Source of the DNA: Halobacteriota archaeon
GTDB taxonomy: Archaea; Halobacteriota; Bog-38; Methanoflorentales; Methanoflorentaceae
NCBI GenBank assembly: GCA_050013755.1
Contig: JBEKER010000005.1
Location: 864 to 64,863, forward strand
DNA: 64,000 nt
Direction of reading: 5' to 3'
Below the pieces are notes generated by a model. It saw nothing but the letters and a program-made list of their open reading frames with translations. It did not search any database and was not told the DNA's origin. Within the stretch, counting starts at the first letter, position 1. Every line of letters begins with the position of its first letter. The translations under genes and the position numbers were made by a program. Shown piece after piece: positions 1-64,000 of this stretch.

Positions 1-108
1 GCTCTTAAACTGAGTTCTTCTTGGCCGAGACTTCTTACTGGATTAGCCAAAAAAGAGGACGTAAGGATAAAACAGTTGCGCTTGCGAACGGACCTTTTTT
101 CGAGATAG

Positions 109-351
109 CAGGCATTTGCCAACCTCTTTGGCGCGGAAGTCAACGACCTGCCGCTGACGCTTGTGGTGAGCTGGATCGAACAGAAGGTGGTCGCGATCCT
201 GTGGAGCTTGCGCCTCGACTTGAAGTGCATCTACCTCGGTCCGATTGTCCCGGGCTGGGTAAACGACGACATTCTGAAGGTCCTCGTCGACTCGTACGAT
301 ATAAAGCTGGTAAGCACTTCGGACGCCGCTATACCGAAGATGCTGGCGTAA
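109..351 (+). pseudogene. hcp: 3' remnant of hybrid-cluster protein (hydroxylamine reductase, Hcp)
   Basis: Frame-1 translation [71 protein letters not shown] matches the conserved C-terminal ~80 aa of Hcp (E. coli ...[29 protein letters not shown]...). An in-frame TAG lies at 106-108, and no clear Hcp sequence continues upstream in the same frame to the window edge. Confidence 0.5.
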
Positions 352-478
352 AGGACTGTCGTGAGCACGCGCACGTTGAACCGGAATCGAAGCATGACCG
401 GTGCGCGTCCGAAACGTTTTCGTGGCGCAACGCCTACCTAAGTGCGACTCACGTAGTCAGAATAGTGGAGGAACGGAA

Positions 479-823
479 GTGAGCGAAATTGAAATGTATA
501 AAGGGAAAGCACTGGACGTGAAAACACTCATCGAATACTCGGCCAATTCTATCGTTAGCAAGACCCTGATCGATACGAAAGCGGGCACGATTACGTTGTT
601 TTCTTTCGATGTGGGACAAGGCTTGAGCGAACACACCGCACCATATGATGCAGTCGTGCAGATCGTCGACGGCGAAGCAGAGATCACGATTGGGGGGAAC
701 CCCGTCCACGCGCGTGAAGGGACTATGGTCGTGATGCCCGCAAACGTCCCGCACGCGCTCCAGGCTGCAAAGCGGTTCAAGATGCTGCTCACGATGATTC
801 GTGCCTCGCAGACTTCGGGATGA
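479..823 (+). CDS. cupin-domain protein
   Basis: Part of ORF 401..823. GGAGGA at ~467-472 precedes GTG 479 (ATG 494 is an alternative start). GTITLFSFDVGQGLSEHTAPYDAVVQIVDGEAEITIGG...GTMVVMPANVPHAL is a typical single-barrel cupin pattern. Confidence 0.75.
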   Translation: MSEIEMYKGKALDVKTLIEYSANSIVSKTLIDTKAGTITLFSFDVGQGLSEHTAPYDAVVQIVDGEAEITIGGNPVHAREGTMVVMPANVPHALQAAKRFKMLLTMIRASQTSG

Positions 824-841
824 GTCAGGCGGGAGTTCAAA

Positions 842-1213
842 ATGACACAAGAAAACGAAGAAGGTAAGTACACAGGCGAAGAAGCCCCGGAAAGTCAGGA
901 ATTGATCGATAAAGTGCGGCACCTAAGCTTAGGGGCTCAAAGCGTCTTGTATGCAATGCTGATCGAAGAGGGAGAAGAAGAACCAGCAAAACGCGAAGGG
1001 TTGACCTCCGCCGAGATACACGAAGCGTGTGCTTCCTGTAGCTTGGACGACGCGGCGACGCCGCAAACCCTGATTGAAGCTGGCATTTCTGAACTCAAAG
1101 AGCAGAGGTTCATCGAAGAGCGAAACGGAAGACTGTTCCTCACAACGCGCGCCGAGCACATGCGTACCTTCGAAAAGGCAGTCGAAAGCAGTAGGTACGT
1201 GATTCGTAGATAA
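842..1213 (+). CDS. hypothetical protein, possible winged-helix fold
   Basis: 123-aa ORF with GGGAG 8 nt upstream of the ATG. Acidic N-terminus followed by a helix-rich segment. No family recognised. Confidence 0.5.
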   Translation: MTQENEEGKYTGEEAPESQELIDKVRHLSLGAQSVLYAMLIEEGEEEPAKREGLTSAEIHEACASCSLDDAATPQTLIEAGISELKEQRFIEERNGRLFLTTRAEHMRTFEKAVESSRYVIRR

Positions 1214-1267
1214 GTGCTCCATTTCGTCGGCGTTCCGCGGTCCCACACACAGGTTCGGAGGCAAAAA

Positions 1268-2398
1268 ATGGTCGACTATTTTAAACGAAAAAAGCAGATT
1301 CAGGAACTTATGGGAGCAAAAGGCGTCGATGCGATGCTCATTGCCGGGGCTGAGAACTATTACTACATTACCGGAGATTATCGGCGGCAGGCTCGAATGT
1401 TGTTCTATCGAGATGCCGATCCAACACTCATCGTCTTCCAACCTGAGGTAGAGCAAGTTCGTGCGCGCACGTGGGTAGACGACGTCCGCGGTTGGAGCAG
1501 CGCCAACGAGCTCATGCAGAACTTCTTTACCGCGATGAAGGCCCACGACCTTCGCAAAGCTACCGTCGGTTTCGATACGCACACCGCTCCCGGATTCGAA
1601 GTATTTCGTTTCAGAAAGCTCAATCCCGACATCACCATGGTCGAGAACGACGATATCATGAGCGAGCTGCGCATGGTCAAGTCAGCTGATGAAATCGCCC
1701 GTATGAAAAAGACCGCTCACGTCGCAGAGCTCGGGATGATGGCTGCGGCGGATGCGCTCATCGCCGGCGCAACCGAGAACGACGTTGCCGCAGAGGCCGA
1801 ATACGCCATGCGAAAGGCAGGCTCAGAGCGTTTGGGGTTTCTTACCTTCGTTAACTCGGGCGAGCGCTCGCTCGGCTTGCACGGATTTGTCTCACGCCGG
1901 GTTATCAGCGGCGGAGATCCCGTCATCGTAGATCTACACCCCGTCGCAGATCTGTATGCCTGCGATATGGCTCGTACCTTCGTGTGCAGCCCATCAGCTG
2001 GTGGCATAACAGCACAAGCAGTCGGCACCGAGTTCATCAAGCTTGCGGCAGCCTACGATGAGGCGCAACAAGGGGTCATTGACGCGGTAAAGCCGGGCTG
2101 GAAAGTCAAGCAGGTCACCCAGTTCATGGCGGAGTCCATTAACAAGACCGAGTTCGGCAAGTACGTCGTCCCAGGCTACATTCACGGCGTCGGCCTCGAG
2201 GCCGAGGAGTACCCCCACCCGAGCCACTATCCGCAGCACGGTGAGATCGTCCTCAAGGCTAATATGACTGTGAGCGTCGGTCATGCAGTGCTCGCCGTTC
2301 CCGGCGTCGGAGGATATCGAAGAGAGGATGTCGTTCGAATCACCGAGAGCGGGTGCGAGATATTGACTCGAGGAGAGGGACTTCCTGAGATCCTCTGA
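1268..2398 (+). CDS. M24-family metallopeptidase (Xaa-Pro dipeptidase / creatinase-prolidase type)
   Basis: Creatinase-like N-domain (GVDAMLIAGAENYYYITG) plus a pita-bread C-domain (DPVIVDLHPVADLYACDMARTF, GYIHGVGLEAEEYP, GGYRREDVVRITESG). ATG 1268 is preceded by GGAGG. The track ORF starts further upstream at 1214. Confidence 0.85.
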   Translation: MVDYFKRKKQIQELMGAKGVDAMLIAGAENYYYITGDYRRQARMLFYRDADPTLIVFQPEVEQVRARTWVDDVRGWSSANELMQNFFTAMKAHDLRKATVGFDTHTAPGFEVFRFRKLNPDITMVENDDIMSELRMVKSADEIARMKKTAHVAELGMMAAADALIAGATENDVAAEAEYAMRKAGSERLGFLTFVNSGERSLGLHGFVSRRVISGGDPVIVDLHPVADLYACDMARTFVCSPSAGGITAQAVGTEFIKLAAAYDEAQQGVIDAVKPGWKVKQVTQFMAESINKTEFGKYVVPGYIHGVGLEAEEYPHPSHYPQHGEIVLKANMTVSVGHAVLAVPGVGGYRREDVVRITESGCEILTRGEGLPEIL

Positions 2399-2690
2399 CT
2401 TCGCTATTCGCAGGGCCACGGGAGACTGAAGCAATCGGCGCCACGCATCGTGGGACTCGCGGAGCTAGTTTGCATGCGAGCATACGCGAAACTGCGGCCC
2501 TCGTCTGACGTCCGACGACGACGCACACGCCTCACGTTGCGTTTTCAAGTGCTAGCGCACAGACACCAAGTAGGCCGCATACCCCAGGCAACACGCGTGG
2601 GAGGGCGTGAGGCTGCATCGCGGCTAAACGAACGTGTAACGCTTTTTTTGCGGCACGCTCTATTTATGCTATTATGGCTTATGACCGCGT

Positions 2691-2915
2691 ATGCTCAAGG
2701 AATCTCTACTCACGGTCGAAAACGAGCGCTTGAAAGCTGAGAACGAGAAGCTACAGATGAAGCATTCGGAAGAGTTTAACCGGGTGCGCTCCGAAGTTCA
2801 ACGCCTGAAGAAGGAGAACGACAAATTAAAGACAGAGAACAAAGATTTGGAGCGCAAATACCTCCGAATATTGAAGCAACTTGAGAAACACACTAAGAGA
2901 GATGCCAGCGTTTAA
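2691..2915 (+). CDS. small coiled-coil protein
   Basis: 74-aa ORF with heptad-like K/E/L-rich sequence (ENERLKAENEKLQMK...LKKENDKLKTENKDLERK). An AT-rich TATA-like box (tatttatgctattat) lies ~25 nt upstream of the ATG, suggesting a leaderless mRNA. Confidence 0.5.
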   Translation: MLKESLLTVENERLKAENEKLQMKHSEEFNRVRSEVQRLKKENDKLKTENKDLERKYLRILKQLEKHTKRDASV

Positions 2916-3146
2916 GCACGTCTTCGTGCGGCGAAGGACGTCGCGAAGCCATCAGCTTTGAATCTGCAATAAACGCGCGGCAAGACGCTTCTGCCTGCGC
3001 ACAGGTAATCGAGAGGACATATATTCGGCTCAAGGCGCCAAAAGCGTACGGTGCAGAAACCGCACAAAACACGTGCACGCGTGGACAATAGAAACGAAAA
3101 AAGCGCACCCATCCGTGCTCAACCTTACTTGATGCAGGGCGCTGCT

Positions 3147-3177
3147 AAAAAAAGGATGACGGGCCCTTTCGCGGGCC
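3147..3177 (-). terminator. hairpin plus oligo-T (minus strand) downstream of hsp20
   Basis: GGCCC(3162-3166)/GGGCC(3173-3177) stem, followed on the minus strand by T7 (A-run 3147-3153 on plus). Confidence 0.4.
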
Positions 3178-3190
3178 GGTCGCTCTAAGA

Positions 3191-3487
3191 CTACTTTATC
3201 GGTACCTTCACTCCTTCGAAACTTTCTACTAGAGGTACGGTGACCTTCAGAAGTCCATTGGAGAATGTAGCGTTCGCCTTTTGAGGCTCAATGGCATGGG
3301 CGAGTATCCAGCATCCCACGTACTCGATGTCTTCTCTCGGTGCGACAAGACAAAAGCCATTCTCAGAGGCTTCGAGTTCTATGTCCTTTTTATGTACGCC
3401 GGGCAGCTCCACTTCGATCGTGTAGGTATTCTTGTCGTGATACAACGACGCGTCCGGGACGACGCCGATTCGTTCTTTTTCATCCAT
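3191..3487 (-). CDS. hsp20: small heat-shock protein, Hsp20/alpha-crystallin family
   Basis: YTIEVELPGVHKKDIELEASENGFCLVA...ATFSNGLLKVTVP is the alpha-crystallin domain signature. GGTGG lies 8 nt upstream of the ATG. Confidence 0.85.
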   Translation of the reverse strand: MDEKERIGVVPDASLYHDKNTYTIEVELPGVHKKDIELEASENGFCLVAPREDIEYVGCWILAHAIEPQKANATFSNGLLKVTVPLVESFEGVKVPIK

Positions 3488-3629
3488 TGATAAACCACCG
3501 CAAAAATGTTCAATTCAAATCATTAAATAACTTTTCCGAGCATTCGAGCTTAGGTCAGCAATGCGGCCGAAATGAAGAATTTTAAAGTGCAAATGGTCAA
3601 AGACCAACGAGAATAGAGCTAGTAGTGAT

Positions 3630-4730
3630 TTAGAGAGCAACACCGTCTACGAGTTCGATCAAAAAGCTTCGAATCGCATCCATTGACCTTTTCCACGTGG
3701 GGAGGGACTCATAGCGATTGCGAGCTGCCAAGCTCATTTCGACTAAGCGCTGTCGATTCTGCGCTAATTCAGTCAAATGGCTTGCGAGCGCAACCGCATC
3801 GCCCGGTGATATGAGGAAACCGTCACAGCCGTGCGTGATGATTTCTCCTGCTGCACCAGATGTCGTGCCGATCGCCGGCAGACCAAAACCCATAGCTTCT
3901 GCATAGACTATGCCATATCCCTCGTAAGAGGAGGGCATAAGCAGAACGTGGCTCGCTTTCATATACTTCGACAGTTCCCGATCGGGCAATATGCCTGCAA
4001 ACTGAATGTTCGCGGCCAATCCCGCCCGCGCGATTTGACGGCTTACTGCGCGAGCGTAAGATGGGTGTGCGCGGGGATTGCCGACCGCTGTAAGCGTCCA
4101 CTGATCTTTAGGCAACCTCTCGAGCGCCTTTAGAGCGATATGTAGCCCCTTGCGCGGGATCACGTTGCCCAAGAACAGTAAACGTAAGGGACCATTTAGC
4201 GCTCGATTCTTCAGCTCTTCGTCACTGATCTGTGGATTCAATCGATCACTACCCGGATACGCAATAAGACTCGCGTGCGGCTGAGCCCGAGCGACCTTAA
4301 GTAAACGTTCTGCCTCTCGACGGGTCGTCGCGCTGTTGTAAATAAGTCCCTCAACGCCGGCAAGATACCGCGATTCGACCGAGCGATAAAAGGAGTTTTG
4401 CCAAGCCGGGTGATTCAGGCTGCTTGTGAGAAGATGGACGACGGAAACAACAGGACAGCTGATCCGCTCGCGCACACGGCGGTTGAGCAGGAACAGGGAC
4501 GGGTGATTAAGCTCATCTTGAAGCATGATGTCCACGTGGAGCCCTAGTAATCGACGACGTAGATCGGGCGAGAAGTTGTCACCCAGGTTTCGCAGGTAAT
4601 TTCGCCGGGGCAATGAGATGATCGCTACGCTATCTCCGACTGCGCGCAGAACGGCAACCAACGTGCGGTCGTATAAGTAGCCACCAGAGAGCGTGTCCAA
4701 GCTTCCGTAAATTACCAGCCCAATGCGCAT
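3630..4730 (-). CDS. GT4-family glycosyltransferase
   Basis: GT-B fold with the C-terminal signature VLLMPSSYEGYGIVYAEAMGFGLPAIGTTSGAAGEIITHGCDGFL (E-x7-E). Confidence 0.85.
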   Translation of the reverse strand: MRIGLVIYGSLDTLSGGYLYDRTLVAVLRAVGDSVAIISLPRRNYLRNLGDNFSPDLRRRLLGLHVDIMLQDELNHPSLFLLNRRVRERISCPVVSVVHLLTSSLNHPAWQNSFYRSVESRYLAGVEGLIYNSATTRREAERLLKVARAQPHASLIAYPGSDRLNPQISDEELKNRALNGPLRLLFLGNVIPRKGLHIALKALERLPKDQWTLTAVGNPRAHPSYARAVSRQIARAGLAANIQFAGILPDRELSKYMKASHVLLMPSSYEGYGIVYAEAMGFGLPAIGTTSGAAGEIITHGCDGFLISPGDAVALASHLTELAQNRQRLVEMSLAARNRYESLPTWKRSMDAIRSFLIELVDGVAL

Positions 4731-4770
4731 TTTCCTGTAACGAGACTCAGAGCTTTGGGCACGGGCACAC

Positions 4771-5160
4771 TCACGTGCTGCGTTGCTTTACACGGCTGTG
4801 CGACGCCCACGCAGTGTCATTTTCCCAAATCTTCACGGTAATGACGCGCACAGCGGGGGTATTTATTCTCGCTGAGAGCACATCGCACAGAATATAAGCA
4901 AAACGCTCGATGCTGGGATTTAGTCCGGCAAACTCGGGCAACTCGTTGAGCGTTCGGTCCGCATAGTAACGGATCTGTGCATCTAACTGAGCTTCCAGGT
5001 CAACAATATCGACAAGAAAGCCGTGGCAATCCAGTTCTTTCCCTTCCAGCTGGAGTTCTACCTTATAGTGATGGGAATGATTGCGGTTCTCTTCCCCCCA
5101 ATCACCCCCTATCAGATGATGTTGAGCGACGAAATCTCGTTTGATAGCGACGGCATACAT
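4771..5160 (-). CDS. 6-pyruvoyl-tetrahydropterin synthase / QueD-fold protein (non-canonical, no catalytic Cys)
   Basis: 129 aa. FVAQHHL and NHSHHYKVELQL align with the PTPS/QueD zinc-histidine motifs, and GFLVDIVDL with the conserved G-x-V-x-D. The stop is 40 nt upstream of the GT4 start and the start is 7 nt downstream of the preceding gene's stop. Confidence 0.75.
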   Translation of the reverse strand: MYAVAIKRDFVAQHHLIGGDWGEENRNHSHHYKVELQLEGKELDCHGFLVDIVDLEAQLDAQIRYYADRTLNELPEFAGLNPSIERFAYILCDVLSARINTPAVRVITVKIWENDTAWASHSRVKQRST

Positions 5161-5167
5161 GGTCGTC

Positions 5168-7090
5168 TTAATAGGTTAATAAAATCTGGATTACCTTTTC
5201 AGGATTTTGATCCAGTAACTGATAGGCCTCTGCCGCCTGTTCGATCGGAAAACGGTGCGTTATAAGACGTAACGGTTTCAGCTGGCGGATCATTTCCCAC
5301 GCGACGTCAAAACGGCGCATCTTTGTCCATCGACCGTCAAATTCTGGCGCCATGCTGCTGACCTGGCTGCTGACTAGACGAATACGACTGCGATGGAAGC
5401 TTCCACCTAGGTTCAGGGTGGCACGCTTGCTCCCGTACCAGGAGCCGATGACGATGCGACCGTTGAAACCCGTTGCAGTGAGCGCCTGCTGCAAAGCAGC
5501 CGGGGAGCCTGAGATCTCGTACGTCAGATCTGCCCCGTTTGGCAACTGATCATGCAGCAACGTTTCGAGGGCCGCGTCGTGAGGATCGAGGGATGCTCCC
5601 GCCCCAGCCTCACGTGACGTTTGGCGGCGCAACGCGTGTTGATCCAAAGTAATCAGATTAGCGAGGGGGAAACCCGCTAAAATGCTTGTCGTCAACAAAC
5701 CGACGATCCCCTGACCAAAAACGAGCACATCCTCGCCGATCACCGGCGCACCGTCCATTACAAAATTAACGGCGGTTTCCATCGTTGGTAGGAATGCGGC
5801 GTCTTCCGCGTTTATGTCATCGGGCACCGGTAACAGTGTCGACGGGTCAGCGATGAAATGGCTTTCGTGGGGATGGAATGCCAGAACGAGACTGCCCCCC
5901 CAGTCGGCCTCCACGTCCTTGCCTAGAGCGACTACTTGTCCGACCGCCGAATAGCCGTATTTTAGCGGGTAGGCGAACTCGCCTGAAAGATCCACGATGC
6001 TCTCGTCGATGGCCATTCCTTCTGGAAACTCGCCGCGATAAATGAGGGATTCCGTGCCAGGACTGATGGCCGAGAACAACGTTTCGACCAACACCTGAGT
6101 GGCTTTGAGTTTAGGGAGCGCTTCTTCGCGGACGCTCACTTGCCGTCGGGCGGTGAAATAGAGTGATGTTGTGTGGTTGACGGACTTTCTTTCAAGCAAC
6201 TCTCCTGTGCAGGTGCGAGGCCCCAAAGAAGTGCTCTCACGCTGGCCACCGGCAGTCACCCCACCCTCTCGATGCTGCAACGTTGCACCAACGTTCAGCG
6301 AGTGATTCATCCGCAAGGCCTTGGTAAGTAGATACTTGAAGTTGCTTTCGTTTACGGTCGGATGCAATGGCAGCCGTTGCTCCACGTTCACCCCCAGCTC
6401 GCGAAGACACGCCACTTTGTGCGGGTTGTTCGTGAGGAGGCGCACCGAGCGTACCTGTAAATCCGCGAGAATCCGAGCCGCCAGGGTATAATCCCGTTGG
6501 TCAGCCTGATGCCCTAGCAGCAGGTTCGCATCGACCGTATCATAACCTTGGTCTTGCAGGTTGTACGCGCGCAGTTTGTCACGCAGACCTATTCCGCGCC
6601 CCTCTTGACGCAAGTAGATCAATACCCCGCAGCCCTCCTCTGCGATGTTCTTCATTGCGAGTTTGAGCTGTTCTCTGCAGTCGCAGCGATTAGAGCCAAG
6701 CACTTCACCGGTAAAGCACTCCGATTGAACTCGTACTAAGATATTCGATTTGCCCCGCACATTGCCCCTTATTAGGGCGAAATGCTCTTTTTCATCCTCG
6801 CGGTCGGTATACAAGCAAAGCTGAAAGTCTCCGAGGCCGGTAGGAATGCGTGCGGTGACGCCCCGCTTGACGCTTCTGTTCACTGCCTTTTCTGCGTTCA
6901 CGCTTTCACGTTCGTAATAGGGTTCGAGACCAGAGGCGTTAATACTTTTCTGTGAACAATGCGACCGAACGACCAGCGTGCGACGAAGAACTCGTGCTAA
7001 TAAACCAAAGACCGCCCCGATTCGACGGCAGAACCACAGTGTCACCGCGCACCAGGCGAAGCGATGCAACCGCAACCCACTTGCTAGCAA
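5168..7090 (-). CDS. fusion protein: GTP cyclohydrolase II (RibA-type) domain + medium-chain dehydrogenase/reductase domain
   Basis: Uninterrupted 640-codon ORF. N-terminal part: IPTGLGDFQL, VRVQSECFTGEVLGSNRCDC, YLRQEGRGIGL, RAYNLQDQGYDTVDAN, LLTNNPHK (RibA signatures). C-terminal part: VETLFSAISPGTE, YGYSAVGQVVALG, Rossmann VLVFGQGIVG (MDR fold). The start is uncertain; in-frame GTG codons at 6901 and 6883 sit closer to the RibA homology. Confidence 0.8.
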   Translation of the reverse strand: MLASGLRLHRFAWCAVTLWFCRRIGAVFGLLARVLRRTLVVRSHCSQKSINASGLEPYYERESVNAEKAVNRSVKRGVTARIPTGLGDFQLCLYTDREDEKEHFALIRGNVRGKSNILVRVQSECFTGEVLGSNRCDCREQLKLAMKNIAEEGCGVLIYLRQEGRGIGLRDKLRAYNLQDQGYDTVDANLLLGHQADQRDYTLAARILADLQVRSVRLLTNNPHKVACLRELGVNVEQRLPLHPTVNESNFKYLLTKALRMNHSLNVGATLQHREGGVTAGGQRESTSLGPRTCTGELLERKSVNHTTSLYFTARRQVSVREEALPKLKATQVLVETLFSAISPGTESLIYRGEFPEGMAIDESIVDLSGEFAYPLKYGYSAVGQVVALGKDVEADWGGSLVLAFHPHESHFIADPSTLLPVPDDINAEDAAFLPTMETAVNFVMDGAPVIGEDVLVFGQGIVGLLTTSILAGFPLANLITLDQHALRRQTSREAGAGASLDPHDAALETLLHDQLPNGADLTYEISGSPAALQQALTATGFNGRIVIGSWYGSKRATLNLGGSFHRSRIRLVSSQVSSMAPEFDGRWTKMRRFDVAWEMIRQLKPLRLITHRFPIEQAAEAYQLLDQNPEKVIQILLTY

Positions 7091-7538
7091 TTGTCACATA
7101 TAAAGAAACGACGCAAAAAACGCACAATTTTGGCTTTTTTTAACATTTTTCCGCAAATATTTTGCAATGAGCCACGAGAATTATGCAGAAAGATACTACT
7201 TTTAGTAGTGACTTGTAGTCATTTACCCTCTATGGGTGATGTGGAGGAGAAAACACCAACTGCCAACGATTGAGCAAGTTAAAATCTGCTCTAGCGTTTC
7301 TAGAACAAAGGTACCTGGACTTTAAACGCGCCGCTGACAAGAGTTTTTCTCGCCCCACATACCCCATAGAGCCACATAATTTTTTGACGATATCTCTTGT
7401 AGGTGAGCCGCAGCAAAACGTCGCCGCATTAAGGCGGCGAATCCGGGAATCACCCTCGCGACCCAATGACTCTGCAAAACACGTCCGAGTAATACAAAAG
7501 TTGAGGCGTCGCTTTCAAGCGGGTTCTGACTCGGCAGG

Positions 7539-7754
7539 TCACGAAACTCGAGCTGGCTCAAGATCAAAGACGTCGTAAACCCACTGAGTGCGCTTTTGCC
7601 AGTCGTGCCACAGCGCCTGTTTGGATATGCTGTACTTAGCGGAGAGCTTATCAAGAATCTCCGTCATGTTCAATTTTTGAACATGAAGACGATACATCTC
7701 CCGCCTTCTCGCATAGAGCTGCGCTTTGTTCTTCATAGTTACACTCTCTTCCAT
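7539..7754 (-). CDS. small HTH-like protein (orphan)
   Basis: 71-aa ORF. LNMTEILDKLSAKYSISKQALWHDWQKR looks like a helix-turn-helix. It sits alone in a ~1-kb otherwise non-coding stretch. Function unknown. Confidence 0.35.
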   Translation of the reverse strand: MEESVTMKNKAQLYARRREMYRLHVQKLNMTEILDKLSAKYSISKQALWHDWQKRTQWVYDVFDLEPARVS

Positions 7755-8102
7755 CTAGCGGAATGAACGTCTGCCTTGTTATGAATGCCGGACAAGCAGT
7801 GCGAAAGTGATTGATCCTCGCCGTACAGGTATTAATTGGTATCCTCCTTTTTTTCCTGACTCACAGCTCGAAGTGCGGAGCGTATCCCGCGCCTTTCTAA
7901 GTTACAGTCGCGAGTGACTCGTCTAAGAATTGACCAAAGCTACCTGACGACGAGTATGACACGCCCAGAGGCAGGCCTAATTCTTAACTCAGCTTGTCTG
8001 AAAACGCTTCCTGATTGTGAACTCGCACGCTTCAGGGCTTGCGCCCCCTGGCAGCTCGCGCCAGCACGCATATATAGCTGAGAAGTGAACAATCGCGAAG
8101 AA

Positions 8103-9569
8103 ATGGACACGAAGACGTCGGGAGATACGCGTATCAGCTACGAGTGGATTGCTCTCTCAGTGACCACGATAGGCGCTCTGATGGCGGCGATTGATGCGTC
8201 GGCCGTGCTCATCGCGCTCCCCTCTATTATGGCCGATCTACAGGCAAGCTTCATAACGGTCATGTGGGTGCTGCTGGGGTACATGCTCATCCTTGCAGCG
8301 GTGGTCCCGGTCGTGGGCCGACTGGCCGACATGCTGGGGCGCAAGAACCTCTACAACCTGGGCTTTATCATCTTCACCGTCGGGTCGCTGCTATGCGCAC
8401 TGGCACAGCCGCAGTATCACGGCTTGGATTTAGTGGTCTACCGCATGATACAGGGCGTGGGCGGCGCGCTCCTCATCACCAACAGTGCGGCGATCGTGAC
8501 CGATGCCTTCCGCAGGGGAAATGTCGGCTTCGGCTTGGGGGTGAACGGGATCGCGTTTTCCGCGGGGTTCCTCCTCGGCCCTGTCGTCGGGGGGGTGCTC
8601 ACGTCGATTTCGTGGCGATTGGTGTTTCTAATAAACGTCCCAATTGGTATTATCGGCACGATATGGGGGATACTTCAGCTCAGAGAGCCAGTGATGCTTC
8701 CTAAAGGACAGCGCTTTGACTGGGCGGGAAGCCTGACCTTCACCCTGGGACTGGGGGCACTCCTTCTCGGCGTGTCACTTTATGCCTTTCCCGTAACCGC
8801 CATGTGGGTCGTGTACGTACTCTTTGTCGTGGCCGCAGTGAGTCTCGCGCTGTTTGTTGCTGCGGAGCGACGCGCTCCTGAACCGATGCTCAACCTCCAC
8901 CTTTTCGAGAATCGAAGCTTTGCCTTCGCCTCGGCTGCTAATGGGCTTAACGGGCTTGCCAGAGGGGCAGTGCTCTTCGTGCTTATATTCTTCCTGCAAG
9001 GACCATACGGCTACGACCCTCTAATGGCAGGCATTCTCTTGGCCCCTTTCGGTCTCGCTTTTTTGGTCGTCGGGCCGATTTCAGGGCACCTCTCCGATCG
9101 GTACGGTGCGCGCTACCTCGCAACTGCCGGGCTGCTCGTCTCCGCCGGAGGGTTGCTCGGGCTAGCCACGGTGGTGAGTACAACGCCGTATTGGGTCCTC
9201 GCCGTGTACATGGCGCTCATGGGCGGTGGTTCTGGCCTATTCGCGTCACCGAACATGAACGCGATCATGAGTGCGGTTAAGCCGAGCGAGCGCGGGAGCG
9301 CATCCGGCATACGGGCTATGCTGATGAATACCGGTCAGATGCTCTCCATCGCGATTGCTTTCCCGCTTGTCCTAAGCCAGATTCCTGAGGTCGTCATGTT
9401 CCACGTCTTTTTGTACGGGGGCGGCCTCAGTGGTACGCCTCAAGTCCTGGCGGCCTTCGAGTTTGGCATGCACGAGGCGTTTCTTGTATCCGCTGTGTTT
9501 ACGGTGTTTGCGGCGATCATCTCGTTTAGTCGACCCTCAGGTGCACCGCGCGATTCTGTGGCTGGTTGA
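8103..9569 (+). CDS. MFS transporter, DHA2 (EmrB/QacA-like, 14 TMS)
   Basis: Multi-TM ORF with MFS motifs (GRLADMLGRKNLY; LGPVVGGVL). The track ORF begins at GTG 8085. A TATA-like atatata at ~8069 favours ATG 8103. Confidence 0.85.
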   Translation: MDTKTSGDTRISYEWIALSVTTIGALMAAIDASAVLIALPSIMADLQASFITVMWVLLGYMLILAAVVPVVGRLADMLGRKNLYNLGFIIFTVGSLLCALAQPQYHGLDLVVYRMIQGVGGALLITNSAAIVTDAFRRGNVGFGLGVNGIAFSAGFLLGPVVGGVLTSISWRLVFLINVPIGIIGTIWGILQLREPVMLPKGQRFDWAGSLTFTLGLGALLLGVSLYAFPVTAMWVVYVLFVVAAVSLALFVAAERRAPEPMLNLHLFENRSFAFASAANGLNGLARGAVLFVLIFFLQGPYGYDPLMAGILLAPFGLAFLVVGPISGHLSDRYGARYLATAGLLVSAGGLLGLATVVSTTPYWVLAVYMALMGGGSGLFASPNMNAIMSAVKPSERGSASGIRAMLMNTGQMLSIAIAFPLVLSQIPEVVMFHVFLYGGGLSGTPQVLAAFEFGMHEAFLVSAVFTVFAAIISFSRPSGAPRDSVAG

Positions 9570-9756
9570 ATGGAGCCCTTGCTCTGAGTCGTGCTGCCAC
9601 CTCGACGCAACCCGGCACCTATACTTCAGTCGTCGCTTCGTGACCGCAGCTGGTCTTAGCAGCGCTGTAGTCGGTTGCGGTTGAATGCTTTGTCCCAAGC
9701 GTTTTCGTTCGTGGGCGCTAAGAAAGTTGATCCCGAGAGCGGCTACCACGCGGGTA

Positions 9757-10266
9757 TTACCACGTCTCGTGATGGATACACGAAGGATTGAATCGATCAA
9801 CCGGAGCCGGAGTCTCCGCTGGGCGTCCTACAGGGATTATACACAGAGGGATAACGTTCGCGGGCAGATTGAGCAGCTCTTTAATACCTTTGACTCGTTC
9901 TTCAAAGGGGTAAACTGCTGTCCATACAGCCCCTAATCTTCGTTCGGTCGCTTCAAGCAGTATGTTTTCGGCGGCGGCTGAGCAGTCCAGCACCCACAAG
10001 CCGGGAAACTTCTCCCGATTCTTGTCCGCACAGACCGCGATTGCGACGGCTGCATATTTTACCATCGGGGCCGTGGGACTAAGCCGTGAGATCTCTTCGA
10101 GGGTCTTTCGGTCTTTGATGATGACAAAATGCCACGGCTGTTCGTTCACCGCAGATGGCGCATGCATTGCGGCGGTGAGCAACGCCTCTATGTCATCATC
10201 AGAGACGGGCTCCTCGGTGTATTTGCGGATACTTCTTCTCGACCGTATAGCTTTAGTAACGTCCAT
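9757..10266 (-). CDS. nitroreductase-family protein
   Basis: RRSIRKYTEEPVSDDDIEALLTAAMHAPSAVNEQPWHFVII is the classical nitroreductase N-terminal signature. Confidence 0.85.
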   Translation of the reverse strand: MDVTKAIRSRRSIRKYTEEPVSDDDIEALLTAAMHAPSAVNEQPWHFVIIKDRKTLEEISRLSPTAPMVKYAAVAIAVCADKNREKFPGLWVLDCSAAAENILLEATERRLGAVWTAVYPFEERVKGIKELLNLPANVIPLCIIPVGRPAETPAPVDRFNPSCIHHETW

Positions 10267-10665
10267 TGTTCACCTCAGTCGGCCACTTTCCTTGCCTATA
10301 CTAACGAACAGCGCAGCGAGTTGAAAACTGTATTCCTCGTTTAGCACTAAGGCCTGCCAAAAGAAACGCTGTTGTTGTGAAGCCGGGAGCGTCATTTCTT
10401 GTAAGCCTTTACTGGGTCCACGTAATGCCCGGATCGTCACCAGCGATGTGCTACCATTTCATATTTTCACGCAGGGACAGCAAATATCAGTTGGCGTCGC
10501 TGGCTCCCTGCGCCTAGTGATGCACTCGTTTCGGATCAGCTTAGCTCGCAGGGGATAAGGAAGGTTCTTTACCAATGCACACTAAATCTGTTCATGACGA
10601 CTTTTTGCGAGAGCTATTTGTGAGTGACTAACAAGTCAGCAGCGAAAGAAAAGCGGAGACGTGAG

Positions 10666-11226
10666 ATGGCGAGAAAACGCACTCGGCCACCGGATCTAGA
10701 ATCGAAACTAGTGCCCGTTCCAACTGTTTTTATCACCGAGTCATTGCACTTTGAAACGGAGTATTTGGCCCTCCGACTGACCGATGCATTTCACGTGGTC
10801 GAGAAGAAAGAACAGCTGATTCGAAGCGCGATTCAGTGTCTTGACACACAGATCACAAACGACGCTGAAATGGGGATGCTCAGGAGAGAGTGCTCGTTAT
10901 ACCAAATAAAAATCGATCCGGATAAAACGCAGGCACGCGCCGAGCTCCAGGAGCAACTCGCAGAACTCGGCGAGCAGCATAAAACGCTCGAAGCCGTATT
11001 ATCGGCGGTGGAAGAGGCCGCCAAATCGCCACGCACGATCACGCCAGAATACGAGAAATTTGCAGCCGACTCACGGCGAGTGGTCCTGGCCTCGCTAAGC
11101 GGCAAAGTCGTCCGCTTTGAGAGCGTAGGTGACCCGCACCCGCTCGAACCGATCGAAACGTCAGACCCTCGCGTTGTTGCCGCACTGATACGCCATCACA
11201 TAGGCCGCCCGGCCGTCATTGAATAA
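10666..11226 (+). CDS. hypothetical protein (coiled-coil segment)
   Basis: ORF 10624..11226. ATG 10666 has GGAG 7 nt upstream. No family recognised. Confidence 0.5.
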   Translation: MARKRTRPPDLESKLVPVPTVFITESLHFETEYLALRLTDAFHVVEKKEQLIRSAIQCLDTQITNDAEMGMLRRECSLYQIKIDPDKTQARAELQEQLAELGEQHKTLEAVLSAVEEAAKSPRTITPEYEKFAADSRRVVLASLSGKVVRFESVGDPHPLEPIETSDPRVVAALIRHHIGRPAVIE

Positions 11227-11291
11227 GCTGTGTACACCCGTTCACGATTTCCAGCGTCTTCGGGGCATAATAAAAAGGCAGGTAAGGTTTT

Positions 11292-11960
11292 ATGGATGTC
11301 ATAGATGCTCTAAACTCTCGTTTTACGGTCCGTGCGTTTGAGCCAGATCCTGTGCAGAAGGGAACCATTCTTAAGATTCTGGATGCCGCGACGCGTGCTC
11401 CCTCATCGGGCAATACCCAGCCATGGGAACTCTTTGTTGCTGGCGGGGACACGCTGGACCGGCTTCGTCACGCTTATGACGAACGCTTCAGCAAAGGGGT
11501 GCCGGGCAGCCCCGATCTACCGGCACCGCAGCAGTGGCCCGCCGCTCTACAAAAGCGTATGGACGAACTCAAGGCCGCACGCTTTGAATCCCTGGGCATA
11601 GAACGCGACGACGCGGCGGCGCGGCATGCCATGTTTGAGCGCGCCCATCAGTTCTTTGGAGCGCCGACGGTGGTGTACCTCTGCATGGACCGCACACTCA
11701 CGGCGTGGTCGATATTTGATATGGGGCTGCTTGCGCAGAGTATCATGCTCGCGGCACAGCAATACGGCGTTGATTCAGCTGCCGCGGCACTTCTGATTTC
11801 CTACCCTGACCTCATTCGTGCAGAACTGGAAATTCCGGAAGACGTGTCGATACTAATGGGCGTCGCATTGGGGTACCGCGATCGGCAACATCCGCTAAAT
11901 CAGTACCGAAGCCCCAGACGGCCGCTGCAAGAAGTTGTACGCCTGAAAGGTCTCACGTAA
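11292..11960 (+). CDS. nitroreductase-family oxidoreductase
   Basis: RFTVRAFEPDPVQKGTILKILDAATRAPSSGNTQPWELFV plus a C-terminal LGYRD motif. Confidence 0.85.
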   Translation: MDVIDALNSRFTVRAFEPDPVQKGTILKILDAATRAPSSGNTQPWELFVAGGDTLDRLRHAYDERFSKGVPGSPDLPAPQQWPAALQKRMDELKAARFESLGIERDDAAARHAMFERAHQFFGAPTVVYLCMDRTLTAWSIFDMGLLAQSIMLAAQQYGVDSAAAALLISYPDLIRAELEIPEDVSILMGVALGYRDRQHPLNQYRSPRRPLQEVVRLKGLT

Positions 11961-12021
11961 CTCTCCGTAGCAAGAAGGCCAGCTCAACACGTCTGGACTG
12001 ATTTTCGATTGTCGACAAAGC

Positions 12022-12372
12022 TCACAGAGATGGTTGCCCGCGGCCTGCGGACAGGCTTCGCTTGCTCTCTATGGACTTTGTTGAGATTATATAGGCTATA
12101 GAGGCACTGTTGATGAGGAGCCAGAACGACTCGCCCCAGGAATTTAGTTCCTGCTGTACCCCGTCGTCACCAAGACTGATGGTGGTGAGACTGTTGAAGA
12201 CGAGGGACCCGTCCTCGAGCCAGTCAGACAGAAAGCCGTGATACAAATACCCATCCAAGCCCTTGAATTCGAGGTCGTTTCCGACCCACTCATCATAGTA
12301 CTGCTCGCGCAACTCTTTGAGATCCATACCAATCACTACTCGGTAAACAATACTAAACCCTACGTATACCAT
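12022..12372 (-). CDS. hypothetical protein
   Basis: 116-aa ORF with an alternative ATG at 12327 (MDLKEL...) preceded by GTGAT. No family recognised. Confidence 0.4.
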   Translation of the reverse strand: MVYVGFSIVYRVVIGMDLKELREQYYDEWVGNDLEFKGLDGYLYHGFLSDWLEDGSLVFNSLTTISLGDDGVQQELNSWGESFWLLINSASIAYIISTKSIESKRSLSAGRGQPSL

Positions 12373-12849
12373 TAACCCCGTTTAAGCGCGACGAGCACGC
12401 GCACATCTGCCGAGCTCAAATCCAAACGAACGGCAGTTCCCACTCTTTGTTTACGGAGAGAGGATTCGGGTAACCAACGTTCGCGAGCAAAAAGCCCTCA
12501 ACAGGACTTTGCACGATCTTATTGATCCGGCGCACGACCTCACATATCAAACCAGCTGAACAGGGCAAATGCTCGTAACTCAATGCTGCCCCCTGGCGGC
12601 TTGCAGCACTTAATTGGTCTACAACTCGTGAGCTATTTTCTGTGCTTAACGGCACGTCGCACTTTGCAGCAAGCGTGTTGATAAAGCGTCAGCCCAAAAA
12701 AATAGTGAAAGAACTATCGCTCGAGCTTGCATTCCCAGTTGTGCGTTAGGATGCGGCCTGGTACGAAACAAGACGTTAAGTCTAGTTTTGATCCAAGCTT
12801 GAGCCCTAATGCGCCACTGAACTAAGCTAAGCGCTAGGAGGTAGAGAGA

Positions 12850-13107
12850 ATGTTGTTTATTTTGTGGTTCAAATTCGACCCCGAACATACCGAGCGGGTC
12901 CGTGAAATGTGGAAACAGTTCAAGTACCCGGAAGCCGTGAAGCTGATAGGCCGGTACGTGCTCATCGGCAGGCATATTTCCGTTGCAATCTTCGACGCAC
13001 CCGATGAGGCAGCGCTGCTAAAGGTTACAGGACCGTTCAGCAGCCTCGGCGTGGCTCACGTCGCACCTGCGATGCCGCTTGAGGAAGCGATTCAAGTATC
13101 GTGGTAA
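12850..13107 (+). CDS. small DUF3303-like protein
   Basis: 85 aa with a strong AGGAGGT 7 nt upstream. The MLFILWFKFDPEH... start and the size resemble DUF3303 proteins. The family label is tentative. Confidence 0.5.
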   Translation: MLFILWFKFDPEHTERVREMWKQFKYPEAVKLIGRYVLIGRHISVAIFDAPDEAALLKVTGPFSSLGVAHVAPAMPLEEAIQVSW

Positions 13108-13253
13108 GACAGAAAATGGTCACGCGTCGTTTGATACGTTCACTGCGTGACAACAAGCAGAGATCGGGCTTGGCGTGGTTCATCACGCCAGGCCTTGAAG
13201 ATATACGGAGCCAGCAGAGGCAAGTCGTTCAGCTGGTCCGCAATCAGCCTGTG

Positions 13254-13622
13254 TTACTTCGCGGACGGGTCTAACTCCATTACGCCAAAAACGTTCCCTT
13301 CTGTGTCCGTGCAGTAAGCGAGATACCCCTGGCCCGGAACCGCCAGCTTTGGCATCATAACGTTTCCGCCTGCGTCCACGATCTTTTTCGTGAAGTCATC
13401 GACAGATACGACGCTGATGGTGTTCGTCGTCACCTGCTCAGGCATCACGCGCGGTAGTATCGCACCGTTGATTCCCGGTTCGCCATCGGGTCCTGTGGCA
13501 ACTAGCCAGTAATTCGTGGGCCCTTCCCACTTTGTGATGGTCCAGCCAAATACCTTCTCGTAAAACGCTTTCGCCCGCTTTGGGTCATCGGCAGGCAGCT
13601 CGAAATGTACTACTCTTGGCAT
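13254..13622 (-). CDS. VOC (glyoxalase/bleomycin-resistance) family protein
   Basis: MPRVVHFELPADDPKRAKAFYEKVFGW...GYLAYCTDTEGNVFGVME. ATG 13622 is preceded by GGAG. The upstream extension in the track ORF (to 13760) is rejected. Confidence 0.8.
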   Translation of the reverse strand: MPRVVHFELPADDPKRAKAFYEKVFGWTITKWEGPTNYWLVATGPDGEPGINGAILPRVMPEQVTTNTISVVSVDDFTKKIVDAGGNVMMPKLAVPGQGYLAYCTDTEGNVFGVMELDPSAK

Positions 13623-13951
13623 TTTGTTCTCCTTGAAGTTTTTGAAAGCCTTTGTAACGCTAGTACTTACACCCTTTGATCGAGAACCGTGCACCAAACG
13701 CGCGAGTGCCGCGCTAAACACGGTGCAGGGCCGCTGGAGAACAAAGAAGCTCCGGCACAAAAAAGTGATTTACAACGATCTATTGTGTGTTTAAGATGAC
13801 ACACCCCAGTTGAACGCATTCGGCGCTTTATGGGCACCGATACCTGAATGCGTTATCCTTATAATGATGCTCTCATGATGCATGCAAGGTTCTAGAATTA
13901 CTGACAATCGGATCCGAAGTAGGTGTTGTGGAGAGCTGGAGAGGTGTTGAG

Positions 13952-14305
13952 ATGCACGAAGAAGGCGATGCGGAAGTGCGCACGATATTGGAACGAGTGG
14001 CGAGTTACTATGGCTTTGTTCCCCGAATCTATGAAGAGCTCCGGCACAACCCGGCAGCACTCAAAACCTTTTTCTATAAAAATGAGCAGCTGGCGACCGA
14101 CAAGGCACTAACTGGACTTGCTAAAGAGCTCATCGCGATCGGAGCTGCAGCTGCTCTCGGATCCGAATATTGTCTCAGTACGCACATTGAAGGAGCAAAG
14201 CGTCAGGGTGCCGTCGATGATCAGATCTTTCTCGCGATACTGCTTGGGGCATCCGTTGCCGAAACCACAGCGCTGTCTAAATCACTTCGGGTGTGGCAGC
14301 GCTAA
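13952..14305 (+). CDS. carboxymuconolactone decarboxylase (AhpD-like) family protein
   Basis: LKTFFYKNEQLATDKALTGLAKELIAIGAAAALGSEYCLSTHIEGAKRQG matches the CMD-domain pattern (C-x2-H). Confidence 0.75.
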   Translation: MHEEGDAEVRTILERVASYYGFVPRIYEELRHNPAALKTFFYKNEQLATDKALTGLAKELIAIGAAAALGSEYCLSTHIEGAKRQGAVDDQIFLAILLGASVAETTALSKSLRVWQR

Positions 14306-14333
14306 CGTGCGGCCCGCGTGCCATCGCGTGGGA

Positions 14334-14792
14334 TTATGTAACAGTCACCGTGTAAGTCACTTGGTCAGTCACGATTTGCGACGGACTGACATTGTGGAAC
14401 GTGATTGTGGTCGTTCCTTTCGCAAGGCCTTGAAACGTAAAATTCTGCGATCCGGGCACGCCGACAAGATTGTGGGGGTTAGGATCGCTGATAAACACAC
14501 TGTCTACCAGCGACAGCGCTGTGTGATCAAACTGAGGTTCCCAGCTGTATCCCGTCGACGGATTTGTCCGCAGCGTTATCGTAAAATTTTGCCCCTGCGC
14601 CGCGGTTATCGATTCTCCCTGCGTAACATTTGTACTGTTTGAGGTCTTTGTCATCGGTGCGCTCTCGCTCGTTTGCGTTGTTGCAGTTGAGGCGGTGTTG
14701 TTGCTCGTGCTCGACGTGCACCCGGCTACAACGACTGTGACGGATAGCAGCGCGATCACTAGGCCAGCGATGATGACGCGCTTTTTTTCCAT
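14334..14792 (-). CDS. chagasin-family (I42) cysteine-peptidase inhibitor, lipobox signal peptide
   Basis: MEKKRVIIAGLVIALLSVTVVVAGC signal/lipobox, an S/T-rich linker, then NPSTGYSWEP and GSQNFTFQGLAKGTTTITF (chagasin/ICP motifs). Confidence 0.7.
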   Translation of the reverse strand: MEKKRVIIAGLVIALLSVTVVVAGCTSSTSNNTASTATTQTSESAPMTKTSNSTNVTQGESITAAQGQNFTITLRTNPSTGYSWEPQFDHTALSLVDSVFISDPNPHNLVGVPGSQNFTFQGLAKGTTTITFHNVSPSQIVTDQVTYTVTVT

Positions 14793-15046
14793 AATCTCGC
14801 ATTTACGGTGCGTACTATATATGCTGATGGGGATGAAGTACGCCACGTCTGGACACGATCCCTTCTTCTCTGTGTACGCAAAATGTCCCCTACTTGCACG
14901 TAGACGGCGGTTCTTGCAAGTGCCGCAGAGCGGCGGGGGCGGCAAAAGACACAACTTATAGAGGGGCTTTCTTTGACGATATGGCGGCAAACCACGTCTC
15001 TTATGGAGTCCGACAAGTATTTACCGACCGCTGCTCTCTTTATGTT

Positions 15047-16450
15047 ATGCTCTCCCACAAAGTAGATCTCGAAAAACTCGAAGAGCCTGAGAAAGTCGTC
15101 GGGCCTGCGTACACCTCACGCTATTGCACATTACCGGTTCCAAAGTACGAACTCTCTGAAACTGGCATGCGGCCCGATTGCGCGTATCAGCTCGTACACG
15201 ATGAAATGAACTTGGATGGCAACCCCTCCCTCAATCTCGCGAGCTTTGTAACCACCTGGATGGAGCCGCAGGCAACGCAACTCATCGTCGAGAACATCCA
15301 CAAGAACTTCGCCGATCAGTTCGAGTACCCGCAGACGGAGGTGATACACAAGCGGTGCGTCAACATGCTCGCACGCCTCTTTAATGCGCCCGACCCTGTA
15401 ACGTTTGCCGGCACCGCAACGGGCGGCTCGTCCGAAGCGGTGATGCTTGGCTTACTAGCCCACAAGTGGAAATGGAAGAAGCGCCGCGAAGCAGAAGGTG
15501 CGGCGTGCGATAAGCCGAATCTGATCTTCGGTGCCGATGCACACATTTGCTGGGACAAATTTGCCAAATACTTCGACGTTGAGCCGCGGGTGATACCACT
15601 CGAGGAGGATCGTTTTACCATCACCAGGGAGGCAGTTACTGACCTTATCGACGAAAATACTATCTGTGTCGGCGTTATCCTGGGGACGACGTTCACTGGC
15701 GAGATCGACCCAATCGAGGAGATTAACGACCTGCTTGTCGAAGTAAAGAACACACGCGGATGGGATATTCCCATTCACGTCGATGCCGCAATCGGGGGAT
15801 TCATCCTGCCGTTTACGCAACCAGAGCTGCGGTGGGATTTCAGACTGTCCCAGGTGAAATCGATCAACGTGTCCGCCCACAAGTACGGCTTGGTATACCC
15901 CGGCCTTGGGTGGCTTATCTTCCGCGATACCAGCGACCTGCCAGCGGACCTCGTGTTTTACGTAAACTATCTCGGCGATGAGATGGCCAGCTACACCCTG
16001 AATTTCTCGCGCGGCAGCGGCATGTTGCTCGCGCAGTACTACAACTTGCTACGGCTTGGTTGGAAAGGGTACGCGATGGCCGCCGGGGCAGTCCTCGAAA
16101 ACTCCCAATACCTGACCAAGCGGCTCGTGGACACGGGGTATTTCGATATCCTCAACGCAGGTGAGATTCTCCCTGTCGTCACGTTCCAGCTCAAAGAACC
16201 CGTCGATTTCTCCGTGTATGATCTATCCGCCAAGCTGCGGGAACGGGGTTGGATCGTCCCCGCCTACACGCTGCCACCAAATGCCGACGCCATCCCCCTG
16301 ATGCGAGTCGTCGTCCGACAGAACTTCAGTCGCGACATGGCAGATCTCTTCGTTGACGACATTAAAAAGGCGTACGCCGCTCTGCTAGCACCCAAAACCA
16401 AGACAATCGTGAAGCAACGATCGCCGCGCGAAGCACATCCGGTATCGTAA
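15047..16450 (+). CDS. gadB: glutamate decarboxylase, GadB type (PLP-dependent), copy 1
   Basis: [46 protein letters not shown]-lysine motif [26 protein letters not shown] 15047 gives 467 aa. Confidence 0.9.
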   Translation: MLSHKVDLEKLEEPEKVVGPAYTSRYCTLPVPKYELSETGMRPDCAYQLVHDEMNLDGNPSLNLASFVTTWMEPQATQLIVENIHKNFADQFEYPQTEVIHKRCVNMLARLFNAPDPVTFAGTATGGSSEAVMLGLLAHKWKWKKRREAEGAACDKPNLIFGADAHICWDKFAKYFDVEPRVIPLEEDRFTITREAVTDLIDENTICVGVILGTTFTGEIDPIEEINDLLVEVKNTRGWDIPIHVDAAIGGFILPFTQPELRWDFRLSQVKSINVSAHKYGLVYPGLGWLIFRDTSDLPADLVFYVNYLGDEMASYTLNFSRGSGMLLAQYYNLLRLGWKGYAMAAGAVLENSQYLTKRLVDTGYFDILNAGEILPVVTFQLKEPVDFSVYDLSAKLRERGWIVPAYTLPPNADAIPLMRVVVRQNFSRDMADLFVDDIKKAYAALLAPKTKTIVKQRSPREAHPVS

Positions 16451-17262
16451 GCCGATTGACTGCGCTTTAGACAACTTGGTCGTGAGCGCGGCATCGAGAG
16501 CGCATATAGGAGACTACGCGCTTGGCTGACGCGGCCGTGGCCCCACGACGCACCCTTTCGAGCAGGGCTCTCTTGCACTGTCAGCTAGACTGAATCGCGG
16601 GGACCCACGCGGGGGACTTGCGGATGCCGCGCGCTAACCCAATACGCGGAACTGGTACGCAAGCAGCCACCAAAGCACAAAAACAAGGATGATTAATACG
16701 ATCAAGAATATTCCCGCAAGTTGGCGCTGTTCCACGGCTTATCACCCGGCTGACCTTTTGTGCGCTCTTCGATAAAGAGGATGTCGGTCCGCGCAGCACG
16801 CCTCAACACAAACGCCGTCTAACCGCAGGCGCTCACTTATTTCATATCGTTCGGGTGATGCTGGCGCATATGCTGTTCGATCACTTCAACGCGCCGTAAC
16901 AGGTCTTGGATAGTCTTAATCTGTTCGTTAGGGTTGCGTGTTCTGATGTGTTTTTCTACGGCTTCGACTCGACCTGCAATGTCCGCTACCGGGCGCTGGA
17001 CCCCGTGCCGGTTTCTTTACAGCGCCGCAATGTGCCAGCCTCTGCAGAACCGGGCGATTTCAAAGCCTAGGGCAACGCGACTAAGCGAGACAAAGGTGAG
17101 GTGCGTGCTGAGCCGATCGTGCTGTCGCGGCGCTGTGCGGCGGAATGAGACTTTGAAGGGCATTAGACGGCGCAATTCGCTTCATTTTCTATCACAATTT
17201 TTATAACGTTCGTTGGCTATCACTACTGCAGCCGCTATAACTCTCATCGGGAGGGATCGAAA

Positions 17263-17340
17263 ATGAATGTAAATGCACCTAAAATAACTGCACTGTTAAG
17301 AGCAGCCCCGTTTTCACCTGAGGTGATTGGCGATGTCTGA
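17263..17340 (+). CDS. 25-codon upstream ORF overlapping the sulfatase start
   Basis: GGGAGGGA lies 6 nt upstream of ATG 17263. It encodes MNVNAPKITALLRAAPFSPEVIGDV, and its TGA (17338-17340) overlaps the sulfatase ATG 17333 (ATGTCTGA). Confidence 0.3.
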   Translation: MNVNAPKITALLRAAPFSPEVIGDV

Positions 17341-19681
17341 ACCGTGGAAGGGTAAATTAGCCGTCGATATCCGCGATGCGACTCCTGACTGGACGCCGTT
17401 CGTGCAGCCCACTGCACCTGAAAACGCACCGAACATCCTTTTCATCATCTGGGACGATGTTGGATACTCGACAATGGATGTCTTTGGCGGGCCCGTCGAG
17501 ACGCCCACGATGCATCGCATCGCAGAGATTGGGCTGCGCTATTCAAATTTCCACACAACCGCGCTGTGCTCACCGACCCGGTCATGCTTATTGACAGGGC
17601 GAAACGCGACCAGCAACAACATGGCGTGTATTACCGAAGGGACGAATGGATTTCCGGGAAGTAGCGGGCGCATACCGTTCGAGAATGGGACGATCGCTGA
17701 AGTGCTAAACGAGCGAGGGTGGAATACCTACGCCGTGGGGAAATGGCATTTGACCCCTGCCGAGGAGGAGGATGCCTCCGCGTGGAAACATCGCTGGCCG
17801 CTCGGGCGCGGGTTTGAACGCTTCTACGGGTTCATGGGCGGCGAGACGAACCAATGGTACCCTGATCTCATCTACGATAACCATCCCGTCGACCAGCCCT
17901 ACGCACCTGAGGACGGCTACCACCTCTCTAAGGATCTCGTCGACAAGGCCATAGAGTTCATCCGAGACGCCAAGGTAGTCGCGCCGGACAAGCCGTTCTT
18001 CATGTATTTCTGCCCCGGCTGTGCGCACGCCCCGCACCACATCTTCAAGGAGTGGGCTGAAAAGTACAAGGGCAAATTCGACATGGGCTACGAGGCGATT
18101 CGTGAGGAGATCCTAGCCAACCAGAAGAAGATGGGGATTTTGCCAGAGAACACGAGCCTCTCGCCAATCAACCCGCACGGAGAGCCTCACGTCTCCAGTC
18201 CGGATGGTAAGCCGTGGCCACTGCTTGATTGGGTTCGCCCGTGGGATTCGCTGTCGAACGACGAGAAGAGGATGTTTATCCGCATGGCTGAGGTGTATGC
18301 GGGGTTTGTATCGTATACCGATCACCATATTGGTCGCCTGCTCGACTACCTTGAGGAGTCGGGTCAGCTTGACAACACGATCATCATCGTCGCCTCCGAC
18401 AACGGCGCGAGCGGCGAGGGCGGTCCAAACGGTTCCGTCAATGAAGTCAAATTCTTTAACAATGTTCCCGACACGATAGAAGAGAACATAAAGCACATTG
18501 AGGAGCTGGGAAGCCCATCGACCTATAACCACTACTGTACAGGCTGGGCGTGGGCCTTCGATACGCCCTTCCCGTACTGGAAGCGCTTTGCGGGCTACGA
18601 AGGGGGGACTGCAGACATGTGCCTCGTTGCGTGGCCACAAGGGATTCCAGCACGAAGTGAAGTGCGACACCAGTACGTTCACGCTATCGACGTCGTGCCT
18701 ACGATCTACGACCTACTCGACATTGAACCGCCTGCGGTACTCAACGGATACACGCAGAGCCCCATTGAGGGCGAAAGCTTCAAGCCCACCGCTGACGATC
18801 CGAGTGCGCCCGAAAAGGAGACCCAGTTTTATTCTATGCTCGGCCAGCGCGCCATCTACCATCAGGGGTGGCTCGCGAACACCGTGCACCCCCCTATCTC
18901 AGGATGGAGCAATTTCGCCCACGACGTATGGGAGTTGTACAACCTTCAGCAGGACCGGGCGCAAATGAACAATATCGCCGGACAGTACCCTGACAAACTC
19001 GAACTCCTCAAGGGACTATGGAACTACTTCGCCGGCGTTTACAACGCACTGCCACTCGACGATCGCACGCCGCTCGAAATTATGATGACAGAGCGCCCAC
19101 AACCAGCAAAGCCACGAAACCGCTACATCTACTATCCCAACACGGCAGACGTCGCTGAGAGCGTCGCAGTCAACATCCGTGGACGTTCGTACACGATAGC
19201 CGCAGCCGTTGTTGTTGACACCACTGAGGTGGCTGGTGTGCTCTTCGCCCAAGGTCATCTCATGGGTGGCCATACCCTATTCATCAAGGACAAGAGGCTC
19301 CACTATGTCTACAACTGGCTCGGGGAAGACATTCAAAAAGTCACCTCGAATATAGAGATCAGCACTGGTCGGCACATCTTCACTGCTGAATTCGGCAGGA
19401 CGGGCCAAGACCCGCAGACCAGGAGTGCCCTCGGCACGCTCACCCTCTATATTGATACCAAGCAGGTGGGACAATCCGAGATTAAGACGCAGCCCGGCTA
19501 CTTTAGCCTGGTGGGCGAAGGGCTGTGCGTCGGTCGCGACAGTGCGTCTCCGGTCTCGCCGGACTACGCGCCACCTTTCACTTTCACCGGCGGAACCATT
19601 GACAGAGTGGTGGTAGACGTTGCCGGTGAGCCATTCGTGGACCACGAGAAAGAAGTCATGGGGTGGATTATGAGGGACTAG
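17333..19681 (+). CDS. arylsulfatase (Cys-type, formylglycine-dependent)
   Basis: NILFIIWDDVGY and LCSPTRSCLLTGRN (C-x-P-x-R FGly motif), GKWHL, VASDNGA. ~780 aa with an extra C-terminal domain. No signal peptide is evident. Confidence 0.9.
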   Translation: MSEPWKGKLAVDIRDATPDWTPFVQPTAPENAPNILFIIWDDVGYSTMDVFGGPVETPTMHRIAEIGLRYSNFHTTALCSPTRSCLLTGRNATSNNMACITEGTNGFPGSSGRIPFENGTIAEVLNERGWNTYAVGKWHLTPAEEEDASAWKHRWPLGRGFERFYGFMGGETNQWYPDLIYDNHPVDQPYAPEDGYHLSKDLVDKAIEFIRDAKVVAPDKPFFMYFCPGCAHAPHHIFKEWAEKYKGKFDMGYEAIREEILANQKKMGILPENTSLSPINPHGEPHVSSPDGKPWPLLDWVRPWDSLSNDEKRMFIRMAEVYAGFVSYTDHHIGRLLDYLEESGQLDNTIIIVASDNGASGEGGPNGSVNEVKFFNNVPDTIEENIKHIEELGSPSTYNHYCTGWAWAFDTPFPYWKRFAGYEGGTADMCLVAWPQGIPARSEVRHQYVHAIDVVPTIYDLLDIEPPAVLNGYTQSPIEGESFKPTADDPSAPEKETQFYSMLGQRAIYHQGWLANTVHPPISGWSNFAHDVWELYNLQQDRAQMNNIAGQYPDKLELLKGLWNYFAGVYNALPLDDRTPLEIMMTERPQPAKPRNRYIYYPNTADVAESVAVNIRGRSYTIAAAVVVDTTEVAGVLFAQGHLMGGHTLFIKDKRLHYVYNWLGEDIQKVTSNIEISTGRHIFTAEFGRTGQDPQTRSALGTLTLYIDTKQVGQSEIKTQPGYFSLVGEGLCVGRDSASPVSPDYAPPFTFTGGTIDRVVVDVAGEPFVDHEKEVMGWIMRD

Positions 19682-19905
19682 CTGTCTTCACATTTGATAG
19701 TACGACACCCGGCGACGACTCTCTGTGCCAAGAGACGGACCGAATGAAGGAAAGCCGTCGGGTGCCTACCCCCCACAAAATCGAATAAAATAAACAGGGA
19801 AAGCAGATCCTCACGAGCACAATATTTATCCGCACATTGAGTCGTTAGCAATCGTTCGCCTTCAACACTGAAGTGTGCTCGATTCCGTTTCTTTTGAAAA
19901 CCCTT

Positions 19906-21177
19906 TTACGCTCCGTGACATTTCTTGTACTTCAATCCGCTGCCACAGGGGCACGGATCGTTGCGGCCCGCCTTTGCCGGCGCAATCGGCTGACGATGCT
20001 TCGGCATCACTTCGGCCGGCGCACGCCCCTGCCGCAGGAGCGTAGTCATCTGCCGCATGGCCTGATCAATGTGCGCAAAGAAGGCCCGATAGCCCGCGCA
20101 GAGATAGTTCAGCCCGAGTTCGCCCGTTGCTGTCTCTATAAAACGGTTCTTAGGACATTCCCCATGGCACGCAAAGCGGACCGGACACTCTAAACAGTAC
20201 CGCGGGAGCGTGTCGCGCTTATTCAGTCCGAACTGACGTTGCGCATCGGAGGACACCAGTTCGACAAGCGGCGTGTCCAAGATATTCCCCAGCAGGTAGT
20301 TTGGCTCTACGAAGTGATCGCACGAATAGAGGTCGCCGTTATGCTCGAGCGCGAGTGCGGTGCCGCAGGTCGGGGAAAAGATGCATACGGCAGGCCGCGC
20401 CCCGGCCCACGCCGCTAAGGCGGCGTCGAAATGCTGCACGAACACGCGACCGACGTCGCGGGTGACCCATTCATCAAATATGGTGATCAGAAAACGACCC
20501 CATTGCTCCGCGGTAACTGAGCGATCCGTTACCGTGTTCCCTTCTTGGAAGCCCGTTTCGTTATGCCGCTCCACGATGGGTATAAACTGGATAAACTGTG
20601 CCCCCACGTCGTCGCGCAAGAACCGATACACCTCGGCGGGGTGCACAACATTGGCAGCACTAACTGCGCACAAAATGTTAAACTCGACATTGTGTTCTTG
20701 CAACAGACGTGCAGCATGGAGCACGCGGTCAAACGTCGGGTGTCCCGCCTTATCTACGCGATAGGCGTCGTGCAGTTCCCGCGGCCCGTCAAGACTCAGA
20801 CCAACGAGATAGTTGTTCTCGCGGAGAAAGATGCACCACTCCTCATCCAAAATGGTGCCGTTCGTTTGTAGGGTACGCTCAATGGTCATGTCAGAACGCG
20901 CGTATTTTTCCTCGCACGCGATCGAACGACGGTAGAAATCAAGCCCCATAAGGGTGGGTTCGCCGCCTTGCCACGCAATCGTCGCGTGCGGGATTCGCTG
21001 CGCGGCGAGGTACTGACGTAGATATGATTCCAGTACCTCGTCAGTCATCCGAAAGCGGCTGTGCGGATAGAGCTGCTCTTTCGCCAAGAAAAAGCAGTAC
21101 GAACAGTTCAAGTTGCAGATGGCCCCCGTCGGTTTTGCGAGAATGTGAAAGGTTGCCAGCGAGTTTGTTGAATCCAT
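19906..21177 (-). CDS. anaerobic sulfatase-maturating enzyme (radical SAM/SPASM) with C-terminal SEC-C motif
   Basis: CNLNCSYCF radical-SAM cluster motif, auxiliary cluster motif [14 protein letters not shown] (C-x2-C-x5-C-x3-C), C-terminal [16 protein letters not shown]. The track ORF starts at TTG 21222; ATG 21177 is preferred. Confidence 0.85.
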
Positions 21178-21429
21178 ACCGTGTCCATGCCGCGCACCGG
21201 GTTGCCCGCCGGTCACAGCCAAGTGCTTGTCCTAATTACTGTTTTTCGCACCCGCGTATATGAGTTCCGCTGCGCGAGTATGTGGGAAACGCCAAGCGAA
21301 ACTGATCGTCATTGCAGTAATTCTTCATACTCGTGAGGCGATCGAGCAGCTAATCAACCAGCTCCTTTTCGAAGTAAACAGTAATGTTCTTGCAAAACGG
21401 GGGCTTGCGCTGAGCGCTGCGCCCTTCTT

Positions 21430-22887
21430 CTAGCCTGCAGGAACGCGCGCCTCTTCATTGTCTGGCAGCTCGATATCCGGGGCCCGCTTTAGCACGTATG
21501 CCGTCACGACGCCCACGAGACTCAAAATCAGCGCTACGACAGCGATGTACGCAAACGCCTGATTAGTTGGTGCGAGGACCACAGTCGGGCCCTCTGGAAG
21601 GACGACCGTAATCGGTGCCTCATATAGTGTAAGCAGCGATCCTGCAATAGCAGTGCCGACGGCGCCCCCGATAAACCGGAATACCGTATTAAGGGCCGTT
21701 TCTGCCCCGGTTTTGCTCGGTGGCACATACATGATGAGGACGTTGATGGCGGCGACAAAGACGCCCCCGATACCAGCGAACAAAATCACCGTCCCTATCA
21801 CGATCTCCGCGAGCGTCGCATTGAACAGGAAAAACCATATGAAACTGGCCACTACAACCAAGGATGCGAGCACCAGCGCATTCTTGGCGCCTCGACGGCT
21901 CACTATCCTTCCGAACAGCGGACCGGCGACGAGAATAACAAGGCCTGCCGGAACAAAGACCAAAGCCGATTGGAACGTATCAAGACCAAAGCCGACCGGA
22001 GGGGGGGTGCGGGTGAGGTACACCATCGCGAGGTATACCATAAACATCGCGAAGCCTGCAATGAACATCATGAGGTTGGTCTCAAGGACCTGACGCACGC
22101 CCTTGAGCTTAAGGTCGATGAGGGGGTCGCGTACGCGCAGCTCTGCATACACAAGGGCGATCACGGCGATTATCGCGATCGCAAACAGGCTGAGCGTGTA
22201 GAGTGACGTCCACCCCCATTCGCTGGCTTCAGTGAGGGGCACGAGGAATCCGACAATCGCGATCCCGAGGAGCGAGATGCCCCAGATATCTAGGCGCGAC
22301 GGAGTCCGCACTGGAGATTCGCGAATCTTCCAGAGTACGAGGAGCGTTACGATCGCGGCGACAGGAGCCAAGAGGTGATAGTTGGTCTGCCAGCTGTAGG
22401 TTTGTGTGATATAGCCGCCGCCGATGAACCCAATCGTTGCGCCGACGGCAAACATCGCGCTGATGATACCTGTTGCGGTGGGCACCTTGTCGGGCGGAAA
22501 CTCATCGCGAATGAGCGCGAATGCGAGAGGGAACATTGCCAACCCCACGCCCTGAATTGCACGAAACGCGAGCAGACTCTCTATGCTCCACGCGAACCCG
22601 TTCCCGATCACGGCGATCGTGTAGAGCGTCAGTGCTACAAGCAACAGCTTCTTTTTCCCGTACGTGTCCCCCAGCTTGCCAAATGTCGGCGTCGTCAGGC
22701 TTCCTAGGAGCAGATAGATTGCGGGAACCCACGACACCACCGCTTCCGTGGTGTGAAACTCGGCCTGCAGTGTGGGCAGCGCTGGAATTAGCATGGACTC
22801 GCTAAATGACACCATGAGGCCGGTGAGGCTCAGGATCACTAAGACGAGCCCAGTGCTCACGCCTAAGTCGTTTGAACGTGTCGCCAT
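21430..22887 (-). CDS. MFS transporter, DHA2 family (14 TMS)
   Basis: 485-aa multi-TM ORF. GKLGDTYGKKKLL and the paralogy to 8103..9569 and 26987..28522 support the call. Confidence 0.85.
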   Translation of the reverse strand: MATRSNDLGVSTGLVLVILSLTGLMVSFSESMLIPALPTLQAEFHTTEAVVSWVPAIYLLLGSLTTPTFGKLGDTYGKKKLLLVALTLYTIAVIGNGFAWSIESLLAFRAIQGVGLAMFPLAFALIRDEFPPDKVPTATGIISAMFAVGATIGFIGGGYITQTYSWQTNYHLLAPVAAIVTLLVLWKIRESPVRTPSRLDIWGISLLGIAIVGFLVPLTEASEWGWTSLYTLSLFAIAIIAVIALVYAELRVRDPLIDLKLKGVRQVLETNLMMFIAGFAMFMVYLAMVYLTRTPPPVGFGLDTFQSALVFVPAGLVILVAGPLFGRIVSRRGAKNALVLASLVVVASFIWFFLFNATLAEIVIGTVILFAGIGGVFVAAINVLIMYVPPSKTGAETALNTVFRFIGGAVGTAIAGSLLTLYEAPITVVLPEGPTVVLAPTNQAFAYIAVVALILSLVGVVTAYVLKRAPDIELPDNEEARVPAG

Positions 22888-23158
22888 TTCGTGCTTCTCA
22901 CTCGGTGGGATAGTATGTGAGTGCGCGGCTGCGGACTAGGATGCCTGCTCTAGGGCTCCGCGCTACCCTGCTTCACTTTGACAAGAGCAACTTTTTGCAG
23001 ATTGGATAAAGTTTTTCATTTGATCTTGCTCAAAGATAACGACTGAGAGAGCTAAAAGAAGGCCGGAAGGGGAACTAGCAGCACTAATACTAGTCAGTCT
23101 CTTTCGGCACGCCCCGCAGTTGAAAGGGAGCTAAGCGTGCTCGTCGCCCCGAGATTCG

Positions 23159-23698
23159 TTAGGTCCGGCTTGTGCTCAGCGATTCAAGCGTGACGATATT
23201 ATCGATCTGTGTGATAGTACTGTAAGCCGGGTTCTGGATCGCGATTTTTGTGTACTGTTGATACACGGTCGGCGGGTGGCGAGCGACCAACTGGTACGCC
23301 TTAGCTTGGAGGGATGTCACGTTTGTCGTGAGAACGTACCCGGACGTATTAAGGCTCTGCACGTAGTTCGTTGCGTCGTCAATGCTTTTGAAACGGATGA
23401 TAGTCTGATTGTCGTTAATGCTCGTGCTCGCGGTCAGGTTGTACTGTAGCTGAACGTTGACCGTGGTGTCGTTTCGCCACTTCACGTCCCACGAGACGAG
23501 GGTTGTGCTGTTCTTAAACTGTCCATAAAGCGATGACACAAACTGCGAAAGAAACGCGTCATGTTGTTCGCTTGGTTGTGACGTTGCCGTTGACGGCGTT
23601 GGTGATGTGTTATTTGAGAAAGGCGAGGTGCAGCCGGCTACCAACACCACCCCAACCACGACGAACGCGAGGAACAAGGTCCAGTATGACTTATGCAT
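23159..23698 (-). CDS. lipobox-bearing secreted protein, unknown function, many N-x-S/T sequons
   Basis: MHKSYWTLFLAFVVVGVVLVAGC signal/lipobox, an S/T/P-rich linker, then a domain with at least 8 N-x-S/T sequons. Confidence 0.6.
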   Translation of the reverse strand: MHKSYWTLFLAFVVVGVVLVAGCTSPFSNNTSPTPSTATSQPSEQHDAFLSQFVSSLYGQFKNSTTLVSWDVKWRNDTTVNVQLQYNLTASTSINDNQTIIRFKSIDDATNYVQSLNTSGYVLTTNVTSLQAKAYQLVARHPPTVYQQYTKIAIQNPAYSTITQIDNIVTLESLSTSRT

Positions 23699-24165
23699 TT
23701 CAAAGGCTCCTTTCGGTATCGTTTCGGATTCAACCGTTGCTGACAGCCCACGAAGAGCAAAAAGCGCAACAGCCGTTTTTTTTATAGGGTGCTTGTTTTA
23801 TAAAAGCAGTCCTATTCCCGCCTCACGTTTGGGAGGCTGCCGACCGTGGGCCGTACTTCGCCAGGCAAAGGGCTACACGACAAATAAGTGTGGTTTTGCA
23901 GTTGCGTATCTGCCACACATAACTAACAGGCCGTTTTTGATGAGGACAAGGACCTGCGAACACCCATCGGTGGCATAACCTCCCTTTTTGCCTGGCAGCC
24001 GCCCCGAGAGGCGTCGAACAAAAGAGAAAGCTTTAAAATTCAGGAATTGCCTTTGTTCAAAATCGTAGCCTCAAGGATTACAAAAAACTAGATCTTTGCA
24101 AATGCAGCACCAAAAACTTCTAGATGGCTGTACCGAACATAGCCCTGTTCGACTGAAAACGCCCT

Positions 24166-25482
24166 TTGGGGGATTTGGCTTTGACTGACGCGAAAGAAAC
24201 AGCAGGCGTTCCGGAACACCGAGCCGAACCAGTGGTGCGCATTTCAAGAGGCGAACGGATTCCAAAGATTCGGCAGATCATCTTTGTCGCTTTGATTTCT
24301 GCCCTCTTCACGCTGGCTTTTCTAGAAACACTAGGGTTTCTCAACACGGCCTTCTGGCAGAACGACTTCGTCGTAACCAACCGCTGGATGATCCCCGTCC
24401 TCGTCCTGTTCTTCTCGTTGCTCGTCGGGCTTGTGGGGAAGTACATGCGCGCCCCGAACGTGATCCATGGCAGCATGGAAGATGTCCTGACAGACCCAAA
24501 CTTCCACCCCGACTACTCGACGTTTCCTGGCGCGCTGCTCACGTCCTTTTTCTCGCTGCTTTCCGGAGCAAGCGTCGGCCCTGAGGGGCCCCTCACCTTC
24601 CTCGTCGTGGACATAGCCGCGTGGCTCGGCACTAAGCTGCGGTTGGCGGAGCGAACGATGCTGGGCTTCGCCATGGCCGGCCTTGCCTCGGCCCTCAACG
24701 GCATTATCGGCAATCCCCTCTTCGCTGCGTTATTCGCCACCGAATTGGGTGGTGACAATGGAGGCCTACAGCAGATCGCGTGGAACCTAGTCGCCGGGGT
24801 GATCGGCTACATGTTCTTTGCGCTGATCGGGTACCCGGCTTTCGCTTCAAGCATCGCTTCCACGCCGGTGAATACGCTTACGATTCCATATTCGGTCGAT
24901 GCGGTCATCCTCGGCATCATAGGCGCTCTGCTGGCGATTTTTATCGGCGTAGCGCTTCAGGGCATCGGCAGGGTTATGGACCGCGTGTTTAAAGAGCGGT
25001 TCATCGAACGCGTTATGGCGGGAGGGGTGATCATTGCCATCGTCGGCTACTTTGTTCCCGAAGTGCTGTTCTCCGGCGAAGCGCAGATTCACCCGATCCT
25101 CGCTAACCCGATAGCATACGGCGTGCTTATGTTGCTGGGCTTGGCGATTCTCAAGGTCCTCCTCTTGGCACTCTCGTTCAAGAGCGGGTACATCGGGGGA
25201 CCTATCTTCCCAACGCTGTTCGCCTCCACAATGGTAGCCCTCGCCATCAGCCTGCTCTTTCCGAGCGTGCCTGCCGGTTTGCTGATCACGGGTATCATAG
25301 CATCGGCTGTCACGCTCGTGCTGGGTGCGCCTTTTGCTGCCATCTTGCTGACGGTCACTGTGGCGACCGCCAACACGTATGAACTTGGATATATTGGCCT
25401 GGCAACCGCTACGGCGCTCGTCATCGGTACAGCCTTTAGGACGCGGATGGCACAGCGCACCGCGAAGCGCGCAGGTGCGTGA
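24166..25482 (+). CDS. ClC-family chloride channel / H+-Cl- antiporter
   Basis: LSGASVGPEGP (G-x-E-G-P with the gating Glu) and GYIGGPIFPTLF (G-x-F-x-P-like), ~10+ TM segments. The start (TTG 24166) is uncertain. Confidence 0.8.
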   Translation: MGDLALTDAKETAGVPEHRAEPVVRISRGERIPKIRQIIFVALISALFTLAFLETLGFLNTAFWQNDFVVTNRWMIPVLVLFFSLLVGLVGKYMRAPNVIHGSMEDVLTDPNFHPDYSTFPGALLTSFFSLLSGASVGPEGPLTFLVVDIAAWLGTKLRLAERTMLGFAMAGLASALNGIIGNPLFAALFATELGGDNGGLQQIAWNLVAGVIGYMFFALIGYPAFASSIASTPVNTLTIPYSVDAVILGIIGALLAIFIGVALQGIGRVMDRVFKERFIERVMAGGVIIAIVGYFVPEVLFSGEAQIHPILANPIAYGVLMLLGLAILKVLLLALSFKSGYIGGPIFPTLFASTMVALAISLLFPSVPAGLLITGIIASAVTLVLGAPFAAILLTVTVATANTYELGYIGLATATALVIGTAFRTRMAQRTAKRAGA

Positions 25483-25857
25483 GGCCCTACCACTTGCATT
25501 CCGCGGCCTTTGAATGTTTACTTGATTCCTCGACCGCCCGCCCATTTTGGCTTACATCGCACTTGCTCGAGCCAGCTTCCCCGATTTCATCGCTCCGACA
25601 AGTTGGGGCAACAGCGATAGCTGCGTTCCCCCCATCCGTGCGAATCTCACTTCAAGGCTCGTAAGCGGATCACGCAGAGTCATTTCGCAACTTTTATTGC
25701 ATCCCGCAGTAGTAACTGGACAAGTCGTGCAGTTGGGGCGACCTAATCGAGCGTGTTGAGGTTGTGATGGACTACGAAGCCTACGGAGAAGCTTCCGGAA
25801 CTACTTGAGTTTTTCAACATTATTGCGAGAATCCGTCGTCTCAACGAGGTTTTTCGC

Positions 25858-26718
25858 TTGAGCTCGAGAATTCGCTATTTGTACGAAGTCCTGTGTTTTA
25901 TCCTGATTGTTTTTGACGGCTTTTTTTTGTTCCTCACGGTGATTTTCCCTCTGAAGTCAGGCACCATTGAAGCAGTCGCGACGTTTGACGCGGTTGTGGT
26001 GCTCTTTCTGTGGGTCGAATACCTATTTAGGGTGAACGAGCAGGATGACAAGTGGCGTTATGTCGCTTACCAATGGAGCGACATTCTCGCCATTATTCCT
26101 TTTGATTACATTGCTCTCGTCTCCTTCGGCATCGCCCTGCCGCTGACGATTGCCTTCAAGCTTTTGCGACTCGTGCGAATCGTCGCGCTTCTACGGTTCT
26201 CCCGCAGAATAGAACGAGAAGTTCTGGCGTTTGCCGAAAAGACCAGGCTTATCTACGGCCTCGCTATTTACCTTCTTGTCCTCATTGTCGGGGCATTGCT
26301 CTTCTTTTACTTCGAATCACCGGTGAATTCCACCGTGAGCACGCCGAACGACGCCCTGTGGTACATGATCGTGACCATGACGACCGTTGGCTACGGCGAT
26401 ATCGTACCCCGTACTGGACTTGGCAGGATAGTCGGCGTCATCGCAATGCTTACTGCCATTCTCTTTGCCAGCCTCGTGACAGCGACAACGACCTCAGCCT
26501 TGATGGAGAAGTTTCGAGCGGAGCGAGAAGAGATTACGGAAGCCAGCAAGGAGACGATCGGAAACGTCCTCGCACAACTGAGCGAACTCAGCGACCGATT
26601 GGATGAGCTCCCAAAAGTTGCGGAGCGCACCGATGAGATCAAGGCTGACTTAGACGAGCTCAAGGCGATGCGAGCCGAGGTGCAAAGCCTGAAAGAATCT
26701 GTCGAAGGGAAGAAATAA
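25858..26718 (+). CDS. 6-TM voltage-gated-type K+ channel with C-terminal coiled coil
   Basis: Selectivity filter TTVGYGD, S4-like FKLLRLVRIVALLRFSRR, C-terminal heptad region. TTG start, uncertain. Confidence 0.8.
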   Translation: MSSRIRYLYEVLCFILIVFDGFFLFLTVIFPLKSGTIEAVATFDAVVVLFLWVEYLFRVNEQDDKWRYVAYQWSDILAIIPFDYIALVSFGIALPLTIAFKLLRLVRIVALLRFSRRIEREVLAFAEKTRLIYGLAIYLLVLIVGALLFFYFESPVNSTVSTPNDALWYMIVTMTTVGYGDIVPRTGLGRIVGVIAMLTAILFASLVTATTTSALMEKFRAEREEITEASKETIGNVLAQLSELSDRLDELPKVAERTDEIKADLDELKAMRAEVQSLKESVEGKK

Positions 26719-26986
26719 AAGATTTAGCGTTTTTAGGTTTCCGGGCACCTGTCGCTTCAGCTTTCGAATAATCACAGACGGCGAGGAGCGCGAAGCAAAA
26801 TTGAAGCGCAGCTACGCAAACGCTTATCTTTAGGTGTGGTCCCTTGAAGCAAACGGAGCGCGCATAAGCGTGCGCCGAAGCGCGTTCTGCAAATTAGGGT
26901 TTTCTCAACTATTTCTTGAGCGAAATATCTCCACGGACGTTTGTGGCAGCCAATCAATTTCTCTTCTAACTTGCGTCCGCAGGTCG

Positions 26987-28522
26987 CTATTTGATCTGTC
27001 TCGGCAGAAACAGAGCGATAACAAACCCAAGGAGCAATATGAGAGCTAGTGAGACAAAGGTGAGGTGCATTGCCGAGCTGATCGTACTATCGACGATGCG
27101 CTGCGCTTCAGGAATGAGACTCTGGGGGATGCTCGGCGGCGCGCTCGTCTGCATATTTTGGGTGTAGGCGTACAGATTCTGTTGTATCTGTTCTTGAGTC
27201 GTCGTGTTACTAACCAGCGTGGAGGTGCTGATCCCTGCAACGAGCCCGTCGAAGACTCCCACGAGAAGTATAGCGCCGACAAGCGCTGTGCCCACAGAGT
27301 AGCCTAAGTTCTTCGCTGTGTTAAGAAATCCTGATGCATCGATCTCTTGGTCTTTTCGCACCGCGGACATGGTGAGATTGGTTAACTGAGACAGCAACAA
27401 CCCCACTCCGAGACCGAATATCACCGTGCCGGGGATGATGTCAACAATCTGAGTGCTCTGGCTAAACACGTTGCTCAAAAGGTACGCGCCTGCAGCGGAA
27501 ATCAGAAATGCGACGAGGATTACTATCTTGGGTGGCACGATAGATGAGAGTCTGCCCCCGGTGAGCGATAGCACGAAAATTGCGACCGACATGGGGAGCA
27601 AGGCGACGCCTGTCATGAAGGCACTCACGCGAGTGACTTGCAGCAGAAATACAGGGAGGATGAACAGTACGCCGCCGAACGCGATCTGCTGAATTGCACT
27701 AGCTGCGTTGCCCAAGACATAGAGTCGGTTTTTTAGCACTGAGATGTCGAGTAACGGCTCCACGTGGTGGCTTATGCGCCGCCTCTGCCAAAGGAGGAAG
27801 GCGGCGAAAACGATGAGGCCAACCACTATGAACAAGGGCACGAGTTGCCAGTACTGGGGAGAACCCAGGAGCAAAATGCCAAATACGAGAGAGAACAGCG
27901 CGGCAACTGAGAGCACAACGCCTCCGAGATCTATGTCACGCCACGCAAGATGTGGCTTTGACTCGCGTAGGTACGATCTCATCACGATTACGGCGAGGAC
28001 ACCGAACAGTTCGAACGCGAAGATCAATCGCCACGTGGCAAAGGACGTGAGAGCCCCCCCATAGAGGGGGCCTATTGCAGCCCCCAGAGCGGCGATGCCC
28101 CCCCAGATGCCAAATGCCGTCAGTCGGTCTTTACCTTCGTACGCTGCACTTACCATGGTCGTCGTCGCGGGTAACATCAGGGCGGCACCGATGCCTTCGA
28201 GAAGTGACCAGCCGATGAGGAGCATAATGACGTTAACGCTCAAGGTGGCTGTAGTTGTGCCGATGCCGTACACGATGACGCCGATGAGGAAGGTCTTCTT
28301 CCTCCCCAAAACGTCCTGCAGCTTGCTTCCGGCAAGCATCAGCGACGCCATGGTGAGGGCATATATGGCGATCAAGGCCTGGATAGTGCTCAAATCGGTG
28401 TGTAAGTCTACGACCACAGCCGATATGGCCACGTTCATGGCGGAGCTATCGAGAACGATGATGAAGATGGCTATGCAGGAAACTAAAACGACCCCCCATT
28501 TGAACTGTGGCTTCTCTTCCAT
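26987..28522 (-). CDS. MFS transporter, DHA2 family (14 TMS)
   Basis: Multi-TM ORF. ATG 28522 (MEEKPQFKWGVVLV...) is preferred over the track start 28672. LQDVLGRKKTF is an MFS motif. Confidence 0.85.
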   Translation of the reverse strand: MEEKPQFKWGVVLVSCIAIFIIVLDSSAMNVAISAVVVDLHTDLSTIQALIAIYALTMASLMLAGSKLQDVLGRKKTFLIGVIVYGIGTTTATLSVNVIMLLIGWSLLEGIGAALMLPATTTMVSAAYEGKDRLTAFGIWGGIAALGAAIGPLYGGALTSFATWRLIFAFELFGVLAVIVMRSYLRESKPHLAWRDIDLGGVVLSVAALFSLVFGILLLGSPQYWQLVPLFIVVGLIVFAAFLLWQRRRISHHVEPLLDISVLKNRLYVLGNAASAIQQIAFGGVLFILPVFLLQVTRVSAFMTGVALLPMSVAIFVLSLTGGRLSSIVPPKIVILVAFLISAAGAYLLSNVFSQSTQIVDIIPGTVIFGLGVGLLLSQLTNLTMSAVRKDQEIDASGFLNTAKNLGYSVGTALVGAILLVGVFDGLVAGISTSTLVSNTTTQEQIQQNLYAYTQNMQTSAPPSIPQSLIPEAQRIVDSTISSAMHLTFVSLALILLLGFVIALFLPRQIK

Positions 28523-29050
28523 CGAAACACCGCGGAAAAATCTATCTAACCATGTACCACGCGCGCTTAAGAATCCCTGAGAAACACCAACCAAGCGCAG
28601 CTGGTCGATTCCGTATGTTATAGCGGTTTTCCGATTTATCTCTAACGGTTTTATCCGCGTTAATACTCGCAAAATAGGCTAAAAAGAGATGATACATTAT
28701 CCTCTCTCTTTTTTTTCTGTAACCCCAACGAGTGCGACAAGAAAGGACGAATTACGCAAGCGTGCACTCCGATCAAGCCGTAAAACAGTAAAAAGCAGTT
28801 TTCGTGTCACACCCTCAGTCGAGTTTGCGTGATAAAGTAGCATGTCGCTGAAACAAAGTTAGACAATACGTCCCACAATCCAGTACCCCCGATGTGAACG
28901 TCTTAAGCAGGACCTAAATTATGTCCTTTAGAAGGCTAATGCACGCCTAGAAGGCAATCTTTAAGTAACTTGTGCTGCGATCCACTTCCGCGTAGGTAGG
29001 TTCCGGCAACCCATTTGGGCGACGCTGCGGTTAAAGACTCAAGGACTATC

Positions 29051-30310
29051 ATGTTCGAAATAGAGTTCGCCATTTTCGCCGCCATTGTTTTTGTTTTCGC
29101 GCTCGTCTCTCGTCGCGTTGAGAGACTCAACGTGACGGCGCCCATGGCATTCATCGCTGCGGGCATGTTGTTCGGCGCCGCTCACCTAATCAACGCGTCG
29201 CTCAATAATGAGCTCCTGCTGCTTGTCGGAAGCATCGCGCTTGTGCTGGTCCTGTTCACCGATGCATCGCGTATCAACATTTCGTTATTCCGGGTAAATG
29301 CGGCGTTGCCTGGCCGGCTGCTTATTATCGGTCTGCCGCTGACGATCGCGGTTGGCGCGGTCATCGCAGCCCTCCTGTTTACGAACCTCACGATTTGGCA
29401 AGCTGCAATCATAGGCGCCGTTCTCGCTCCGACGGACGCGGGTCTGGGACAAGCGATCGTAACCAGCGAACGAGTGCCCGTTCGCATTCGAGAGGCACTC
29501 AACGTCGAAAGCGGCCTGAACGATGGTGGGTCGGTGCCCTTTCTTCTAGTATTCCTCGCTCTCGCGGCGATTCAGGAAGGCGTAGAGCCCCCAAGCTTCT
29601 GGATAGTCGCTGTGGAGCAGATAGGCATTGGCGTGGCCGTCGGCCTTCTCGTCGGAATCGCTGGCGGGTGGCTGATCAGAAGCGCCACGCGACGTGGCTG
29701 GATGACCAGGACGTTTAAGCGCCTGAGTTTCCTAGCGCTCGCCGTTCTCGCCTGGGGTGTCGCGGGGCCGATCGGCGGCAGCGGCTTTATTGCAGCCTTT
29801 GTTGGAGGGTTTGCCACGGGAGCGACAGTCGGCGAGGTCGAAGAGGTGGCCACCGACTTTAGCGAAGCTGAGGGAGAGCTTCTCCTTTTAGCGGTCTTTT
29901 TCCTCGTCGGCGTTGTCGCAACTTCGCTGCTGGGAACCCTTGACTGGACGATCGTGCTTTACGCGATTCTCAGCCTGACGATTATCCGCATGCTGCCTGT
30001 AGCGATTTCTCTTATTCGCACGAAGCTGCGACGCAGTTCCGTGCTGTTTCTTGGCTGGTTCGGACCGCGCGGCCTCGCATCTATCGTACTCATGCTGGTC
30101 GCCTTGGAGGAGCCCGCACTCGCTCCTCTCGCGCCACAGATCGCGGCAATCGTCCTCGTGACCGTGATTCTCAGCGTTTTCGCGCACGGCGTTTCGGCCC
30201 GACCTGGCGCAGCCCTTTATGCGCGTAAGGTGGCTGCAATGGATTCCGATGCGCCAGAACTGCGTGCCGTTTCACAACTCCCGGCTCGTAAAAGGAGAGT
30301 AGGCAAATAA
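29051..30310 (+). CDS. cation:proton antiporter (CPA1, NhaP-type Na+/H+ exchanger)
   Basis: Multi-TM. GAVLAPTDAGLG aligns with the NhaP A-T-D motif region; ESGLNDG; WFGPRGLASIVL. Confidence 0.8.
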   Translation: MFEIEFAIFAAIVFVFALVSRRVERLNVTAPMAFIAAGMLFGAAHLINASLNNELLLLVGSIALVLVLFTDASRINISLFRVNAALPGRLLIIGLPLTIAVGAVIAALLFTNLTIWQAAIIGAVLAPTDAGLGQAIVTSERVPVRIREALNVESGLNDGGSVPFLLVFLALAAIQEGVEPPSFWIVAVEQIGIGVAVGLLVGIAGGWLIRSATRRGWMTRTFKRLSFLALAVLAWGVAGPIGGSGFIAAFVGGFATGATVGEVEEVATDFSEAEGELLLLAVFFLVGVVATSLLGTLDWTIVLYAILSLTIIRMLPVAISLIRTKLRRSSVLFLGWFGPRGLASIVLMLVALEEPALAPLAPQIAAIVLVTVILSVFAHGVSARPGAALYARKVAAMDSDAPELRAVSQLPARKRRVGK

Positions 30311-30666
30311 AAACAGCGTCAACGCGAGCCCGCAAGCTCACGCGCGACGAACGCTTGGTCATGCAGCTGCACCAAGATTCTAAGGCGCCTCGCGAGTGAA
30401 CACTCAAGCAACAGACAGATCGGAGGGCTCACGATCCAAGTGCTCCCTGAACCGGCGAGACTCCCGTCCTCTAAAGAACCTGCGGCTTAGTGTCCTCGTT
30501 GCTAAACGTCGCCCCTTTTTTCAGGGACAGATGAAACCAGCCAATCGGGGACACTGGCGGTCGTGCGCGTGCGCAAAACGTGTCCTGCGGAATCAGAACG
30601 ATCAGACTAAATACTTTCTGAAAAGTGTCTATAGCGACGTTTCAACAAACGGGAGGTGAAAATCAA

Positions 30667-31179
30667 ATGGCTGAAGAAAAATCTTCAATGTGGCTACGTA
30701 TAACAGAGATCATCATCGGTCTAATCGTGCTTGTGCTGGGTGGCTACGTAATTGCGTATCCAGGAGTAGCGGCAGCGACTCTCATAGGATTCCTTGCAGT
30801 AGGGCTCCTCATTTTAAGCTTTGTAGAATTCGCCCGGATTTTTTCAGAAGGCATCTCAGGATGGCAGCGACTTCTACGGTTGATTCTATCAGTGATCGTA
30901 TTTCTACTTGCAATAGCAATACTCATCGCCCCGCTCTTTTATGGAGGATTAACCCTCGCGTGGCTGGTAGGACTGGCGTTGATCTTTATGGGATTCGTGG
31001 CCATCGCACGCGCCACTCCGGGGATGATAGTAGTCGGCATCATCGCAGTTATAGTCGGCTTTGTCGTGTTTGTATATCCTCCGCTCGGCGTAGCCACTGC
31101 AGTACTTTTGCTGGCGCTAGCTCTGATCATATTCGGTTTAGAGTTGATAGTATCAGGCCTCTTGGGAAGATGGGTATAA
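30667..31179 (+). CDS. hdeD: HdeD/DUF308-family membrane protein, copy 1
   Basis: 170 aa, 6 TM, DUF308 repeat pattern (IIGLIVLVLGGYVIAYPGVAAATL...). GGGAGGTG lies 8 nt upstream. Close paralogue of 57900..58415. Confidence 0.75.
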   Translation: MAEEKSSMWLRITEIIIGLIVLVLGGYVIAYPGVAAATLIGFLAVGLLILSFVEFARIFSEGISGWQRLLRLILSVIVFLLAIAILIAPLFYGGLTLAWLVGLALIFMGFVAIARATPGMIVVGIIAVIVGFVVFVYPPLGVATAVLLLALALIIFGLELIVSGLLGRWV

Positions 31180-31194
31180 CCCCTTCTCTCCTTC

Positions 31195-31201
31195 TTTTTT
31201 T
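31195..31201 (+). terminator. oligo-T tract after hdeD copy 1
   Basis: T7 run 16 nt after the stop codon. Archaeal intrinsic terminators are oligo-T tracts. Confidence 0.4.
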
Positions 31202-31542
31202 GTGTGGTTAAGGCTCCGATACAACAGTTGTTTGAAGGAGCGCAGAATTATTTGAGCTCATCGTGCACCATGAGTGGGCATGCCAATGTGTGTCTGCCCC
31301 AGCGGTAGCAGAGGTTTACCCGTGTAGATTGGGGATCCAATGACGATAAGATCGTTATTTAGGCTCTCGAGTGCTGAACACTGATTGGCAAAAGTCCAAA
31401 TGGCAAGATGCGAACATTGAACGAGAGAGGTGCGAATTTTCCCAGGGTTGTCGTGGGCAATGCATCAAAAAAAGAAAAAATAGCTTATTGAAACGGTTTG
31501 CTTTATGTCGCTGCCGCTGTTTTGAGGGCGTCTGTACACCCT

Positions 31543-31671
31543 CTATTTGCGTCTGTGATGTACTGCAACCGCCGCTCCCTTGTGTTCTATGACATCATTA
31601 TCCTTCTTGTCATCATCCTTCTTCTCTCTGTGATGATGAACGGCTGCGGCTTTTCCCACTGGTCCTACCAA
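31543..31671 (-). CDS. candidate 42-aa His/Lys/Asp-rich small protein
   Basis: GGGAGGTGAAAAAC precedes TTG 31671, the same SD context as the hdeD paralogues. It encodes (M)VGPVGKAAAVHHHREKKDDDKKDNDVIEHKGAAVAVHHRRK. Below the ORF-track size cutoff. Speculative. Confidence 0.25.
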   Translation of the reverse strand: MVGPVGKAAAVHHHREKKDDDKKDNDVIEHKGAAVAVHHRRK

Positions 31672-32054
31672 GTTTTTCACCTCCCTTATCTACGTGGTAA
31701 TTGGCGATGCGCTTTTGCAGCTACCGCTTCGCCTCTCTTTGTTGTGCGGTTATGTGCTTCAACTATTTATTTCAATGCCACTGTGCTCGCACGCCAAAGT
31801 CCCTAAAGTCGTTTTGTGCGTAGGCCGTCGCTGCTGCCTTGCTGCTATCGAAAGATTTTCCATCCTTGCCACATGATTTTGTGGTTTTGTGGTCTTGAGG
31901 TTGACAGGGCTCAGCGCAAGAAATTTTTGGTTTTATAAGCCACGATGAGAGGTCCGGCGATGCAGCCTATAATCGTCGGGGAAGATATTTTAAATGGAAT
32001 CCACCAGTTACCTTATGGCGTCCTTTTCGTAGAGGCGCATACTGAGGGAGCATT

Positions 32055-32498
32055 ATGACACAAGGAAAGGTGATGGGTCCGGTGGACTACCTGATGGTTA
32101 GGTTTCCCGGGAGCAAGTTCAGCGGCAAGGCCGCCCCTGAGCTGTTGAAACTCGAAAAAAATGGCATCATCCGGGTGATCGATATGGTTTTCATTATGAA
32201 GGACGCAAACGGGAAACTGGTAACATCCGAGGCAGTCGACCTGACAGAAGAAGCGCGAGCTGCGTTCAAAGAATTGTCAAAGAATACCCGTGAATGGTTC
32301 TCACAAGGCGATATAGAAGAGATCGCCGCATCGTTGCCCAACAACAGCACGGCTGGCCTTCTCCTGTTCGAGAACGTTTGGGCTACCCAGTTCAAGGAAG
32401 ACCTCCTTGAAATGAATGCCGAGGTGATCGACATGGGTCGGATCCCCCCGGAAAATATCGAGAAGGTAGAGAAAGACTTGGCAAAAAGAGGTGATTGA
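32055..32498 (+). CDS. DUF6325-like small soluble protein
   Basis: MGPVDYLMVRFPGSKFSGKAAPELLKLEKNGIIRVIDMVFIMKDANGKL...AGLLLFENVWA resembles the family usually found next to SHOCT proteins. The family label is from memory. Confidence 0.6.
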   Translation: MTQGKVMGPVDYLMVRFPGSKFSGKAAPELLKLEKNGIIRVIDMVFIMKDANGKLVTSEAVDLTEEARAAFKELSKNTREWFSQGDIEEIAASLPNNSTAGLLLFENVWATQFKEDLLEMNAEVIDMGRIPPENIEKVEKDLAKRGD

Positions 32499-32501
32499 AC
32501 G

Positions 32502-32753
32502 ATGAGAGGAAGAGGAGTAGCACTTGTTGCGGGAGCGAGAATGGGACAACGGAGGGCCGAGGAGGCGGCCGCACAACAGCAGGCTGCGGCACCAGCTGCG
32601 GCACCAGCTGCGGCACCAGCTGCGGCACCAGCTGCGGCACCAGCCAGTACCGATGTCACTGCCGAGATACAGAAACTGGCAGCTCTCCACAATTCAGGTG
32701 CACTAACGGACGAAGAGTTCACCGCGACGAAGAAGAAGCTCCTGGGATTATAG
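32502..32753 (+). CDS. SHOCT-domain protein with (AAAP)5 linker
   Basis: The start is 4 nt after the previous stop, with GAGGTGAT upstream. The C-terminal EIQKLAALHNSGALTDEEFTATKKKLLGL is the SHOCT motif. Confidence 0.75.
   Translation: MRGRGVALVAGARMGQRRAEEAAAQQQAAAPAAAPAAAPAAAPAAAPASTDVTAEIQKLAALHNSGALTDEEFTATKKKLLGL
32583..32642 (+). repeat. perfect 5 x 12-bp tandem repeat (gctgcggcacca)
   Basis: Read directly. It encodes the AAAP repeats inside the SHOCT gene. Confidence 0.95.
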
Positions 32754-32794
32754 GGGCATCTTCCCCTTTTCTATTTCTTCCAATAACATTTCGC

Positions 32795-32983
32795 GATCAA
32801 ATCGAGCGCTTAGCAGATCTGACTAGCCGCGGTATTCTCCCAAACGAGGAGTTTGAAGCGAAGAAGAAACAGATTCTCGGCCTCGAGGCGAGTACGAGGG
32901 GTGTTAGACTAGCGCTTAAGCTGGCAGCTGCCCGCCGCATTCCCATTTTTTTTCTTTTATTGTTTTCAAACGGCTGCTACTAG
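32795..32983 (+). pseudogene. orphan second SHOCT module without a start codon
   Basis: In a different frame from 32502..32753, DQIERLADLTSRGILPNEEFEAKKKQILGL is a second SHOCT motif. There is no in-frame ATG/GTG/TTG between the upstream gene and the motif. Confidence 0.45.
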
Positions 32984-33154
32984 CGCACGCTCGCGGCATG
33001 CTCCGGCTCTACCAGCGCTCTCGGACCTACATAGTCCCGCTCGTGCGCCAGCCCTAGAAACAAATCAAAAAATTGATATAAAAGCGCGTGGTCTGAAAAG
33101 TCGACTACGGCGCAGATGCGCTTTGAGCTGCGCAACTGATTAAGCAATCGAGCC

Positions 33155-34255
33155 ATGGTTGACCTTTCGTTTTTAGAAAAAAGGCGCAGCAGCCTCCCGT
33201 TCTATCTTGTTGCTATCGCGATCACGCTCTTTCTTTTGTACATGGTCTGGCCGTGGAAGTACCCCTTGATATTGACCCTCTGGGGTGGGTACGTCCTGTG
33301 GTGGCCAACGGTGTGGCTTGAAAAGTACATTCACCGGCGCTACTTAGCAGCCCTTATCGTTCTCATTGTCACTGGTGTTGTCCTGGCGCTGGCTCTCGTC
33401 AGCGTAACCGTCATCGTCGCGCTGCAACTCGCACAAATCGCTTCGTCAGCGTCAGCGTCGAACGCATCCATTAACACAGGGCTTACAAGCTCCTTCAATC
33501 TCATCCCCGGCCTCGCAAAAGCTGGGCCCATCGCCGCACTCATCTCAGCTCTTGCGACCAGCGGTGGCGGCATCACATCCACGTTTATTCAAACGGCACG
33601 AGACGTTGTCCGACAAGTTTTGGTCAGCATCCCCGTGTTGTTGCTGCAGCTCATTATCGTCTTTTTCCTGCTACTTGGTATCCTTGGTAAGGGCGACACC
33701 ATCGTCAACGAGTTCAAGGGCGCCGTTCCACTGAAATATCGGTCGATCACCAATCGATTCTTGGACCATCTCAACCCGATCTACTACAGCTTCTTCGTCA
33801 TATACTTCGCCGTGGCCATCATTTGCGGCATACTCGCCGCCATCATCTACGGATTACTAGGCGTGCCGTTTTTCGCCACATTCGCAGTCTTCATCGTTTT
33901 CGTGGGGCTCATTCCTTCCATCGGACGTGCCCTCATTTACGTCCCTCTCGCGCTTTGGCTCATCATTCAAGGGAATGCGATCACCGGGCTTATCGTGCTT
34001 ATCATTAGCATCGTTCTCTTTGAAGGGATCCTTCGATATACCATCCAGCCTAGATGGATGGAACGAACAGGTAGGGTGCCGCGCCCGCTTACGCTCATCG
34101 CGTTCACGTTCGCTCTGGTGGCGTTCGGCGTCGTTGGATTCGCGATCGGGCCTGCAATCGTCGGGTTCGCGCTCGCCATGTGGAGAACGTGGAAGGACAT
34201 CCAAAAAGAGCAGGAAGAACAGGCATCTGCCGTCGCACAGGCGAGCGGGTCGTAA
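33155..34255 (+). CDS. AI-2E family transporter (PerM/UPF0118), copy 1
   Basis: 366 aa, ~8 TM, with C-terminal-half architecture typical of AI-2E (IPSIGRALIYVPLALWL...GILRYTIQPRWM). Confidence 0.75.
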   Translation: MVDLSFLEKRRSSLPFYLVAIAITLFLLYMVWPWKYPLILTLWGGYVLWWPTVWLEKYIHRRYLAALIVLIVTGVVLALALVSVTVIVALQLAQIASSASASNASINTGLTSSFNLIPGLAKAGPIAALISALATSGGGITSTFIQTARDVVRQVLVSIPVLLLQLIIVFFLLLGILGKGDTIVNEFKGAVPLKYRSITNRFLDHLNPIYYSFFVIYFAVAIICGILAAIIYGLLGVPFFATFAVFIVFVGLIPSIGRALIYVPLALWLIIQGNAITGLIVLIISIVLFEGILRYTIQPRWMERTGRVPRPLTLIAFTFALVAFGVVGFAIGPAIVGFALAMWRTWKDIQKEQEEQASAVAQASGS

Positions 34256-34264
34256 AAAACGCTC

Positions 34265-34272
34265 TTTTTTTT
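34265..34272 (+). terminator. oligo-T tract after AI-2E copy 1
   Basis: T8 run 10 nt after the stop, flanked by A6 runs. Confidence 0.4.
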
Positions 34273-34874
34273 AAAAAAGCAATCCCAGCTACGAGGAATG
34301 AGGCTACTTCTCCAAGTCTGCAGGCGGCTCACGTTCATCCGTTCAGTTCACTCTTGCTGCTCACGCGCGGCTTCGTTTTTTCTTCCATTCTTTCGACCGC
34401 TAGCAGCTTTGGTTAACAAACGTATTTCGCCCTCACAATGAATGCATGCTTTAGCCGCGTATCGCGCCGGAAAACGCATCCCGACGCTTTGGCGCGCGTT
34501 GCTGCCACGTGATCCGCTGATCAAATGTCGAAACAGGGGCTCATCGACGCTCTGGAAAAGCTCGGGATTGAACCGCCAGAAGACGAGGGCGAAGAAAAAA
34601 AGCAGGACTACAAAGCTGAACTCGAAGCTTAGCTGATCGCACAATCGAGGCATTGTCACTGACGGGATTTTAAAGCAAAGGAGAAACAGATTTTTGGCGT
34701 CTCGGTGAGCGTGGCGGGTGTTTTGGCCCTCGTGTACGGCAGATTGCAGAAGCGCGTCGCACGACAAGACAACAAACCTGTTCAAAAGTTCGTGCCGCCC
34801 TGCAAAACAGCACAGGACACTGGCTACCAAAAAACAAGCCGATTTGAAGCTAGGAACCTCAGATGATTCTCTTG

Positions 34875-35648
34875 TCAATCGGAATTGGACATGGTGCGTT
34901 CTGGCAGCAGCAGTATGGCGCCTAAGAGGAAGCACAGCCCGCCAACAAACGTGCCTAAGTTCACCAGCACTATGTTTCGCGGCAGGCCTGTTGTCGGCAC
35001 TACGAACGACGCAACCGCCGAGACGCCGAATGCGACGGAACCGACCAAGTTCAGTGCCGTGATCCACCAGGGCAGGCTCCGCAACCGCCAGCAGGCAAAG
35101 GCGCGACACACCTCAAACCACGCGAGCCCACTCGCCACGAGAAAGCACACAGAACCAAGCGCGTCGGGGGCCCAAACGAGACGGTTGAGTTGATGGACTG
35201 AGAGGTCCACACTCAAAGCGTGGAACGTCGTAACGTTGAAAAACAAGGTGCCTACGAGCTGCACGAGCGTCGACCACCAGTCAATTCGTCGCGGCTCTAA
35301 CGTGAACAGGCGAAATCTCTGTCGAAAATTGGCTCCTGGAGGGCTCTGGTCGATGTTTACGACCTCCAAGTATTGTAGGAACGCTGCGCTCGTAAACCAC
35401 AGAGAGCCAACAAAAAAGGTAATTGCGTCGGCATCGCCCCCGACAGCAGAGAGGTATCCGGGCAACGCGCCAAGTGCGAAGCACGTTGCGCCAACGGCAA
35501 ATAGGATGCCAATCCACCAGCCAATCGCACTGGGCGCCCACCACGTTGAGCCGCGACCGGCGTTTAGGCGCGAGTGGCGCTTGCGGAGCGCTCGTGACGT
35601 CAATGTGACGAGGCCGTTGCCCGTCTGCTTGAAGCTCGCACGCGTCAT
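34875..35648 (-). CDS. integral membrane protein (possibly YrhK-like repeats)
   Basis: 257 aa, ~6 TM, with an internal two-fold pattern (WWIGILFAVGATCFALGA / WWITALNLVGSVAFGVSA). The family label is tentative. Confidence 0.6.
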   Translation of the reverse strand: MTRASFKQTGNGLVTLTSRALRKRHSRLNAGRGSTWWAPSAIGWWIGILFAVGATCFALGALPGYLSAVGGDADAITFFVGSLWFTSAAFLQYLEVVNIDQSPPGANFRQRFRLFTLEPRRIDWWSTLVQLVGTLFFNVTTFHALSVDLSVHQLNRLVWAPDALGSVCFLVASGLAWFEVCRAFACWRLRSLPWWITALNLVGSVAFGVSAVASFVVPTTGLPRNIVLVNLGTFVGGLCFLLGAILLLPERTMSNSD

Positions 35649-36158
35649 AAACGACCCTCACCCGCCATCAGATTTACGCTACCGGAGGGCAGCACAATCG
35701 AATCCGAGAGATTCTCGGGCCCTACGAATTGCATCATCACGCGTCTTTTCGATCAGATTGCCATACTAAGCCCGCTAGATTCTAGTGCCAACGAGCAGAG
35801 CTTTGCCGAAAGCACTCTCGCACCGTCGAATATTCTGTTAACCGTAGGTCGCTTCGAATGACCGTAACCGATAACTAGCTATTCTTTCTCGCCTGCACAG
35901 AGCGCGAGCCTCATCAATTGTTCAAATTGTAGATCCTTTCGAGGGTTTGCCGTGAAGGGCTTCCTATCCGTCGCGCTCGGTTGGTGCCCAAAATACTTTA
36001 AGAAGTAAAACGGTTTCGTTTTTTTGTCGGAAGCGGTCAAGAAGTAATTGAGTAAGCCCGACACTTGACTGAAGAACTTAGAAAAATCCTAATTCTAACA
36101 AAGAGGGGCACCCCTAAAAGATTCGAACCGTTTTGAATTACAAGAAAAGGCGATTTTT

Positions 36159-37559
36159 ATGCTATCTAAGAAAGTGGATTTGAGCACGAAGAAGGAATCA
36201 GAGACTGATCACACTACGACGTATGGCCGTCGCTATTTCGGTGAGCCAGTGCCGAAATATGTCATGCCTGACGATGGCATGCCTGCGCGCGCTGCCTACC
36301 AGCTCATTCACGATGAGCTGAACCTCGATGGGAATCCCTCCTTAAACCTTGCCAGCTTTGTCACCACGTGGATGGAGCCGGAGGCGACCCTGCTCATCGC
36401 GGAAAGCCTTGACAAGAATTACGTTGACAATGATGAGTACCCTCAAACCACGGTTATACAGGAACGCGTGGTCAACATGCTCGCCCGCTTGTTCAACGCC
36501 CCAGAAGACTGCGAATCCGTTGGAACCGCGACGATAGGGTCATCAGAGGCCATTATGCTCGCCGTATTGGCGCACAAGTGGACCTGGAGAAAGCGCCGAC
36601 AGGCAGAGGGAAAGCCGTGCGACAACCCAAATATCGTGATGGGGGCGGACGTCCACACGGTATGGGAGAAAAGCGCCCGCTACTTCGATGTGGAACTGAA
36701 ACTGATCCCTCTCCAAGAGGATACCTACATCGTCAGCGCCGATGAAGTCGCTAAAGAAGTTGACGAGAACACCATATGCGTTGCCGCGGTTCTAGGTACC
36801 ACCTTCACCGGACAGATGGACCCGATCAAGGAAATCAACGACCTTCTCGTTGACATAAAGAAGACGAAAGGGTGGGACATACCCCTGCACGTCGATGGGG
36901 CAAGCGGCGCGTTTGTCGCACCGTTCGTCGATCCTGATCTCGAGTGGGACTTTAGGCTCGAACAGGTGAAATCAATCAACGCGTCGGGGCACAAATACGG
37001 CCTGGTTTACCCTGGTATTGGGTGGCTCGTCATGAAGGATAAAAACGATCTCCCTGAAGAGTTGGTATTCCGAATAACCTACCTAGGAGGGGAGATGACG
37101 AACTACTCCCTCAACTTCTCTAAGAATAGCAGTCCCATTATCGCCCAATATTATAACTTCATACGGCTGGGCAAAAGCGGCTATGCTGATATTATGACGA
37201 ATATGATGAGCAACAGCCATTACCTCGCCGAAAAGTTGCGCGATACGGGCAAGTTTGAGATCATTAACAAACAAAAGACACTTCCTCTCGTTGCACTTCG
37301 TCTAAAAGATGCGGCTTTCACGGTTTTCCAGCTGTCTAAAATGCTCAGGCAAAAAGGCTGGATTGTGCCTGCATACTATCTTCCCGAGAACGCCCAGAAC
37401 GTCGCCGTGATGCGGATGGTCATCAAGGAGAACTTCAGCAGAGACATGGTGGAACTGCTCTTTAGCGACATCATGCAGGCGTACCACAGCCTCGAACTGT
37501 CTGAAGCTGAGAGAGAAGAACGCGCAAAGGGCAAGAAGAAGCTGAGTCTGCTATATTAA
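36159..37559 (+). CDS. gadB: glutamate decarboxylase, GadB type, copy 2
   Basis: [66 protein letters not shown]; 466 aa. Confidence 0.9.
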
Positions 37560-37561
37560 GG

Positions 37562-38506
37562 CTACGTCAGATCGACAATTTTTCTTATCCGCGTCTGACT
37601 TTGCTCAGGCTGTTCCGTCGTGTTGACCTCGTACGCCGCGACCCGTTCAAGAAGCGCCCGGAAGAATCTCTTGCGGAGTCTTCGCTTAAACGGCGTACTC
37701 ACGAGCAAGTGTGGATTGAAGTAGTCATTACGCTCAAGGATTTCCAATGCCTGTGCCGCTGTGAGCTCGCGAACGAACTCCGGGTCACGAGCATCGCGTT
37801 TTAGAATAATCAGTTTTCTCAGCGTGGTCAGGGGCAGGATGCGTCCCTTTCCGATCGCCAGTCGGAGATCGACGACAGCTCGGCCTTCGCCATCCAACTC
37901 CGCCCGTTCGACGAGCCAGTTAAACTCGCTCCAGATCTTCGCGAGATCCGCGCGTATGTAAAAATTCTTTTCCGAGCTGTAGGCGAGTATATCCTGCCCG
38001 TAGACCCGCACGTAGAACCAGTCATCTGAAACAACGCGTACGTCCGGCCGCCTCAGTAAGCCGTAGGTGTGGGTCGTCTTTCCCGCTCCCGACTCGCCGA
38101 GGATGCACACTCCCTGTCCGTTCACGTCAAGACACGCGCCGTGTATGGAGTAGATGTCGTGCTCGTCTTCAAGGACGTCTCCTGCAACGCTCAATGCCAG
38201 TGACTTGATCCAGCCGTAGTAGTCGAAGTTTAAAAGGAACGCCGTCTTTGATTGAGCGTCATAATACACCGCATTCTTAGCTTCGGCCGGCTCGTTCACG
38301 ACGTAAAGGCGCCCGTGTGACCGGATGTTTTGTGACATAAAATAGAAGCTCTCGCCCCAGCGCGTTGCCACGCTTTGCGTGTCGGTGAGCAGCTTAATGC
38401 AGCACCCATAAACGTCCGATTTGACCTCATACGGCGTGTGCGCACCGAAGCGATCGGCCAATTTTTCCTTACGTTGGATTGGTATCAGCTTTAACGCGTA
38501 AGACAC
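37562..38506 (-). CDS. HprK-related P-loop protein (HPr kinase/PEPCK-like nucleotide-binding core), function unknown
   Basis: IHGACLDVNGQGVCILGESGAGKTTHTYGLLRRPDVRVVSDDWFYV resembles the HprK C-domain (H-x-(S/A)-x-V...G-x-S-G-x-G-K-(S/T)...(V/A)-(S/A)-D-D). The N-terminal ~130 aa is unassigned. Confidence 0.55.
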   Translation of the reverse strand: MSYALKLIPIQRKEKLADRFGAHTPYEVKSDVYGCCIKLLTDTQSVATRWGESFYFMSQNIRSHGRLYVVNEPAEAKNAVYYDAQSKTAFLLNFDYYGWIKSLALSVAGDVLEDEHDIYSIHGACLDVNGQGVCILGESGAGKTTHTYGLLRRPDVRVVSDDWFYVRVYGQDILAYSSEKNFYIRADLAKIWSEFNWLVERAELDGEGRAVVDLRLAIGKGRILPLTTLRKLIILKRDARDPEFVRELTAAQALEILERNDYFNPHLLVSTPFKRRLRKRFFRALLERVAAYEVNTTEQPEQSQTRIRKIVDLT

Positions 38507-38598
38507 GTCAGAGGGCTCCTATACAGGCACGACGTACGCTGCTGCGGGCCTAGCGAGCGGTTGCGTTGGGTGTGAACTCATGTTGCAGTGCCGAACAG

Positions 38599-39192
38599 TC
38601 AAATATCCACAATAACCTCGTTTCTCCTAAAGATGCCAGGTATGAATGGTGGGTTGTATAGAGCGACAACAAAGTTCGATTTGGGTGTTAAGCCGTTCTT
38701 TAAGAGGCACGTCCTGAGTTCCTCTGTCTTCTCGTTTGCGAGCTTCTCATGCACTCGCCCTGAGAATCGTATCGCAGCTGTTCTACGGCTTTCGATGACT
38801 TTGAATGCGATCCGTTTGTCCTGTGGCTCGGGAAGCGTTTCGAGCGTGAACTTCGATGGCATGGCGAAGGAGACGCGGTACACGTGTTCCCCCGCCTGCT
38901 CTTCAGTTACGGGGGCAGTCATCGATATCTTTTCTGACGTCACCGGCGCCAGCATTGGGATTTCCTCAGATGATGATACCTGTTCCTCGGAGACGGGAGC
39001 CGTCATAGGGATTGATTCCCGCTTCCTATTTCCTCCAAAAATGTAGTGAGCGAGAATCTCAAATCCGTTGCGCAGGGCACCATCAAAGTCTGATTCCACG
39101 TCAACTTGAGCGAGGATATATGCCGAGTACGCTCGGATCTCACAACCGTCCAGCTCTTTTTCAACCTCATATTGGGGACTTTCAATTGCCAT
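38599..39192 (-). CDS. SOUL haem-binding family protein
   Basis: ESPQYEV...CEIRAY, GFEILAHYIFGGN, repeated MTAPV motifs, YRVSFAMPSKF, VALYNPPFIPGIFRRNEV. ATG 39192 has GGAG 9 nt upstream; the track start at 39207 is TTG. Confidence 0.85.
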   Translation of the reverse strand: MAIESPQYEVEKELDGCEIRAYSAYILAQVDVESDFDGALRNGFEILAHYIFGGNRKRESIPMTAPVSEEQVSSSEEIPMLAPVTSEKISMTAPVTEEQAGEHVYRVSFAMPSKFTLETLPEPQDKRIAFKVIESRRTAAIRFSGRVHEKLANEKTEELRTCLLKNGLTPKSNFVVALYNPPFIPGIFRRNEVIVDI

Positions 39193-39495
39193 AATCGTGT
39201 GCTCCAATTAGCCGTTCTTTTGAAGTTACGCAAAGTCTGCTGTGCGCTGTGATATGTTTTGCCCTGCTTAGACACTTCAGTCCACCAGCATCGCGCTGGC
39301 TGGCACGTTCACACGGTTTACGACGTTTCAACCGAGTGCCGCACTCCGCCTATTGTTCTGTCACATTTTTTCGAATTTGCTTTCTTAAATGGACTTGTTT
39401 TTTACGACACGACGCCGGAGAGTAAAAAAACAAAGTTTATAGCACATATCGAAAATCATGTGCCTACTGAGCTAACGCTATTTTGGAGGTGAAAG

Positions 39496-39813
39496 ATGAT
39501 GAATAAAAAACTCTTTTCCGCTGTTTTGGCAACGTTAGTAATTCTCTCGATCGTCGCTGGGTCGACCGTAGCTTTCGCACAAACAGCAACGCCGACAACG
39601 AATGCGACTAAAAATGTTACTAAAGGAGCGGTTAAATCGGCGGCTGCAAGCAAAAATGTTACTGCGGGAGTGGTTAAATCGGCAGCTGCGTCGGTTGCAT
39701 CAGCTGCTGCGTCGAAGGCCGCAGGATTCCTGGGCTTGCCAGGCTTTGAGGCGGTGTACGGAGTAGCGGGATTGTTGGCCGTTGCGTACTTGGTGATGCG
39801 ACGTCGGAATTAA
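39496..39813 (+). CDS. small secreted protein with PGF-CTERM archaeal sorting signal
   Basis: N-terminal signal peptide (MMNKKLFSAVLATLVILSIVAGSTVAFA), two 14-aa repeats, and a C-terminal LPGFEAVYGVAGLLAVAYLVMRRRN (PGF + TM + basic tail). Confidence 0.8.
   Translation: MMNKKLFSAVLATLVILSIVAGSTVAFAQTATPTTNATKNVTKGAVKSAAASKNVTAGVVKSAAASVASAAASKAAGFLGLPGFEAVYGVAGLLAVAYLVMRRRN
39610..39693 (+). repeat. imperfect 2 x 42-bp tandem repeat (KNVT-G-VKSAAAS units)
   Basis: Read directly, inside the PGF-CTERM gene. Confidence 0.8.
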
Positions 39814-39861
39814 CATTTTGAGTCAATACGCGAGTACAGCTATTGCTTGGCTCGCGCTTTG

Positions 39862-39871
39862 TTTTTTTTTT
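39862..39871 (+). terminator. oligo-T tract after the PGF-CTERM gene
   Basis: T10 run ~50 nt after the stop. Confidence 0.4.
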
Positions 39872-40085
39872 ACGAATTATCTTGTTGCAGTAAAATGCGC
39901 AGCCATTTTCGCTGCAGCATTCCTCAATGAGGACGGCTCTGAGAGTCTAGCCTGTGACTGGTGCTTTCTTGCAGCCCGGCTTTACATCACAGTTGCTAAT
40001 GGCGAGTCACATTCTTGAGATCCAAGATCGATATGTTAATCGTGCGACGTTGAGAAATATCCCCTGAATCGTTCTAGCCTTAAAA

Positions 40086-40322
40086 ATGGAAATTGATGTG
40101 AACGTTAAAGCACACGACCTGCTCTGGAGGAGTATGTCTCTTGGAGCCAAGAAAGCCTATCGCGAAAGCTATGGCGTGGCGCGAGATGCGCTCGTCGATA
40201 CGGAGGTGCAACGCCTAATTGAAGGGGGCTATGTGGCAAAAAGCAACAACGACATCGAACTCACGCCGGCTGGGAAAGAGTTGCTCAAGAAAATGACGAC
40301 AATCTGCAAGAAGTCAGAGTAA
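40086..40322 (+). CDS. hypothetical small protein
   Basis: 78-aa ORF. No family recognised. Confidence 0.4.
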   Translation: MEIDVNVKAHDLLWRSMSLGAKKAYRESYGVARDALVDTEVQRLIEGGYVAKSNNDIELTPAGKELLKKMTTICKKSE

Positions 40323-40616
40323 CGGCTGTTCGACGAACGCGGCCTCGACGATCGGTTTGATATCATCGATCAATCGAATCGCCTCATCTTCAGATTCGGC
40401 GCGGCGCACGTCTATCCTGCCGCTTCGATACAGCGTGAACGTGCATCCCTCGTGGGAGAATCGTGCAACGCCGAGCTTCTCCGAGCATTGCGCGATGCCT
40501 TGCAAGAGCCTGCAGAGCGCTTCCATGGAGAATCTTTTTTCAAAGTGCGCCTCGATGACGAACCCCCCACCAACGCACGGCCTCAGCGTCTTGACGTTAT
40601 ACTTCCCACTCATCAT
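40314..40616 (-). CDS. hypothetical protein downstream of DNA ligase
   Basis: 100-aa ORF 78 nt after the ligase stop on the same strand. CTFTLYRSGRIDVRRAESEDEAIRLIDDI loosely resembles the small C-terminal module seen on some ThiF/MoeB-type proteins. Weak. Confidence 0.45.
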   Translation of the reverse strand: MMSGKYNVKTLRPCVGGGFVIEAHFEKRFSMEALCRLLQGIAQCSEKLGVARFSHEGCTFTLYRSGRIDVRRAESEDEAIRLIDDIKPIVEAAFVEQPLL

Positions 40617-40694
40617 AATCCAGTTACGGGATTTGACGTTAAAGATTGTCAGCCATCGACGAAGCGAGAACTGATCAACATATTCCGGACAAAA

Positions 40695-42392
40695 CTACGT
40701 CGCGGTAGGCTCTTTGAGTTTGAACTGCAGGTGGTATAATGCGTCAAGGCGCTCGAGCGTTTCAGCGTCGTCGGGGCCCTTGTCGTCTCGTATCCGCACG
40801 ATACGGGGAAATCGCAGCGCGAAGCCCGAGGCATAGTTCGGGCTTTTTTGGATCTCATTGAACTTCACTTCAAGCACGATCTGCGGTTCGAGATCCACCA
40901 TACGCCCACGCTCGCCGACGATGAGGGGTTTTATCTGCTCTGTCAGTTCTCTGAGCTGTTCATCGGAGGCGCCGCTCGAGACGCGCCCCACCGGTGCCCA
41001 CTGCTCGTTGTCCTCGTCGCGCGCGGCAAGCTCGTACGAGGTGATCCAGCCGGCTTTCCTTCCGTGGCCGTACTCCGCAGCGATGACCACAAGGTCAAGG
41101 CTCTCGAGGGTCTCCTTGAGCTTCACCATTTTCCGCCCGCGAATGCCCGGGCTGTAGTCGGCGTTGAGATCCTTCGCCATCAGCCCCTCGTGTCCCGCAT
41201 CAATCGACTGCTTAAAGAGCGCAACTACGGCTTCGGGATCGTCGAGAATCTTGAATCCAGAGGGCGTACATCGCTTATCGAGCGGCACCACGGTCTTCTC
41301 AAGGAGCGCACGTCGCTCGACAAAGGGTCGGTCGACGAGACTTTCTCCGTCCAAGTAGAGGATATCAAAAGGGCGCAGCTGCATCGGGATCTGATCGCTG
41401 AGCTCTCGTACCCTGTACTTGCGTCGGATGCGGTTGAGGACGTTTTGAAACGGTATCACCTTCCCGGTAAGCCTGTCCACGGCTATCGCCTCGCAGTCGA
41501 GGATGAGTGAATCGGCGTGAACGCTTTCGTTCACCGCCGCGCGGATGTCAGGGAGCGCCTCGGTGAGATCCTCCATCTTGCGAGAGAAGAGCGTGATCTC
41601 TGGCCCGCTCTTGTGGACCTGAATTCGCGCCCCGTCATACTTCGTTTCAAACGCTGCCCGCCCGCCCATCACGTCTAACGCTTCGGTGGCGCCGGCGACG
41701 CTCTGCGCGAGCATAGGCCTGACGGGCCGCATGGGTTCGATGTTGAGCGCGTGTAAACCCGATAATCCCTCCGTTTTGGCGATTCGCGCGACAAGGCCGA
41801 TGTCATTGGCGAGCATCCACGCGCGCCGCACCGCATCGGCTGGCACGCTGAAGCTCTGGGCGATGGCATCTTCAGTGACGCCTTCCTTCGAGCCAATGAG
41901 AAGGTTGCGTGTGGCAAGACTGACGATATAGTACGCCTCTCGCGGTGCGGCCCTACTCAACAGACGCGAAAGCATTCGCTGCTTCTTCTGGGCTGACCCT
42001 TTCCCCGTCATCGCGGCCAGCTCTTCGAAATAACGGTACAAATCGGCGACAGTGAGGTCCTCCTCAAACGCCGCAAGGCTCATCGCAACTTTCTTTCCGA
42101 GAAGCCGTTCCGCAGTAATGCCCAGGTGTCCCGTGTCGCGATAGCTCTCAACGACTTCCTCGCTGCTCTTGCCACTGATGTTCGCAATTACTTTGACCAG
42201 CGTCTTGCCAGCAACTCCGACATCGCGCGTGTCCCACGCCGGAAATATTCGACCGGTCAGAAATGTGCACACGATTTCGATATCGTCTTCAGAAGCTCCA
42301 GTCAAAAAACCAGCTATGATTTCAGCCTTCTTGAGCCTCGACGAGTAGGCGCTTAGCTCATCGAACAGGGAGACAAGCTCCTTGAAATACAT
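40695..42392 (-). CDS. lig: ATP-dependent DNA ligase (archaeal Lig1 type)
   Basis: Motif I FETKYDGARIQVHK, EGLMAKDL (motif V), LDLVVIAAEYGHGRKAG, FALRFPRIVRIRDDK (motif VI). ATG 42392 gives 565 aa. The 64-codon upstream extension in the track is rejected. Confidence 0.92.
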   Translation of the reverse strand: MYFKELVSLFDELSAYSSRLKKAEIIAGFLTGASEDDIEIVCTFLTGRIFPAWDTRDVGVAGKTLVKVIANISGKSSEEVVESYRDTGHLGITAERLLGKKVAMSLAAFEEDLTVADLYRYFEELAAMTGKGSAQKKQRMLSRLLSRAAPREAYYIVSLATRNLLIGSKEGVTEDAIAQSFSVPADAVRRAWMLANDIGLVARIAKTEGLSGLHALNIEPMRPVRPMLAQSVAGATEALDVMGGRAAFETKYDGARIQVHKSGPEITLFSRKMEDLTEALPDIRAAVNESVHADSLILDCEAIAVDRLTGKVIPFQNVLNRIRRKYRVRELSDQIPMQLRPFDILYLDGESLVDRPFVERRALLEKTVVPLDKRCTPSGFKILDDPEAVVALFKQSIDAGHEGLMAKDLNADYSPGIRGRKMVKLKETLESLDLVVIAAEYGHGRKAGWITSYELAARDEDNEQWAPVGRVSSGASDEQLRELTEQIKPLIVGERGRMVDLEPQIVLEVKFNEIQKSPNYASGFALRFPRIVRIRDDKGPDDAETLERLDALYHLQFKLKEPTAT

Positions 42393-42658
42393 CGCATAGT
42401 CAATACGGCCTAGAGTGCTTAATAATAGCGGCGCGCGGTGCGACAGGCTTGGCCGAACGGCCAAAGCGGAGCTCTGACTCAGTTGCGCTCTTTTTGGTGC
42501 GTACCGGCCTAGGCAACAAAAGCCCTGCCGCGCAAGCCAAGACCGAAACGCCAAACCGATTAAGAGCGATCGAGCGACGAGCACCCTACACGGACCCAGC
42601 GTTTAAAGCAATGGCTAGCAGATGCCGCCGCCCGCTTGCACTAATGATGAACGGGGCT

Positions 42659-43102
42659 CTACCGACTCCTAATTATCAGCACCGGAACCTTAGCACCCCG
42701 CACGACTTTGTCAGCCACACTGCCGATCAGCAGACGGTCTAAACCTTTTCGCCCGTGCGATCCGATGATGATGAGGTCAATATCATGACTCCCCGCGTAT
42801 GTGTCCAGTTCTTCGGCCGGGTGTCCGTCGAGCACTGTGGTCACGATCCGGTCTTCATTTACGCCGCGCGAAGCCAGGTCTTTTTTGGCGTTCGCGACGA
42901 TGTTCTTTCCCTCAACGAGGAGCACGTCGTACATGTTTTCCCACGATGAGTCGACTGGGTAGGCGGTGAACCCCGCGATGTCGAGAACGTACGCGATGTG
43001 GACGGTCGCATCGGTCAGTCGCGCGAAATAGGCCGCGTTATCATACACGGGGGCCATCAGGTCCCCACCATCGGTTCCGATCAGGATGTGTTTATATTCC
43101 AT
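42659..43102 (-). CDS. uspA: universal stress protein (UspA family), copy 1
   Basis: YKHILIGTDGG...DLIIIGSHGRKGLDRLLIGSVADKVVRGAKVPVLII. Confidence 0.88.
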   Translation of the reverse strand: MEYKHILIGTDGGDLMAPVYDNAAYFARLTDATVHIAYVLDIAGFTAYPVDSSWENMYDVLLVEGKNIVANAKKDLASRGVNEDRIVTTVLDGHPAEELDTYAGSHDIDLIIIGSHGRKGLDRLLIGSVADKVVRGAKVPVLIIRSR

Positions 43103-43190
43103 CGTTTCACCAACAATCAGAAAGCTACAGCTGCCTCTTCCACGGGCTCATACGCCTCTATCTCTCCCGCTCGGCTCGTAACGAATAGTG

Positions 43191-43400
43191 TCACAAGCAT
43201 CCCCCCGCGAGTGAGATGCCCAGCGCAGTGAGAAAGATGTCGGTAAACGCCGTTGCATTAGGTAAGCGTGGGCCGGGAACGGGACCTCGTGGCGTCTGAA
43301 TCGAGAGCGGCGAGAGGTATTCTGCGAGGAGGAAACCTACGATAGTCGATCCTACGACGCCACCAGTAGTTCTGAACAATGTGTTCATCGCCGTCGCCAT
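43191..43400 (-). pseudogene. C-terminal remnant of a DHA2 MFS transporter
   Basis: RETG-MATAMNTLFRTTGGVVGSTIVGFLL aligns with the TM13/14 region of the intact paralogue (TGAETALNTVFRFIGGAVGTAIAGSLL). In-frame TAA TAA lies just upstream, and only ~80 codons of homology remain. Confidence 0.6.
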
Positions 43401-43570
43401 ACCCGTTTCCCGTAGAGCACAAACTGAATAATGAGTTTATTATCGACACCATCTTAAAGCCCATGCCAACCGGAGCAAATTTGACTGGCTCACGCCTTGC
43501 CTCTTAAAATTCGTCTGGACAGCTCAAACAACCGTTGCGCAGGGTATTGAGCCATAACCTCGTGCATTAG

Positions 43571-43599
43571 TCTGATATATCATTAAATGGTATATCAGA
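43571..43599. promoter_or_regulatory. inverted repeat TCTGATATA-n11-TATATCAGA upstream of padR
   Basis: Perfect 9-bp arms read directly, 50-78 nt upstream of the PadR ATG. Confidence 0.5.
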
Positions 43600-43603
43600 A
43601 TTT

Positions 43604-43626
43604 TATATAACAGCAATTGTTATATA
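43604..43626. promoter_or_regulatory. inverted repeat TATATAACA-n5-TGTTATATA (TATA-box-overlapping) upstream of padR
   Basis: Perfect 9-bp arms, 23-45 nt upstream of the PadR ATG. AT-rich, so it may double as the TATA box. Confidence 0.5.
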
Positions 43627-43648
43627 TGAAATGACACATGCTTGAATA

Positions 43649-44017
43649 ATGATCGAACGAAAACCGCCTGAGCGACACGCTCTAACCGTGTACTCGCTCT
43701 TCGCGCTTTACTTTCTGCTTACCGAAGGCCCTATGAGCGGTTACGATCTGGCGCAGCTCATCAAGGAACGCACCCCTGGGCACTTCCGGGCGACTGCCGG
43801 CAATGTCTACCCACGTCTTCATGAACTGAAAGAGGCGGGCGACGTCCGCGCTGGGGAGCCAACGGGGGGGCGCGAAAAGATCGTTTACGAGATCACCGAG
43901 CAAGGAAAGCAAACGCTCCGGAAGGGGGCCCTCGAACGGCGGCAGCGCGTCGAAAATTTGCTCAAAACGATCGATCACGTGCTGGCCATCACGGCGCCTG
44001 CAAAACCTTCTTCTTAA
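43649..44017 (+). CDS. padR: PadR-family transcriptional regulator
   Basis: LLTEGPMSGYDLAQLIKERTPGHFRATAGNVYPRLHELKEAGDV...KIVYEITEQGKQTL is the PadR winged-helix signature. Confidence 0.85.
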   Translation: MIERKPPERHALTVYSLFALYFLLTEGPMSGYDLAQLIKERTPGHFRATAGNVYPRLHELKEAGDVRAGEPTGGREKIVYEITEQGKQTLRKGALERRQRVENLLKTIDHVLAITAPAKPSS

Positions 44018-44077
44018 GCGCAGCATCCGCATCGCTGCTCAGTGCATAGTTCAGCGGCGCCGGCAGTGCGAAGTGCG

Positions 44078-44581
44078 TCAACCTATGCGAATGATGGTCG
44101 GCGTTAGCGTGGGGATGGAGGTCGGCGTTGCTGTGGGGATGGAGGTCGGCGTTGCTGTGGGGATGGGGGTCGGCGTTGCTGTGGGAAACGGAGTGGCTGT
44201 GGGGACGAACGGCGTTGGTGTGGGAACGAACGGAGTTGGTGTGGGAACGAATGGAGTTGGTGTGGGGCTCGGAGATGGCGTCGGAGTCGCTGAAGAGACC
44301 GATATCGGGGTGGATTGGGGTCTTTGACTAAGAACGACTGCCGCTGCTATAACCAGAAGCACGACGACGACTACGCCGATGATGACGAGTCTCCTTCCCG
44401 TGAGCGTGCCACCTAATCGTTCCACCAGTAGCGGATTCTCATCCTCGAGCGGCGGTTCGTAAGGTGGCGCGTGGGCAGGAGCAGCACGATCCGTGACGGG
44501 TTCTCCGCACATAGGGCAATATCGAAACTCGCCTGGGAGAATCAACTTACAAGACGTGCACAGTTTCTTCCTTGCATCCAT
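44078..44581 (-). CDS. zinc-ribbon membrane protein with Thr/Pro-rich repeat tail
   Basis: N-terminal C-x2-C...C-x2-C (CTSCKLILPGEFRYCPMCG), one TM (LVIIGVVVVVLLVIAAAVVL), then PTPTPFV x3 and PTATPTSI repeats to the C-terminus. Confidence 0.7.
   Translation of the reverse strand: MDARKKLCTSCKLILPGEFRYCPMCGEPVTDRAAPAHAPPYEPPLEDENPLLVERLGGTLTGRRLVIIGVVVVVLLVIAAAVVLSQRPQSTPISVSSATPTPSPSPTPTPFVPTPTPFVPTPTPFVPTATPFPTATPTPIPTATPTSIPTATPTSIPTLTPTIIRIG
44111..44263. repeat. coding tandem repeats: 24-bp x3 (44111-44182) and 21-bp x3 (44201-44263)
   Basis: Read directly. The units differ by 0-2 nt. They encode the TP-rich tail on the minus strand. Confidence 0.9.
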
Positions 44582-44730
44582 CCGGCTGCCTCTTCATCTC
44601 GCTGTCGTTCTTCAGTTCCACAAATCTACGTACATTAAGCAATATAAAGTTAAGTAATACAGACTTTAACTTGCCGGTCTCAATGTCTAGCAGTCACCAC
44701 TGACTACTAATAGACGCTTTCGGCATTCTT

Positions 44731-45501
44731 TTGCGGGGGATCGACGTGAGCAAGACCGAGTACTATCGAACGACACTGCGTTCACTGGCTGACTGGGATG
44801 ATTTTCTGCTAAAAGAATCGGGATTGCCAGGCCCACGAGGAAATCTCGAGCTGGCAAGTGTGGTTGCCGATGAAGGAACTGAAGCCCAGTTTAAGCACTT
44901 TTTGACGTTTGACGCAGAGAGATTCCCTACCAACACACAGGGCGAGTTTTTAGCCGTATGCGGCGCGGTGGGGCTAGGGCGGCTTCTTGCACAAGGGGAT
45001 TGCAGCGTCCTTGAAACGCTCCGAAAATGTGCTGCTGATTCGCGATGGCGCGTCCGCGAAGGCGTGGCGATGGCCCTTCAACGCCTCGGCGACACACACA
45101 TGAGCCGGCTTCTGCGCGAAATGGAACGTTGGAGTGAGGGCAACTTTCTTGAGATGCGAGCCGCAGCCGCTTCGCTGTGTGAGCCTCGGCTACTGCAGCA
45201 AAAAGAATGCGCAAAACAGACGCTCGTGCTGCTAGATCAGATTACCGCGTCGATTTTGAGCGCGAACGATCGCAAAACCGACGAGTTCAGAGCCCTAAAG
45301 AAGGGTATGGGCTACTGTTGGAGCGTGGCGGTCGCTGCGAATCCAGCCGCGGGGATGCCTTTGATGGAACACTGGTTTTCGGCTACGGACAAGGACATAC
45401 GCTGGATAATGAGAGAGAACCTCAAAAAGAAACGGCTCGAGCGAATGAATGCAGGGTGGGTGCGGCATTCGCAGCTGCAACTCGAGCGCAGCACGCCTTA
45501 G
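44731..45501 (+). CDS. HEAT-repeat protein (DNA-alkylation-repair-like fold)
   Basis: 256 aa, all-helical. GLPGPRGNLELA, SRWRVREGVAMALQRLG and IRWIMRENLKKKRL resemble HEAT/AlkD-like repeat proteins. TTG 44731 or GTG 44746 start. Confidence 0.5.
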   Translation: MRGIDVSKTEYYRTTLRSLADWDDFLLKESGLPGPRGNLELASVVADEGTEAQFKHFLTFDAERFPTNTQGEFLAVCGAVGLGRLLAQGDCSVLETLRKCAADSRWRVREGVAMALQRLGDTHMSRLLREMERWSEGNFLEMRAAAASLCEPRLLQQKECAKQTLVLLDQITASILSANDRKTDEFRALKKGMGYCWSVAVAANPAAGMPLMEHWFSATDKDIRWIMRENLKKKRLERMNAGWVRHSQLQLERSTP

Positions 45502-45740
45502 CTGGCACTGTGGCGTCGCTTTCATAGCCGTTGCACCGAAAAAGAGGGCGCAGAAACTCTCTTTTTGCTTTTTTGACGTTGATTTCCCGCTGAGCGCTTT
45601 GTCATTCTCGACGTCGCGGGCCAGGCTACGCGTCAGCGGATGGTTGCGACATCAAAAACGGAGTATTTACTCATATGATCAGTATTTTTTTGGTATTTTT
45701 CTGACTGATGGCCAAATTCTTTGGTATTCTTCCGAAAATC

Positions 45741-45766
45741 ATATAAATGTTGAGTATGTTACTCAA
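45741..45766 (+). promoter_or_regulatory. TATA-like box (ATATAAA) plus 17-bp palindrome TTGAGTA-TGT-TACTCAA upstream of lrp
   Basis: The TATA box at 45741-45747 is ~30 nt from ATG 45775. The perfect 7-bp-arm palindrome at 45750-45766 covers the expected transcription start. Confidence 0.5.
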
Positions 45767-45774
45767 GTTTACGT

Positions 45775-46242
45775 ATGACGGAAGAAGCAGACTCTGAAAT
45801 GGATGAGACCGATTTAGCGATTCTTCACTCGCTTGTGAAGAATGCGCGGATCACGATATCGAAGATGTCACAAGAAATCGATGTGCCCGATGCGACCATC
45901 TCTCACCGGCTCAAGCGGCTTGAGCAAGCGGTGATCAAGGGCTACACGGTGATCCTCGACCCCCCCACGATGGGCCTCGAGATGACGGCGATTATCATCA
46001 TCCAGACAGAGACCGAAAAGCACGGCGCGGTGAAAATCGCGCTCTCGAAACTTGAAGAAGTTTCAGAGGTGTACAGCGTGTCAGGAGAGTACGATCTTCT
46101 GATAAAGCTCTGGGCCCACGACATGGAGGAGCTCAATCACGTCATAAACAGTAAGATACGCTCGATTGACGGCGTCGAGGACCTGACCGAGATGATCGTC
46201 ATGGAGCGCGTGAAGGAGGAGATAGTCCCACTGATAGAGTAG
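45775..46242 (+). CDS. lrp: Lrp/AsnC-family transcriptional regulator
   Basis: [45 protein letters not shown] (HTH_AsnC) plus a C-terminal RAM domain ([17 protein letters not shown]). Confidence 0.88.
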
Positions 46243-46256
46243 CGGAGGAGAGATCG

Positions 46257-47498
46257 ATGCCCTTTCTAAGCGAGATGATAAAAAAGCCGGTAGTCGACAA
46301 CACAGGAAAAGTGGTCGGAAAGCTCATTGACGTTATCGTATCAACCGACCGCCCCTATCCGAAGGTTAAGGCACTCAGTGTCCGTACGGCCAAAGACACA
46401 ACCATCGCCATCCCGTGGGAACAAGTGAAACGCTTAGAAAAGGAAATGACCCTGAAAGTCGCGGCGAGTGAAGTCGCCGCTTATGAGAAAGAGGAGCACG
46501 AGGTGCAGCTTGCGACCGATGTCCTCGATCGGCAGGTGGTCGACGTTGAGGGAAAGAAGCTGCGCCGCGTCAACGACCTGCAGCTCGCGCCGACGAATGG
46601 ATCGTACCGCCTCATCGGCGTGGATATAGGCGTGACGGGACTTCTGCGCAGGCTCGGAATTGAGCGCGTCACCGAGCGCGTGGGAATTCACCCAGAGGAG
46701 AACTACATCGCCTGGACCGATGTCGACTCAATACGGAGCGACCCAATGAGCGTCAAGTTGACCGTGCCGAAGTACGGCATCACGAAGCTCCACCCCGCCG
46801 ATATCGCCGAGATCGTCGATCAGCTCAATGTTCAGGAGGGGTTGACGCTCATCAACAGCCTCGATGAAGAAGCAGCGGCCGACACGCTCGAAGAGACGAG
46901 CGAAGAGCGGCAAGTCTCGCTCATCGCAGGCATGGACGCCGAGCGCGCCGCCGATATCCTAGAAGAGATGTCGCCAGACGACGCCGCCGATCTGCTGGGG
47001 GATCTTCCCGCCGACCGTGCCGAGGCAATCTTGGAACTCATGGAACCGGACGAGTCGGAGGATATAAAAGAGCTCCTCGAGTACCCCGAGGATACGGCCG
47101 GCGGCATTATGACGAATGAATTCATCGCCGTGAACAAAGAGCAGACCGCCCAGCAGGCGCTTGACGAGGTCCGGAAAGCCGCAAAATCGGTCGAGAGTAT
47201 CTACTACATCTACGTTACCTCCAACGGTGATGATCTCGTCGGCGTCGCCTCGCTTCGCGAGATCTTGATAGCGCCGGCTGACCAGAGGCTCTCCGCGATG
47301 ATGCACACCCATATTATCACCGCCGATGTCCGAGAGGATCAGCACGAAGTCGCACGAAAGATTGCGAAGTACAACCTGCTGGCGCTTCCCGTCGTCGAGA
47401 AGGAGTCCAAACTTAAAGGCATCGTCACCGTCGACGATGCGATTGACATTGTTTTGCCCACTGCGTGGAAGAAAAAGGTGCCCAAGATGTTTGGCTGA
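46257..47498 (+). CDS. soluble MgtE-like regulatory protein: PRC-barrel(s) + MgtE N-domain + CBS pair, no membrane domain
   Basis: PVVDNTGKVVGKLIDVIV (PRC-barrel-like), the acidic helical MgtE-N region (AADTLEE...RAADILEEMSPDDAADLLGDLPADRAEAILELM), then GGIMTNEFIAV...LLALPVVEKESKLKGIVTVDDAIDIV (CBS pair). The ORF ends where MgtE TM helices would begin. Confidence 0.8.
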   Translation: MPFLSEMIKKPVVDNTGKVVGKLIDVIVSTDRPYPKVKALSVRTAKDTTIAIPWEQVKRLEKEMTLKVAASEVAAYEKEEHEVQLATDVLDRQVVDVEGKKLRRVNDLQLAPTNGSYRLIGVDIGVTGLLRRLGIERVTERVGIHPEENYIAWTDVDSIRSDPMSVKLTVPKYGITKLHPADIAEIVDQLNVQEGLTLINSLDEEAAADTLEETSEERQVSLIAGMDAERAADILEEMSPDDAADLLGDLPADRAEAILELMEPDESEDIKELLEYPEDTAGGIMTNEFIAVNKEQTAQQALDEVRKAAKSVESIYYIYVTSNGDDLVGVASLREILIAPADQRLSAMMHTHIITADVREDQHEVARKIAKYNLLALPVVEKESKLKGIVTVDDAIDIVLPTAWKKKVPKMFG

Positions 47499-47514
47499 TT
47501 TATGAGGCCAGCCC

Positions 47515-48780
47515 ATGGATTACAACATCTTCCTCCGGCACCTGCGAGACCTCCGTGGACCCACGCTGACCAGAATTATCATATTTCTGTCGATAATGGG
47601 TCCCGGCATTATCACGGCAAGCGTCGATAATGACGCGGGCGGGATCACCACCTATTCGCTGGCCGGTTCACAGTTTGGCTACTTGTTGCTGTGGACGTTC
47701 ATTCCTATGACAATAGCGCTCGCTGTCGTTCAAGAAATGGGCGTTCGAATGGGGGTCGTCTCAGGAAAGGGCCTAGCCGCCCTCATTCGGGAACGAGCAG
47801 GCGTACGCATCACTTTTTTGCTAATGATCGCCCTGTTGGCGACCAACTTCGGCAATACCCTTGCTGAGTTCTCAGGCATCGCCGTTAGCGCGGGGATCTT
47901 TGGCGTACCTCGCTTGATCGCGCTCCCGTTAGCGGCGGCCTTCGTCTGGGGTCTCGTGATTAAGGGCAGTTATAAGAGCGTGGAAAAGGTGTTCTTGCTG
48001 GCGTCGCTTCTCTACGTCTCGTACATAATATCCGGGTTCCTGGCGCAGCCTGACTGGCATCAAGCAGCGCTGCGCTCCGCGTTGCCGCAGCTCAGCTTTA
48101 GCCAGGCATACCTGACCATACTTGTCGGCTTAGTGGGGACGACGATCGCGCCGTGGATGCAGTTCTATATCCAGTCATCAATTGTCGAAAAAGGCGTACC
48201 CGTTAGGGATCTCATTTATTCGCGAATCGATGCCATCAGCGGCGCGGCGGTAACCAATATCGTCGCTTTTTTCATTGTCGTCGCGTGCGCAGCAACGATC
48301 TACGCTCGCGGCATCCAAGTGAATAACGTAGCCGATGTCTCCGCGGCGTTGCTACCGTTGGCAGGGCAGTATGCGAGCGTTCTTTTTGCGTTCGGTTTTC
48401 TCAACGCTTCTTTGTTTGCCGCAAGCATTTTGCCTCTTTCGACGGCGTACGTCGTCAGCGAGGGGCTGGGTCTCGAGGCGGGAGTTTCAAAAAGTTTCCA
48501 CGAAGCGCCTGTGTTTCACGGGCTATACTTAGGGCTCATTGTAGTCGGTGCGCTCGTGATAATGATCCCCAACGCCCCGTTGCTCTCTATTCTCTACTTC
48601 TCTCAGGTGGTCAACGGCATTCTTCTGCCCATCGTCCTGATATTCATGCTCGTTATCATCAACGATAAGAGCGTAATGGGGGAGCACGTCAATTCGCGGA
48701 TCTACAACTATATTACAACCGCCACGGCCATCATCATGATCGGATTAAGCGCAGGCCTCATCGCTGCTACGTTCCTATGA
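47515..48780 (+). CDS. Nramp-related transporter with NRMT-type (Mg2+-type) binding-site substitutions
   Basis: SLC11 fold (GPGIITASVDNDAGGITTYS in TM1; LVGLVGTTIAPWMQFYIQSS in TM6), 11 TM, 421 aa. D-A-G-G replaces the canonical D-P-G-N, and T-x-x-A-P-W replaces A-x-x-M-P-H. Confidence 0.8.
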   Translation: MDYNIFLRHLRDLRGPTLTRIIIFLSIMGPGIITASVDNDAGGITTYSLAGSQFGYLLLWTFIPMTIALAVVQEMGVRMGVVSGKGLAALIRERAGVRITFLLMIALLATNFGNTLAEFSGIAVSAGIFGVPRLIALPLAAAFVWGLVIKGSYKSVEKVFLLASLLYVSYIISGFLAQPDWHQAALRSALPQLSFSQAYLTILVGLVGTTIAPWMQFYIQSSIVEKGVPVRDLIYSRIDAISGAAVTNIVAFFIVVACAATIYARGIQVNNVADVSAALLPLAGQYASVLFAFGFLNASLFAASILPLSTAYVVSEGLGLEAGVSKSFHEAPVFHGLYLGLIVVGALVIMIPNAPLLSILYFSQVVNGILLPIVLIFMLVIINDKSVMGEHVNSRIYNYITTATAIIMIGLSAGLIAATFL

Positions 48781-49208
48781 ACGGCGCGAACATTCGCGAA
48801 TATCACTTCGCGACTTGTGAAAAGGGAGGGCTAATGGGCAGAAGTAGTGGGGCGCGGCCTTTCTGACCTTGCCTTGTAGCTAGGGAGGTGAATCAAGCAA
48901 GAAGCAGGCAGGTGTAAGGAAATGAGGCAACCATGCAACAGATGTGCACGCTACGCCCCAACCGAGGTATTGCCCATTAGCATGTGCATATAATAGCACT
49001 CATATTTAATATAATTATCCTATAATATTTATCCGAGGATATTAAGCGAAGTTCTTGTGTGGGCTAAGGGCTGTCCCAGCGTCTGGAACTCGTGCCTCGA
49101 GGTAGGTGCGTGGATACTCTGAGACGTCATTCACAGATTATCGTTCGACACTTCATTACGACAGAGAGAATCATAACACAGCAAAACTGATACGCTCGAG
49201 AGCGCACA

Positions 49209-49652
49209 TTACGCGCCGTGAACGACCATCACGGGAACCGAAGCTGTACGGATGACTTTGTCAGTCACATTGCCAATGAGCAATCGATCTAAGCCTTTTC
49301 TCCCGTGCGTTCCGACGACGATGAGGTCGATCGCGTGGCTCCTCGCATACGCATCAAGTTCTGCGGCCGGGTGCCCCTCAAGCAAAACGTCGATGATTGA
49401 GGCTTCGGCCACCCCCCTCTTTATCAGCGCCTCTTTCGCTGCGTCAAGAATCCGCCTCGCTTCTGCTTTGATAATCACGTACGTTTCTTCCCACGACGCG
49501 TCAATGGGCTGGGCCCCAAAGCCCGTTATGTCTAAAACGTACGCAACGTGGATCGTCGCCCCTGTCAGCTGTGCGAGATACACACATTCGTCAAAGACCG
49601 CCTCCATAAGCGACGAACCGTCGGATCCGACTAAGATGTTCGCGAAGTCCAT
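49209..49652 (-). CDS. uspA: universal stress protein (UspA family), copy 2
   Basis: ANILVGSDGS...DLIVVGTHGRKGLDRLLIGNVTDKVIRTASVPVMVV. Paralogue of 42659..43102. Confidence 0.88.
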   Translation of the reverse strand: MDFANILVGSDGSSLMEAVFDECVYLAQLTGATIHVAYVLDITGFGAQPIDASWEETYVIIKAEARRILDAAKEALIKRGVAEASIIDVLLEGHPAAELDAYARSHAIDLIVVGTHGRKGLDRLLIGNVTDKVIRTASVPVMVVHGA

Positions 49653-49716
49653 CCATCTCACCCTCTTTCAAGCTTGCTTCTTAACCTCGCTGACTCCGTA
49701 TTTTGTTTGCGCGTGG

Positions 49717-51402
49717 TCAGTGCCGCGGCGTATGTGTTTGGGAAGGGCTTGGCTTTGCGAAGAACTCAAGTCCTTGCTGCGATGCAAGCACGGCGCTAAG
49801 TTGCGATCGATGGGTGAAAACGTAGAGGAGGCTCCAAAAACGGCGCGGCCACGAACTCGACGTTTCGCGTATGAGTTGCTGCACGCGCACGTCGTCAATG
49901 CTCGCTATCGAAAACATCGCACCGGCCGTATCAGCGTACTCTACCGACTCAGCGAATCCGCGACCGATATCGGCATCGTCTTTCCCGCGCACATAAACCG
50001 CGCCTTCCGAATACTGAGACCCGTTGGCAAAGAAGTTCGTCTGGCCGGAATCGACGATCGGGATCATAGTAAAGGCGCGAATATCTTCTGGCAAATTGTC
50101 ATCAAACGCGAATTCCCATTTATTTGGGTGCCACGTATGGGTCACGGGGTACAGGGCTGGGTTTGGCGATAGCTCGCCTTTGACTCACTCGCGGATGGTG
50201 AGCGTTCCCCACGTGTTAACCAGCTCTTTGCGCTCGTTCATATATTTTCCCGAGGTATCGACCCGCATCGTGGCCGGTGGCTCCGGTCCGGTCTGAAAGT
50301 AGTACGACGCGTACGCGCTGCGGTGTGCGGCAAACATCGTTAGCTGGCGATTGCCCTCAAATTGCGCCATGAACCAGTCCCAGCCGGGGGGGTCGGGTTT
50401 TTTCGTATTGTTTGCGGCGCGCAGGACTGCAGAACGCGGATTTCCGAGGAGGAAACCCCACTGGTGATCAAACCAGAAGACCCCCTTACTAAGCGGAATC
50501 GTCCTCGAATCAAGGCGTAACTCGCTGCCTTGGGCAAGGGTGATATTGGGTATTGAGTAATAGAGCGTACCCATGCCGTCCACGCACGGCATGCAGCCGT
50601 TGTCGCCCTGGCACAGGTATTCCTTGCCTGCATCAAACGTCAGGTTGATTGCAAGTTCAATGGGCCCTTCGACCGCCTTCTGCAAACCCCAGGCTTGAAC
50701 GGTAAGAGGCCAGAACGACTCTTTTCGGGCACTCGCAATCCGGTTTTTTCCGAGCTCGTAACGAAATGGGTCGAGGCCGCAGCTGATTAGGCCGGTTGTG
50801 CCCGCGATAACGATCGGATCCGCTTGGTAATGCCGACCGCCCGCCTCGCTCATGCCGAGCTGCAGCTCAACGACTTGGTTCTCAACGTCGCTGAGACCGA
50901 GCTCTGCGGCCAAGCCCGGCGGTAGCAGTGCTACGCGGAAGAACATGCATTCCACACCGTATTCGCTGCCCCCCTCGTCCCAACAGCTACCGACGAAGAA
51001 ATGCCAGCCAACCGACGTTCTAAGCTGCGGCAAGTGGTCGCGGGGAAACTGCAGATCCGCTGCTTTTGGCATCGGCTCGAATCCCTGACTCGCGTTCAGG
51101 CCAAGAAACTTGCTCGTAATCAAGTACGCCTGATGCGCCGTCAGTTCAGAGCAATAGGCTCTTAGCTTTTCATAGCGCCGTTTGTAGTTCGGATTGTGAG
51201 ATTGTGGGTGGGCCAGAAGCCAGTCCAAATACGTGCGCATTCTGCTCCCGAAAGCCACGCTGCTGTTGTTCTCGCTGAATATCTTTTCAGTAATGTCCTC
51301 AGGAATGCGGTTAGGATCGTATGCGCTAATCCACAGCGCGTTAGCAATGTGTTCCGCCGTTTCATCGTCAAGCGTCACCTTGTCGACGTGACCCTCGTTC
51401 AT
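49717..51402 (-). pseudogene. AttH/CrtC-like (lipocalin-type hydratase family) gene interrupted by one in-frame TGA
   Basis: ORFs 50185..51402 and 49717..50145 are in the same frame, separated by TGA (50185-50187) plus 13 sense codons. LQFPRDHLPQLRTSVGWHFFVGSCW...YGVECMFFRVAL and WFDHQWG match the AttH/CrtC N-terminal signature, and the downstream ORF continues as the second lipocalin-like domain. Confidence 0.55.
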
Positions 51403-51836
51403 TAGAATGACCTCCGCTCGTGCTCGTGCGCTCGCGCGTGCTCAAGAGCCCCGAATATGCTGCAATCTTTTTGCGTTACCACAGTTCAATCACCTTGGCC
51501 CAACATGCCGGCCTATTGGCTTCAGAGATCTGTCCAATTGTCTTCTGTGTAACGCAGCTCAGAGATTAAAGCGTTCCTATCTGATGTGAATGAAGCGAAG
51601 AATAGCGCTGTGCTGCGTCGAACAAGTCACGCGGTCGGGCGCGTGATCTGAGCGCAGCGGCATCTTAAAACGCGCCCGACGGATTCATCGCGTGAATAAT
51701 CCGGCGTAGTTACGACAAACAGGCAAACCACGCTTCAGGCGCACGCTGCCAGAGAGGCGCGCCGGACACCGTCAAGAATACGTAGGTATGCGCGGTAATC
51801 TGTGAGAACGGAGATAGGCCAAACACAAGGGCGAGG

Positions 51837-52562
51837 GTGGACGACCTGAAATTCGCAGCTCAGACCGACAAGGGAAACAGAAGAGAGAAAAACGAAGACG
51901 CATTTCGCGTAAATGAGCGTCTCAGATTCGTCGCGGTAGCCGATGGCGTCGGAGGCGAACCGGCAGGCGAAATAGCTAGCCGTTTGGCCGTTGAACAGAT
52001 TGAAGCGTACATAACGTCGCACATCGGTGAGGCACCCCCGCTCTCGACCCTCGCCGCCGCCGCGACGCTAGCAAACGATGTCATCTTCCAGCAGGGCCGC
52101 GAAGACCAGCCACTGGAGGGCATGGCAACGACGGTTGTCGCGTGTCTCTTAACCAACGAGCGCGTTTTTGTCGCCCACGTGGGAGATAGTCGCGGCTACC
52201 TCATAACGCCTGACGAGATCACGCAGCTAACCAGAGATCATTCGCTGGTTGCAGAACTTGTCGCCTCAGGCCGCGTCAGTTCTGAAGAAGCGCGAGAACA
52301 CCCGTATCGACACGTGATTACCCGTGCGCTTGGCCTTGCGGTCCGCACAAACGTGGAGCTTGGTTCTTTTTCATGGAACCGGGGGGATTATGTTCTGCTC
52401 TGCACCGACGGGCTTACCGATGCGCTCGTCGATCAAGCGATCTACGTGGTGATTTCAGATACCGCCACGGCGCTGCACAACAAGTGCGCTCGACTCATTG
52501 AGCTCGCAAAAGGGCAGGGCGGCCTTGACAACATCACCGTGGTCTTAGCCGAGCAGACCTGA
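51837..52562 (+). CDS. PP2C (PPM) family Ser/Thr protein phosphatase
   Basis: TDKGNRREKNEDAF, AVADGVGG, VAHVGDSRGY, LLCTDGLTD, GGLDNITVVL. GTG start. Confidence 0.88.
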   Translation: MDDLKFAAQTDKGNRREKNEDAFRVNERLRFVAVADGVGGEPAGEIASRLAVEQIEAYITSHIGEAPPLSTLAAAATLANDVIFQQGREDQPLEGMATTVVACLLTNERVFVAHVGDSRGYLITPDEITQLTRDHSLVAELVASGRVSSEEAREHPYRHVITRALGLAVRTNVELGSFSWNRGDYVLLCTDGLTDALVDQAIYVVISDTATALHNKCARLIELAKGQGGLDNITVVLAEQT

Positions 52563-52631
52563 CATCTGGCAGAACCGACCGAAAAGACTACCTGTGTCCA
52601 CTTAGCAGGAGATCTGGGGAGGTGTGACTAC

Positions 52632-53585
52632 GTGCCGGAACACAAACGAACGCACCTGATTCAAACTATTGATTGTACGCCCCCGTTTGATTTCGCATTG
52701 AGCACATACATTCTCGCTGACGGTGATCCTCAAATTGCGAAATACGACGGGACCGTGTATCGACAAGTGCTGCGAGTCGGCGGCAAGTTACTGCTTGCGA
52801 CTGTTGCATCCGTAGGAACGATAGATTTTCCACAACTGCGTGCAACCTTTACGAGTGATCGTCCGCTCACTGACCACGACGCGAGCGCGGCGCACGCTGT
52901 CATCAGTTCTGTGTTTAACGCGCATCTCGATGTCAAACCCTTTTATCATGGGATCCAGAATGATCCCGTTATGGCCGAGCTCAGCGGCAAGCTCCGCGGA
53001 CTGAAAAATCCGGCGACTCCCACGGTCTTTCAGGCGCTCTTCGATTCGATCATCGAACAACAGATAGCACTCAACGTGGCGCACGTTCTGCAACGCCGGG
53101 TGATAAAGGCGTTTGGCGACGTTTTGGTCGTAGACGGGAATACGTATTACGCATTCCCAACGTCAGAGCGAATGGCCCTCGCTTCGGTTGACAGCCTACG
53201 GCGCTGTGGGTTGAGCCGAAGAAAGGCAGAGTACATTACGGGCATAGCTACACGCATCGCCGCGCACGCAGTCGATTTGGAAGGGTTTAGACGGTACGGA
53301 GAGACACAGATGATCCTAGATAACTTGTGCTCATTGCGCGGTGTCGGCGTGTGGACCGCCGAGTTCACCGCTTTACGCGGCCTTAATCGACTAGACGTCT
53401 TTCCGGCCGATGATCTCGGGTTGCGAAGATTGGTCGGCCACTACTACTGTAGCGAAAGAACCATCACAAGCGCGCAGGCTAGGGGCATTGCAGAGCAGTG
53501 GGGGAAATGGAAAGGCTTAGCCGGCTACTATTTGGTGGTCGCAGGCCTTCTCAAAATCGTCACGAAAGCACCGAATGCGACGTGA
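52632..53585 (+). CDS. alkA: DNA-3-methyladenine glycosylase II (AlkA-like, HhH-GPD superfamily)
   Basis: LRRCGLSRRKAEYITGIA, LRGVGVWTAEF, catalytic-Asp context VFPADDLGLRR. GGGGAGGTG lies upstream of GTG 52632. Confidence 0.8.
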   Translation: MPEHKRTHLIQTIDCTPPFDFALSTYILADGDPQIAKYDGTVYRQVLRVGGKLLLATVASVGTIDFPQLRATFTSDRPLTDHDASAAHAVISSVFNAHLDVKPFYHGIQNDPVMAELSGKLRGLKNPATPTVFQALFDSIIEQQIALNVAHVLQRRVIKAFGDVLVVDGNTYYAFPTSERMALASVDSLRRCGLSRRKAEYITGIATRIAAHAVDLEGFRRYGETQMILDNLCSLRGVGVWTAEFTALRGLNRLDVFPADDLGLRRLVGHYYCSERTITSAQARGIAEQWGKWKGLAGYYLVVAGLLKIVTKAPNAT

Positions 53586-53734
53586 GGGGCGCGTTGAAGA
53601 ACACTCATCGCCGTATGTGCGTGCTGAATGGAGACGAACCCGGCCCCAACGCTTCTCCGCGGGTCGCTGACGTGCGCGACCGCACGAGGAAGGAGACGCG
53701 GTCTTATCTATGAAGACGGATTAACTTCGTTAGT

Positions 53735-53944
53735 ATGGCAAACAGCGATTGGAGTTCGGTCGAAGAAGTCGATGTGTCCGTCAAGGCGATCGTTACAATC
53801 ATGAAGCGAAAGCGAAAGCTGCCGACCCCCCTGGTCGAAGCGTACAAGCACGCTCTCGACACAAGCACGCGAGAGCTCACGCGGAGATTCTACGAACAGC
53901 TGACGACCCGCTGTCCGGAGGCACTCGACTACTTTATGGACTAA
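53735..53944 (+). CDS. hypothetical small protein
   Basis: 69-aa ORF with no SD and no family recognised. Confidence 0.3.
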   Translation: MANSDWSSVEEVDVSVKAIVTIMKRKRKLPTPLVEAYKHALDTSTRELTRRFYEQLTTRCPEALDYFMD

Positions 53945-54600
53945 ACGCCATCAGGGCTTAATGGACGTGATTACACCAAAAACCGTTCTTTAGAAGCTTT
54001 CACCGCGGTTGGGCGGTGACAGCGGGAGGTGTGAAGCCACTGCGGAGGCTGATCGCGAGTGGCTAGTTACCTATTTTTACCATCTCTTCTGGATTAAGAC
54101 CGTAGCTTAACCCAGAATGCCACGCAAGAGCGCACCCGTTTCTTTTCAGTACTTCACACATCCCGTAAGGTGTACGTCCTTACGCGGGTTGTACGCTTAT
54201 GTACTTTTTTCGAAACTTCCGGGGAAACCTTTGCAAAAACCGGAAGAAAAGTGGAGTACATTCGTGATATGCGCTGTTCTTACAACTGCTCTTCTTATAC
54301 GCGTTTAAAGACTACAGGCTGCGCGCAGCCTGACTTGACTGTACTTAAGCACCTGGCCCGACTCCTTTGTGCGCCTCCACGCTTTGGTTACAAGAACAGT
54401 CGTTGCGTGGTAAAGACACGTCAGCAGCAAACGGACGCAACAGACGAACACGCGCCGCAAGCGCCAAAATCGTCAAGTTTAAATGAGTAACTGACTAACA
54501 GTCCTCAAAGCTGCGGGTTTCTTCGACCGCCGTTTTCCAATCCAGGGCAACGTTGCTATCGGACACAAGCACAATATGGGTGTGTCAACGCTGGGGGTGA

Positions 54601-55695
54601 ATGCAGACGGCCACTGACGTGGGAGATGAGTTACTAGGCGCACGCCTATCACCGCTGGCACGCCTTCTAGTCATCGCAGCAAGCATCGTCATCATCCTCG
54701 CCGGCCTAAAGGCGGCAGCCGAAATTGCAGCACCTATTCTTTTTGCGATCTTCCTCGCGACGCTCGCGAGTCCGTTGCTCCAAGGTCTCGAAAATCGGGG
54801 GCTTTCCACTGCCCGCGCTTTGGCAGTGATGATTGCTGGAACGTTAGCGCTTGGCGGCGGCTTTGTCGCACTGATTTACCTCTCGGTTCGCCAGATCCTC
54901 ATTCTGCCGTCGGCCGCGAACGCTGGCGCGCTTGGAGCTGCGCGCTCGTCACTCGCGGGCCTCGGACTTAACGGAACTCTGGAACCAGCGAATATCCTCA
55001 GCGACAGGTTCGTGCTGCAAGCGAGCGGCGCTATCCTGCACGCGGTCAGCAGTGCGGTCCTGCAACTGGTCATCCTGATCACGCTGTTCGTCTTTTTTTT
55101 GATCGCCTTTCCGAGGTTCCGTTCTACAGAGCTCGCGGACCACGTCGACTCGAGCCCCCTATTTGCTCCGTTGCTGGCGGTCAGGCAAGACCTATGGAGC
55201 TTCCTCGTCATTCGCACTAAGGTGAACGCCTTTATGGCAATTCCCGCCACGATCTTCCTCGTCGCAGCGGGCATCGACTTCGCCTTGCTATGGGGAGTCT
55301 TGCTCTTTGTCTTCAGCTTTATCCCATACATCGGGTTCGCGTTGGCGACGATTCCACCCGCGTTGTTAGGGTGGATAGAGTACGGGCCTATCGGGGCGAT
55401 CGCGGTCGTCCTCGTTTTTGTCATACTCAACATCATCGCCGAATACGTGCTCTTCCCTCGATACGCAGGCAAAGGGCTCAACATCCCGCCGTGGGTCGTG
55501 CTTGTTTCGGTGTTTTTCTGGGGCTGGCTTCTTGGCGCGCTGGGCACGCTTATTGCCGTGCCCATCACGTTGTTGATTCGAGTTTTGCTGAGCAATTATA
55601 CGGAGGCGCGCTGGCTTGTGGATGTTCTTGGGGGTGACGCCACCAACATCAGGTCCGATGATTCATCGGATCCGGCAATCGCGTCAAAGCAGTAG
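54601..55695 (+). CDS. AI-2E family transporter (PerM/UPF0118), copy 2
   Basis: FSFIPYIGFALATIPPALLGW...ILNIIAEYVLFPRYAGKGLNIPPWVVLVSVFFWGWLLGALGTLIAVPITLLI is the AI-2E signature region. Confidence 0.85.
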   Translation: MQTATDVGDELLGARLSPLARLLVIAASIVIILAGLKAAAEIAAPILFAIFLATLASPLLQGLENRGLSTARALAVMIAGTLALGGGFVALIYLSVRQILILPSAANAGALGAARSSLAGLGLNGTLEPANILSDRFVLQASGAILHAVSSAVLQLVILITLFVFFLIAFPRFRSTELADHVDSSPLFAPLLAVRQDLWSFLVIRTKVNAFMAIPATIFLVAAGIDFALLWGVLLFVFSFIPYIGFALATIPPALLGWIEYGPIGAIAVVLVFVILNIIAEYVLFPRYAGKGLNIPPWVVLVSVFFWGWLLGALGTLIAVPITLLIRVLLSNYTEARWLVDVLGGDATNIRSDDSSDPAIASKQ

Positions 55696-56000
55696 ATGCG
55701 TTCGGCTTTTCCCGTCTCGAAAAGAGAATCCTAACCATTGGCTTGCCTCGAAGGCCTCCGAAACTCGATTCCGCGATATCGATTCACTCCACGAAAACGG
55801 CTTCAGTAGCCGTCCCCATACGCGCTGTCGCGCCACTCCCAAGAAGCCCCGCCACAGACGCGTGGCTTAGATCTGAAACCAGGTCGTGGCCAAGTGCTAT
55901 CGAAGTGTGCACAGGTGCAAATCCACTGTTTTTAGACCCATCGAAAAATAAGGAGGAATTTTTTTGGAGGATTCGACAGTTCTGAGGGGGTCAAGCGAAG

Positions 56001-56333
56001 TCACAGGACTATAGGTTCAGCATACACTTTGCGTACGTCTTCTTCATTTAATAAACAGCTGAGCCTGCGGAGTCTGAACTTCATGTCTAGTAGACATTTT
56101 TTGCAAACTGGTTCAGCCCCCTTATACGTGTTCTCGCAAAATTCGCACACTTTGGAGGCAGGATCTTCTTCTATTCTCGTCTTGATGTCATAGCGAACAA
56201 TATAAGCGTTAATTGCCTGCATTGACGCCATGAGTTCTTTCTTGCATATGGATATGCACTGGTCGTCGTCGGTCCAATCAGCCCAATCCGTCTGCAGCTT
56301 CTTGTGAATTTGCTCGAGATCCGTCGTGTCCAT
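56001..56333 (-). CDS. hypothetical Cys-rich protein (possible zinc ribbon)
   Basis: 110-aa ORF with C-x3-C, CEFC (C-x2-C) and CKKC (C-x2-C). No family recognised. Confidence 0.4.
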   Translation of the reverse strand: MDTTDLEQIHKKLQTDWADWTDDDQCISICKKELMASMQAINAYIVRYDIKTRIEEDPASKVCEFCENTYKGAEPVCKKCLLDMKFRLRRLSCLLNEEDVRKVYAEPIVL

Positions 56334-57114
56334 TAGATCACATTTACCGCTGTATAATCAACGTCCTTTATTAGTCTGTCTATTTGGACGTCTTGAGCGC
56401 CAGTGAGGCTAAAAATTGCTTAAATTGCACCCGCCCGAGCCGTTCGCTCGTGTTTGATTATAAGTGTCAGGCAGCAACCGCGTGCATGTATCTACGTCCT
56501 CAGTTGTGCACGGGGGCCGGGGGACTAGCACACCGGAGGCGAGCTAACGGGCGCGTAAGTCGCTAGCTTTGACGTAATATCTACGTGCAGCGATTCCGAT
56601 AATAATGACGACATCGCCGCGAGATCACAGCGCACCTAATCAGCAGAGGCCTTACCGGCTGCAAAAAAAGAGAGGAGGCAGCGCCACATATTCAAACTTC
56701 TCCTTTGGGGGCAGTGCTACCAAACTGAGGTCATGGTTCGTTTTAAGAACACTTTCGAAGGAAGCAACATCACGTGTGGCGCTGCAACAAGACCGCCTAA
56801 GACGGTCTTGGCACATCATTTGTTGCGCGAACCGCTATAAGAACGTTTGTTACACATGCGTGTGTGACTTGACATCGCTGCATTGTACGCAAGCGCAGCG
56901 AGGGCAGTTGCTACGGATGAGCCGGTCTCAAGCTTGCGTCTGCACGTTGTGCTGGGGGTTGATGCTGCCAAAAAGCCCCCCGACCGCTTCAGAAATGGGT
57001 TGTATTGCTGAAAGGCCACGCAAACATAAAACTGCCAAATAGGAAGCGATATAAACACGACGACACAAATAACATTGCGAATCTTAAAAACGTAAAAGGA
57101 GGTGTAATATAAAC

Positions 57115-57660
57115 ATGGCTGAAAAAACTACCCCAATGTGGGCGCGTCTCCTCGAGGTCATTCTCGGGATAATTGTTCTCGTCCTCGCAGTATACGTCCT
57201 TTTCAATACCGGTGCTGCTGTCAATACACTCAGATGGTTACTCGGAATTGGAGTTCTCATCCTGGGCCTCATTATGCTAATACGCGGAGCTACGTCTAAG
57301 GTCCTCTCAGGAACTGGCAGAGTAGTGAACGTCATATTGGGGATTATTTTTCTGGCAGTAGGCGCTTCAGCGATATACTATCCCAACTTTGGCACAACGT
57401 TGGTTATACTCATTTTTGCCTTCGGATTGTTGCTGAACGCGATAGGAAGGCTTGAATTTGCAGGCTATTCTGTGGCAGCCGGAATGCCGCCCTCGGTTCG
57501 TTGGGCGAACATAATTCTCGGTGTCATAGCCTTCATACTCGCTATAGTCGCTTTCGTAGACGCCGATTTTGCCAACACATTTCTTGGGCTCCTAGTGGCG
57601 CTAGTGCTGTTCCTCTTCGGGATCCAGCTCGTCATCGCAGGAGCAGGCAGCCGCGGCTAA
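57115..57660 (+). CDS. hdeD: HdeD/DUF308-family membrane protein, copy 2
   Basis: 181 aa, 6 TM, DUF308 pattern. AAGGAGGTG lies 10 nt upstream. Confidence 0.75.
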   Translation: MAEKTTPMWARLLEVILGIIVLVLAVYVLFNTGAAVNTLRWLLGIGVLILGLIMLIRGATSKVLSGTGRVVNVILGIIFLAVGASAIYYPNFGTTLVILIFAFGLLLNAIGRLEFAGYSVAAGMPPSVRWANIILGVIAFILAIVAFVDADFANTFLGLLVALVLFLFGIQLVIAGAGSRG

Positions 57661-57678
57661 AACGCCGCTTGCCTTTTC

Positions 57679-57686
57679 TTTTTTTT
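57679..57686 (+). terminator. oligo-T tract after hdeD copy 2
   Basis: T8 run 19 nt after the stop. Confidence 0.4.
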
Positions 57687-57899
57687 CGCAGTAGGCACGA
57701 ATTCTTTTGCGCAATACGCCTGGTTGTTCCGTATGCATTAGCCGGTGGCTAGTCTGTGGCACCAAGCGAACCACGAAGAGAGCAGCGCAAAGCAGGAACT
57801 ACGCGCCGTGCGGTGCAAACCGGAACCAATATAAGCACGGCAACCCATAAACTGGACTTTGAATTACCAAAAAAAACGTTAAAGGAGGTGAAAATTGAA

Positions 57900-58415
57900 A
57901 TGGCTGATGAAAAAAAGAGTTCTATCTGGCTGCGAATCCTTGAAATCATCGCAGGTCTTATCATCCTTGTCCTGGCCGGCTACGTCATCGCATATCCAGG
58001 AGTGGCAATAGCAACGCTCATAGCCTTCCTATCAATCGCGCTGATTATCCTCGGAGTTGCATATTTCATACGAGTATTTGCAAAAGGCATTTCCGGATGG
58101 CGACGACTGCTCAACCTGATTATGTCGGTGCTGCTGGTCATAATCGCCGCCCTAGTAATCGACAATCCGTTCATCTACGGATCACTGACGCTCGTCTATC
58201 TGCTCGGCTTAGCATTGTTGTTCGCCGGGATAGCGAGTGCCGCGCGCGGCACCATAGGAGGAATCGTCGTCGGGATACTCGGAATTATCATAGGCTTTGT
58301 CGTGATAATCTTCCCGGGTCTCGGCTTAGCAACGCTCGTGTTCCTGCTGGCCGTGTTCCTGGTAATCTTCGGATTAGAGTCGATAATCTCCGGGATCATG
58401 GGGAGATGGGTCTAA
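57900..58415 (+). CDS. hdeD: HdeD/DUF308-family membrane protein, copy 3
   Basis: MADEKKSSIWLRILEIIAGLIILVLAGYVIAYPGVA... is very similar to copy 1, down to the C-terminal GRWV. AAGGAGGTG lies 9 nt upstream of ATG 57900. The track ORF starts upstream at 57756. Confidence 0.75.
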   Translation: MADEKKSSIWLRILEIIAGLIILVLAGYVIAYPGVAIATLIAFLSIALIILGVAYFIRVFAKGISGWRRLLNLIMSVLLVIIAALVIDNPFIYGSLTLVYLLGLALLFAGIASAARGTIGGIVVGILGIIIGFVVIIFPGLGLATLVFLLAVFLVIFGLESIISGIMGRWV

Positions 58416-58741
58416 CCCATCCCCTCCTCCTGCGCGAGCGACGCACTTAAACGTCCGCATCGACGCCTTGAACTACCATATGAGCGGAGCTTAGATATCA
58501 TTAAGCGGAACGCATGGAAACGCGAATAGTCCGGAAATACGCCTCGCACGTGGGCGACGCGCTAGAATCAAACGGATAGTTCGGCCTCGCAGAAGCAATC
58601 TTCGCTAGAATCGCGACGCTTATTGCTGTAGCAGCGCTTAAGCTCGTGGCGGAGAATTATAGGGTTCCAAGAAAATTGGCGCGTTAGACCTTTATAACGT
58701 GTCGCCCGGCGCCAAAATTACTAGGCGCGTCTTCGTAGCGT

Positions 58742-59548
58742 CTAAGGGGCAGGGGTACGCCCCAAACTCTCAAGCTCCTTAAGGTATTTTCGCCGCCTTG
58801 CCTCGTACGCCGTGCGATTCTCACCAAAGGGCACATATTCCGAGACGAGCCACCCCTCTTGGGCCATCGCGACCTTCGTACGATCAGCGAGACCTTTGAG
58901 AAAGCCAAACTCGATTAAGTCCTTCTTCCCTTCTATCTTCGTGGTCATCCACTCGATGAGGTCTGGATCGTGTGTTCCAACGGTAAAAAAAGTCACCTTC
59001 GCGCACAGGATCTTTGACAGCTGCTTGAAACGCTTCTGAATATCAGCAAAATCCGTGGTTGATCCCACGTACGCTCCCTTAACAATCCGTGCGATGATAC
59101 CGGACTCCGACGCGCGCACAACGTCATCACGTGAGCGGTCAAGGTATGCCTGCAGCGCGAGACTTACCCGCCCTTTTTTTGCGCACGCCGCGGCAACGTC
59201 GATTGTGTATGTAACGAGGCCCTGTCCTTCCATATCGATTTCGAATCCGACGCCGCGGCGCGCCGCTTCTTGGGCGATTGTCTGCACGTTTTGCCGACAG
59301 CGTTCTTGGTCAAAGAGGGCCCCCAACGCGCTCAGCTTGACGGTTAACGATGCATCTAGTCCACTGTCAGCAATAGACTTCGCAGCAGCTATATACGCCT
59401 CAACCGAGCCAGCGGCCTGGCTTTCTTCGCGCGCGTATTCCCCTAGCACGTCGATGATGCACCGGATGTTCTGAGCGTTCCTCCGCGAACACCAAGCAAC
59501 CGCGCTTTGCAAGTCGGGTAACGCCCATCGACTCTCACGTTCGTTCAT
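58742..59548 (-). CDS. proline dehydrogenase family protein (stand-alone PRODH domain)
   Basis: LTVKLSALG, LALQAYL, RIVKGAY, VGTHDPDL, EFGFLKG, YVPFG are the PutA PRODH-barrel motifs. Confidence 0.8.
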   Translation of the reverse strand: MNERESRWALPDLQSAVAWCSRRNAQNIRCIIDVLGEYAREESQAAGSVEAYIAAAKSIADSGLDASLTVKLSALGALFDQERCRQNVQTIAQEAARRGVGFEIDMEGQGLVTYTIDVAAACAKKGRVSLALQAYLDRSRDDVVRASESGIIARIVKGAYVGSTTDFADIQKRFKQLSKILCAKVTFFTVGTHDPDLIEWMTTKIEGKKDLIEFGFLKGLADRTKVAMAQEGWLVSEYVPFGENRTAYEARRRKYLKELESLGRTPAP

Positions 59549-59551
59549 CTT

Positions 59552-60616
59552 TTGCGTTGCACAGCATTGCGAGTGTTTCTATTAAACAGTTTACCGTCGG
59601 GGGCAAAGTGGACTGCCGTTGTCTGGAGTGACGTGCTGGTAGCTAACGACGACTCCATTCGTTGTGTAGGGACTGACGCTGCGTCGGTCTGTGCACATAG
59701 GCTTATAACGGGTCAAAACGTATCGCGGGACAGTGGTTTTTTGGAACCGAGCATAGTAAGAGAGAATGGCCTCGTTGCCACCTTCCACCGACCATCAACA
59801 TCTGGCACGCACCCTGGAATCATCGTCATAGGTGGTGCGGGCGGCGGCTTGGGCAGCACGAGCGCTGTCGGCTCGCTCCTGGCAGAGCGGGGATATTCGG
59901 CGCTCGCGCTCGCGTACTTTGGGCTCGAACACCTGCCCGCTCGGCTTGAGGAGATACCGCTCGAGTATTTCAGGTCAGCAATCGAATGGATGCGCTCGCA
60001 GCCGTCGGTTGAGCCGAGTAAAATCGGCGTCGTAGGCACCTCGAAAGGCGGCGAAGCCGCGTTGCTAGTAAGTGCGACGTATCGAGAGATCTGCGCCGTC
60101 GTGGCGTACTCCCCGAGTCATGTCGTCTTTCAGGGCATTAATGAGGCGTGGTCGGATGCGTCGGCGTCAAAATCCTCCTGGACGCTAGACGGAAAGCCGG
60201 TGCCCTTCGTGCCCTTCCGAATGGACAACGACTACATCGAGCGGTACGGCTTTTACTTGGGATTGTATCTCGGCAGCCTTCAAGACCAGCAAGCGGTAGA
60301 GCGCGCCTTCATTCCCGTCGAGCGCATCAACGGCCCCATTTTGTTAGCCTCTGGGATGGATGACGCTATTTGGCCGTCGAGCATGATGTGCGAACAGGTC
60401 GTCGAACGGCTCAAACAGCGCCACTTCGCCTATTCCTTCCAACATTTCTCTTACAACGGCGCGGGGCACCTGCTTGCAGGGCCGAGCCGACTCGCGCCGG
60501 CCAGCACAATCGGTGCCGGCGGCATGGCTATTGGCGGCACTGAGAACGCAAATGCCGCCGCGAGAGACGACGCGTGGGCGAAGGTGTGCACGTTCTTCGG
60601 CGCGAATCTCAAGTGA
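59552..60616 (+). CDS. alpha/beta hydrolase, BAAT/acyl-CoA thioesterase C-terminal-domain family
   Basis: HPGIIVIGGAGGG, nucleophile elbow GTSKGG, PILLASGMDDAIWPS, GAGHLL. The start is uncertain because 59552 abuts the divergent gene; in-frame GTG 59633 is a more plausible start. Confidence 0.7.
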   Translation: MRCTALRVFLLNSLPSGAKWTAVVWSDVLVANDDSIRCVGTDAASVCAHRLITGQNVSRDSGFLEPSIVRENGLVATFHRPSTSGTHPGIIVIGGAGGGLGSTSAVGSLLAERGYSALALAYFGLEHLPARLEEIPLEYFRSAIEWMRSQPSVEPSKIGVVGTSKGGEAALLVSATYREICAVVAYSPSHVVFQGINEAWSDASASKSSWTLDGKPVPFVPFRMDNDYIERYGFYLGLYLGSLQDQQAVERAFIPVERINGPILLASGMDDAIWPSSMMCEQVVERLKQRHFAYSFQHFSYNGAGHLLAGPSRLAPASTIGAGGMAIGGTENANAAARDDAWAKVCTFFGANLK

Positions 60617-61049
60617 TACCAGCGCGCGTACGCACGTCAGCGCACGCGTGACGAGCGTCCCCTTGCACCGCAGATGCTGCAATCGTGTTCTTCGTCGTCT
60701 GACGGCTACTGTCGCCGCCGCGACCAAACCGATATGGCTAAGTACCCGGCCGCCTCGACGCCAATGAGGAGTATCGCAGATACTTTCTCGTGGTATCACC
60801 TCCCAAGAGGCGGCGGGGCAGTGCATGGGTTATCCGCCGCTTTTTCAGATATGGCGAGCAGAGGCAATCTCAGAGCATTCTCAATTTCAGACCTTTCCTG
60901 CTGGAGCCCCTGCCGTTGTTGCGAGCTGCATCGTCGCAACCACGACCGCGATCCAAGACGTTATTAGTTCCGTCCCCCCTCTAGCTGCTCAGCCTAAGCG
61001 CTGAGGGCGGTGATTATTCAAAAAAAGAGTGGCAGCTGCGCAAAAGGTT

Positions 61050-61649
61050 TCAGAGAACGTACGGAATAAGCCGTTTTGTTTTCTTCGCGTACGCGACGTA
61101 TTCGTCGCCAAGCTTCGACGTTAAAACCCCCTCCTCCACGTGAATCCGATAGCCGAACGCCACGCCGAAAAAAACTATGAGCACGAGCACCGCCCCCCAC
61201 GACTGCAGCACGAACCCCAGTCCGACCATAGTGAGGAGCGATCCCGTATACGCGGGATGGCGCACCAGTCGATACGGTCCCCGGTCCACCACCGCCTGAC
61301 CCTCTTGAACGCCGACAGTCCGCGAGAAATAACGCCCCAGCACGGCAATCGCCCGCTGTCGGAGAAGAATGCCTGCGATCATGAGGCCGATCCCGAGGTA
61401 GAAAGCCCCGCTCGGCAACGATGCGATACCAGAAGCGGCAAAAAGAAAGGCGATCATAAGGGACAGGAACATGCTCAGTGATATCAGTAGGCGGGAACTG
61501 CGGTCTTCATATCTGATCGGGGCGCCGTGGCGACGCGAGCGCGGGATGATGCCCCCAATAACGAGTTCGCTGAGCAGCCACAGCGCGTACACGACAAAGA
61601 ATATTGATGCCGCAGTTGTCGTCGGGAATAGTTCCGCTAGATAGACCAT
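61050..61649 (-). CDS. isoprenylcysteine carboxyl methyltransferase (ICMT/PEMT) family membrane protein
   Basis: GPYRLVRHPAYTGSLLTMVG...HVEEGVLTSKLGDEYVAYAKKTKRLIP. Confidence 0.8.
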   Translation of the reverse strand: MVYLAELFPTTTAASIFFVVYALWLLSELVIGGIIPRSRRHGAPIRYEDRSSRLLISLSMFLSLMIAFLFAASGIASLPSGAFYLGIGLMIAGILLRQRAIAVLGRYFSRTVGVQEGQAVVDRGPYRLVRHPAYTGSLLTMVGLGFVLQSWGAVLVLIVFFGVAFGYRIHVEEGVLTSKLGDEYVAYAKKTKRLIPYVL

Positions 61650-61801
61650 CGTATCTCTGCTGGGCTGTCTTGTTCTTCTTCAATATGCCTTTATCGCCTA
61701 TGTCGAATTGCTTGTCCGCCCTCACCACAGCCCGTTCGCGGAATCTCCTCAGTGCTCTGCGCAAAGTGCCGTTATAATGCCTCCTTTGCCGCTCCAAGAA
61801 A

Positions 61802-61978
61802 CTAGCGCGAAACATACGCAACCGGTCTTCGGGGATTTCGGAAAAACAAGAGCCACACCACAAAGAACACCAGCGCGGCAAGTATCAACCAGGGAAGCAA
61901 GTGGATGACCACGGTTATCACCAGGAGCACGATAATAAGGATCAGTACTACTACGAGAAGATCTGATAGTGTGCTCAT
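61802..61978 (-). CDS. candidate 58-aa two-TM membrane protein
   Basis: ATG 61978. MSTLSDLLVVVLILIIVLLVITVVIHLLPWLILAALVFFVVWLLFFRNPRRPVAYVSR. Below the ORF-track cutoff. Lies upstream of the ICMT gene on the same strand. Confidence 0.35.
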   Translation of the reverse strand: MSTLSDLLVVVLILIIVLLVITVVIHLLPWLILAALVFFVVWLLFFRNPRRPVAYVSR

Positions 61979-62137
61979 TACGTGTTAGAAACTAACGTCA
62001 GGAGTATTAACTATTTCTTTATTGTCGGTTAACGCGCGCACGGACATGTCGTTTTTGCCCGCCGATGGTGATTAGCACCCTCCGTCATACGAGAGAGCAT
62101 CGCAGACAGTGCGCCAGAATGCCGTGTGATATGGAAC

Positions 62138-62914
62138 TCAACCAAACCTGCGAACGAGTGGAAGAAAAACCCATTCCCATCTTGGAGCGACGTACCTGCG
62201 CTTTGGTCGCCGGGCTTCGACCGCCTTAACGACTTGTTTTGCAATGCTCTGCGTGTCTTGCACCTCGCGCTTCACGAGTCGCTCTCCCGCATCGCGAACG
62301 TATTCTATGTGATCTTTATACAGACCGTTTACGTCCATCCACTCGTATTTTTTCGCCAGGTTTTTCTGATTGAAGCCTGTGTTATAGCCCCCGGGATTGA
62401 TGAGGATCACTTTGATGCCAAATGGTTTCAGTTCCGTTCGCAAGGAGGAAGCGACACTTTCGAGGGCAGATTTTGTCATGGCATAGGGTGCGTAAAATGG
62501 CATGGGAATAAGGCCTGCCATTGAGCCCATGAACACAATGCGTCCTCCACCCTTTGCGATCATCTGAGGCAAGACTTTCTGTGTTAATCGCAGCGCTGAA
62601 AACACGTTTGTCTCAAACACGGCGCTTATTCGCAGAGGGTCTATTTCGGCCAACGGTCCGGAGTCGCCGATAGCGGCGTTGTTGATTAAGACATCGATGT
62701 CCCACTCGTCGACTTTGTTGATGTCGTTGGCTTCGGTCACATCGAGCTTGTCCACTACGAAGTTCTTGCCAAAAGAGGTCAAAACAGATCGCAATTCATC
62801 AACTGAGTTCTCTCTGTGAACGGTTGCATAGACTCTATGTCCCCTCTTGAGCAGCCTGCACGCCACATCAAGCCCTATGCCCCCTCTGCAGCCCGTTATG
62901 AGAATACGTGCCAT
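62138..62914 (-). CDS. short-chain dehydrogenase/reductase (SDR)
   Basis: ILITGCRGGIGLD (T-G-x3-G-x-G), NNAA, YAPYAMTK (Y-x3-K). ATG 62914 is preferred over the track start 63025. Confidence 0.85.
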   Translation of the reverse strand: MARILITGCRGGIGLDVACRLLKRGHRVYATVHRENSVDELRSVLTSFGKNFVVDKLDVTEANDINKVDEWDIDVLINNAAIGDSGPLAEIDPLRISAVFETNVFSALRLTQKVLPQMIAKGGGRIVFMGSMAGLIPMPFYAPYAMTKSALESVASSLRTELKPFGIKVILINPGGYNTGFNQKNLAKKYEWMDVNGLYKDHIEYVRDAGERLVKREVQDTQSIAKQVVKAVEARRPKRRYVAPRWEWVFLPLVRRFG

Positions 62915-63132
62915 GATCCCGATCGCCTCTGGTGCTACTATCTCAGCAGCCTGTAATAAGGATATTTGACCTACTGCGGAAGGCGTCGAATGGAGGGCAA
63001 TGGAATTTTGGGCCTCATTTGTCATTTCGGCGCCATAAATTGAAATACATTGGAAACAAGCAATGACTGCTTATTTAGACAAATAGGCACTACGCGACAT
63101 TAACGCGACAAGAAATAAGGAGACCATGAAGA

Positions 63133-63546
63133 ATGAAAAATATTGTAGAAACCGCGATCGCCGCTGAGAACTTTACGACACTGGTTAAAGCTGTGGGAGC
63201 GGCAGATCTTGTGGATACGCTGAGCGGACCCGGTGCTTTTACGGTCTTTGCGCCCACTGACGCCGCCTTTGCAAAGGTGCCTTCAGGAGTGTTAGACAGC
63301 GTGTTGAAAGACAAGAAAGAGCTTACTAAGCTACTCACGTACCACGTCGTGTCTGGAAAGTATATGGCAAGTGATGTGAAGAAGCTCAAATCAGTACCGA
63401 CGCTTCAGGGACAGTCGCTTACAGTAGAAGTTCATCGCCTGTTTCACCGAGGCGTTAAGATAGATGATGCTCAAGTAATTCATCCCGACATCGAGTGTAC
63501 TAATGGTGTGATCCACATCATCGATTCAGTGTTGATGCCTAAGTGA
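63133..63546 (+). CDS. fasciclin (FAS1) domain protein
   Basis: [40 protein letters not shown]. Confidence 0.85.
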
Positions 63547-63820
63547 TGTGTTTGTGCCATGTAGCGGCACAACAGCCACGTGCCACACGTGAAATAAGCT
63601 GCAATTCAGGAGGGTCATCGGCACGCCTCCTGGTACTCTTTTCTTCAAACGGATAACCTTGGCGGAGCCGTTCTTTTCGTCTTAATGCACAAAGCTGAGC
63701 TCAAATCCGTCCTTTGTAAGCTCGAGGGCTGGATTTTTTGGTCACGCCTAAATAGGCTGATCGTTCAAAACGTAAAAAAGGCTCTGCTGGTTACAACACG
63801 CTATCTCTCTACAGTTGTAG

Positions 63821-64000
63821 TTACTTCTTGCTCGCGGCCTGCGCGAGTGGGTTTTTGTTCTGCGCTGCCGCGTGCACAATCTGCGCGATCCGTTTTTGTC
63901 GCGTTTCAGGACGCTTGGCACCCGCGACGTACCGCAGTAGCTGTTTCTTACTTGACGCGCTGAACGCCGCGAAGTTCTGTCCAGCGGCTTTATTGTCGGC
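63821..64000 (-). CDS. YdeI/OmpD-associated family protein, C-terminal part (gene runs off the window)
   Basis: Minus-strand translation ...FAAFSASSKKQLLRYVAGAKRPETRQKRIAQIVHAAAQNK ends at the stop at 63821-63823. Matches the YdeI C-terminal signature (AK-x-(P/E)-ETR-x-(K/R)-RI). Confidence 0.6.
   Translation of the reverse strand, partial: ADNKAAGQNFAAFSASSKKQLLRYVAGAKRPETRQKRIAQIVHAAAQNKNPLAQAASKK

Follow-up and report, generated by a model that had tools for sequence, protein, structure and literature searches.

A three-gene archaeal operon as the minimal form of the PTPS-IV/SCO6650 cluster family, with a putative glycosylated GTP-derived product

The closest described counterpart of the locus analysed here is the SCO6650–SCO6655 region of Streptomyces coelicolor, which combines an MDR dehydrogenase, a PTPS-fold protein, a GT4 glycosyltransferase and a GTP cyclohydrolase II (GCH II) with a methyltransferase-like ORF. 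SCO6650 and SCO6655 were reportedly solved and assayed in about 2006–2008, with no product assigned. The Streptomyces GCH II carries Met (LRAM) where our archaeal enzyme has Tyr, and a creatininase-family gene lies alongside; we take Met at the Tyr105-equivalent site of SCO6655 to lead to a formylated product, and the Met-variant GCH II and the creatininase-family protein together presumably yield again 2,5-diamino-6-ribosylamino-4(3H)-pyrimidinone 5'-phosphate (DARPP). Pterin glycosides are known from cyanobacteria and Chlorobium, whose pathways likewise pair a PTPS-fold enzyme with a GT-B glycosyltransferase that acts on a pterin derived from GTP, starting from GTP cyclohydrolase I and using a Cys-type PTPS. 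The first steps of archaeal and fungal riboflavin synthesis (GCH II or III, then a diaminopyrimidine reductase) resemble the clusters described below in that GCH II is succeeded by a reductase of the RibD_C family and deamination does not come first; however, these clusters lack a deaminase, lumazine synthase and riboflavin synthase and instead have a branch of MDR, PTPS-like and GT4 enzymes. In Chlamydia, RibA and TrpF turn the GCH II product into dihydroneopterin monophosphate (PMC4161248), a route that bypasses GTP cyclohydrolase I and so weakens the premise of a preliminary description of our locus that pterins need this enzyme. Furthermore, published neighbourhood networks connect PTPS-IV with PF00925 and PF01872 (PMC5445326).

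Our window, i.e. the whole 64-kb stretch of archaeal DNA that was analysed, contains three co-directional minus-strand ORFs (5168..7090, 4771..5160 and 3630..4730), which are separated by only 7 nt and 40 nt as counted from the sequence, in agreement with the preliminary description. The four Pfam families expected from it (GTP_cyclohydro2, ADH_zinc_N, PTPS and Glycos_transf_1) were all matched in the expected genes, identifying a GCH II::MDR dehydrogenase fusion, a PTPS-fold protein and a GT4 glycosyltransferase. The features are as follows:

6902..7105, minus strand: probable promoter and leader of the fusion gene (alignment with L007–L009)
5168..6901, minus strand: GCH II::MDR fusion, 577 aa if translated from the probable start at GTG (the mechanical ORF reaches TTG 7090)
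6293..6874, minus strand: GTP cyclohydrolase II (RibA-type) domain (TIGR00505, match to 2BZ0)
5171..6178, minus strand: MDR-fold dehydrogenase domain (ADH_zinc_N, BchC-like; alignments, AlphaFold/Foldseek)
4771..5160, minus strand: PTPS-fold (T-fold) protein of the PTPS-IV/SCO6650 lineage (PF01242, PDB profile search, AlphaFold, Foldseek)
3630..4730, minus strand: GT4 (GT-B, retaining-type) glycosyltransferase (PF00534, PF13692, E-x7-E motif)

The fusion itself had been recognised before, but with a start at 7090. Because the region from 7090 to 6902 contains frameshifting indels in aligned close relatives and homologous fusions are 573–579 aa long, the true start is most likely the GTG at 6901, which gives a protein of 577 aa. 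A TATA-like tttatatg at about 7105–7097 is the probable promoter of the fusion gene, which leaves some 175 nt of non-coding 5' leader; about 45 nt of it (around 6953–6911 in the alignment with L007–L009) form a conserved block. The leader has neither an Rfam match nor an excess of RNA structure (z = +1.6). No rib, que or fol genes occur within about 8 kb among the Pfam-annotated genes of L001, an identical contig, and tblastn detected no homologues of RibD_C, methyltransferases or CDP-alcohol transferases in the whole 64-kb window. Thus, the earlier remark that riboflavin, queuosine and folate genes are missing from the surroundings holds, as does the view that the trio fits none of the textbook routes to these compounds.

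The GCH II domain matches GTP_cyclohydro2 at aa 78–241 of the fusion (E 3.7e-64) and scores above the curated cutoffs of TIGR00505 (234.7 vs 205.85) and NF001591 (248.4 vs 148). In the alignment to E. coli RibA (2BZ0, E 1.6e-55), the zinc-binding Cys triad (C..C.C) is kept (SECFTGEVLGSNRCDC) and KLRAY aligns with E. coli KIRAY105, so that the equivalent of Tyr105 is retained. Judged by these residues, the domain is predicted to be catalytically canonical and to convert GTP to DARPP, releasing formate and pyrophosphate. The MDR domain matches ADH_zinc_N (E 2.5e-9, score 37.6 vs a cutoff of 31.8), and Foldseek with its AlphaFold model (pLDDT 86.5) returned polyol and threonine dehydrogenases, including RspB, butanediol dehydrogenase and sorbitol dehydrogenase (TM 0.75–0.77); both alignments and Foldseek place polyol dehydrogenases as its closest relatives. 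The Rossmann motif GxGxxG is present as GQGIVG, and the invariant Asp183 at the end of strand beta-2 aligns with Asp203 of sorbitol dehydrogenase; together, motif and Asp point to NAD as the likely cofactor. Assignment as a zinc-dependent alcohol or polyol dehydrogenase, which fold and Rossmann motif would allow, was rejected because the residues that bind the catalytic zinc (the GxCxxD Cys, the GHE His and a Glu/Cys near position 155) are absent from the alignments family-wide, with SAISPGTE and YGYS at their positions. BchC was rejected as well, since the match to TIGR01202 is full-length but scores 72.9 vs a cutoff of 291.25; the JGI label ‘BchC’ on homologues of the fusion is an over-annotation.

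The GT4 protein matches Glycos_transf_1 (PF00534; E 1.2e-30, score 106.7 vs 26.4) and PF13692 (E 3.9e-28), and its E-x7-E motif reads EGYGIVYAE in the translation. Tetrahydrobiopterin glucosyltransferases (BGluT, 5ZER/9V0L) are among its PDB matches, but many other GT4 enzymes match at least as well: the alignment with BGluT covers only the C-terminal donor domain (residues 185–324, E ~1e-8 to 6e-8), and BGluT ranks below several unrelated GT4 enzymes.

The PTPS-fold protein matches PF01242 (E 8.2e-26, 90.8 bits vs 22.4), and its AlphaFold model (pLDDT 90.8) resembles PTPS/QueD structures with TM 0.75–0.86 in Foldseek. Its closest solved relative is SCO6650 (3D7J; E 1.1e-13 in the PDB profile search, TM 0.86 in Foldseek). 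Since MDR, PTPS, GT4 and GCH II also stand together in that cluster, the link to S. coelicolor SCO6650/SCO6655 suggested in the preliminary description is borne out; identities between window and Streptomyces proteins are about 27% (PTPS), 34% (MDR) and 31% (GT4). The zinc His triad (H14, H28, H30) and the anchor Glu113 are kept; the catalytic Cys is replaced by Glu24, the relay His by Arg69. Our residue census found H14, E24, H28, H30 and E113 invariant in 120/120 close homologues and kept in about 90% of distant representatives, while the relay-His position is occupied by Arg, Lys or Gln. The description of the protein as Cys-less is therefore right for the catalytic Cys but not literally, as Cys45 and Cys92 are present.

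Several known PTPS classes were rejected for this protein. QueD/PTPS-I, with its CxxxHGH motif, does not fit (TIGR03367 44.1 vs 89.25; Glu24 at the Cys position in all 120 homologues), and neither does PTPS-II, which has CxxxxxHGH and an Asp-His relay (no Cys at −6, relay His replaced, TIGR00039 30.2 vs 125.5). PTPS-III and Plasmodium PTPS share with it a Glu for the catalytic Cys beside an intact zinc His triad, and P. vivax PTPS structures with E37 labelled as catalytic residue are among the Foldseek matches. However, the Glu of its motif E-N-x-x-H-S-H is one position farther from the first His than in the published PTPS-III motif ExxHGH (PMC5041015); the E-x3-H-S-H spacing aligns it with the Cys of QueD, Arg, Lys or Gln stands where the relay His would be, and the genomic context is not that of folate. 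The PTPS-IV signature FGPAQ (PMC5445326) is not found in the window protein, which has WGEEN at the aligned positions. With SCO6650 it has H14, H28, E113 and a C-terminal AWAS motif in common, whereas the Streptomyces protein shows FGPAQ and Ala at positions 24 and 30 and therefore has no zinc triad. Some distant relatives have intermediate forms, e.g. FGPEG..HSH. As for the PTPS-IV neighbourhood partners, GCH II (PF00925) is present in the window operon and RibD_C (PF01872) only in bacterial versions. From its sequence, the window-type protein appears to be the main, zinc-retaining type within the PTPS-IV/SCO6650 lineage. In the census, SCO6650-type members have lost Glu24 and His30, so zinc chemistry is not obligatory family-wide.

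Although the operon had been called an orphan, the same cluster family is present in at least 499 species-level genomes from Actinobacteria, Chloroflexota, Desulfobacterota (Desulfomonile), Binatia and methanogen-related Halobacteriota. Neighbourhoods were counted in 47 of 80 related genome loci, namely those flanked by 5 kb or more on either side (“complete” loci). The steadiest partner of the PTPS gene is the GT4 gene (45/47), followed by genes for MDR (38/47), methyltransferase (37/47), GCH II (28/47) and RibD_C (25/47), all on the PTPS strand except for one methyltransferase. The gene order is conserved as GCH II, (RibD_C), MDR, PTPS, GT4, (methyltransferase). Co-location of the trio is far above chance, with the same order across phyla and both domains. 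The PTPS–GT4 adjacency, found in bacteria and archaea alike, also speaks for the earlier proposal that the trio is a functional unit. It is hardly credible that the three genes share no function, with a fusion that serves riboflavin synthesis as the cell's GCH II, a PTPS homologue that is an ordinary QueD and a GT4 that works on the cell wall. The canonical GCH II domain would agree with such a reading, but synteny over phyla and domains, two independent gene fusions and a PTPS homologue that falls below the QueD cutoff, lacks the catalytic Cys and has no queC/E or rib genes nearby all contradict it.

The two fusions divide the family. In bacterial loci, RibD_C directly follows GCH II in 22/22 cases, the fusion of both being confirmed in the ORFs of L030, L038 and L043, and all six complete archaeal-type loci carry the GCH II::MDR fusion; about 50 fusion clusters were found among the homologues. 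The RibD_C domain scores above the ribD_Cterm cutoff (168.5 vs 150.15) and has no counterpart of the Lys that B. subtilis RibG carries at the aligned position. RibD_C is absent nearby in archaeal-type loci and Streptomyces clusters, so this reductase step is either not universal or supplied in trans. Desulfomonile tiedjei has a cluster of RibD_C, MDR, PTPS, GT4 and methyltransferase without its own GCH II, which implies that it is fed from the cell's DARPP pool. One or more SAM methyltransferases accompany most bacterial and some archaeal versions. The window operon is the minimal three-gene archaeal form of this PTPS-IV/SCO6650 cluster family.

Actinobacteria, Chloroflexota and methanogen-related Halobacteriota overlap with known producers of coenzyme F420; the accepted F420 pathway is not known to need PTPS, GT4 or MDR enzymes. 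A review has mentioned, citing unpublished work, a role of PTPS-IV in F420 synthesis (PMC5041015), and this remark together with the host range would favour a function of the cluster in F420 or deazaflavin biosynthesis. We regard this as very improbable, because the cluster lacks a deaminase for the uracil-type Fo precursor and cofG/H, fbiC and cofC/D/E were not seen in the neighbourhoods with listed genes.

Moreover, about 30 of the 80 loci have a CDP-OH_P_transf gene at most a few kb away, in variable position and orientation; L044 carries it as a fusion with an HpnL/LPG_synthase_TM-like domain. The Streptomyces cluster contains genes of both kinds, CDP-alcohol transferase and flippase-like, but neither is present in the window or in the nine archaeal-type loci examined. 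These bacterial genes suggest a further phosphodiester or membrane linkage of the product there. For the family as a whole, they could also indicate a membrane or envelope glycoconjugate, in which the CDP-alcohol phosphatidyltransferase would attach a GTP-derived polyol-phosphate as head group, GT4 would add the sugar and the flippase-like protein would carry out the export, in parallel to the logic of PgsA1 and PimA for phosphatidylinositol mannosides. This appears quite unlikely given the archaeal loci without either lipid gene, the mere 11/47 complete loci with CDP-OH_P_transf within 5 kb, and a constant core of PTPS, GT4 and methyltransferase.

A glycosylated pterin or pyrimidine is a plausible product, for which we found no description in the literature. 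We see about an even chance that the cluster family makes a dedicated GTP-derived small molecule whose putative identity is a pterin glycoside formed without GTP cyclohydrolase I. In such a pathway, the GCH II domain would, as supported by homology, convert GTP to DARPP; since the cluster has no deaminase, the 2-amino-4-oxo ring would be kept. Reduction to the ribityl compound may follow; the pyrimidine reductase would be, in bacteria, the RibD_C domain of the GCH II fusion and, in the archaeon, presumably the housekeeping reductase of the riboflavin pathway. The NAD-type, zinc-less, BchC-like MDR could oxidise a secondary alcohol, most simply at C2' (the position is a guess), which would give the same keto-amine as an Amadori rearrangement; closure with the 5-amino group would lead to a pterin of the (dihydro)neopterin-phosphate type. 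The PTPS-like enzyme might bind the 2-amino-4-oxo ring on Glu113 and side-chain oxygens on a zinc held by H14/H28/H30, with Glu24 as the base for a side-chain rearrangement or shortening, and GT4 would finally put a sugar on a side-chain hydroxyl. Which of the MDR and PTPS steps comes first is likewise a guess, and the PTPS-like protein might instead carry out Amadori rearrangement and ring closure, with MDR acting later.

Alternatively, the ring may never close, and the product would be an open-chain glycosylated (and methylated) derivative of 2,5-diamino-6-ribitylamino-pyrimidinone with MDR and PTPS-like enzymes modifying the ribityl chain. GCH II and RibD_C correspond to the first two archaeal and fungal riboflavin steps, which lead to exactly this ribityl compound, and MshA/BshA-type GT4 enzymes, whose models are among the weak NCBIfam matches, act on small polyol-phosphate or hydroxy-acid acceptors. 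We nevertheless think this unlikely, as a keto side chain on 5-aminopyrimidines cyclises readily, all characterised PTPS-fold enzymes have pterins as substrates, and the Glu anchor and side-chain zinc site are conserved in the PTPS family. Returning to the pterin glycoside, the proposed route would share with the Chlamydia bypass the formation of a pterin from the GCH II product without GTP cyclohydrolase I. However, in Chlamydia the Amadori isomerase TrpF performs the conversion and the pterin goes to folate; the window cluster has no TrpF-like gene, reductase plus dehydrogenase or the PTPS-like protein would replace it, and the putative product is glycosylated. The full scheme, a new pterin route in which DARPP passes through a reductase and an NAD-dependent 2'-dehydrogenase in place of the Amadori step, a Zn/Glu PTPS-IV-type enzyme and GT4 to a new glycoside that most bacterial and some archaeal versions would also methylate and that bacteria may link, by the CDP-alcohol transferase and the flippase-like protein, to a phospho-alcohol or membrane lipid, is put forward tentatively, as a rather doubtful proposal.

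Since 2016, only an unpublished remark has addressed the function of PTPS-IV (PMC5041015). Our window shows the pathway also in archaea, stripped to three genes, and the main form of the cluster of this lineage combines an intact zinc/Glu active site with a canonical GCH II. The alternative fusions GCH II::RibD_C and GCH II::MDR bind redox enzymes to the first step. The four well-defined activities could be reconstituted in vitro, which could resolve the old SCO6650/SCO6655 question and might disclose a second biological route to pterins as well as a GTP-derived metabolite that is new, glycosylated and widespread among microbes of soil and sediment. If true, this would constitute a new class of GTP-derived metabolites common to Actinobacteria, Chloroflexota, Desulfobacterota and Halobacteriota.

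The three minus-strand reading frames of the operon lie where the preliminary description had placed them, and a Pfam search agrees with it on a GTP cyclohydrolase II (GCH II) joined to an MDR dehydrogenase domain, a PTPS-fold protein and a GT4 glycosyltransferase. Read off the sequence, neighbouring genes are 7 nt and 40 nt apart, likewise as described.

6902-7105, minus strand: putative 5' leader without coding function, ~175 nt long and preceded by a TATA-like box, from alignment with the related loci L007-L009
5168..7090, minus strand: GCH II::MDR fusion as first given (Pfam GTP_cyclohydro2 at aa 78-241, E 3.7e-64, and ADH_zinc_N)
4771..5160, minus strand: PTPS homologue (Pfam PTPS, E 8.2e-26)
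3630..4730, minus strand: GT4 glycosyltransferase (Pfam Glycos_transf_1 and Glyco_trans_1_4, E 1e-30 and 4e-28)

Against NCBIfam models, the N-terminal domain of the fusion scores above the RibA cutoffs, and the PTPS homologue well under those for QueD and PTPS. The start of the fusion, originally set at TTG 7090, had to be moved. Since the segment from TTG 7090 to GTG 6901 carries frameshifting indels in the alignment of the three closest relatives and homologous GCH II::MDR fusions are 573-579 aa long, the protein most likely starts at GTG 6901, with a predicted length of 577 aa. Within the leader, a block of about 45 nt (~6953-6911, cagaaaagtattaacgcctctggtctcgaaccctattacgaa) is conserved above its surroundings in L007-L009. 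A riboswitch in this leader was ruled out: Rfam gave no match for the window at the gathering threshold and none for 6850-7270 at the E-value threshold, and the fold energy was no better than that of shuffled sequence (z = +1.6). The operon is immediately preceded on its own strand by a 65-aa ORF (7539-7736, minus strand, MKNKAQLYARRREMYRLHVQKLNMTEILDKLSAKYSISKQALWHDWQKR...) which is conserved in the closest relatives only (L001, L002, L007-L009), has no recorded Pfam match and may encode a small helix-turn-helix regulator. Six metagenomic contigs carry an identical operon, a 2.1 Mb 'Euryarchaeota archaeon' MAG chromosome has the same operon with proteins 93-97% identical, and close homologues are labelled 'Halobacteriota archaeon' at NCBI.

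Our comparative approach does not bear out the idea of an orphan operon. When one genome of each GTDB species was scanned, at least 499 loci of the family emerged. The PTPS homologue has 5498 relatives at E <= 1e-5, among them proteins from Chloroflexota, Desulfomonile tiedjei, Binatia and Acidobacteriota that share 60-68% identity with it. For the best 80 of the at least 499 loci, the window domains and reference bacterial proteins were placed by tblastn; this replaced single-linkage ORF clustering, in which fusions merged families and antisense ORFs intruded. Of these 80 loci, 47 extend for 5 kb or more in each direction; among the 47, GT4 was found within 5 kb of the PTPS gene in 45, MDR in 38, a SAM methyltransferase in 37, GCH II in 28 and the pyrimidine reductase domain RibD_C in 25, so that the trio proves to be syntenic elsewhere. 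With the exception of one methyltransferase, all counted partners share the PTPS strand. GCH II is directly followed by RibD_C in all 22 bacterial loci (confirmed as a single ORF in those read, L030, L038 and L043), and it is fused to MDR in six of six archaeal-type loci; about 50 clusters of the latter fusion exist, nearly all from Halobacteriota. A purely coincidental adjacency of the genes is effectively excluded by this synteny and by the two gene fusions. The D. tiedjei cluster comprises RibD_C, MDR, PTPS, GT4 and methyltransferase genes without a GCH II of its own. In the window, tblastn with bacterial queries revealed no RibD_C, methyltransferase or CDP-alcohol transferase below E = 0.9, and therefore the archaeal operon is, by gene content, the cluster in its minimal form.

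The GCH II domain, aligned to E. coli RibA, retains the Cys triad and the equivalent of Tyr105, and its expected product is the diaminopyrimidine DARPP. The MDR domain has the MDR fold without the catalytic zinc ligands; it carries GQGIVG and an invariant Asp, whose alignment with Asp203 of sorbitol dehydrogenase points to NAD as the probable cofactor. The nearest models are BchC, far under its cutoff, and polyol dehydrogenases. A fold search was rejected as a guide to the MDR substrate, its neighbours being only generic polyol and threonine dehydrogenases. The RibD_C domain of the bacterial clusters scores above the ribD_Cterm cutoff, shows equally good matches to RibG and to archaeal diaminopyrimidine reductases, and lacks a Lys that B. 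subtilis RibG has at the corresponding site of the alignment. The GT4 protein contains an E-x7-E motif. Its PDB matches are generic and confined to the donor domain, and were discarded as indicators of acceptor specificity; they include tetrahydrobiopterin glucosyltransferases.

The PTPS homologue is not "Cys-less", as had been stated: it has Cys45 and Cys92, and only the catalytic Cys is absent, the corresponding QueD position being occupied by Glu24. At the relay His position, PTPS homologues have Arg, Lys or Gln. H14, E24, H28, H30 and E113 are invariant in 120 of 120 close homologues; in 120 SCO6650-type proteins, named after a PTPS-IV protein of Streptomyces coelicolor, H14, H28 and E113 are retained and Ala stands at 24 and 30. 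Because the H-E-H-H...E pattern occurs in ~90% of the 50%-identity representatives, down to ~33% identity, and intermediate motifs such as FGPEG..HSH are also present among distant ones, the window-type protein appears to represent the lineage in its main form, with a predicted zinc site retained, and the published FGPAQ signature to mark a degenerate branch.

The suspected relation to the S. coelicolor SCO6650/SCO6655 region was confirmed by sequence, fold and neighbourhood. Among solved structures, SCO6650 (3D7J; E 1.1e-13, next match 8e-6) is the closest to the PTPS family, and 3D7J also gives the best superposition with the AlphaFold model (pLDDT 90.8; TM 0.86), followed by QueD and PTPS. 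The neighbourhood examined around a 98%-identical Streptomyces protein contains the following genes:

CDP-OH_P_transf gene
MDR gene
PTPS homologue
GT4 gene
methyltransferase-like ORF
LPG_synthase_TM gene
14119-14883 of the Streptomyces locus L087, minus strand: creatininase-family ORF (PF02633, E 4e-67)
GCH II gene with Met replacing the catalytic-site Tyr

The creatininase-family ORF occupies the space next to the Met-variant GCH II gene and is missing from the called genes of the record. The Met variant (SCO6655) reportedly halts at a formylated intermediate, and the archaeal formamide hydrolase ArfB belongs among the creatininase-family enzymes. We take the L087 pair to resemble the archaeal ArfA/ArfB logic of a formylated intermediate followed by a deformylase; if these activities of SCO6655 and ArfB hold, the Streptomyces pair would also give DARPP. 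Two members of the cluster family from Streptomyces have reportedly been studied structurally and biochemically, with no product assigned. Published neighbourhood networks tie PTPS-IV to PF00925 and PF01872 (PMC5445326), and our literature search for the gene combination and SCO6650/6655 found no paper that describes what the cluster makes or its larger complement of genes.

The first step of the proposed pathway, the conversion of GTP into DARPP by GCH II, is supported by homology. Since the cluster has no deaminase, the 2-amino-4-oxo ring, the one recognised by PTPS-fold enzymes, is kept. In bacteria, the reductase joined to GCH II would then convert DARPP to its ribityl form; in the archaeon, this step presumably falls to a housekeeping enzyme. 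The NAD-type MDR would oxidise a secondary alcohol, most economically C2' to an Amadori keto-amine, whose ring closure would yield a neopterin-phosphate-type pterin; in Chlamydia, the GCH II product can be converted to dihydroneopterin phosphate (PMC4161248). Alternatively, the PTPS-like protein might itself carry out the Amadori rearrangement and ring closure, with MDR acting later, and it is unlikely that the product remains an open pyrimidine. Following the route through MDR, the Zn/Glu PTPS-like enzyme would remodel the side chain and GT4 would add a sugar, and methyltransferases would modify the product in most bacterial and some archaeal clusters. With reference to unpublished work, a review (PMC5041015) states that PTPS-IV is 'involved in' the synthesis of F420; we regard such a role of the cluster as highly improbable.

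Bacterial clusters carry additional genes. About 30 of the 80 loci have a CDP-alcohol phosphatidyltransferase gene no more than a few kb away; it varies in position and orientation, and is fused in one locus to a flippase-like HpnL/LPG_synthase_TM-type domain. The transferase and the flippase-like protein may also act on the product, and a lipid head group as the bacterial end product seems rather improbable. In some Chloroflexota clusters, extra class-I methyltransferases separate PTPS from MDR or from GT4, and in one a PaaI-like thioesterase sits between RibD_C and MDR (9135-10049 in L069; 10230-11147 and 8392-8841 in L043), which hints at lineage-specific tailoring of the product. A ~118-aa protein (1852-2208 in the bacterial locus L049, and homologues) without a Pfam or NCBIfam match is encoded at most a few kb from the cluster in some 26 bacterial loci, and its gene often immediately precedes GCH II::RibD_C. 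LspA, RluD and threonine aldolase, downstream of the methyltransferase in some Chloroflexota, were set aside as single-lineage housekeeping synteny outside the cluster.

The GC composition of the operon has no anomaly and thus gives no sign of very recent transfer. Archaea are not typically known to carry a RibA-type GCH II; this and the 60-68% identity shared with bacterial homologues point to a cross-domain transfer of older date. Contigs assigned to Acidobacteriota likewise carry the archaeal-type GCH II::MDR fusion, in L013 (Candidatus Acidiferrales bacterium; 65-78% identity to the archaeal loci) and in protein P0290 (Blastocatellia bacterium), reflecting either cross-domain transfer or mis-binning.

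Elsewhere in the window, a sulfatase (784 aa) adjoins a radical-SAM/SPASM protein that ends in a SEC-C motif (17327-21222), and the two look like an archaeal case of a sulfatase paired with an anaerobic sulfatase-maturase. Nitroreductase-family genes (9757-10266, minus strand; 11292-11960, plus strand) lie just past a divergent MFS transporter gene, and two PLP-dependent group II decarboxylases are encoded at 14894-16450 and 36159-37559; no link of these nitroreductase and decarboxylase genes to the operon is evident.

Overall, the finding is real and biologically coherent: the operon is the archaeal, minimal variant of a cluster family that is widespread. The finding is not new in a categorical sense, as the link of PTPS-IV with GCH II and RibD_C has been published and hundreds of genomes carry the cluster. 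We found no description in the literature of the zinc-retaining main PTPS form, of GT4, MDR and methyltransferase as constant partners, of the two alternative ways in which GCH II is fused or of the three-gene archaeal core; taken together, these features make the problem experimentally tractable.

Follow-up and report, generated by a model that had tools for sequence, protein, structure and literature searches.

Closest Described Systems

An association between NrmT-type transporters and a portion of MgtE has been described previously. That is, in the report of Shin et al. (2014, PLoS Genet) a gene for an MgtE cytoplasmic domain adjoins the majority of NrmT genes, forming what they called 'mgtE-nramp operons', and for this 'MgtE-like fragment' they proposed a role in cytoplasmic feedback regulation or instead as a chaperone (PMC4072509). 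As seen in that work, NrmT genes complemented without the MgtE fragment, and upon co-expression of ACP_2976 with ACP_2977 (A. capsulatum) the rescue was unchanged by the fragment. The A. capsulatum NrmT-clade transporter itself was more like an Mn2+ importer, i.e., moving primarily Mn2+ (PMC4072509). PRC barrels, archaea, and Lrp are not mentioned in that paper.

The NRMT clade is defined by its DxxG and TxxA/T motifs (PMC8806188). Its characterised member EleNRMT is H+-uncoupled and moves Mg2+ and Mn2+ (PMC8806188). Beyond these 2014 and 2022 papers, searches of the open-access literature on PRC-barrel with MgtE and CBS, on Lrp with Nramp, archaea and magnesium, and on NrmT with MgtE after 2015 returned nothing relevant. 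Descriptions of three aspects of what follows, i.e., a family-wide PRC extension, an archaeal Lrp, and a promoter box, were not found in the literature.

An Archaeal Three-Cistron Operon

The locus considered here comes from an uncultured 'Halobacteriota archaeon' and comprises three cistrons, lrp / mgtE-head / nrmT, in one operon. The term 'window' is used for the whole stretch of DNA analysed, which is 64,000 nucleotides in length. The original prediction had been of three plus-strand genes, separated by 14 and 16 nt, encoding an Lrp, an MgtE-type sensor, and an Nramp-related transporter, and the open reading frames of the window bear out that layout just as Pfam bears out those identities. 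The locus nevertheless is an archaeal copy of a gene pair already known from bacteria; the partnership, which had been thought undescribed, is not new given the adjoining MgtE fragment already reported by Shin et al. (PMC4072509), and no new principle is involved. Features are as follows:

45539..45575, + strand: stem-loop plus oligo-T tract following the upstream HEAT-repeat gene; terminator-like match
45723..45733, + strand: GGTATTCTTCC, the window's copy of a GGTAAT-nT-WCC box (often palindromic), lying ~7 nt ahead of the TATA box
45741..45747, + strand: TATA-like box ATATAAA with a BRE-like, purine-rich CGAAAA in front of it; the lrp ATG follows ~30 nt later
45775..46242, + strand: gene 1, Lrp/AsnC-family transcription regulator, 155 aa, with HTH_AsnC and RAM/AsnC_trans_reg ligand domain
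46257-47498, + strand: gene 2, the sensor, a soluble PRC + MgtE_N + CBS-pair protein (Pfam), 413 aa
46266..46463, + strand: PRC-barrel domain 1, sensor aa 4-69 (PF05239 E 2.4e-11; AF2 pLDDT 86-93)
46500..46760, + strand: second, divergent PRC-like beta module, sensor aa ~82-168 (PF05239 sub-threshold)
46788..47093, + strand: MgtE_N helical acidic domain, sensor aa 178-279 (PF03448 E 4e-30)
47103..47456, + strand: CBS pair, sensor aa 283-400 (two CBS domains, Pfam)
47457..47495, + strand: short basic tail PTAWKKKVPKMFG, net +4, sensor aa 401-413, standing where MgtE has its acidic plug helix
47515..48780, + strand: gene 3, NRMT-clade Nramp-fold transporter, 421 aa (PF01566; EleNRMT match), with metal-site residues D40, G43, T209, A212, W214, E118 and Q364

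The stem-loop and oligo-T tract likely mark the 5' boundary of the transcription unit. GGAGG is found ahead of gene 2 (46244-46248) and GAGG ahead of gene 3 (47504-47507). The window holds no MgtE transmembrane domain anywhere, and neither the M-box (RF00380) nor any other Rfam family is present in it, whether at gathering threshold or at E <= 10.

The Transporter

Gene 3 matches the full length of the Nramp profile (PF01566 E 6.5e-90, aa 44-395 vs profile positions 1-357 of 357). Its closest solved structure is that of EleNRMT (7qia), with 45% identity over 397 aligned residues, and it is closer to this characterised NRMT (E 2e-111) than to classical Nramps, the best of which is DraNramp (E 4e-25). 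The TM1 motif VDNDAGGI (D40-A-G-G43, nt 47632-47643) is DxxG, i.e., with Asn replaced by Gly, and aligns with D55/G58 of EleNRMT. The TM6 motif GTTIAPW (T209-T-I-A212, W214; nt 48136-48156) aligns with T224/A227/W229 and fits the TxxA/T signature, with Ala replaced by Thr and Met by Ala. Indeed, all of the characterised site residues of EleNRMT (D55, G58, E133, T224, A227, W229, Q379) are the same in gene 3.

Both of the TM6b histidines of the H+ pathway are lacking as well, with W214 at the first of these positions and I219/Q220 at the second, where EleNRMT has N/Q; the gene 3 stretch GTTIAPWMQFYIQSS contains no His. Judged at the level of its sequence, gene 3 encodes an NRMT-clade SLC11 transporter with an ion site that is the same as that of EleNRMT. 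The NRMT assignment originally made from the motifs thus holds, i.e., on the basis of the DxxG/TxxA signature, the missing TM6b histidines, and EleNRMT as closest structure.

The Sensor, an MgtE Head without Its Pore

The protein encoded by gene 2 begins with PRC-barrel domain 1, scoring 43.9 bits versus a PF05239 gathering cut-off of 21.2. The second module falls below the Pfam threshold (E 0.0064, 16.9 bits); in the AF2 model it is rich in beta structure. By Foldseek, the first ~180 aa of the sensor match CdpB1/CdpB2 (8qzo), which are PRC-barrel proteins, and it is this AF2/Foldseek resemblance to 8qzo, rather than Pfam, which suggests that the second module is PRC-like. There then follows the acidic domain, with a net charge of -28 over the 107 aa of residues 173-279, and the CBS pair.

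This latter portion is that of MgtE. The sensor matches the cytosolic domain of Thermus thermophilus MgtE (TtMgtE; 2yvy) at E 3e-38, and by Foldseek it matches MgtE cytosolic domains at E ~1e-16. The match to TIGR00400 (mgtE) is limited to profile positions 25-252 of 450, scoring 198.6, which is less than the cut-off of 232.75, and the gene 2 protein therefore ends before the membrane domain; nor is there a Pfam match in gene 2 to PF01769, the MgtE membrane pore domain. The end of the sensor aligns at TtMgtE residue ~266, within the plug-helix region. No membrane domain follows the basic tail, which is distinct and conserved among head genes. As the C-terminal five-helix pore domain is absent, the gene 2 protein is not an MgtE channel but the head only. 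The original claim of an MgtE cytoplasmic head which stops short of the pore consequently is upheld by the partial TIGR00400 match along with the 2yvy and Foldseek matches.

The PRC extension is not peculiar to this setting. The tandem extension is kept across the sensor family and is carried as well by complete MgtE channels, about 600 aa in length, which align to sensor aa 1-399 with 34-41% identity, and the PRC module makes up 1628 clusters in the library of representatives. The same head, that is, gates an Mg2+ pore elsewhere, as the alignment of the full-length channels implies. PRC barrels as an NRMT-specific adaptor were considered and are rejected, since complete MgtE channels begin with this module too. 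From alignment, the sensor accordingly is recognisable as a soluble head made up of tandem PRC modules, the acidic N domain and the two CBS domains; it is the head of those MgtE channels that bear PRC modules, without the plug helix and without the pore.

Ligand residues of this head are retained in part. Sensor D209, D241 and D245 align with TtMgtE E59 (Mg7), D91 (Mg4) and D95 (Mg6), while D394 aligns with D247 (Mg4) and D397 with D250 (Mg5). Among 56 sensors, the bridge residues are conserved in 49/56 (D91), 50/56 (D247), 55/56 (D95) and, as E or D, 37/56 (E59). The Mg5 site is half lost, with D397 kept and D226 replaced by N (N373), and the plug-facing Mg2/Mg3 residues are gone, with TtMgtE E216, E255, E258 and D259 corresponding to H, T, K and K. 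The sensor had also been described as ATP-sensing, and this is the portion of the claim that fares poorly: Contacts Y317, R334 and E335 (TtMgtE Y170, R187, D188) are kept, but the adenine-holding residues are replaced (F227 by L374, N203 by H350), and in TtMgtE F227A abolishes ATP binding. The sensor may bind ATP in another mode.

Recurrence of the Head and NRMT Pair

That the pairing should recur in other genomes was checked by survey, and it does so: A head gene adjoins the NRMT gene at 61/80 surveyed NRMT loci, from more than 10 phyla. Nearly all of the complete head copies (55 of 57) lie directly upstream of the NRMT gene and on the same strand, and several of these junctions involve 4-nt overlaps or gaps of <30 nt, suggesting co-translation. 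The head ORF is intact, at about 410-450 aa, across the 57 complete copies, with a frameshift in L077 only. Bacteria and archaea alike keep the pair, in terms of gene order and content, and the genome collection contains at least 557 relatives from which paired head/NRMT alignments could be drawn.

At 16/80 NRMT loci there is no adjoining head, and these head-less loci have no shared substitute neighbour, displaying instead lineage-local synteny only. The same is the case for a conserved third gene in the bacterial cassettes, i.e., none was seen beyond lineage-local synteny. A 'docking signature' in the transporter was also sought but dropped, as no transporter position separated the head-linked (61) from the head-less (16) NRMTs at >= 80% versus <= 25%.

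The Lrp Gene and Its Promoter

Gene 1 matches AsnC_trans_reg (PF01037 E 2.7e-19) and HTH_AsnC (PF13404 E 4.6e-10). It scores below the cut-offs of all NCBIfam equivalog models, so that no specific Lrp orthologue can be assigned. An Lrp gene is found directly upstream of the sensor in 14/14 archaeal cassettes and in 0/72 bacterial loci, with the archaeal cassettes sitting in differing, unrelated flanks, and this agrees with the earlier suggestion of an Lrp belonging to the same unit. In Firmicutes, loci L044 and L075 have an M-box ahead of the unit, which is a link to Mg2+ (see also PMC4072509). Such a leader belongs to only a subset of the mgtE-nramp operons, and none is seen at the archaeal loci.

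With the TATA box ~30 nt before the lrp ATG, the first cistron should be leaderless or nearly so. The start coordinate given in the original prediction, 45741, is that of this TATA-like box. L002, L005 and L082, all close relatives, show the CCGAAAATCATATAAA or CCAAAAATAATATAAA arrangement as well. The GGTAAT-nT-WCC box is found in 9/11 archaeal lrp promoters, i.e., at 6.4 per kb versus 0.115 per kb elsewhere in those loci, with the pattern having been derived from the very promoters that were then counted. The window's own copy is a weak one, with 1 mismatch, and L005 and L082 lack the box. This box is a putative operator, at which the Lrp of the same cassette may act.

Two palindromes had been entertained as conserved operators instead, namely TTGAGTA-TGT-TACTCAA (45750-45766, lying between TATA and ATG) and the upstream GAGTATTTACTC. 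Their exact pattern is present only in the window and in the identical contig L001, for which reason the GGTAAT-nT-WCC box is preferred. Box-like matches at 58304 and 58361, each with one mismatch and found inside of a membrane-protein ORF, are ascribed to chance.

A Proposed Mechanism and Its Alternatives

The reading favoured here, and one that would seem to have about an even chance of being correct, is that the head serves as a Mg2+-responsive brake, acting in trans on NRMT import of Mg2+ (and Mn2+), with Lrp controlling the operon by means of the box. Hydrated Mg2+ (and Mn2+) would enter through the transporter by force of the membrane potential, uncoupled from H+, and such an uncoupled uptake route presumably needs a brake. 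The head would bind Mg2+ at sites bridging the N domain and CBS pair (Mg4 D241/D394, Mg6 D245, Mg7 D209), compacting once cytoplasmic Mg2+ is sufficient. The compacted head then would act in trans on the transporter, reducing uptake, just as the same head acts in cis on the pore of MgtE, with the basic C-terminal tail, found in place of the acidic plug helix, as a candidate contact element. Lrp, for its part, would control operon transcription through the GGTAAT-nT-WCC box beside the TATA box, thereby taking the slot which in Firmicutes is held by the M-box riboswitch. Consistent with this scheme are the identities of transporter and head, the conserved Mg4 and Mg6 bridge residues, the synteny, the Firmicutes M-box, the PRC-MgtE channels, the distribution of Lrp (14/14 archaeal cassettes, 0/72 bacterial loci), the promoter box, and the uncoupled nature of EleNRMT. 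Against it stand the null co-expression result of Shin et al., the 16/80 head-less loci, and the lack of a transporter signature, along with the half-lost Mg5 site, the loss of Mg2/Mg3 residues, and the weakness of the promoter box in the window.

From a different perspective, the transporter might here be mainly an importer of Mn2+ (or of mixed divalents), with the head sensing Mn2+ or some signal other than Mg2+. According to Shin et al. (PMC4072509), the NrmT-clade protein of A. capsulatum moves primarily Mn2+, and it too has an adjoining head; Mn2+ is moved by EleNRMT as well (PMC8806188), the Acidobacteria homologues have the same GTTIAPWM signature as gene 3, and the archaeal loci are without an M-box. 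However, EleNRMT, which moves Mg2+, has the same site residues, the head keeps Mg4 and Mg6 residues as in an Mg2+ sensor, and related units in Firmicutes lie behind Mg2+ riboswitches, all of which leaves a primarily Mn2+ role unlikely. Alternatively, the head might not touch the transporter at all, being instead a buffer for Mg2+ in the cytoplasm, a chaperone or, in archaea, a partner in regulation which passes Mg2+ status to Lrp. A chaperone was the alternative offered by Shin et al. (PMC4072509), transporters work without the head (PMC4072509, PMC8806188), a docking signature is missing from the transporter, and the three genes are always together in archaea. The head is equally conserved beside NRMT in 53 bacterial loci without Lrp, however, such that an Lrp-dependent role for the head cannot be general; in addition, the same head gates the pore in full-length relatives, and tight, sometimes overlapping gene junctions fit with stoichiometric partners. 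Absence of contact is for these reasons rather improbable.

The adjacency could, lastly, be functionally meaningless, with the head, as an MgtE without a pore, a decayed remnant beside an unrelated transporter. That is already disfavoured, and indeed barely credible, given ORFs of about 410-450 aa intact in 57 complete copies from >10 phyla, functional acidic residues that are kept, a distinct basic tail that is conserved, and the 1628 clusters of the PRC module.

Viewed more broadly, the preferred reading, of a brake in trans, can be extended, though this extension is doubtful: The PRC + MgtE_N + CBS head might be a portable, trans-acting Mg2+ brake, detached from the MgtE pore and reused on an unrelated LeuT-fold carrier, with the archaeal Lrp, alone or with the head, regulating transcription in response to Mg2+ in place of the bacterial M-box. 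If true, then a regulatory head would be shared by a channel and a carrier, and methanogen-related archaea would have a first Mg2+ switch of transcription that works through a protein. The issue bears on how cells keep uncoupled Mg2+ uptake from overloading the cytoplasm. As the NRMT partner corresponds to the head of MgtE channels that bear PRC modules, the split form can be compared directly with the complete one, and the conserved Mg4 and Mg6 ligands supply residues to mutate. The Lrp-head-NRMT cassette, which is fixed and has a conserved promoter box in archaea including the cultured Methanobacterium paludis, makes a workable model for studying how archaeal transcription depends on Mg2+.

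Comparison with Known Systems

The operons of Shin et al. (C. acetobutylicum CA_C0685; A. capsulatum ACP_2976/ACP_2977) have the same gene pair, in the same order, and were accompanied by the same feedback hypothesis. What differs here is that the host is an archaeon, that there is no M-box riboswitch, and that the first cistron is an Lrp/AsnC gene. EleNRMT (Eggerthella lenta; PDB 7qia/7qic/7qji/7qjj; Ramanadane et al. 2022) has the same site residues as the window protein but was studied by itself, with no partner protein discussed in PMC8806188, whereas the window protein is a predicted transporter.

TtMgtE (2yvx/2zy9; 2yvy; ATP complex 5x9g/5x9h) is homologous over its N domain and CBS pair, and its ligands for Mg4 (D91/D247), Mg6 (D95) and Mg7 (E59, as D) are kept in the window sensor, which however is without the plug helix and PF01769 and carries an extra tandem PRC extension of ~170 aa. 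Full-length PRC-bearing MgtE (~585-656 aa; e.g., P0421, 'magnesium transporter [Dehalococcoidia bacterium]') has the same PRC + MgtE_N + CBS head. There, that head is followed by an acidic plug helix (EEAxEDI) and then the pore, whereas in the window sensor it is followed by a basic tail, with an NRMT gene adjoining.

Operon organization and promoter

The cassette, from an uncultured 'Halobacteriota archaeon', consists of three plus-strand genes separated by 14 and 16 nt, a layout that had been predicted and that ORF coordinates confirm. Shine-Dalgarno-like motifs precede gene 2 (GGAGG) and gene 3 (GAGG).

Features of the cassette and its surroundings
42659-43102 and 49209-49661, both - strand: paralogous universal stress protein (Usp) genes (PF00582, E ~1e-30 each)
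44078-44581, - strand: ORF with N-terminal zinc-ribbon-like CxxC...CPxC and one hydrophobic segment
45741-45747: TATA-like ATATAAA, ~30 nt 5' of the lrp ATG
45775-46242, + strand: gene 1, Lrp/AsnC, 155 aa (ORF, Pfam)
46257-47498, + strand: gene 2, the sensor or head, 413 aa (ORF, Pfam); PRC (aa 4-69), MgtE_N (aa 178-279) and, C-terminal to MgtE_N, two CBS domains
47515-48780, + strand: gene 3, Nramp, 421 aa (ORF, Pfam E 6.5e-90)

The TATA box, along with a terminator-like oligo-T element 3' of the gene preceding lrp, i.e., upstream of lrp, is arranged as in leaderless operons of archaea. On the identical contig L001 (6433-7617), JGI annotation starts the transporter at an internal Met, giving 394 aa. 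As an MDYxIF N-terminus is kept among archaeal transporter homologues, however, the longer protein of 421 aa, and with it the 16-nt spacing, is favoured.

Nine of 11 archaeal promoters contain a box, GGTAAT-nT-WCC, ~7 nt 5' of the TATA box, and in that of locus L004 it is a perfect palindrome, TTGGTAA-T-TTACCAA. Its density is 6.4 per kb in archaeal promoters versus 0.115 per kb in the remaining sequence of the loci, with the pattern derived from the same promoters in which it was counted. This box, for which no earlier description was found in the literature, is a candidate Lrp operator. Between the window's TATA box and the lrp ATG there is as well a perfect 7+3+7 palindrome, TTGAGTA-TGT-TACTCAA (45750-45766), which GAGTATTTACTC at 45661-45672 resembles. 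It is exact in the window's contig only, with close relatives having AGTAATACACTCAA in the same position, and could be a second, lineage-specific operator.

The Usp paralogues flank this region on both sides. The NRMT gene and the Usp gene 3' of it converge, and the 428 nt between their ends include a strongly AT-rich island (48975-49045) with repeated TATAAT/ATATTTAA-like elements, an odd location for promoter-like sequence. The ORF at 44078-44581 encodes a long Pro/Thr-rich repeat, PTPTPFVPTPTPFV...TATPTSIPT. No Rfam family matched in the window.

The transporter

NRMTs are defined by helix 1 DxxG, helix 6 TxxA/T, loss of the helix-6b histidines and absence of H+ coupling (Ramanadane et al. 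2022, PMC8806188). The solved structure nearest to the window transporter is the Eggerthella lenta NRMT, EleNRMT (7qia; E 2e-111, 45% identity over 397 residues), versus E 4e-25 or worse for classical Nramps. Alignment with EleNRMT also bears out the NRMT-type metal site originally proposed, i.e., D40/G43/E118/T209/A212/W214/Q364 correspond, at a constant +15 offset, to D55/G58/E133/T224/A227/W229/Q379. These seven compared residues are the same in both proteins, and on each sequence criterion the transporter therefore belongs to the NRMT clade. Mg2+ is the putative substrate of the window protein.

The sensor

The middle protein had been read as the cytoplasmic part of MgtE without its pore, preceded by PRC-like modules, and Pfam and NCBIfam coverage agree. 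The NCBIfam mgtE model, that is, matches gene 2 over profile positions 25-252 of 450 only, and the pore domain therefore is missing. Sensor residues 175-401 align with the cytosolic domain of Thermus thermophilus MgtE (TtMgtE) at E 3e-38. Cytosolic domains of MgtE are also the matches (E ~1e-16) to an AF2 model of the sensor (pLDDT 75.5), the N-terminal ~180 residues of which match the PRC-barrel proteins CdpB1/CdpB2.

Fifty-six NRMT-linked sensors were aligned with TtMgtE, with Mg sites as defined by Maruyama et al. 2018. The Mg4 ligands D91 and D247 (window D241 and D394) are kept in 49 and 50 of the 56, respectively, the Mg6 ligand D95 (window D245) in 55, and the Mg7 ligand E59 (window D209) is E or D in 37. 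The N-domain/CBS bridge ligands are conserved, that is, across these sensors. Mg5 is half lost in the sensor (D226 to N), and the plug- and membrane-facing E216, E255, E258 and D259 of TtMgtE are instead H, T, K and K in the window. The sensor's N domain has a net charge of -28, and its C-terminal end is a basic tail. TtMgtE contacts ATP via residues including Y170, R187 and, at the adenine, N203 and F227 (Tomita et al. 2017). The first two are retained, but the adenine contacts are replaced by H350 and L374, and the 'ATP-sensing' originally proposed therefore is unsupported.

The PRC part is present and conserved in bacterial heads as well. Sensor aa 1-172, as query against 1.84 billion representative proteins, gave 1628 clusters, among which is a ~585-656 aa class combining PRC, MgtE_N, CBS and the MgtE membrane domain, one member being annotated as a Dehalococcoidia magnesium transporter. 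Members of this class share 34-41% identity with aa 1-399 of the window sensor, beyond which they continue into an acidic plug helix and then the pore, whereas the sensor lacks both. The sensor therefore is the head of this PRC-bearing MgtE subclass, minus the pore. In a rough neighbour-joining tree, one having no support values, the soluble heads form one group beside the PRC-MgtE channels. That PRC might be an NRMT-specific adaptor is rejected, as the same module also heads full-length MgtE channels. Proteins P0379, P0398, P0421, P0425 and others from the PRC search represent a sizeable class of ~600-aa, full-length MgtE channels that carry tandem PRC barrels as an N-terminal extension. In the literature we found neither mention of that full-length architecture nor earlier description of the PRC extension of NRMT-linked heads.

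Pairing in other genomes

NRMT-specific peptide patterns, applied to one genome per species, yielded 557 relatives, of which the best 80 loci were kept, with neighbour genes called by tblastn using the window's proteins. A complete head gene adjoins the transporter in 57 of these, directly upstream and on the same strand in all but two (55/57), i.e., L014 (downstream) and L043 (~2.3 kb upstream). In four more loci the head gene is truncated by the contig end, in 16 with ample flanks it is absent, and three are uninformative. The proposed check as to whether MgtE_N+CBS-only genes neighbour Nramp-like genes elsewhere is thus answered affirmatively (61 of 77 informative loci), across Omnitrophota, Acidobacteriota, Nitrospirota, Syntrophales, Chloroflexi, Firmicutes, Planctomycetota, Zixibacteria and others, plus archaea. 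Several head/NRMT junctions are 4-nt overlaps. That this adjacency is meaningless seems unlikely. No shared replacement neighbour was found in the 16 head-less loci, no conserved third gene in the bacterial cassettes, and, among surveyed loci, no transporter residue distinguishing head-linked from head-less NRMTs.

Lrp is found 5' of the head in 8/8 archaeal survey loci versus 0/72 bacterial, and also in five other archaeal settings whose flanks are unrelated, that of cultured Methanobacterium paludis among them. In the leader, where archaea have Lrp, Firmicutes loci L044 and L075 have an M-box riboswitch; no M-box was found in the window or in seven archaeal loci scanned. No earlier description of an Lrp cistron ahead of the head/NRMT pair was found in the literature. 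The window cassette is closer to Methanobacteriota cassettes (L002-L008; NRMT 70-72%, Lrp 72-86% identity) than to the L019 cassette of Methanocellaceae, nominally a closer relative (60% and 53%), which suggests that the three-gene cassette moved between methanogen lineages. Two Methanobacterium-type loci have, directly 3' of the cassette and on the same strand, a cation-diffusion-facilitator gene (Cation_efflux + ZT_dimer; L085, M. paludis CP002772, 7886-8794; L090, 7211-8104), which may pair uptake with efflux. The window is without this gene.

Proposed mechanism and relation to known systems

Gene identities and synteny are observed, and from the MgtE and EleNRMT literature we infer how the products might work. 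A potential-driven, H+-uncoupled Mg2+/Mn2+ carrier would benefit from a cytoplasmic brake. The head keeps the ligands for closure of its N domain on the CBS pair in mM Mg2+ and, because the covalent plug helix is lost, would need to act in trans on the transporter, for which its basic tail is a candidate contact. Transcription of the three genes would be controlled by Lrp.

The partnership had been thought undescribed, which it is not, as Shin et al. 2014 (PMC4072509) published this pairing, for most NrmT genes, and speculated that the MgtE fragment is a cytoplasmic feedback regulator or chaperone. When the pair from A. capsulatum was co-expressed in that study, no fragment effect was seen, and the transporter of that pair appeared to prefer Mn2+. 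A Mg2+-responsive brake is the reading preferred here. Less likely alternatives are a Mn2+ role for the window transporter and, for the head, a role as buffer, chaperone or co-regulator. No paper on this fragment later than Shin et al. 2014 was found in the open-access literature. The original prediction's sequence reading is accurate and its hypothesis reasonable, but partnership and hypothesis alike were already published in 2014. The window locus is, that is, an archaeal addition to the known mgtE-head/NRMT pairing, with a lineage-specific Lrp cistron.
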